A DNA stretch of 28,264 bases, taken from NCBI GenBank assembly GCA_965662175.1, contig CBFIGT010000018.1, forward strand, positions 1 through 28,264, in the 5' to 3' direction. This document shows, in pieces, positions 1 through 28,264 of the stretch (position 1 is the stretch's first letter; every line of letters starts with the position of its first letter). A program made the position numbers and the translations under genes. The stretch comes from Arcobacter sp. Lineage in GTDB: Bacteria; Campylobacterota; Campylobacteria; Campylobacterales; Arcobacteraceae. The notes below the pieces were generated by a model that had not been told where the DNA came from, made no database searches, and saw only the letters and a program-made list of their open reading frames with translations.

Positions 1-206
1 TTGATGCTTTTCCAAAAAAAGGTGCTAGAGTTTTAATGATTGATGATTTAATTGCAACAGGAGGCACAGCAAATGCTGCTGCTAAACTTATTAAGCATGT
101 TAATGCTGATTTAGTTGAAGTTTGTTTTTTAATTAATTTAACTTTTTTAGAGGGTGATAAAAGAGTTAAAGAGCATGCTCCTGTTTATTCTGTTTTGGAC
201 ATATAA
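1..206 (+). CDS. apt: Adenine phosphoribosyltransferase, 3' part (runs off the window start)
   Basis: Frame from nt 3 reads [30 protein letters not shown]...VYSVLDI*. It contains the PRPP-binding motif [13 protein letters not shown]. The stop TAA at 204-206 overlaps the trpB ATG (TAATG). Not in the ORF track. Confidence 0.92.
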
Positions 207-1417
207 TGAAAGAGATGTATATACCTAAAAAAAGTAAATTTGATCCAGATGAAAATGGACATTTTGGTGAGTTTGGTGGAAGATATGTTCCTGAAACTTT
301 GATGCCAATTCTTTTAGAATTAGAGCATGAATATAAAAAATATAGATTTAATAAAGAGTTTTGGACTGAGGTTAATGATTTATTAAAAGATTATGTGGGA
401 AGAGAAAATCCATTATATCTTGCAAAAAATATTTCAGAAGAAATTGGTGCAAAAGTATATTTAAAAAGAGAAGATTTAAATCATACGGGTGCACACAAAG
501 TAAATAATGTAATTGCACAAGGATTATTAGCAAAAAAACTTGGAAAAACTAAAGTTATAGCTGAAACAGGTGCTGGGCAACATGGAGTTGCAAGTGCTAC
601 TATTGCTGCTTTAATGGGACTTGAGTGTACAGTTTTTATGGGTGCAAAAGATGTAGCTAGACAAGAGCTTAATGTATTTAGAATGAAACTTTTAGGTGCT
701 AAGGTAGTTGCTGTTGAAAGTGGAAGTAAAACACTAAAAGATGCCATGAATGATGCAATTAGATATTGGGTTACAAATGCAAGGGATACTTTTTATATAA
801 TAGGAACAGTTGCTGGTCCTCATCCTTATCCTATGATGGTTAGAGATTTTCAAGCTGTAATTGGTTGGGAAGCTAGACGTCAAATTTTAGAAAAAGAGGG
901 TAGATTACCTGATTATGTATTAGCTTGTATTGGTGGTGGTTCAAATGCCATTGGTATGTTTTCACACTTTATTGAAGACAAAGAGGTTACTTGTATTGGA
1001 ATTGAAGCTGGCGGTTTAGGTCTTGATACAAATAAACATGGATGTTCACTTGAAAAAGGAAGTCCTGGAATTTTACATGGTCAATGTTCATATTTACTTC
1101 AAGATGAAGATGGGCAGGTTTTAGAAGCACACTCATTTAGTGCAGGACTTGATTACCCAGGAATTGGACCTGAACATGCTTTTCATAAAGATAATAAGTC
1201 AGTACAATATGATTCTGTAACAGATCAAGAAGCATTAGATGCTTTTGTGTGGTTAAGTAGAAAAGAGGGAATTATTCCTGCTTTTGAAAGTTCACATGCA
1301 ATTGCATATTTAAAAAAAGCAAAAGAGAAATTTAAAGGTAAAACTATTGTTATTAATCTTTCTGGAAGAGGTGACAAAGATATGGTTCAGGCAAAAGATT
1401 TATTAAATTTCGAATAG
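206..1417 (+). CDS. trpB: Tryptophan synthase beta chain
   Basis: [10 protein letters not shown], the PLP lysine motif [43 protein letters not shown] and NLSGRGDKD. Confidence 0.98.
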
Positions 1418-1425
1418 GATATTTT

Positions 1426-2121
1426 TTGAAAAGAAGATTAAAAGACAACTCAGGAAAAATACTTTTTGTAATAGTTGCTATATTTATGTCATTTTTGATT
1501 TATAGCTTATATAACGCACCTGTTAGTGGAGTTGAGAATAAGTTTTTATATCTTCTAAAAGAGTATGGATATATTATATTATTTGCATGGTCAATACTTG
1601 AGGGTGAATTAGGTTTGATTATGGCAGGTCTTATGGCTCATGAGGGTTCTATGAACTTATATATGGCAATATTTATTGCTGGTCTTGGTGGATTTGTTGG
1701 TGACCAAATATATTTTTATATAGGACGTTTTAATAAATCTTATGTTCATAAAAAGTTTGCAGGTCAAAGAAGAAAATTTGCTTTGGCACACTTATTGCTA
1801 CAAAAATATGGTTGGCCTATAATTTTTGTACAAAGATATATGTATGGAATGAGAACAATTATTCCAATATCTATTGGACTTACAAGATATAGTGCTAAAA
1901 TGTTTGCATTTATAAATTTGATAAGTGCTTGGTGTTGGGCTGCTATTACAATAGTACCAACATGGTATTTTGGTGAAGAGATTTTAGAAGTGTTAAAATG
2001 GGCAAAAGAACACTGGTATTTTGCTGCACCATTTGGGATTCTTATTGGTGGAAGTATTATTTACTATTTTGCTAAAGTAACAAAGAAAAAGGAAAAAATA
2101 AATGAAAGTAACATTAAGTGA
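1426..2121 (+). CDS. DedA family membrane protein
   Basis: LEGELGLIMAG, GGFVGDQIYFYIGR, YGWPIIFVQRYMYGMR and several hydrophobic helices. TTG start with an AGGA RBS. Confidence 0.9.
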   Translation: MKRRLKDNSGKILFVIVAIFMSFLIYSLYNAPVSGVENKFLYLLKEYGYIILFAWSILEGELGLIMAGLMAHEGSMNLYMAIFIAGLGGFVGDQIYFYIGRFNKSYVHKKFAGQRRKFALAHLLLQKYGWPIIFVQRYMYGMRTIIPISIGLTRYSAKMFAFINLISAWCWAAITIVPTWYFGEEILEVLKWAKEHWYFAAPFGILIGGSIIYYFAKVTKKKEKINESNIK

Positions 2122-3520
2122 AGATAATTTTAAAAAAATAGATACAGAACTTGAAATTTTTATTGTTTTAGATATTGAAAATATTAATAAAATTGATAAA
2201 GAGGTTTTAGAAGATTTAAATTTTAAGGCCAAAGATGAAGAGATAGTTTTTTTAGCTGAATCTAAAAAAATCTATGTAGGATGTGAAGCTGATGATTATG
2301 ATGCAATTGCTATAGCAATTGCAAGTGCTGTTAAAAAGTATAAAAGTACAAAATATAAAAAAGCAAAAATTGAACTATTTGGAGATGAAAAAGCTACTTT
2401 AAAAGCACTTGTGGAGGGGGCTATTTTAGGGGCATACTCTTTTAATAAATATAAAAGTGAAAAAGATAAAGATAATAAAAAAGAGTTAATTATTAGATGT
2501 GAAAATAAAAATGAATTAGATAAAATTTTAGAAGATTCAACATATATAGCTCAATCTGTTAATAAAGTAAGAAATTTTGTAAATACAATTCCAAATGATT
2601 TTTATCCTGATATTATGGCAAAAGAGGCTAAGAAAATTGCAAAAGAGAATGGTTTAACTTGTAAAATTTATTCTGAGGATTACTTAGAAAGAAATGGTAT
2701 GCATGCTATGCATTCAGTTGGACGAGCTAGTGTTCATGAACCAAAACTTATTCATTTGACATATAAACCACAAAATGCAAAAAGAAAAATAGTGCTTGTT
2801 GGTAAAGGTTTAACTTATGATTCAGGTGGATTATCTTTAAAACCTGCTGATTTTATGGTTACTATGAAATCTGACAAAAGTGGAGGATGTGCAGTTTTAG
2901 GAATCATGAATGCAGTTGCAAAACTTAAACTTCCTGTTGAAGTTCATGGAATTGTTGGTGCTGTTGAAAATATGATTGGTGGAGATGCTTATAAACCTGA
3001 TGATGTATTAGTTGCAAAAAATGGCAAAACTATTGAAGTTAGAAATACAGATGCAGAGGGTAGGTTGGTTTTAGCTGATTGTTTATGCTATGCTCAAGAT
3101 AAAATAAAAGATTTTGATTATATTTTTGATTATGCAACATTAACAGGAGCTTGTGTTGTAGGAGTTGGTGAATATACTACAGGAATTATGGGGAATAATA
3201 CAACACTAAAACGTGATGCTGTGTGTAATGCTCTAAATTCAGGTGAATATGCAACAACACTACCTTTTAATAGATTTTTAAGAAAAACTATAAAGTCTGA
3301 AATTGCAGATGTTTGTAATATTGCTAATACTAGATATGGTGGAGCAATTACAGCAGGATTATTTTTAGACCATTTTATTTATGAAGAAAATAAAGATAAA
3401 TGGCTTCATTTTGATATCGCAGGGCCTGCATATGTTGAAAAAGCATGGGGATATAATCCACATGGTGCAAGTGGTGCAGGTGTTAGAATGACAATTGAAT
3501 TTTTAAAAAACCTATCATAA
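2102..3520 (+). CDS. pepA: Leucyl aminopeptidase (M17 family)
   Basis: VGKGLTYDSGG, MKSDKSGG, NTDAEGRLVLAD, ATLTGA and WLHFDIAGPA. Confidence 0.96.
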   Translation: MKVTLSEDNFKKIDTELEIFIVLDIENINKIDKEVLEDLNFKAKDEEIVFLAESKKIYVGCEADDYDAIAIAIASAVKKYKSTKYKKAKIELFGDEKATLKALVEGAILGAYSFNKYKSEKDKDNKKELIIRCENKNELDKILEDSTYIAQSVNKVRNFVNTIPNDFYPDIMAKEAKKIAKENGLTCKIYSEDYLERNGMHAMHSVGRASVHEPKLIHLTYKPQNAKRKIVLVGKGLTYDSGGLSLKPADFMVTMKSDKSGGCAVLGIMNAVAKLKLPVEVHGIVGAVENMIGGDAYKPDDVLVAKNGKTIEVRNTDAEGRLVLADCLCYAQDKIKDFDYIFDYATLTGACVVGVGEYTTGIMGNNTTLKRDAVCNALNSGEYATTLPFNRFLRKTIKSEIADVCNIANTRYGGAITAGLFLDHFIYEENKDKWLHFDIAGPAYVEKAWGYNPHGASGAGVRMTIEFLKNLS

Positions 3521-3525
3521 AATAT

Positions 3526-3552
3526 ATAGATAAGATTTTTAATCTTATCTAT
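3526..3552 (+). terminator. Probable intrinsic terminator after pepA
   Basis: Perfect 12-bp stem ATAGATAAGATT-ttt-AATCTTATCTAT, followed by a pyrimidine-rich tract. Confidence 0.65.
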
Positions 3553-3643
3553 TCTTATCTCTTTTTCTTGGAACTCTTCTTAAAAAATTTAATAATAATT
3601 TTAATTAAATATTATTTAGTTATAATTTTTGATAAATTAAGGA

Positions 3644-4405
3644 ATGAAAATGTCTAATAACTTAAATGAAAAAAAACCTATTATCGCTTTTATCACAACA
3701 TTTGCTGTTGTCTTTATAACTTTATTTAGTTTTTATATGTTTTATGAAGAAAAAGAGGATAAAAAAACCTCTGATAAAGCAAATTTGTTGATGTTAAATA
3801 TTGTAAATGAAGTACAATCAAAAATAGCTCAAGGCGTAACAGCTGTTGACTCTCAAATACTTTTATTAAAACAAAATAATTTTAATACAAAAGATTTTGA
3901 TAAGTGGGCAGATGAACTTATGCGTGGTAAAGATGCTTTAGCTTGTTTACAGTTAGCAAAAAATGGAATTGTATCAAATATTTATCCCTATGAAGAGCAT
4001 AAAAATGCTATGGGACATGACCTTTTAAAAGATAAAAGAAGAGATGATGGAGCTTTATTAGCAATAGAAAAAAAAGATATTACTTTTGTGGGTCCAATTA
4101 AATTAATTCAAAATGGAAAATTTGCTTTAATTGCAAGAAAGCCTATTTTTGAAAATATTAATGGAGAAGATAAGTTTTGGGGTTTTTCTACCGTATTAAT
4201 TTATGTTGATGGTATTATGAAATCATTAGAACAAAAAATTAAAGAGAATGGTTTTGAGTATAAATTAGAGGGCTTTGACCCTGACTCTTCAAACAGACCT
4301 TTATTTAGTAAAAGTGATGGTTTCAAGGGAGAACATAAACTCTCTTTTGACATAAATGTTCCAAATGGCAAATGGATATTTACCTTAGAAAAAAATGATA
4401 ATTAA
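3644..4405 (+). CDS. TM + CHASE sensor domain; N-terminal half of a split histidine kinase (start probably ATG 3650)
   Basis: N-terminal TM helix, then CHASE-like LQLAKNGIVSNIYP...GHDLLKD...FVGPIKLIQ...IARKPIF...FWGF. TATAAT at 3621-3626 and AAGGA at 3639-3643. In frame with the next ORF. Confidence 0.8.
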   Translation: MKMSNNLNEKKPIIAFITTFAVVFITLFSFYMFYEEKEDKKTSDKANLLMLNIVNEVQSKIAQGVTAVDSQILLLKQNNFNTKDFDKWADELMRGKDALACLQLAKNGIVSNIYPYEEHKNAMGHDLLKDKRRDDGALLAIEKKDITFVGPIKLIQNGKFALIARKPIFENINGEDKFWGFSTVLIYVDGIMKSLEQKIKENGFEYKLEGFDPDSSNRPLFSKSDGFKGEHKLSFDINVPNGKWIFTLEKNDN

Positions 4406-4423
4406 TATGATATTAGGCTTATA

Positions 4424-6442
4424 ATGATTTATCTACTCATAACAGCAGTTGCTTTTTCATTTGCATGGTTGGCATATAGATATGAAAAGTTACTTATTAA
4501 AAATAATGAAATTTTAGAAAACTATAATACTGAGTTAGAGAGTGAACTACAAAAAAGAACAGCCCAATTAACCATGCAAAAAAAACAGCTTGAAGATAGT
4601 GAATTTAGATGGAAGTTTGCTGTTGATGGAAATGGTGATGGACTTTGGGATTGGAATGTTAAAACAAATGAGGTTTATTTTTCTAAAAGATGGAAAGAGA
4701 TGCTTGGTTTTACTGAAAATGAGATAAAAGCCTCACTGGAAGAGTGGGAAAAAAGAGTTCATCCTGATGATTTGCAAGAAGTTTATAAAGATATAAGTAA
4801 GCACATCGAGGGGAAAAGTGAAACCTATCAAAATGAACATAGAGTTCTTTGTAAAAATGGTAAATATAAATGGATTCTTGACCGTGGAATAGTAGTTCAA
4901 AGAGATGATGATGGAAGTGCAATAAGATTTATTGGTACACATTCAGATATAGATGAGAGAAAAGAAATTCAAGTTAATTTAGAAAAAGCAAATATTAAAT
5001 TTTCATCAATTTATAATAACTCATTAGACCCAATATTTCTTTTTAGTATTGATAGAAAAAAATTTGATGACCTCAATCCCAAAGCTTGTGAATTATATGG
5101 CTATAGTAAAGATGAGTTTCTAAACTTAGGTGTAAAAGATATTGAAGTTTTGCATGATGATAATAAAATAAAAAAAACCCATGAAGATATTATCAAATAT
5201 GGATGGAAAAGATTTGAATCAAAGCACAAATTAAAAGATGGGACTATAATTGATGTTATGGTAACAGCTGTTTTTACTAAACTATTTGATAAAGAGTATA
5301 TATATGTTTCAACAAGAGATATAAGTTTACAAAAGCAGTCTGAAAATACCATATTAAAACAAAAAGAGGAGTTTGAAACAATATTTCAATATGCCCAAGA
5401 TGGGATAGCTATTACAGATCTAAAAGGTTGTTTTATTAAGGTTAATCCCTCTTTTGAAAGATTAACAGAGTATAGTGAATCTAAACTTTTAGAATTAGAT
5501 GTAAATTCACTTGTAGCACCTGAAGATAAGGAAAATAATAAAAAAGCAATTGTTCAAGTAATCAAAGCAGGAACAGTAGAAAATTTTGAACAGTCTTATA
5601 TCACAGCTAGTAAACAAAGAAAAACTATAAATTTAAGTTTATCTTTACTCCCTGACAAAAAAAGTTTATTATTGACAGTTAAAGATACCTCCTCTTTAAA
5701 AGTAAATGAAGAACAAACAAGATTAGCATCAATGGGAGAGATGATAGGAAACATAGCTCATCAATGGAGACAACCCTTAAGTGCACTATCTACAGCAGCA
5801 AGTGGAATGAAAGTAAAATCAGAATTTGGAATAGAAATCACAAAAAAAGATATTGTTGATTTTTCTGATTATATTATTACCCATACCCAATATCTTTCAA
5901 AAACAATTGATAATTTTAGGAACTTTTTAAAAGGAGATAAAAATTATTCAAATATAAAAATTGAAGATATATTAGAAACTACCTTTAGTCTTACAAATGC
6001 AACAATAAAAAATAATAATATATCTTTGATATGTGAAATTGAAGAAAATATTATGATTAATGGAAGTATAAATGAGCTTAGTGAAGCATTTATTAATATT
6101 ATAAATAACTCAAAAGATGTTTTAAAAGAAAAAGTTCAAAATGAAAAAGAGAGATTTATTTTTATAAAAGCTAAAAAAAATAAAAAAGGTGCTGTAGAAA
6201 TTAGTTTCAAAGATAGTGGTGGCGGAATTCCTGAAAATATCATTCATAGAGTTTTTGAGCCATATTTTACTTCAAAACATCAATCAGTTGGAACAGGACT
6301 TGGACTCTCAATGGTTGATAAAATAATAAGAGAAAGACATAAGGGGCAAATAAACGTACAAAATGAAGAGTTTGTCCATGATGGAAAAAAATATAGAGGA
6401 GCTTGCTTTACAATAACTTTAAAACTAGTAAACACTCTTTAA
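4424..6442 (+). CDS. PAS-domain sensor histidine kinase; C-terminal half of the split gene
   Basis: Begins with a TM helix and has three PAS-like domains (GLWDWN...YFSKRWKEMLG...VHPDD). H-box IAHQWRQPL, N-box NIINNSKD, DSGGGI, FEPYFTSK and GTGLGL. Confidence 0.92.
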   Translation: MIYLLITAVAFSFAWLAYRYEKLLIKNNEILENYNTELESELQKRTAQLTMQKKQLEDSEFRWKFAVDGNGDGLWDWNVKTNEVYFSKRWKEMLGFTENEIKASLEEWEKRVHPDDLQEVYKDISKHIEGKSETYQNEHRVLCKNGKYKWILDRGIVVQRDDDGSAIRFIGTHSDIDERKEIQVNLEKANIKFSSIYNNSLDPIFLFSIDRKKFDDLNPKACELYGYSKDEFLNLGVKDIEVLHDDNKIKKTHEDIIKYGWKRFESKHKLKDGTIIDVMVTAVFTKLFDKEYIYVSTRDISLQKQSENTILKQKEEFETIFQYAQDGIAITDLKGCFIKVNPSFERLTEYSESKLLELDVNSLVAPEDKENNKKAIVQVIKAGTVENFEQSYITASKQRKTINLSLSLLPDKKSLLLTVKDTSSLKVNEEQTRLASMGEMIGNIAHQWRQPLSALSTAASGMKVKSEFGIEITKKDIVDFSDYIITHTQYLSKTIDNFRNFLKGDKNYSNIKIEDILETTFSLTNATIKNNNISLICEIEENIMINGSINELSEAFINIINNSKDVLKEKVQNEKERFIFIKAKKNKKGAVEISFKDSGGGIPENIIHRVFEPYFTSKHQSVGTGLGLSMVDKIIRERHKGQINVQNEEFVHDGKKYRGACFTITLKLVNTL

Positions 6443-6512
6443 AAATGATTTATCTACTTTTTTGCTATTTTTGCCTATAATCCCGAAATAAAATAATAAT
6501 AAAAGGTAAATT

Positions 6513-7613
6513 ATGGGATTAGGTGTAGGAATCGTTGGACTTCCAAATGTTGGTAAATCAACAACTTTTAATGCTTTAACAAAAGCACAAAATGCGCAAG
6601 CGGAAAATTATCCATTTTGTACAATTGAGCCAAATAAGGCTATTGTTCCAGTTCCTGATAAAAGATTAGATGAATTGGCAAAAATAGTTATTCCTGATAA
6701 AATTCAACACTCAACTATAGATTTTGTTGATATTGCTGGGCTTGTACGAGGTGCTTCAAAGGGTGAGGGGCTTGGAAATCAATTCTTATCAAATATTAGA
6801 GAAGTTGAAGTTATCTTACATATGGTTAGATGTTTTGAAGATGGAAATATTACTCATGTTGAGGGTGATGTAAATCCATTAAGAGATATTGAAATCATCG
6901 AAACAGAGCTTATTTATGCTGATATTACTCAAGTTGAGAAAAAAATTGATAGACTTAAAAAACAAGCAAAAGCTTCAAAAGAAGCAGCGGCTCAATTAGT
7001 TATAGCTGAAGAGTTAATGAAGCATTTAGAAGATTTACAACCTGTAAAAACATTTGAAAAAATTGATGATGAAATCTTTTTAGCACTTGATAAAGAGCTT
7101 AGATTCTTATCAAACAAAGATGTGATTTATGGTGCAAATGTAGATGAAGACTCACTTGTAGATGGAAATAAGTTTGTTGATGTATTAAGAGAACATGCTG
7201 AGTCTGTAAATGCTGATATAATTATGCTTTGTGCAAAAATTGAAGAAGAGCTTGTTGGTATGGAAGATGATGAAGCAAAAGAGATGTTAAATGATTTAGG
7301 TGTTGAGGAATCAGGACTTGAAAAAATCATTCATACAGCTTTTGATAAACTAGGACTTCAATCATACTTTACAGCAGGTAAAATAGAAGTTAGAGCTTGG
7401 ACTATTAGAAAAAATACAAAAGCACCACAAGCAGCAGCTGTTATTCATAATGACTTTGAAAAAGGTTTTATCAAAGCTGAGGTTATCTCTTATAATGATT
7501 TCGTAGCTTTAGGTGGCGAAGCAAAATGTAAAGAGGCTGGAAAACTAAGACTAGAGGGTAAAGATTATATTGTACAAGATGGTGATGTTATGCACTTTAG
7601 ATTTAATGTATAA
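6513..7613 (+). CDS. ychF: Redox-regulated ATPase/GTPase YchF
   Basis: GIVGLPNVGKST, NYPFCTIEPN, DIAGLVRGASKGEGLGNQFL and C-terminal DGDVMHFRFNV. Upstream TATAAT at 6476-6481. Confidence 0.98.
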   Translation: MGLGVGIVGLPNVGKSTTFNALTKAQNAQAENYPFCTIEPNKAIVPVPDKRLDELAKIVIPDKIQHSTIDFVDIAGLVRGASKGEGLGNQFLSNIREVEVILHMVRCFEDGNITHVEGDVNPLRDIEIIETELIYADITQVEKKIDRLKKQAKASKEAAAQLVIAEELMKHLEDLQPVKTFEKIDDEIFLALDKELRFLSNKDVIYGANVDEDSLVDGNKFVDVLREHAESVNADIIMLCAKIEEELVGMEDDEAKEMLNDLGVEESGLEKIIHTAFDKLGLQSYFTAGKIEVRAWTIRKNTKAPQAAAVIHNDFEKGFIKAEVISYNDFVALGGEAKCKEAGKLRLEGKDYIVQDGDVMHFRFNV

Positions 7614-7668
7614 TTAAATAATTAAAGATAATTTAGTAATTTTTTTTAAAAAATAATTATTATTTTTA

Positions 7669-7699
7669 CAAGATTTGTATAATTATTATACAAATCTTG
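7669..7699. repeat. 31-bp perfect palindrome (15-bp arms)
   Basis: CAAGATTTGTATAAT-T-ATTATACAAATCTTG in the intergenic region between ychF and the CheW-domain gene. Confidence 0.85.
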
Positions 7700-7754
7700 A
7701 AAGCTCACAAACTTTAAAAAATGTATAATTTCTACTTTATATAAAAGGTAGAAA

Positions 7755-10313
7755 ATGAATAATCAATTAATTAGTTATAAAGGTGTTAACGTAAATCCTG
7801 AGATACTTCACTACTTCAAGCATATGGAGTTGGTGGATGAATACAGGGAAGAGCTAGTTTCATTATCTAAAAGTTGGGATAATTTAACCTTACTAAGTCA
7901 TTTTGGAAATAATAGTACAAATATAAATGAAACAAAAAATAACTTCTCTCAACTTACAAATAAACTATTAAATCATCTATCTAATGAGTTACTACAAAAG
8001 ACAATCAGACAAATGAGTTTTAAAGCTCAAATTTCTATTGATATATTAATCAGAAACCTTTTTGAAAGAACAGATGATATTGGTTTTTTATCCACTGACA
8101 ATGATATTAGAGAGTTTATAAAAAATAATAAAAACAGATATGAACATGATTTTATAAATAATGCAAAAATTTTAAGAAATAGGTTTTTGGAGTATACTCA
8201 AAAATATAGTGTTTATTATGATATTGTATTAATGGATACTAAAGGTAAGGTATTAGTTAAACTAGATAACAGTACAGATATTGATAAATCAAATGATGAA
8301 CTTATTTTTATGGCACTTAATTCAAATGATTATGTTGAGTCATATAAATATCATGATTTTTTACCTGATAGAAAAAGAAGTTTAGTTTATGCTTCAAAAA
8401 TAACAGAAACAAATGATAGCAACACAGAGGCTATTGGGGTTTTATGTTTATGCTTTAGGTTTAAAGATGAGATGAAAGGAATATTTGATAACTTAAAAGA
8501 TGAGAAAAATAAAGAGTGTTTGACTATTTTGGATAAAGATGGTGTGGTAATAGCAAGTAGTGATAAATATCATATTGATTTAGGTACAAATCTTAGTTTT
8601 GATATTAATAGTAAGTTCAACTTAGTTTCCCATGCAGGAAGAGATTATTTAGCAAAAACTTGTAAAACAACAGGTTATCAAGGATATTTTGGGCAAGAGT
8701 GGTATGGGCATATTATGATTCCTATTGATTATGCATTTGTTAGTGAAGATGATAATTTAGATATTGACCAAAATATATTATTGGCTATTTTACAAGAGGG
8801 TGAAGATTTTAGTGAAGATTTAAAACAAATACCTTTAGAAGCTAATAATATTCAAACAAATCTTAATAGACTAGTTTGGAATGGAAATATAAATAAAGGT
8901 GGAGATGATAGAAGAGATAGCACAAAAAGTTTCTCAAGAGCATTATTAAATGAGATAAGTTTAACAGGTGAAAAAACTAAAAAAATATTTGATTTATCAA
9001 TTGCTAATCTAACAAAAACAATTATTTTAAATAATGCAACTTATATAGCATCTTTAATGATAGATATTATGGATAGAAATCTATATGAAAGAGCAAATGA
9101 TTGTAGATGGTGGGCATTAACTCAAGATTTCAAAGATGTTATGGCTTCAAGTGATATTGATAAAACTAATAATCCAAAATTAAATAAAATTTTAAAATAT
9201 ATTAATAGTTTATATACAGTTTATACAAATCTTTTTATTTATGATAAAAATGGAATAATAGTCTCTGTTTCAAATGAAAAAGAGAAACATCTAATAGGAA
9301 TGCAGTTAAACGAAAAAGTTATTAATCAAACAAAAGAGATAAGTGATAGTAATGATTATTTTGTATCAAACTTTATAAGAACAAAACTTTATGATGACGA
9401 TTATACATATATTTATTATGCTTCAATAAAAGAAAAGGATGAATCCCTTGGTGGAATTGGTCTTGTTTTTGATTCTAGAGTTGAGTTTAAAGCAATGCTT
9501 GAAGAGTCAATTCCAGATTTTACAAAAAATGATAATAAAAAATTTGGTGTATTTACAAATAAAAATGGTTTAATAATATCATCAACAAATGAAAAGCTAA
9601 AGGTTGGAGAGAGTTTAGATATAGATAAAAAGTTTTTTGATTTGATAAATGGTGAGTCTTATAGTGAAATTATAGTTTATAATGGTGATTACTATGCAAT
9701 TGGAGCTAAATGTTCCCAAGGTTATAGGGAGTATAAAAAAAGTGATAATTATAGTAATGATGTTTTATCAATATTTTTCTCATATATCTCATCTGCAAAT
9801 CTAAAAATATCAAATTCAAAAGAGATATTTAAAGAAAATTTAAATACTGATAATGAAAATACCCAAGAGTTAGCAACATTTTATATTGGTGGAAAATGGC
9901 TAGGAATTGAGATAGAAAAAGTTATTGAAGTTGTAAGTATTGATAAACTTGATTTATCACCTACAATTAACAATCAACACTATTTTAAAGGTACATTAAT
10001 TTATAACAAAAAAGCTGTTGGTGTTATTGATGTAAAAATGTTTTTAGATGAAAATGTAAAAGAAAAATACAAAGAAGTTGTAATTATAAGCTATTTTGAT
10101 GGTAATAGTGAGGGTTATTTAGGTATATTAATAAATGAATTAGGAGATATTCCTGAAGTTCCAAAATCAAGAATTAAAAAGATAGAAAAATATCTACTTG
10201 GAAATTGTACATTAGTAAATAGTGTAGTTGTCCCTGATGAGAAAGATAAACAAACAAAACTTTTATCTATTCTAGATATTGAGATGTTAAAGGATAATTT
10301 AATTGATAAATAA
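7755..10313 (+). CDS. Soluble protein with two tandem Cache/PAS-like repeats and a C-terminal CheW domain
   Basis: C-terminal CheW-like ELATFYIGGKWLGIEIEKVIEVV...KGTLIY...VGVID...GILINELGDI. Internal repeat IDILIRNLFER / IDIMDRNLYER. No TM helix seen. Confidence 0.75.
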   Translation: MNNQLISYKGVNVNPEILHYFKHMELVDEYREELVSLSKSWDNLTLLSHFGNNSTNINETKNNFSQLTNKLLNHLSNELLQKTIRQMSFKAQISIDILIRNLFERTDDIGFLSTDNDIREFIKNNKNRYEHDFINNAKILRNRFLEYTQKYSVYYDIVLMDTKGKVLVKLDNSTDIDKSNDELIFMALNSNDYVESYKYHDFLPDRKRSLVYASKITETNDSNTEAIGVLCLCFRFKDEMKGIFDNLKDEKNKECLTILDKDGVVIASSDKYHIDLGTNLSFDINSKFNLVSHAGRDYLAKTCKTTGYQGYFGQEWYGHIMIPIDYAFVSEDDNLDIDQNILLAILQEGEDFSEDLKQIPLEANNIQTNLNRLVWNGNINKGGDDRRDSTKSFSRALLNEISLTGEKTKKIFDLSIANLTKTIILNNATYIASLMIDIMDRNLYERANDCRWWALTQDFKDVMASSDIDKTNNPKLNKILKYINSLYTVYTNLFIYDKNGIIVSVSNEKEKHLIGMQLNEKVINQTKEISDSNDYFVSNFIRTKLYDDDYTYIYYASIKEKDESLGGIGLVFDSRVEFKAMLEESIPDFTKNDNKKFGVFTNKNGLIISSTNEKLKVGESLDIDKKFFDLINGESYSEIIVYNGDYYAIGAKCSQGYREYKKSDNYSNDVLSIFFSYISSANLKISNSKEIFKENLNTDNENTQELATFYIGGKWLGIEIEKVIEVVSIDKLDLSPTINNQHYFKGTLIYNKKAVGVIDVKMFLDENVKEKYKEVVIISYFDGNSEGYLGILINELGDIPEVPKSRIKKIEKYLLGNCTLVNSVVVPDEKDKQTKLLSILDIEMLKDNLIDK

Positions 10314-10349
10314 TTATTTCTTAATTAGTTTTTTTAAAAATACTAAAAT

Positions 10350-10406
10350 TGTCAAAAAAATGTCAATAATTTATACATATTTTTATTGACAAATATCTTG
10401 TATAAT
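10350..10406 (+). promoter_or_regulatory. nhaA promoter with TGTCAA direct repeat, inverted TTGACA and -10 box
   Basis: GTCAA at 10351 and 10362 (11-bp period), TTGACA at 10386 and TATAAT at 10401. The same spacing recurs at 13850-13905. Confidence 0.7.
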
Positions 10407-10450
10407 TTTATAATTAATAATAAAATTTACAAATTCAAACTGGAGATTAA

Positions 10451-11788
10451 ATGAAATTATACGCACCATGGGAAAAAGCTTTTAAAAAAGTATCAACACC
10501 CTTTGAAGAGTTTTTACATGCCCAAACAACAACAGGTCTTATTTTAATACTTATGACTGTATTAGCATTAGTATTGGCTAATACATCTTTGTATGAGGCA
10601 TATTCACATTTTTTTCATATGAAAATAGATTTAAATGTTGGTTCATGGGAATTGTCCCGTTCACTTCACCATTGGATTAATGATGGACTTATGGCTATTT
10701 TCTTTTTTCTTATTGGATTGGAGATAAAAAGAGAGATAACAGCAGGAGAACTTTCAAATATAAAAGTTGCACTTTTACCTATATTAGCAGCTATTGGAGG
10801 AATAGTTTTCCCAGCACTAATTTATACAAGTTTAAATTATGGCACAGAAGGTGCTGGAGGTTGGGGAATTCCTATGGCTACTGATATTGCTTTTGCAATT
10901 AGTGCATTAGTTTTATTAGGAAAAAGAGTACCAACAGCTCTTGTTACATTTTTAGTTGCACTTGCTATTGTTGATGATTTAGGTGCTGTTTTAGTAATAG
11001 CATTATTTTATACAGAAACTATAAATATGCTTCCATTAGGATTAGCAGGAGTTATGTTATTGGTTATGATAGCTTTTAATAGATTTGGTATTCATATGAT
11101 ATTACCATATTTTATTGTGGGTTTACTTATGTGGTTTTTTATGCTTGAATCAGGTGTTCACGCTACTATTGCAGGTGTTTTAGCAGCATTAGCAATACCA
11201 TCAACTCCTAAAAGTGTACCATCTAGATTTGTAAGTAATACAAGGCATCTTTTAGATGAGTATGAAGAACTACAAGATAAAGAAAATCATTTAATGGATG
11301 AGAAACAAAAGAAAATATTAACAAATATCAAAGATAAAATTGATGAAGTTGGAACACCAGCTGCACGATTAGAACATGGTTTACATCTACCTGTTGCACT
11401 ATTGATTATTCCAATTTTTGCATTAGCAAATGCAGGTATAAAAATAGACTTTAGTTCAGTTGGCTCTACGATTTTAGAACCTGTTTCTTTAGGAATTATT
11501 GCGGGATTAATTTTAGGAAAAGTTATTGGTATTTTTGGAGTATCTTGGTTAGCAATAAAATTAAAAATTGCCCAACTTCCAAATGGTAGTAATATGAGTC
11601 AAGTATTTGGAGTGGCTTTTTTAGGTGGTATTGGTTTTACAATGTCAATCTTTGTGGCAGACCTTGCCTTTGTAGGAAATCCTGAGCTTATTTTTCAAGC
11701 AAAAATTGGGATTTTGAGTGCTTCTTTATTTTCAGGTTTATTTGGATATTTTTGGTTAAAATCAGTATCAAAAAATAAAGGTGCTTAG
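10451..11788 (+). CDS. nhaA: Na+/H+ antiporter NhaA
   Basis: WINDGLMAIFFFLIGLEIKRE, GWGIPMATDIAFA, LAIVDDLGA, SGVHATIAG and GIGFTMSIF. GGAG RBS. Confidence 0.97.
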   Translation: MKLYAPWEKAFKKVSTPFEEFLHAQTTTGLILILMTVLALVLANTSLYEAYSHFFHMKIDLNVGSWELSRSLHHWINDGLMAIFFFLIGLEIKREITAGELSNIKVALLPILAAIGGIVFPALIYTSLNYGTEGAGGWGIPMATDIAFAISALVLLGKRVPTALVTFLVALAIVDDLGAVLVIALFYTETINMLPLGLAGVMLLVMIAFNRFGIHMILPYFIVGLLMWFFMLESGVHATIAGVLAALAIPSTPKSVPSRFVSNTRHLLDEYEELQDKENHLMDEKQKKILTNIKDKIDEVGTPAARLEHGLHLPVALLIIPIFALANAGIKIDFSSVGSTILEPVSLGIIAGLILGKVIGIFGVSWLAIKLKIAQLPNGSNMSQVFGVAFLGGIGFTMSIFVADLAFVGNPELIFQAKIGILSASLFSGLFGYFWLKSVSKNKGA

Positions 11789-12469
11789 TTGAATAAAAAA
11801 AATGTTCTTTTGATTGAAGATAATTTAGAGTTGCAAGAACTAATTAGTAACTTTTTAAAAGATTATAGTTATGATTGTTTTGCATACGCTCAACCATTAG
11901 AAGCATTAGAAGAGTTCAGACTAAGCCATAATAAATATGCTATTGTTATATTAGATTTAGGCCTTCCACGAATGGATGGCTTTGATCTTTTTAAAAAATT
12001 AAAAGAGATTAAAAATATTCCTATTATTATTTCAACTGCAAGGGATGATATAGGAAACAAAATATATGGTTTTGAATTAGGAGCAGATGATTACCTCTCA
12101 AAACCTTATGAGCCTAGAGAATTAGTACTTAGAATAGATGCTACTTTAAAAAGATATAGTGATGATACTATAATTAATATTGATGAATTAATAATTGATA
12201 CAGATAAAAAGAGTGTATTTTTCGATAATCAACAAATTGAATTTACAAAAATTGAATCAGAGATATTTTTTATGTTTATTAAAAACATGAATATGGTAGT
12301 CTCACGAGAAGATATTATAAATCAAACTTCACTAAAAAAAGATACCAAAAATAGAACTATAGATATGCATGTTAGTAATATTAGATTTAAAATAAATGAT
12401 GACTCAAAAGAGCCAAAATATATTAAATCTGTTTGGGGAATAGGGTACAAGCTTTTAAATGACAATTAG
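11789..12469 (+). CDS. OmpR/PhoB family response regulator
   Basis: Receiver domain (LLIEDN, ILDLGLPRMDG, GADDYLSKPY) plus a winged helix (RTIDMHVSNIRFKI, YIKSVWGIGYK). TTG start after AAGGTG. Confidence 0.95.
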   Translation: MNKKNVLLIEDNLELQELISNFLKDYSYDCFAYAQPLEALEEFRLSHNKYAIVILDLGLPRMDGFDLFKKLKEIKNIPIIISTARDDIGNKIYGFELGADDYLSKPYEPRELVLRIDATLKRYSDDTIINIDELIIDTDKKSVFFDNQQIEFTKIESEIFFMFIKNMNMVVSREDIINQTSLKKDTKNRTIDMHVSNIRFKINDDSKEPKYIKSVWGIGYKLLNDN

Positions 12470-13841
12470 ACAAAGATTATTTATCTCTTTCTCTCTTATT
12501 TTATTTATTATTATATTTATTATAGGAGTCTTTTTTTATACAATTTATAATCTAAATGAAACACATATTGCTCAAAAACATAGATACGACCAAATGAGAA
12601 GAGTCGAAAAATTAAAAGAGTATAATAACTCATTTTCTTGGATTGTTCTTGATATTATAACTGATTATGAAAAACTTAATATTGTAAAAAGTAGATTAAA
12701 AAAAGCAGATGATTTATTTAAAGACTTAATTTTTCAAAAAAGAAATATAATTGAAAACTCTGAATCAAATAGTGAAAAAAAGAATTTAGAACTAATATTT
12801 AAAGATTTTGAAATCATAGAAAAACTAATCAAATATGAGTTATATGAGATTGTTTTAAAAACTAAAATAGATAAAGATTTTAAAAACTTCAATGAAAACT
12901 TTGGTGAAATAAGCGCTCAAGTTCAAAAATTATTGGAAGATGAAATAGCATATCTTGAAAATAGACTAGAAGAGACTGAAATAAGCAGGGAAGAGTTTAT
13001 AGATACAATTAAAGTAGAGCTTGTAATACTTTTATTAATCGCTTTTATCCTCTCTTTTATTATCTCTACAAAAATTATTAAAGAAATTAAAGAGATGCTA
13101 GATAGACTCAACAAAGGTGTTTTACATCTTTTTAACGATGATGAAAACTCTATTAAAGTAAATATTGGTAAAAACAATGAATTAAGTGAAATAACAAAGA
13201 ATCTAAACTCATATCTTGAAAAACAAGATGATATTATTCATTCAAGAGAAGAGCTTTTAAGAAATATAAGTCATGAACTAAAAACTCCAATTGCAAAGGG
13301 TAAATTCCTATTAGAAAATTTAAAAAATAGCTATGAAAATCTTGAAATATCAAACATAAATAGCGTATTTATAGATATAGAAGAGCTTACAAGTAAGCTA
13401 CTTCAAAGGGAAAAATTAAATTTTGCTAAAGTAAATTCATCAGAGTTTAAAGTAAGTAGTTTAATTCTTGAGTCTTTATCAAAACTTTCTATTGATGATG
13501 AGTCCAAAATAAAACTTGATATAAAAGATGATTTTTATATTAATGGTGATAAATACTATTTGACAATTGCTTTAAAAAATTTAATAGACAATGCCATAAA
13601 ATATTCACAAGAGTTTCCAATAGAGATAAAAACTAAAGATAAAACAGTTTATGTAAAAAATATATCTGAAAAACTTACAAATGATTTTGTGTACTATATA
13701 AGACCCTTTACAAGAGACCCAAGCCATCAATTAGGTCATGGATTAGGTTTAAATATTGTAAATAAAATAGTTCAAATGCATAAGTTTAAACTAGATTATA
13801 ACTACAAAGAACCATATAATGTTTTTTCTATAAGATTTTAA
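12459..13841 (+). CDS. Membrane sensor histidine kinase (2 TM, helical periplasmic domain, HAMP)
   Basis: Two TM helices, H-box ISHELKTPI, N-box KNLIDNAIKYS and GHGLGL. Overlaps the response regulator end. Confidence 0.93.
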   Translation: MTIRQRLFISFSLILFIIIFIIGVFFYTIYNLNETHIAQKHRYDQMRRVEKLKEYNNSFSWIVLDIITDYEKLNIVKSRLKKADDLFKDLIFQKRNIIENSESNSEKKNLELIFKDFEIIEKLIKYELYEIVLKTKIDKDFKNFNENFGEISAQVQKLLEDEIAYLENRLEETEISREEFIDTIKVELVILLLIAFILSFIISTKIIKEIKEMLDRLNKGVLHLFNDDENSIKVNIGKNNELSEITKNLNSYLEKQDDIIHSREELLRNISHELKTPIAKGKFLLENLKNSYENLEISNINSVFIDIEELTSKLLQREKLNFAKVNSSEFKVSSLILESLSKLSIDDESKIKLDIKDDFYINGDKYYLTIALKNLIDNAIKYSQEFPIEIKTKDKTVYVKNISEKLTNDFVYYIRPFTRDPSHQLGHGLGLNIVNKIVQMHKFKLDYNYKEPYNVFSIRF

Positions 13842-13848
13842 GTTAAAA

Positions 13849-13905
13849 TGTCAAGAAATTGTAAAGAGAAATGACCTTTTAAAGTTGACACTATCCATAT
13901 ATAAT
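13849..13905 (+). promoter_or_regulatory. Promoter of the small ORF, same architecture as the nhaA promoter
   Basis: GTCAA at 13850, GTAAA at 13861, TTGACA at 13885 and TATAAT at 13900. Offsets 0/11/35/50 match the nhaA promoter. Confidence 0.7.
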
Positions 13906-13939
13906 TTTTCTAATAAAAAATAAATTTAAAGGATATTTT

Positions 13940-14017
13940 ATGGATATGGTTAGAAATTTAGTAATTACAGTACTAGTATCATTTGCAGCAATAGGATTTA
14001 TTAGCTCTAGCTTTTAA
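13940..14017 (+). CDS. Small 25-aa single-helix membrane peptide MDMVRNLVITVLVSFAAIGFISSSF
   Basis: AAGGA RBS at 13929-13933, ATG at 13940, TAA at 14015-14017. It has its own -10 box and a downstream hairpin. Too short for the ORF track. Confidence 0.65.
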   Translation: MDMVRNLVITVLVSFAAIGFISSSF

Positions 14018-14045
14018 ATCTTATTACTCTTCCCCCCCCACTTTT

Positions 14046-14075
14046 TATAGCCATGGGCTTTAAGCCTTGGTTATA
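14046..14075. terminator. Hairpin between the convergent small ORF and recO (probable terminator)
   Basis: TATAGCCATGGGCT-tta-AGCCTTGGTTATA forms an imperfect stem with T-runs nearby. Confidence 0.55.
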
Positions 14076-14087
14076 GTTTAAAACTAT

Positions 14088-14705
14088 TTATAGACCTTGA
14101 AGAAGGATTCTCCAAATATACTCAACCTCCTCATCATCCAGTGATATAAGCGATTTATCTCTAAAAAGTTCATCTATTTTATAAAAATCAAACTTTTTAC
14201 TATAGGCACATTTGGGATGTACAGGATGGAAACTTCTTACAAGAGATATTTTATCTTTTATAGTTTGTTCACACAAAAGACAGATATATTCAGTATGAAG
14301 TCTTCCCTCATACTCTAAAAGTTTTATATAGATTTCACAAATAGCACGTTTAGGATTTTGTTTTATCATAACATGAACTAATTCATCTAAAAGTTTAAAG
14401 TAAAAATCATCAATATCTTCAACATCTTTTAAATGGGGATAAAAAAGTTTAACAAATCTTTGCCAACAGTACATTTTATCCCTATCAAAAATCCAATTAA
14501 ACCCAAGTTGAATTACATCTTTAAGCCTAGGAATTGTACTTTTCATATTAGATTCTAATTCAAAATCTATTTTGTAGCCAATATTTATATTTGAATGTCT
14601 AGCTCCATAAAATCTATAGCATGTATAGATATTATCTTCAGCTAGAATAGTTACAATTAAATCATCATCTTTTACAGACTTGATATCTATTATATAACCT
14701 TGCAT
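14088..14705 (-). CDS. recO: Recombination protein RecO (Campylobacterota type)
   Basis: MQGYII...DDLIVTIL...YRFYGARHS, YKIDFE, PRLKDV and a Zn-finger-like EGRLHTEYICLLC...HPKC. Confidence 0.88.
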   Translation of the reverse strand: MQGYIIDIKSVKDDDLIVTILAEDNIYTCYRFYGARHSNINIGYKIDFELESNMKSTIPRLKDVIQLGFNWIFDRDKMYCWQRFVKLFYPHLKDVEDIDDFYFKLLDELVHVMIKQNPKRAICEIYIKLLEYEGRLHTEYICLLCEQTIKDKISLVRSFHPVHPKCAYSKKFDFYKIDELFRDKSLISLDDEEVEYIWRILLQGL

Positions 14706-14963
14706 TTACTCTTTTAGACTTTTCATATCAATTATTTCATCGATAATTTCTTGAGCTTCCTCATCATCAATCTCGTCATTTTCAAGCTCTTCTACCATCT
14801 CTTGAAAATCCTTTTTCATCTCTTGCATATCTTTTATTTCATCTTTAACACCACTATCAGCTTTTTTAGATGCAACTAGTTCAAAAAGTTCATCTAAATA
14901 ATCTTCGATATCAGGTAAAACTTCATTATGAATCAAGTTTAATAGTTTTTCTTGTACTCTCAT
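14706..14963 (-). CDS. Small, highly acidic helical hypothetical protein
   Basis: 85-aa ORF with an AAGGA RBS, abutting recO on the same strand. Very rich in D and E. Confidence 0.8.
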   Translation of the reverse strand: MRVQEKLLNLIHNEVLPDIEDYLDELFELVASKKADSGVKDEIKDMQEMKKDFQEMVEELENDEIDDEEAQEIIDEIIDMKSLKE

Positions 14964-15077
14964 ATTTTAATCCTTTAAAAATTGGAAAAAATTATAACAA
15001 AATTATTCTACTTGTTTGCTTCATAATTTTACTTATGGTATGATGTTGCCATATATTACGAAGAAGGAAAAAGATCA

Positions 15078-15392
15078 ATGAGTGATTTTGAAAATATAAA
15101 AATATCTAAGAAAGCAAATATTTTATATGATGGGCATGTAACAAGTAGAACAATTGAGTTTCCAGACGGTTCTAAAAAGACTCTAGGTATTATGTTACCA
15201 GGTGAATATGAATTTACTACAATTCATGAAAATGTTATTGATGTACAATCAGGTGAATTAGAAGTTTTATTACCTGCACAAGAGTGGAAAAAAATAGTTG
15301 CTCCACAAACTTTTAAAGTTCCAGCAAACTCAAGATTTAAATTAAAAATCGTTTCATTAATTGACTATTGTTGTTCTTTTACTAAGTTCTAA
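15078..15392 (+). CDS. ppnP: Pyrimidine/purine nucleoside phosphorylase (DUF1255/PpnP family)
   Basis: KANILYDGHVTSR, DGSKKTLGIMLPGEYEF, FKVPANSRF and DYCCSF. AAGGA RBS. Confidence 0.88.
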   Translation: MSDFENIKISKKANILYDGHVTSRTIEFPDGSKKTLGIMLPGEYEFTTIHENVIDVQSGELEVLLPAQEWKKIVAPQTFKVPANSRFKLKIVSLIDYCCSFTKF

Positions 15393-15401
15393 GACTCAAA
15401 T

Positions 15402-15441
15402 TATAAAAAAGCTAGATGCTTTTATCTCTAGCTTTTTTATA
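15402..15441. terminator. Bidirectional intrinsic terminator
   Basis: TATAAAAAAGCTAGA-N10-TCTAGCTTTTTTATA, with A/T tracts on both sides. Confidence 0.8.
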
Positions 15442-15457
15442 TAGTAATAGTTATAAA

Positions 15458-15482
15458 CTAAGCTTCTACCGCTACTTCTACA
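15458..15482 (-). other. Displaced copy of the SORL gene 3' end (att-like site)
   Basis: Minus strand reads GTA GAA GTA GCG GTA GAA GCT TAG = VEVAVEA*. The stop is the same distance from the shared core as in the intact gene. Confidence 0.7.
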
Positions 15483-15682
15483 AGAATTGCTCTCTAAAAA
15501 AACCTAGATAACGCTATTTTTAGGTATCAAAAAAAATAAATAATTATATAAAATATGCTAAATTAAGCCCTGATAGAGGAAAGGATGTAGATACAATTAT
15601 GTTAGGAATCGGGACTTAATTATGTATTGCATTACATATTAACTTTAGATATAATAGTGATACTATACAATAAAGGATAAAT

Positions 15683-16960
15683 ATGCTTGAAGAACTACTT
15701 ATAAAAAGCCGAGATTTTATTACTGTACACAATCAAGATTATCAAAGATATTTTATAAAAACAAAAAACTTAGAGCATAGGCTATCTATCATTATTGGTC
15801 CAAGAGGAATTGGTAAAACAACTACTGTAGTTCAGTACATCACAAAAAATTACAAAGATAATGAAGCTTTATATGTAAACCTTGATGATATACAAATCTC
15901 TTCAAAATTCACAATGACACAAATTGCTGAAGAGTTTGTTCTAAATGGTGGAAAGCTTTTGTGCTTTGATGAGATTCATAAATATGAAAGTTGGTCTGCT
16001 GAGCTTAAAAATATCTATGATAGGTTCGATAAATTAAAAATTATTGCAACTGGTAGTTCAGCACTTCAGATTAACAAAGGAAGTCATGATCTAAGTAGAA
16101 GAGCAGTTGTGTATAACATGGTTGGTATGAGCTTTAGAGAATTTTTAGAGCTTCACCATGGATTTGAATTAGACAATTATAGTTTGGAAGAAATCGTATC
16201 AAATCATATAAAGATAGCTACAAATATCAAAAATTGGGTTGAGTTACAAGATAAAAAAATCATTCCGCTTTTTAAAGATTATCTCAAACATGGTTATTAT
16301 CCTTACTATCTTTCAATGCCAAATGAGATTTTGTTTTTTCAAACACTGCAACAAAACATCAATGTATCAATAGAGAGTGATTTACTAAATGTTTATCCAA
16401 AACTCAATGGAAATAGTATAAAAAAAATAAAAATGCTTCTTTCTGTTATTATTAAGAGTGTACCGTTTGAGCCAAATATGAGTGATATTAAAAAAGCAGC
16501 CCAAATTAGTGATGATAGAACACTAAAAGAGTATCTTGCAAAACTTGATGATGCAGGACTTGTAAAACTTCTTATGCAAAATTCTCTTGCTATGAAAAAC
16601 TTTGATAAACCAGAGAAAATTTATTTAGCTAACACAAATCTTATGTACACAAAAGAACCAAATACTGGTAACTTACGAGAAACATTTTTTGTGAATCAAC
16701 TTGATAATTACTATAAAAATAAGCAATCACTAAATGATGATGGAATTTTTGCTAGTAATATTGGTGATTTTTATTGTCAAGAGAAATATACTTTTGTCCT
16801 CACTTCGTTGCGGGATTCCGTTTCACTACATGAAGTTGGTGGTAAAAATAAAAGCTTTGAGCAGATAAAAGATATAGCAAATTCTTTTGTAGCTAGCGAT
16901 AGTATTGAAGTTGGATTTGGTAATAAAATTCCTCTTTGGCTGTTTGGATTTTTATATTAG
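15683..16960 (+). CDS. AAA+ ATPase (AAA_14 / DUF4143-like)
   Basis: Walker A GPRGIGKTT, Walker B LCFDEIHKY, IIATGSS, MSFREFL, KPEKIYLANTNL, GNLRETFF and C-terminal IPLWLFGFLY. Confidence 0.9.
   Translation: MLEELLIKSRDFITVHNQDYQRYFIKTKNLEHRLSIIIGPRGIGKTTTVVQYITKNYKDNEALYVNLDDIQISSKFTMTQIAEEFVLNGGKLLCFDEIHKYESWSAELKNIYDRFDKLKIIATGSSALQINKGSHDLSRRAVVYNMVGMSFREFLELHHGFELDNYSLEEIVSNHIKIATNIKNWVELQDKKIIPLFKDYLKHGYYPYYLSMPNEILFFQTLQQNINVSIESDLLNVYPKLNGNSIKKIKMLLSVIIKSVPFEPNMSDIKKAAQISDDRTLKEYLAKLDDAGLVKLLMQNSLAMKNFDKPEKIYLANTNLMYTKEPNTGNLRETFFVNQLDNYYKNKQSLNDDGIFASNIGDFYCQEKYTFVLTSLRDSVSLHEVGGKNKSFEQIKDIANSFVASDSIEVGFGNKIPLWLFGFLY
16795..16830. repeat. 36-bp GC-rich REP/MITE-like element inserted in frame in the ATPase
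   Basis: TGTCCTCACTTCGTTGCGGGATTCCGTTTCACTACA is 18/36 GC with TGT...ACA ends. It adds VLTSLRDSVSLH between YTF and EVGGKNK. Confidence 0.65.
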
Positions 16961-17138
16961 AAATAGATTAAGATGTATAATCTAAATATTTATAGAGTTA
17001 GTTAGTATTCTAAAAAAAATGTAAATGCTAATATACTTTTTTTATTATTTTTTAAATATTAGATAGGTTAAGATAATATGTTTTTGTACAGTTTAATAAA
17101 AGTTTTTAAATTTACTGTACCATAAGTGTACCAAGTAT

Positions 17139-17173
17139 AAAAAAAGGCAGAAGCTTAAAGCTCCTACCTTTTT
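17139..17173 (-). terminator. Intrinsic terminator of the SORL gene
   Basis: Minus strand AAAAAGGTAGGAGCT-tta-AGCTTCTGCCTTTTTTT. The G-U pairs work only on the minus strand. Confidence 0.75.
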
Positions 17174-17192
17174 GATATTTAGTATCTATTGA

Positions 17193-17579
17193 CTATTCAG
17201 CAACAGCTACTTCTACAGGTGTTGACTCCCAAATACCATGTTTTGTACAGTATCCATGAGCAACTAAGTTTAATTTTTTACTAGTTGGGATGATAGTAAA
17301 AGTTGTTGTATTATGAGCTTTTACATTTCCTAATGTTCCTGGTACATAAGAAGCTTTTGCTAATTGTGTTTCACCATTAAATAGTGTAACTGATTCAATA
17401 TAATGATCAAAATCATCTGGATGAGTATATTCATTACCCATTTTTACAGTTACTTCAAAAGGTTCACCTGCTTTTGCAGTAGCAGCACAGTGGATAAATG
17501 GGCTGTGTCTATCAATTAAATCTTTCTTTGCTTCTCTTTCAACAGTATCGATATCAACATATTTGTTAATCTTTGGCAT
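17193..17579 (-). CDS. Class II SORL / desulfoferrodoxin-like (superoxide reductase-like) protein
   Basis: DRHSPFI, HPDDFDHYIESV and YCTKHGIWE give a His/Cys iron-ligand pattern. AGGAG RBS. Confidence 0.88.
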   Translation of the reverse strand: MPKINKYVDIDTVEREAKKDLIDRHSPFIHCAATAKAGEPFEVTVKMGNEYTHPDDFDHYIESVTLFNGETQLAKASYVPGTLGNVKAHNTTTFTIIPTSKKLNLVAHGYCTKHGIWESTPVEVAVAE

Positions 17580-17639
17580 TTTAAATCTCCTAAAAATAAA
17601 GTATTAACATTATACTAAAAATTTAATTAAAAATTTATA

Positions 17640-17654
17640 GGATAATTTTTATCC
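17640..17654. promoter_or_regulatory. Candidate operator in the divergent SORL/thiL promoter region
   Basis: GGATAA-ttt-TTATCC palindrome, 26-40 bp upstream of the minus-strand TATAAT at 17609-17614. Confidence 0.4.
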
Positions 17655-17713
17655 AAAGCCTTTAATTTCTGAAAATCGTCAAAAATCAAGTCTTTTTATG
17701 ATAAAATCCGCAA

Positions 17714-18544
17714 ATGAATAAAGAAGAATTTTTTATAAAACAGTTTAAAAATAATCATAAAAATATTATTGGTGATGATGGTGCTGTAATTGGTTCATAT
17801 GTTTATAGTATGGATGCTTTTTTTGAAGATGTTCACTTTAAAAGAGAGTGGATGAGTTTAAAGCAAATAGCTAGAAAAGTTATGCTTGTAAATATATCTG
17901 ATGCTATTGTTATGAATGCTATTCCTAAATATGCATTATTAAGTGTGGCTATTCCAAAAGAGTTTTCAAAAGAGGATTTAGAAGAGTTAGCTAAGGGGTT
18001 TAAAAATATTGCTAAAAAGTTTGGAATAAAAATAATAGGTGGAGATACAATATCAAATATAAAACTTGATATTTCTGTAACCATAATTTCAAAAACAAAA
18101 AAAGCTATTTTTAGAAAAGGTTTAAATAAAGATGATTTTATTTGTTATACGGGTGAACTTGGAAGCTGTAAAAAAGATTTAGAGGCTTTATTTAGAAAAG
18201 AAGAGATTTCAAAAAACTCTAAATTTATTAAGCCAAAATTAAAAGCTGATTTTTTTTATGAAATTGCACCATATATTACAACTGCTATGGATATTTCAGA
18301 TGGTCTGTTTTTTGAGTTAGAGAGACTATCAAAAGCTAATAAACTGGGATTTAAATTTTTTGAAAAAATAGATAAAGAGATTGGCTGCTCTGGTGAAGAG
18401 TATGAAATTTTATTTTCATTTTCAAAAGATAATAAAAAAACAATAGAGACTATTGCAAAAAAACATAATGTTAATTTAAATATTTTTGCTAAAGCAATAA
18501 ATGGAAACTACAAATGTGATTGTAAAAATCACCACTTCAACTAA
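17714..18544 (+). CDS. thiL: Thiamine-monophosphate kinase
   Basis: IGDDGAV, EDVHF, NISDAIVMNA, IIGGDT, MDISDGL and SGEEYEILF. Confidence 0.94.
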   Translation: MNKEEFFIKQFKNNHKNIIGDDGAVIGSYVYSMDAFFEDVHFKREWMSLKQIARKVMLVNISDAIVMNAIPKYALLSVAIPKEFSKEDLEELAKGFKNIAKKFGIKIIGGDTISNIKLDISVTIISKTKKAIFRKGLNKDDFICYTGELGSCKKDLEALFRKEEISKNSKFIKPKLKADFFYEIAPYITTAMDISDGLFFELERLSKANKLGFKFFEKIDKEIGCSGEEYEILFSFSKDNKKTIETIAKKHNVNLNIFAKAINGNYKCDCKNHHFN

Positions 18545-18553
18545 GGAAAAACA

Positions 18554-19642
18554 TTGGAAGAAAATACGCAATTAAATAGACACAATTTACAATATTACTT
18601 AAATCACTCAAAAATTGATGTGGTTTTTAAACAAAGTAAAGATGATTTTGTTGTTACAGAGATACCTTTATATGAGTTTACAGGTGAGGGTGAGCATATT
18701 ATAGTAAAGCTTAGAAAAAAAGATTTATCAACTTGGGATGCTTTACAGATTTTAGCTGATTCACTTGGTTGTAAAATCAGAGATATTGGATATGCAGGTT
18801 TAAAAGATAAAAATGCGATGACAATACAGCACTTATCTATTCCAAAACAGTTTGAAGAGAAATTAAATAGTTTTACCCATGATAATATTAAAATACTTGA
18901 AACAACATACCATAATAATAAACTAAGAATTGGACATTTAAAAGGAAATAAGTTTTTTATTAGACTTAAAAGAGTCTCTGTTATGGATGCAAAAAAAATA
19001 GAACAAGTTGTATCAAAAATAGCTAACTTTGGAATACCAAACTATTTTGGTTTTCAAAGATTTGGTTCTTATGGAGATAATCATATTAAAGGTCAAGATA
19101 TTGTTGAGGGAAAACTAAAAGAGAGAAAAAGAAATTTAAAGCAAATGTACTTAAATGCTTATCAAAGTTATCTTTTTAACTCTTGGTTATCTAAAAGAGT
19201 TGAAATATCTAAACTTATTGATGCTTTTGAGCCTAAAGAGATTTGTGATAAATTATCTCTTCCTTTAGATCTTGTAAAACAAATGAAAGCACAAGCTCAC
19301 CCTTTTAAAATGTTACCTGGTGAACTTATGAGTCATTACCCTTTTGGAAAAATTTTTATTGCTGAAAATTTAGCAGAAGAGGCTGATAAGTTTTATAAAA
19401 GAGATAGAGTACCAACAGGTTTACTTCCAGGTAAAAGAGTAAAACAAAGTGATGGTTTAGCCTTAGAATTTGAAAAAGAGTTTGATAAAAAAACTTTGGA
19501 AGATGGTGGAAGAAGATTTGCATGGATTTTCCCTGATGAAGTTGAATCAAATTATAAAGAAGAAAAGAATTGGTTTGAACTAAGTTTTACCTTGCCTAAA
19601 GGCTCTTATGCAACGCAAGTTATTTCAGAAATTGTGCATTAA
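18554..19642 (+). CDS. truD: tRNA pseudouridine(13) synthase
   Basis: DFVVTEIPLY, GYAGLKDKNAMTIQ, GHLKGNKFFIRL, PNYFGFQRFG and FTLPKGSYAT. Confidence 0.96.
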   Translation: MEENTQLNRHNLQYYLNHSKIDVVFKQSKDDFVVTEIPLYEFTGEGEHIIVKLRKKDLSTWDALQILADSLGCKIRDIGYAGLKDKNAMTIQHLSIPKQFEEKLNSFTHDNIKILETTYHNNKLRIGHLKGNKFFIRLKRVSVMDAKKIEQVVSKIANFGIPNYFGFQRFGSYGDNHIKGQDIVEGKLKERKRNLKQMYLNAYQSYLFNSWLSKRVEISKLIDAFEPKEICDKLSLPLDLVKQMKAQAHPFKMLPGELMSHYPFGKIFIAENLAEEADKFYKRDRVPTGLLPGKRVKQSDGLALEFEKEFDKKTLEDGGRRFAWIFPDEVESNYKEEKNWFELSFTLPKGSYATQVISEIVH

Positions 19643-19734
19643 ATAATAAATTATTTTTTAATTGCTTAAGCTTTTATCTGATAAACTTAAACAGATAGTA
19701 ATAAATACCGTCTATTTTTAATAAAAGGTTTATT

Positions 19735-20061
19735 ATGAATTATGAAGAAATTGTTGCAGAATTAGACGCTGTAGTGAAAAACTCAGAAAAAGCCGGTGTT
19801 ACTGTTATTGATAAACTTGAAGAGGCTTTATCTTTAACAGAAAATAAAGAGGCCTATGATTTAATATTTAGTGTTATGGGTATGATTCAAGAAGAAGACC
19901 TTTTAAGACAAAAAGTTGAAAGGGTTATGAACTCAATTTGTCAAGTGCAAGGAATTGATGCTTCAAAATATAATATTGCACCATCTGCAAAGCATATTTC
20001 AGGGGATAATTATGATGAGATGTCCCAAGAAGAGATTGATAATCTCTTCAAAAATAAATAA
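19735..20061 (+). CDS. Short CheZ-like protein
   Basis: IQEEDLLRQKVERV resembles the CheZ DxxxQ catalytic helix. C-terminal MSQEEIDNLF resembles the CheY-binding tail. Confidence 0.55.
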   Translation: MNYEEIVAELDAVVKNSEKAGVTVIDKLEEALSLTENKEAYDLIFSVMGMIQEEDLLRQKVERVMNSICQVQGIDASKYNIAPSAKHISGDNYDEMSQEEIDNLFKNK

Positions 20062-20075
20062 AAAGTTTTAACTTT

Positions 20076-22262
20076 TTATTTATTTGATACATCTCTTTTT
20101 AGTTTGTTAAGTGTTCCAAAAATTCTAAGTGATTCAATCTCTACTTGTTTAGCTTTTTCATTAAGAGTAGAATTACTCTCTTTATTTGCATTTGCATCAA
20201 TTAAATCTTGAAGTTTTAGAGCGAAACTTCTATTTAACTCTTTTAATGTCTTAATAGCATCTGTAGAAACTTTGATATCACCATTTTCAAAATCATTTAT
20301 AAAGTTTGATAAAGCCATAGAGTTTTTAGCTTCCCATTTTTTATATGTTCCTAGTTTTGAATAAACTTCATCTTTTATACCTAAAATTCCAACTTTTACT
20401 TTTGCAGTATCATAAACTAAATCTACATTAGAAACCTCTTCTCTTGATTCAGGAAGAAAGCTAGCTCTTGATGCTGCTGTTACAAGTGAGCTTGACATAC
20501 TAGCAATTTGAGCTGACATATGTGAAATTTCATCGGCAACACTTGCATTTTGTTGAGTAGCTCTATCTAAAGTTGTAATAGCATCATTAATTTGACTAAT
20601 ACCACTCTCTTGCTCTCTAGAAGCTGTTGCTACATTTTCAATCATCTCAATTGTATCAGAGATATTTTGATTAAGTTCATTGTATCCATCAATCATTTTA
20701 GAAGAGATATCTTTACCTTGAGAAGCTTTAGCAGTAGCTGCTTCAACTATTTTTTTTATCTCTTTAGCAGCTTCGGCACTTCTTGAAGCTAGATTTCTAA
20801 CCTCTTGAGCAACTACTGCAAATCCTTTTCCAGCTTCACCTGCGGTTGCTGCTTCAACAGCTGCGTTTAGTGAAAGAATATTTGTTTGGAAAGCTATTTG
20901 GTCAATTACTTCAATTGCTTCATTAATAGAGCTAACTTGCTTATTTATATCTTCCATTGATTGTGCTGTTTGTGTTGCTAACTCTTGTCCACTTTTTGCT
21001 GAAATTGTTACATTTTGTGCTAACTTATTCATTTTTGCAGCAGCTTCATTTGTACCTTGAATATTTGCTGTTATCTCTTCAAGAGCAGCTGCTGTCTCTT
21101 CTAAAGATGCTGCTTGTTGATTTGAAGAAACAGATAAGTTACTAGCTGCTGTTGATAGTGTTTGTGTATTTTGATTTAAGGCATCACCTGTATTCATTAT
21201 CATTGCTAAAATTTCAGATGTATTATTTCCTACTAGTTTAATTCCAGCTGTTAGTGAACCTAAATCTCCATAAATACCTATATCATCAATTTTATAATCA
21301 AATCTAGATTCTGAGTACTCTTTTAATGTTTTATTAATCTTATTTAATGTGTCTCTTGTGCTTAAAATCATTGTGTTAAGTTTATTTTTTAAATCTTCAA
21401 CATGTGGATTTGAGGCTTGGGATTTTACATCATATACAAAGAAACCATTTCCTGTTTTTTCTAAAACATCATTTGCCTCTTCAATAACTTTTTCATCCCG
21501 TTTTAGACCCTCTCTTACCTTATCCATGTAAGTATTAAATAAATCAGCAACCTCTGCAATTTCATCTTTTGAGCTTACTTCTAATCTAATATTTGTATCA
21601 TTTGAATGAATTAGGTTTGTAAAGCCATTTTTTAATGATTGTATTGGACTAGTTGCTTTTTTTACTAATATAAAAATCAAGATTAAAGTAATGGCACCAA
21701 GAATTAAAGATGTTAGTGAAATACTTAAAACTAAATCTATAAGTCTGTCATCTGATTCTTGAAGTGAAAATGTTAAGTCCATAACACCAATTACATCACC
21801 AACTTGTTGATTTGCATGACACATTAGACACTCTTGCTCTGCAATCATTGGCTTTATCATTCTTAATTCATGTGTGCCATTTTCTATTGTTTCTAAGATT
21901 TGTTGTTTTTTAGTATCAAATGAGACTAATATATCTTTATCATCTGTAAATTCAGAGTCAGGAGAGTACATTTCTATTAGGGGTTTACTCTTGGCAACTG
22001 TTAAATTACTCACACCCTTTATATTTCTAGCATCCTCTTCAGCTTTTTGAATTGTATTAACATCACCTGTAGCCATTGCATTTCTAAGACTTTGAAACAT
22101 TGCTGTGTTTAGCATCTCAAGATTTTCTTTAGTGATTGCAATAGAATCTTTCTTTACTTGAGAGGTACTAAAATAAACAACAGCTATACTACTAATTGAC
22201 ATTAAAATTAGCAAAGCAAAAATTATTTTGTTGCTAATTTTTTTTGAGATAAATTCAAACAT
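20076..22262 (-). CDS. Methyl-accepting chemotaxis protein with a periplasmic c-type heme motif
   Basis: Two TM helices, CLMCH at 21816-21830, HAMP and the signalling tip [37 protein letters not shown]. Confidence 0.95.
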
Positions 22263-22347
22263 ATTGAAACCTTAATCTTTAAGTTTGATTATTATATAAT
22301 TAAATCTATTTATAAACAATAAAAAATTAAAGAGATTTTAAAAAATA

Positions 22348-22908
22348 ATGATAGTCGGCATAAAAGGTAAGATAGAAAAAAAAGAGCCAACATTACTACA
22401 TATTAATGTAAGTGGCCTAGTATATGAAGTACATGTATCAATAAACTGTAGTTCTAAGATTACAGAAAATAATGTTTCTTTGCATACTACATATATTATA
22501 CGAGAAGATTCTCAAACGCTTTATGGATTTTTGGATATTAATGAGAAAAAACTCTTCGATACTGTAATAAAAATAAATGGAGTTGGTCCTAAAGTTGCAC
22601 TTGCAATTTGCTCAACTTTTACACCTAGTTCTTTTTCTCAAATAGTTAGTTCAAATGATATCTCTATGTTAAAAAGAGTCCCTGGTATTGGTCCTAAAGG
22701 TGCTAGTAGGATTTTAGTTGAACTCTCTGGTTTTGTTATTGATGGAAATAGTGATGATGATTCATCCTCTTCAAATGTTTTAGAAGCTTCATTGGCCTTA
22801 GAATCATTAGGTTTCAAAAAAGATGTTATTACAAAAATATTAAATAGTTGTACAGCAACAAATACAAGTGATTTGGTAAAAGAAGCACTTAAAAAATTAC
22901 AAAAATAG
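22348..22908 (+). CDS. ruvA: Holliday junction branch migration protein RuvA
   Basis: [11 protein letters not shown], HhH motifs [10 protein letters not shown] and [12 protein letters not shown], and ALESLGF. Confidence 0.96.
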
Positions 22909-22928
22909 ATTTAAAAGGTTAGATAATA

Positions 22929-23963
22929 ATGAAAATTGCTATAGTTTTTGGTGGAAGTAGTTATGAGCATGAGATTTCAATTGTTTCAGCAATTGCAATG
23001 AAAGATGTAATAAAAAGTGAATTAGAGTATATATTTTTAGATGAAAATAGAGATTTTTATCATATTCCTACAAAAACAATCAAATCAAAACTTTTTTCAA
23101 CAGGTGAATACAAAAAGTGCGATAAATTAACAATTAAAAAAGGTTGCTTTTCAAAAAAAGCTATGTTTGGCGAAAAAAATGTTGATTTTGATATTGCATT
23201 AAATCTAATTCATGGTGGAGATGGTGAAGATGGAATTATTGCTTCACTTTTTGAGTTCTATGATATTAAATTTATAGGTCCTAGAGTTGGAGCTTGTAGT
23301 GTGAGTTTTAATAAGTTTTTAACAAAAGGTTATGCTTCTTCACTTGATATTAAAACAATAGATTATAAATATTTTACAAAAGATGATGAAATTAGTGTGA
23401 CTGAATTTCCTGTAATTGTAAAACCTGTGACATTGGGTAGTTCTATTGGAGTTAGTATTGTAAAATCAGCTGATGAATTATCTTATGCTTTGGATGTGGC
23501 ATTTGAGTTTGATAACGCTGTTTTAATAGAAAAATTTATTCCTAATATAAAAGAGTACAACTTAGCTGGTTGTAAAATAGCAAATGAGATAAACTACTCT
23601 ATTATTGAAGAGCCACAAAAAAAAGAGTTTTTGGACTTTGATAAAAAATATCTTGATTTTGCAAGAACAGAGAGAGTAAATGTAGCTGATATTGACGATA
23701 GTTTAAAAGCAAAACTAGAAAAATCTTTTGAGACTATTTATAACACTACTTTTGATGGTGCTTTGATTAGATGTGATTTTTTTGTGATTGATGATGAAGT
23801 TTATTTAAATGAAATCAATCCAATACCAGGTTCTATGGCTAACTATTTATTTGAAAATTTTGATACTACAATTAAATCTTTAGGAAAAAATATAAAACTT
23901 AGAGATAAAATCAAAATCTCATATGAGTATGTAAATAAAATTCAATCGGCAAAAGGTAAATAA
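22929..23963 (+). CDS. ddl: D-alanine--D-alanine ligase
   Basis: FGGSSYEHEISIVSA, HGGDGEDG, VKPVTLGSSIGV and YLNEINPIPGS. Confidence 0.96.
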   Translation: MKIAIVFGGSSYEHEISIVSAIAMKDVIKSELEYIFLDENRDFYHIPTKTIKSKLFSTGEYKKCDKLTIKKGCFSKKAMFGEKNVDFDIALNLIHGGDGEDGIIASLFEFYDIKFIGPRVGACSVSFNKFLTKGYASSLDIKTIDYKYFTKDDEISVTEFPVIVKPVTLGSSIGVSIVKSADELSYALDVAFEFDNAVLIEKFIPNIKEYNLAGCKIANEINYSIIEEPQKKEFLDFDKKYLDFARTERVNVADIDDSLKAKLEKSFETIYNTTFDGALIRCDFFVIDDEVYLNEINPIPGSMANYLFENFDTTIKSLGKNIKLRDKIKISYEYVNKIQSAKGK

Positions 23964-23966
23964 TCC

Positions 23967-24686
23967 TTGGCTTTAAAAACTATAAAATATGATAATAAAA
24001 GTTTTGATATTAGCTATGAAATAGTTAATCCCTCTTTAAAAAAAGATATTGTTATTTTACATGGTTGGGGCTCAAATAAAGATATTATGAGCTCAGTTTT
24101 TAAAAATCATTTAGAGACTTTTAGACAAATATATATTGATTTACCTGGATTTGGAAAAAGTTCAAACCCTTATATTTTAACTACAGATGATTATGTAAAT
24201 ATTACTGATAAATTTTTACAAGAGATAAATGCTTCAAAAGAGTCAATAGTTGGTCACTCATATGGTGGAAAAGTTGCTGTAAAATTAAATCCAAAAAATT
24301 TGATACTTTTAAGTAGTGCTGGAATTTTAGAAGAAAAATCTAAAAAAGTAAAAATAAAAATCAAAATAGCCAAGTTTTTTAATGCCATTGGTTTAGGTGG
24401 TCTTACAAAACTATTTAGAAGTAGTGATGTAAGTAATATGAGTCAAAATATGTATGAGACTTTTAAAAATGTAGTAAATGAAGATTTTTCAAAAGAGTTT
24501 GAAAACTACAGTGGAAAAGCTTTTATATTTTGGGGTGAAGAGGATAGTGCAACTTCTTTAGAATCAGGAATAAAAATATCAAAACTAATAAAAAATAGTG
24601 AATTTAAATCATATAAAGGAAATCACTACTTTTTTGTAGAAAATGCAAAAGATATAAGTGAAAGATTGGAAAATGGAATACTTTAA
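23967..24686 (+). CDS. Alpha/beta fold hydrolase
   Basis: LHGWG, DLPGFGKS, nucleophile motif GHSYGG and catalytic His in GNHYFF. Confidence 0.92.
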   Translation: MALKTIKYDNKSFDISYEIVNPSLKKDIVILHGWGSNKDIMSSVFKNHLETFRQIYIDLPGFGKSSNPYILTTDDYVNITDKFLQEINASKESIVGHSYGGKVAVKLNPKNLILLSSAGILEEKSKKVKIKIKIAKFFNAIGLGGLTKLFRSSDVSNMSQNMYETFKNVVNEDFSKEFENYSGKAFIFWGEEDSATSLESGIKISKLIKNSEFKSYKGNHYFFVENAKDISERLENGIL

Positions 24687-26109
24687 TATATTTACACATA
24701 TAGTTCTAGTGATGAGTTTAGGTTGGTATTTAATTACTAACTTACAGTGGTATAGTTATAAAATTGAGAGAGTTATTTTTAAACACCACAAGCTAAATTG
24801 GCATATTATATATTTTGCAAAACCTTTTGTTTTATATTATCTATTACCCTCATTATATTTTTTAATCTATTTTTATGCTTTATATTTACCTCTTTTAGTT
24901 TTATGGAATATGAAACTTGATAAGCCTTTGGTTTTAACTTCAAGAGTTCAAAGATTTTTAGCTTTACTTCTTTTTATTACATTTTGTGTAAATTTACTCT
25001 GTTTTGCAAGTGAAACCTGTAAAACTGTTGGGATTTTTATTCCTTTATTGTTGGCTTATCTTGTATCTTTTGCTTTGGAGAGAATATTCTTTATCTCTTT
25101 TAAAAGTAAAGCAAAGAAAAAACTAAAATCAATGAAAAACTTAACAATAGTTGCAATAACAGCTTCATATGGAAAAACATCAATCAAAAACTATCTTCAT
25201 CAGATTTTAAAAACAAAATATAATGCATATAAAACTCCAAGAAGTGTAAATACGCTAGCTGGTTTGGTTTTAGATGTAAATAGAGATTTGCCTGAAAATA
25301 GTGAAATATATATTGCAGAAGCTGGTGCTAGAATGCAAGGGGATATTGAAGAGATTACTATGTTTTTAGAACAACACTACTCAATTTTGGGTCAAGTTGG
25401 TGAACAGCATATTGAGTATTTTAAAACATTAGATAATATTATTCATACAAAGATGGAGATTTTAAAATCGCCAAGAATGAAAAAAGCCTTTGTCCATGAA
25501 TCTGTTCCTATGAAAAAATATGACACAATAGTTAAATTTCCAAATAATTTAAATGTAACTATGAGCAATCTTGATGGTATTTGGTTTGATTTAGAAATTG
25601 ATGGAAAACAAGAGCATTTTCATGCACCAATTTTAGGAAGTTTCAATGCTGTAAATTTAGCAGCTTGTATTCTTATGGCAAAAGAGCTTGGTATGAGTAT
25701 TGAACAAATCAAAATAGCCTTAGATAAAATAAAGCCAGTTGAACATAGACTTCAAAAAATAGAAGCAGGTGGAAAAATTATAATAGATGATAGTTTCAAT
25801 GGAAACTTTGAGGGTATGATTGAGGCTGTAAATATTTGTAGTGAGTATGAGGGAAGAAAAGTAATCATAACACCAGGACTTGTTGAATCAACTGATGAAT
25901 CAAATATTTTACTTGCAAAAGAGATTGATAAATATTTTGATGTAGTTATTTTAACAGGTTCTTTAAATACACATCTTTTTAGTGATAATATTGATAAATC
26001 AAAACAGTATATCTTAAAAGATAAATCAAAAATGGAAGAGATATTAGCTGAAAAAACAAGAGCAGGTGATTTAATTCTTTTTGCAAATGATGCACCGAAT
26101 TTTATTTAA
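24673..26109 (+). CDS. murF: Mur ligase, UDP-MurNAc-tripeptide--D-Ala-D-Ala ligase type with N-terminal TM region (start probably ATG 24673)
   Basis: ITASYGKTS, TPRSVNT, IAEAGAR, HRLQ and IIDDSFNGN. The ddl-hydrolase-murF order matches Campylobacter/Helicobacter. Confidence 0.85.
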   Translation: MEYFNIFTHIVLVMSLGWYLITNLQWYSYKIERVIFKHHKLNWHIIYFAKPFVLYYLLPSLYFLIYFYALYLPLLVLWNMKLDKPLVLTSRVQRFLALLLFITFCVNLLCFASETCKTVGIFIPLLLAYLVSFALERIFFISFKSKAKKKLKSMKNLTIVAITASYGKTSIKNYLHQILKTKYNAYKTPRSVNTLAGLVLDVNRDLPENSEIYIAEAGARMQGDIEEITMFLEQHYSILGQVGEQHIEYFKTLDNIIHTKMEILKSPRMKKAFVHESVPMKKYDTIVKFPNNLNVTMSNLDGIWFDLEIDGKQEHFHAPILGSFNAVNLAACILMAKELGMSIEQIKIALDKIKPVEHRLQKIEAGGKIIIDDSFNGNFEGMIEAVNICSEYEGRKVIITPGLVESTDESNILLAKEIDKYFDVVILTGSLNTHLFSDNIDKSKQYILKDKSKMEEILAEKTRAGDLILFANDAPNFI

Positions 26110-26132
26110 GCTTTTGGCCTAAATAAAATTCG

Positions 26133-26161
26133 AATGAAAAATGAAAAGTTAAAAATGAAAA
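26133..26161 (+). repeat. Left 7-bp tandem array (ATGAAAA x4, third unit degenerate)
   Basis: ATGAAAA ATGAAAA GTTAAAA ATGAAAA at 26134-26161. It is the inverse complement of the array after the gene. Confidence 0.85.
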
Positions 26162-26511
26162 ATATCTTGAAAGATAAATCTTATCTCTTTGCAATTAGAA
26201 TTGTAAAATTAACTAAATATTTGCAAGAAGAAAAAAAAGAGTTTATACTTTCAAATCAAGTTTTAAGAAGTGGCACTTCTATTGGTGCTTTGATAGCAGA
26301 ATCAGAATTTGCACAATCTAAAGCTGATTTTATATCAAAACTTTATATTGCATTAAAAGAAGCAAATGAAACAAAATATTGGTTAGATTTATTAAAAGAT
26401 AGTGAATATATAAATATTAATATGCATAAAAGTATTGAACCTAATATAAAAGAATTAATTAGTATACTAGTAACTAGTATAAAAACATCAAAGGAAAATA
26501 ATGCAAACTAA
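26134..26511 (+). CDS. Four helix bundle protein (23S rRNA IVP / Avd-like family); start probably ATG 26155
   Basis: KSYLFAIRIV, LSNQVLRSGTSIGALIAES, QSKADFISKLYIALKEANETKYWLDLL. Confidence 0.92.
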   Translation: MKNEKLKMKNILKDKSYLFAIRIVKLTKYLQEEKKEFILSNQVLRSGTSIGALIAESEFAQSKADFISKLYIALKEANETKYWLDLLKDSEYININMHKSIEPNIKELISILVTSIKTSKENNAN

Positions 26512-26540
26512 CTTTTCATTTTTCATTTTTCATTTTTCAT
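26509..26540 (+). repeat. Right 7-bp tandem array (TTTTCAT x4)
   Basis: TAAC followed by four perfect TTTTCAT units at 26513-26540. 26509-26527 is the exact reverse complement of 26133-26151. Confidence 0.9.
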
Positions 26541-26562
26541 TTATTTCTCAGGGAGAAATATA

Positions 26563-27054
26563 GTGGAAAGAATATATGCACCTTGGCGATTTGAGTATGT
26601 TACTGAGGATAAGATTGAGGGATGTGTATTTTGTCATATTGGAAAAAACTCTCAAGATGATGAGAAACTAGGAGTTATATTTAGAGATAAAAACTCTTAT
26701 GTTGTTATGAATAAATATCCATACTCTCCAGGTCATATTATGGTAATACCTTATTTTCATACTGATAAAATAGAAGAGCTTGATGATGAAGTTTGGATTG
26801 AGATGAGTATAAGAGTAAAACAAGCTACAAAGATGCTAAAAGAGTTACTTAATGCTGAGGGTGTGAATTTGGGTATGAACTTAAGTAAAGCTGCAGGTGC
26901 TGGTATTGCTGAACATGTACACTATCATGCAGTTCCAAGATGGCTTGGTGATACAAATTTTATTACAACTGTTGGGCATACTAGAGTTTATCCTGTAGAT
27001 TTTCATAAACTATATGAAAAATTAAAAAACAATGCTTCAAAATATTTTATTTAA
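26563..27054 (+). CDS. HIT domain protein
   Basis: IYAPWR, CVFC, MNKYPYSPGHIMVIP and AAGAGIAEHVHYHAVPRW (HxHxH). Confidence 0.94.
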   Translation: MERIYAPWRFEYVTEDKIEGCVFCHIGKNSQDDEKLGVIFRDKNSYVVMNKYPYSPGHIMVIPYFHTDKIEELDDEVWIEMSIRVKQATKMLKELLNAEGVNLGMNLSKAAGAGIAEHVHYHAVPRWLGDTNFITTVGHTRVYPVDFHKLYEKLKNNASKYFI

Positions 27055-27065
27055 ATAGGTAGAAA

Positions 27066-27419
27066 ATGATAACAAGAAAAATAGTAAATGAAAAGATGAG
27101 TAGAATCGTTGAGTATAATGGCACAATTTATTTAGCTGGAATAGTATCTGATGACAAAGAGTTAGATATAAAAGTTCAAGCTAAAAGAGCTCTTGAGATT
27201 GCTGATGAAAGATTTAAAGAAGCTGGTACTAGTAAATCTCAAATATTAAGAGCTGAAATTTTTTTAAAAGATATTTATAGAGATTTTAATGATTTCAATG
27301 AAGTATGGAAAGAGTGGATTCCAAGTGATGATAAACCAGCACGTTCTTGTGTTGAAGCTAATATGGCAAGTCATAATACATTAGTTGAAATTGTTTTTAC
27401 AGCAGCAAAAGTTTTGTAA
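27066..27419 (+). CDS. RidA/YjgF family protein (YoaB-like)
   Basis: MSRIVEYNGTIYLAG, AGTSKSQIL, NEVW, PARSCVEA and LVEI. Confidence 0.9.
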   Translation: MITRKIVNEKMSRIVEYNGTIYLAGIVSDDKELDIKVQAKRALEIADERFKEAGTSKSQILRAEIFLKDIYRDFNDFNEVWKEWIPSDDKPARSCVEANMASHNTLVEIVFTAAKVL

Positions 27420-27504
27420 GTTTAAATAAATAAATTACATCATTTTTCTTCTTGAAGTATAATTTATGCATAGTATTATTTCAAAATAGATTTGGGAGTG
27501 TGTT

Positions 27505-28264
27505 ATGAAAAGAGATACTATTATTATTGGTGCTGGTGTTGTTGGACTTATGTGTGCATATTTTTTACACAAAGCTGGAAGAGGCGTTACTATAATAGAT
27601 GAGGGTGATATTACAAATTGCACCTCATTTGGTAATGCAGGCTTATTATCAGCTTTTGATAAGGGACCTTTGAGTTATCCAGGTGTTATAACAAATACAA
27701 TGAAACAGATGTTAAAGGGTGAATCACCTGTAAAAATACATCCTAAATTAGATGCAAAATTTTATAAATGGCTTGTGAAATTTGCATTAAGTTCAAATGA
27801 AACAAGATTTAAAAAAACAATAATGCTTTTTGAAAAGTATGGTGAAGATACTTTAGATTTATATAAACAAATGCAAGAAGAGGATAATCTTGATTTTGAT
27901 TTTCATCATAAAGGAATGCTTTCAGCTTTTACAGAAAATGCAAGTTATGAAAAAAAGTTAAAAGAGTGTGAAAATAAAGATAAAAATAGTTATAAAATCT
28001 TATCAAAAGCTGAGACTAAAGAGTATTTACCATGCGGAAATGAGAAAATAAAAGGTTCTATCTTATTTACAAGAAATGCACACTTAGACCCTAAAAGAGT
28101 AATGCTAGAGCTAAAAAGATTTTTAGAAGAAGAGGGTGTTGAATTTATATTAAATGTAAAAATCACAGATATAAAATTTAAAAATAAAAAAGTAAAATCT
28201 GTATCTTCTATTAATAATGTATATAAAGCAGAGAACTTTGTACTATCAACTGGATATCAAACTC
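27505..28264 (+). CDS. FAD-dependent oxidoreductase, D-amino-acid dehydrogenase family, 5' part (runs off the window end)
   Basis: GGAG RBS, then MKRDTIIIGAGVVGLMCAYFLHKAGRGVTIIDEGDITNCTSFGNAGLLS, with the GxGxxG and TSFGNAG motifs. Not in the ORF track. Confidence 0.9.
   Translation, partial: MKRDTIIIGAGVVGLMCAYFLHKAGRGVTIIDEGDITNCTSFGNAGLLSAFDKGPLSYPGVITNTMKQMLKGESPVKIHPKLDAKFYKWLVKFALSSNETRFKKTIMLFEKYGEDTLDLYKQMQEEDNLDFDFHHKGMLSAFTENASYEKKLKECENKDKNSYKILSKAETKEYLPCGNEKIKGSILFTRNAHLDPKRVMLELKRFLEEEGVEFILNVKITDIKFKNKKVKSVSSINNVYKAENFVLSTGYQT

Follow-up and report, generated by a model that had tools for sequence, protein, structure and literature searches.

A putative intervening-sequence-type cassette, with a four-helix-bundle gene between inverted heptamer arrays, inside a protein-coding operon of Arcobacter

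In a genome of Arcobacter sp., an insert of 453 nt replaces the short spacer between a murF-like gene and a gene of the HIT family. The insert carries a gene for a four-helix-bundle protein, and this gene is enclosed by two complementary arrays of a tandem 7-nt repeat. We estimate a probability of about 0.5 that the insert is an exchangeable cassette of the 23S rRNA intervening sequence (IVS) type, situated in a protein-coding operon, and that its arrays form an RNA stem which is cut by RNase III. This estimate draws on comparisons among related genomes and on the likeness of the insert to a published IVS.

The window, by which we mean the whole stretch of 28,264 nucleotides that was analyzed (contig CBFIGT010000018.1), contains, all on the + strand, ddl-like, hydrolase, and murF-like genes, a 125-aa ORF, and HIT and RidA-like genes, as judged from open reading frames and profile searches. 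The insert extends from about 26110/26111 to 26563, and the features in and around it are collected in Table 1.

Table 1. Features of the murF–HIT region, with positions in the window and the evidence for each
Feature	Position	Strand	Evidence
murF-like gene, left flank, outside the insert	24658..26109	+	ORF; Mur_ligase_M and Mur_ligase_C profiles; orthologous ends
Hairpin across the murF stop codon	26096..26132	+	Inverted repeat I14, MFE; 8/8 occupied orthologues
Upstream heptamer array, about 4.4 units, purine-rich	26133..26163	+	Direct reading, inverted repeats, TRF
Four-helix-bundle gene, PF05635 / TIGR02436, 118 aa from ATG 26155	26155..26511	+	ORF, profiles, orthologues
Downstream arm: TAAC (with the stop codon), then 4.3 perfect TTTTCAT units	26509..26542	+	Direct reading; I2, I3, I5, I11; TRF
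Predicted local hairpin near the HIT start	26534..26569	+	MFE
HIT-family gene, right flank	26563..27054	+	ORF, profile, relatives; GTG start here, ATG in relatives

The upstream array is composed of the units ATGAAAA (26134–26140), ATGAAAA (26141–26147), GTTAAAA (26148–26154), and ATGAAAA (26155–26161), while four copies of TTTTCAT occupy 26513–26540, after the stop codon, and complement the upstream units in several registers 7 nt apart. Direct reading gave exactly what the original prediction had described: heptamer units on both sides of the gene, overlapping its start and following its stop. The longest reading frame of the gene opens at 26134 and specifies 125 aa, ending with the stop codon TAA at 26509–26511. 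Its real start is most likely the ATG at 26155, in the last upstream unit, because the frame upstream of the aligned ATG holds stop codons in six of seven orthologues; G036 starts two codons earlier.

A repeat search recovered the perfect 19-bp inverted repeat that had been claimed, at 26133–26151 and 26509–26527 (I5), as well as a 29-nt inverted repeat (I2, 93%) and additional registers shifted by 7 nt (I3, I11). TRF assigned a period of 7 to both arrays, with 4.4 copies and 83% matches at 26133–26163 and with 4.3 copies and 100% matches at 26513–26542, the latter being the top score among 28 rows for the window. The locus has an inverted-repeat score of 23, whereas 30 shuffles averaged 8.5 and did not exceed 12. 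When 26100–26570 was folded as RNA, the minimum free energy (MFE) structure paired both arrays at −98.1 kcal/mol versus −71.5 ± 5.4 kcal/mol for 100 shuffles, none of which folded as well (z = −4.9). The repeat search and the fold agree with the earlier proposal that the ends can pair in several 7-nt registers and can cover the start codon. The proposal that AAATAAA (26121–26127) and TTTATTT (26540–26546) extend the repeat outward held in part: there is a 34-nt inverted repeat at 79% (I1), but the MFE structure puts each of the two motifs in a separate local hairpin, AAATAAA in the one at the murF end and TTTATTT in the one around the HIT ribosome-binding site. TTTATTT is not conserved across the seven orthologous cassettes.

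The arms of the murF-end hairpin (26096–26111 and 26117–26132) are 16 nt long and match at 94%. Its 5′ arm is formed by the last approximately 14 nt of murF, and its 3′ arm is an inverted copy of the last codons of that gene. In the predicted hairpin at the other end, one side of the stem consists of the last TTTTCAT unit with TTTATTTCTC and the other of GAGAAATATA with the HIT start GTGGAAA, and the HIT ribosome-binding site AGGGAG falls within its loop/stem; this hairpin is not general, since the right end of the insert differs between the two cassette types (A and B) described below. An Rfam search of 25900–26800 gave no family match at E ≤ 1. The insert shows no sign of a promoter of its own or of an intrinsic terminator, because a promoter scan found 8 sites versus 7.1 ± 2.6 in shuffles and a terminator scan of 25800–26800 found none.

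That the gene was inserted between its neighbors, as originally predicted, is supported by the corresponding interval in relatives. Without the gene, the murF–HIT gap measures 8–13 nt in four of them (8 nt in G001, of the same genus, and 9–13 nt in G009, G013, and G010), and it measures 11 nt in a single 151-nt contig of a close relative from a public run, which joins 26110 to 26564 through 11 other letters at a depth of 2. G006, also of the same genus, has 120 nt between murF and HIT and lacks the gene. The RNA-labelled public runs were five from wastewater, covering 8–21% of sampled words and taken as contigs only, and four of the five were aligned to the locus. No RNA end, cut, or excised form was seen in them, contigs being unable to display RNA ends, and stretches without coverage carry no information. 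We rejected the joint in the 151-nt contig, the only one across the cassette, as an RNA excision product, its 11 other letters representing an empty-site allele (depth 2, one contig). A 329-nt metatranscriptome contig covers 26124–26452 with 18 differences and shows only that a relative's gene occurs in an RNA library.

A homologue of the four-helix-bundle gene is present in 17 of the 61 genomes searched, and seven other genomes have a cassette at the murF–HIT site. These cassettes fall into two types that are 76% identical: type A (G000, G003, G005, and G016) has the words R-TGAAAA upstream and TTTTCA-Y downstream, and type B (G004, G002, G007, and G036) has R-TGAATA upstream and TATTCA-Y downstream. 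In 60-nt windows, identity in the murF and HIT flanks among G003 (type A), G002 (type B), and G001 (empty) is 83–100%, mostly at least 90%. Judged from these alignments, the insert is an exchangeable cassette and not a stably inherited gene, because near-identical relatives have type A, type B, or nothing at one and the same site. The protein tree unites type A of two genera (support 100/99), and in the MurF tree the two genera stand apart (100/100 and 98/95). Occupied alleles and the empty alleles of G001 and G006 show synonymous differences in the last 12 nt of murF, so the exchanged segment extends a few codons into murF. An exchange with this reach looks like homologous recombination through the flanks, not like transposition, and no target-site duplication was found at the insert junctions upon comparison with empty sites. 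The cassette had been predicted to lack a transposase, and indeed its 453 nt hold a single gene and no recombinase gene of its own. Its description as mobile is apt as regards presence or absence and the replacement of one type by another at one site, but neither a target-site duplication nor a transposition mechanism was seen. The three-state polymorphism at one site among near-identical genomes and the hairpin built with the end of murF are new here.

We examined whether pairing is kept through change in an alignment of the eight orthologues in which two helices were defined: the hairpin at the murF end and the long stem in its 29-bp register. Overall, 90.1% of cells pair, compared with 43–51% when the partner is slid by one to three columns. 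Nine pairs have changes on both sides, five of them in the murF-end hairpin, and the covariation score was reached by 0 of 500 shuffles; the 19-bp register behaves alike. At four pairs, an A/T switch at position 6 of the unit has occurred in the units of both arms, giving AU in four sequences and UA in three to four. The murF-end hairpin is present in all eight orthologues, with compensating changes in several pairs in G036. Since there are only two cassette types, the covariation at the murF–HIT site represents few independent events.

The encoded protein matches PF05635, "23S rRNA-intervening sequence protein", with an E value of 2.2e-27 and 95.8 bits (cut-off 33.8) over profile positions 4–104 of 106, and TIGR02436, "four helix bundle protein", with an E value of 9.6e-31 and 106.2 bits (cut-off 24). 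To our knowledge, this very large family has been assigned a function nowhere outside diversity-generating retroelements (DGRs). The nearest solved relative by sequence match is PDB 2rld_A (E = 4.5e-35 over residues 3–115 of 118); the entry has five chains, and its molecule is named "Uncharacterized protein". From this chain count and from a Xanthomonas homologue cited as a homopentamer in PMC4990558, we infer that 2rld is a pentamer in solution. PADLOC gave no match for the window protein or for its paralogue.

Intervening sequences of 23S rRNA have been an oddity for 30 years. The example closest to the present insert is the 23S IVS of Coxiella burnetii, the best characterized of the ORF-bearing kind, which, according to PMC4990558, is 428 nt long with a 28-bp terminal stem and has two to three tandem GACAGAT heptamers plus a degenerate one before the start of S23p, their copy number varying between strains. 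The same paper reports its excision by RNase III, with the 5′ cut at the first repeat, doubts the translation of S23p, and cites ORF-bearing 23S IVSs in Leptospira and others. The Coxiella IVS resembles the murF–HIT cassette in its protein family (S23p being PF05635), in the position of the gene in the loop of a long terminal stem, in a stem resting on tandem heptamers directly before the start codon, in a size of approximately 430–450 nt, and in the lack of a recombinase gene. The IVS-like architecture that had been proposed was thus found in the terminal stem, the 5′-arm heptamers, and the PF05635 protein, but not in an rRNA location: in contrast to an rRNA IVS, the flanks here are Mur-ligase and HIT genes and not helix 45 or 25 of 23S rRNA, and since the cassette lies between protein-coding genes, any cut would sever an mRNA and not an rRNA. 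Unlike the Coxiella IVS, it also forms a hairpin with the last codons of the gene before it and provides the gene after it with a ribosome-binding site. Cleavage by RNase III, which was shown for the Coxiella IVS, is presumed for the murF–HIT cassette; the RNase III gene (rnc) is present in the genome.

An IVS-like cassette in this position would most likely work as follows. In the murF-to-HIT transcript, the arrays would form a stem of 19–29 bp in one or another of several 7-nt registers. RNase III would cut this stem, as in the Coxiella IVS, and the loop with the gene would be freed from the operon RNA. A hairpin between the cassette and the last codons of murF may protect the 3′ end of the upstream fragment, and the cassette may supply HIT with a new ribosome-binding site; with these two provisions, the insert could be tolerated inside an operon. 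For spread at the murF–HIT site, homologous recombination in the conserved flanking genes would be sufficient.

To see how general the arrangement is, we surveyed 24 homologous places from the 61 relatives together with the best 80 of at least 595 confirmed relatives (one genome per species); after L046, L073, and L114 were dropped for short flanks, this gave 101 loci, with 303 positional controls taken from the same loci. The surveyed loci are the most similar ones and are non-random, and the eight orthologues among them are non-independent. An ungapped inverted-repeat score of at least 14 was reached at 80 of 101 loci versus 1 of 303 controls, and the score exceeded that of every shuffle at 91 of 101 loci (30 shuffles) versus 21 of 303 controls (10 shuffles). 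A best period of 7 with a score of at least 8 was found upstream at 83 of 101 loci versus 7 of 303 controls and downstream at 85 of 101 versus 9 of 303, so that 97 of 101 loci, versus 16 of 303 controls, have period 7 on either flank. Inverted heptamer arrays are thus the rule among the surveyed homologues; the gene is not stably present without repeats, and its homologues do not lack inverted arrays. By record title, the carriers include Bacteroidota, Clostridia, Acidobacteriota, Campylobacterales, cyanobacteria, Verrucomicrobia, Cloacimonadota, Peribacteria, and others, and packaging in heptamer arrays accompanies most sampled homologues in many phyla. By a crude ORF heuristic, both neighbors are co-oriented with the gene at 71 of 97 loci and both lie on the opposite strand at only 4 of 97, which gives little sign of inversion of the gene between its arms.

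Each cassette has its own heptamer word, common to both of its arms. The upstream consensus unit is exactly the reverse complement of the downstream one at 37 of 72 loci and agrees at 6/7 positions at 21 more, compared with 17 and 166 of 2000 cross-locus pairs, respectively. When 83 upstream units were rotated to a common phase, they gave the loose consensus R-T-K-A-A-N-A, with counts of A56/G21/T6, T71/C10/G2, G46/T35, A55/G16/C12, and A64 at the first five positions, a free position 6, and A74 at position 7. This consensus holds 4.23 bits, whereas 100 letter-shuffles processed in the same way gave 2.69 ± 0.15 (maximum 2.98). The median number of copies is 4.1 upstream (range 2.1–15.4) and 4.3 downstream (range 2.1–19.7). 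G+C-rich words occur among the surveyed cassettes, for example at L024 and L045, and L103 has an 8-nt unit. The upstream arm contains more than 60% purine at 68 of 91 loci and less than 40% at 1 of 91. A simple consequence of the polarity may matter: purine-rich units mostly hold a stop codon, so that ribosomes coming from upstream find no open frame through three or more of them. The pyrimidine-rich exit array has no such effect, and at several loci it runs on into the reading frame of the following gene and is read as its N-terminus.

The order of variant units within the arrays was compared at 94 loci, where the mirror order won at 40, the collinear order at 40, and 14 were tied. In simulated true inverted repeats with 0–15% mutation, the mirror order won in 57–65 of 80–83 cases, as against 17–33 in unit-shuffled arrays. 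What the arms have in common is the unit, and the one arm does not mirror the other. Mismatches between the arms comprise 99 of the G·U type and 109 of the A·C type, which shows no bias toward wobble pairs on the sense strand. The unit consensus, its polarity, and the unit-wise likeness of the arms are new here.

The lack of wobble bias and the unmirrored order of units fit poorly with a model in which selection merely keeps the stem, and RNase III leaves the 7-nt period, the unit consensus, and the polarity unexplained. Together, these five features suggest a second player that reads units, which could be the protein itself or a process at the DNA level that makes or homogenizes units. Moreover, if S23p were untranslated in general, the strong conservation of the protein would be left without an explanation.

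The first of these candidates leads to a possible, if tentative, alternative: the arrays would be binding sites for the cassette's own protein on the purine-rich strand, as RNA or single-stranded DNA. Each subunit of a pentameric ring would contact approximately one 7-nt unit, after the fashion of TRAP or Hfq, with the complementary array competing for it, and binding would control both the translation of the gene and access to the stem. Such binding would explain why the period is so strict, 7 nt being found in 83 of 84 upstream and 85 of 88 downstream arrays scoring at least 8. It would likewise account for the fixed R1, T2, K3, and A7 beside the free position 6, for median copy numbers close to the five chains of 2rld, for the polarity relative to the gene, and for sharing by unit and not by arm. 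It would also fit a protein that is unusually conserved across phyla, with an identity to the window protein of 53–72% over the best-matching segment at 80 loci (53–67% save one short match). Against it, the words differ between cassettes at positions 4–6, and each protein lineage would therefore need a specificity of its own. Binding of this kind may coexist with RNase III processing. In an elaborate version that we consider unlikely, a register-reading ring protein on its own array would compete with the complementary array and RNase III, making the element a self-regulating, self-excising "operon intron" in rRNA and mRNA.

The genome (G+C content 27.8%, 94% complete) contains a second copy of the gene, at C63:670–1023, between genes that, to judge from their translations, are galE-like and galU-like. 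The two proteins are 56% identical, and the arrays of the paralogue use another word, AATTTTN upstream and ATTCAAA/ATTAATA downstream, the downstream array lying inside the longest reading frame of the next gene. Since the identity of the window protein to loci in other phyla exceeds its 56% to this paralogue, the comparison points to horizontal spread of the four-helix-bundle gene. At a score of at least 14, there are only four period-7 arrays in 2.6 Mb, two of which are at the two PF05635 genes; the third, on C1, is a GTTTTTT run in coding sequence, at the 5′ end of an ORF for a membrane protein, and the fourth, on C7, is weak and AT-rich. No gene-less heptamer hairpin was found in this genome at that threshold.

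These data also bear on the second candidate, in which a non-autonomous mobile element has the arrays as its termini in DNA, or the arrays are repeated copies of a 7-nt template, and the RNA stem is a by-product. Hairpin or cruciform DNA would then be recognized by a recombinase of the host or acting in trans, as for integron attC sites or IS200/IS605 ends. We regard this as rather doubtful. It would fit the presence, absence, and type replacement among near-identical hosts, the patchy distribution (17/61 genomes), and the greater closeness of the window protein to loci in other phyla (up to 67%) than to its paralogue, and the absence of wobble bias and the unit-wise, unmirrored likeness would suit the making or homogenizing of units in DNA. 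However, the junctions lack a target-site duplication, and the exchanged segment, which takes in the last codons of murF with synonymous changes, resembles the product of homologous recombination. Furthermore, the genome has only two copies, and as their words differ, there is no sequence-specific recognition of ends common to both; gene-less arrays are absent at the threshold used, and a reverse transcriptase was not found. Telomerase-like reiterative synthesis of both arrays would match the unit-wise likeness, but no candidate polymerase or reverse transcriptase was found, and we consider it very improbable.

A 21-nt identity to 26134–26154 occurs inside an unrelated coding region of C125, with no partner array, and is probably due to chance. 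That the repeats as a whole are AT-rich low-complexity sequence arisen by chance, or an ordinary operon terminator or attenuator unlinked to the gene, is hardly credible: the low G+C content, the A/T-rich units, and the C125 match would allow it, but it is opposed by the fold (z = −4.9), the frequency of inverted arms in the survey (80/101 versus 1/303, G+C-rich words included), the empty terminator scan, and the scarcity of period-7 arrays genome-wide.

The favored reading of an IVS-type cassette can also be set beside other known systems. Avd, the accessory protein of DGRs, belongs to the same four-helix-bundle fold family and is similarly small, and the link to Avd drawn in the original prediction stands at this family level. 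It does not extend to the locus: in contrast to DGRs, there is no pair of template and variable repeats, the neighbors are murF, HIT, and RidA-like genes, and a search of the genome, which is 94% complete, gave no reverse transcriptase (PF00078). We know of no heptamer arrays around Avd genes. PMC10053308 was the one paper in which the accession of the family was found.

Dispersed tandem heptamers are known in cyanobacteria as STRR repeats. TAACTGA heptamer repeats occur in Beggiatoaceae, cyanobacteria, and Bacteroidetes and are described as direct repeats, a single one of 170 sets being inverted (PMC4679880). Like both of these, the arrays described here are short (two to six heptamers), mostly intergenic, located just upstream of starts, and patchy across phyla; unlike the TAACTGA repeats, they come in inverted pairs around one gene family. 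PMC4679880 draws no connection to a four-helix-bundle gene, and its text contains no occurrence of "intervening", "S23", "helix bundle", or "IVS". With integron cassettes and MITE-like hairpins, the insert shares a promoter-less single gene, foldable bounds, and presence/absence polymorphism in operon-like contexts. It differs from an integron cassette in having two complementary tandem arrays instead of one attC site, and from a transposon or MITE in lacking a target-site duplication and in having only two copies, 56% identical and with different arm words. In the full-text literature outside subscription journals, we found no paper linking PF05635/S23p genes with inverted heptamer arrays outside rRNA, and heptamers tied to S23p were found only in the Coxiella paper (PMC4990558).

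If the favored reading is correct, the locus represents the design of an IVS inside an ordinary operon, gained, lost, and swapped between near-identical genomes, and the insert seems to carry what the flanking genes would need were the operon RNA cut. For annotation, such cassettes may extend or re-start neighboring ORFs, and here the longest ORF wrongly begins in the array. Any mechanism is limited by three observations, namely that the unit and not the arm is shared, that the word follows a loose consensus, and that the purine-rich strand is on the side of the gene start. The function of IVS proteins becomes testable at this locus, through an rnc-dependent cut of the mRNA and through binding of the protein to a defined 28-nt repeat. 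If a ring protein does read its own array, this would give a very large protein family one function and the tandem heptamer repeats of bacteria a partner.

At one homologous locus of another genome (L030, G038), the cassette gene is degraded, with three stops and 59 residues matched, and the downstream array beside it is still clean, with four units. Heptamer arrays can therefore outlive the gene that they accompany. In a genome of the same genus (G006, locus L031), the murF–HIT spacer measures 120 nt and contains several small hairpins; both the gene and the heptamers are absent from it, and it may be what is left of an insert since lost, or an insert of unrelated origin.

The first seven nucleotides of HIT resemble a heptamer unit, and in relatives, including those with an empty site, they read ATGGAAA. 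In the predicted minimum free energy fold of the RNA, the last TTTTCAT unit pairs with this segment, which could hide the HIT start codon; alternatively, the heptamer-like start could be a clue to the choice of insertion site.

Coordinates of the features discussed (window positions unless a contig or locus is named)
Feature	Position	Remark
Degraded cassette gene, L030	G038:C61:31310-31486	
Last TTTTCAT unit	26534-26540	
HIT start	26563-26569	GTGGAAA
Direct repeat, murF 3′ part and cassette gene 5′ part	26009-26027; 26162-26180	19 nt, 95%
Match to upstream array, locus L007 of source genome	26134-26154; C125:585-605	21 nt, 100%, reverse strand
GTTTTTT run, source genome	C1:27249-27276	four units
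In-frame downstream array	L002:560-660	

Further similarities and repeats lie within coding sequence. The direct repeat joining murF and the cassette gene encodes ...ILKDKS... in both; because this peptide is usual in both protein families among relatives, the repeat may reflect convergence. The exact copy of part of the upstream array on contig C125 is read as ...LMEMKNEKLKFNNK..., has no partner array at its locus, and may be a chance product of A-rich coding sequence. The GTTTTTT run has no relation to the cassettes; it belongs to a minus-strand membrane-protein ORF, at whose 5′ end it encodes ...KNKKQKTKN....

In one homologous cassette, at L103, the unit is of 8 nt (ATTGAAGA-type) instead of 7. 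At several homologous loci (L020, L029, L030, and L002), the following gene, a sugar-nucleotide enzyme gene as judged from its translation only, has a longest ORF that takes in the downstream array in frame, and the array yields N-terminal extensions such as MNQLKTQNSKLKT.... A slip of one unit in such an array would shift the extended frame of the next gene.
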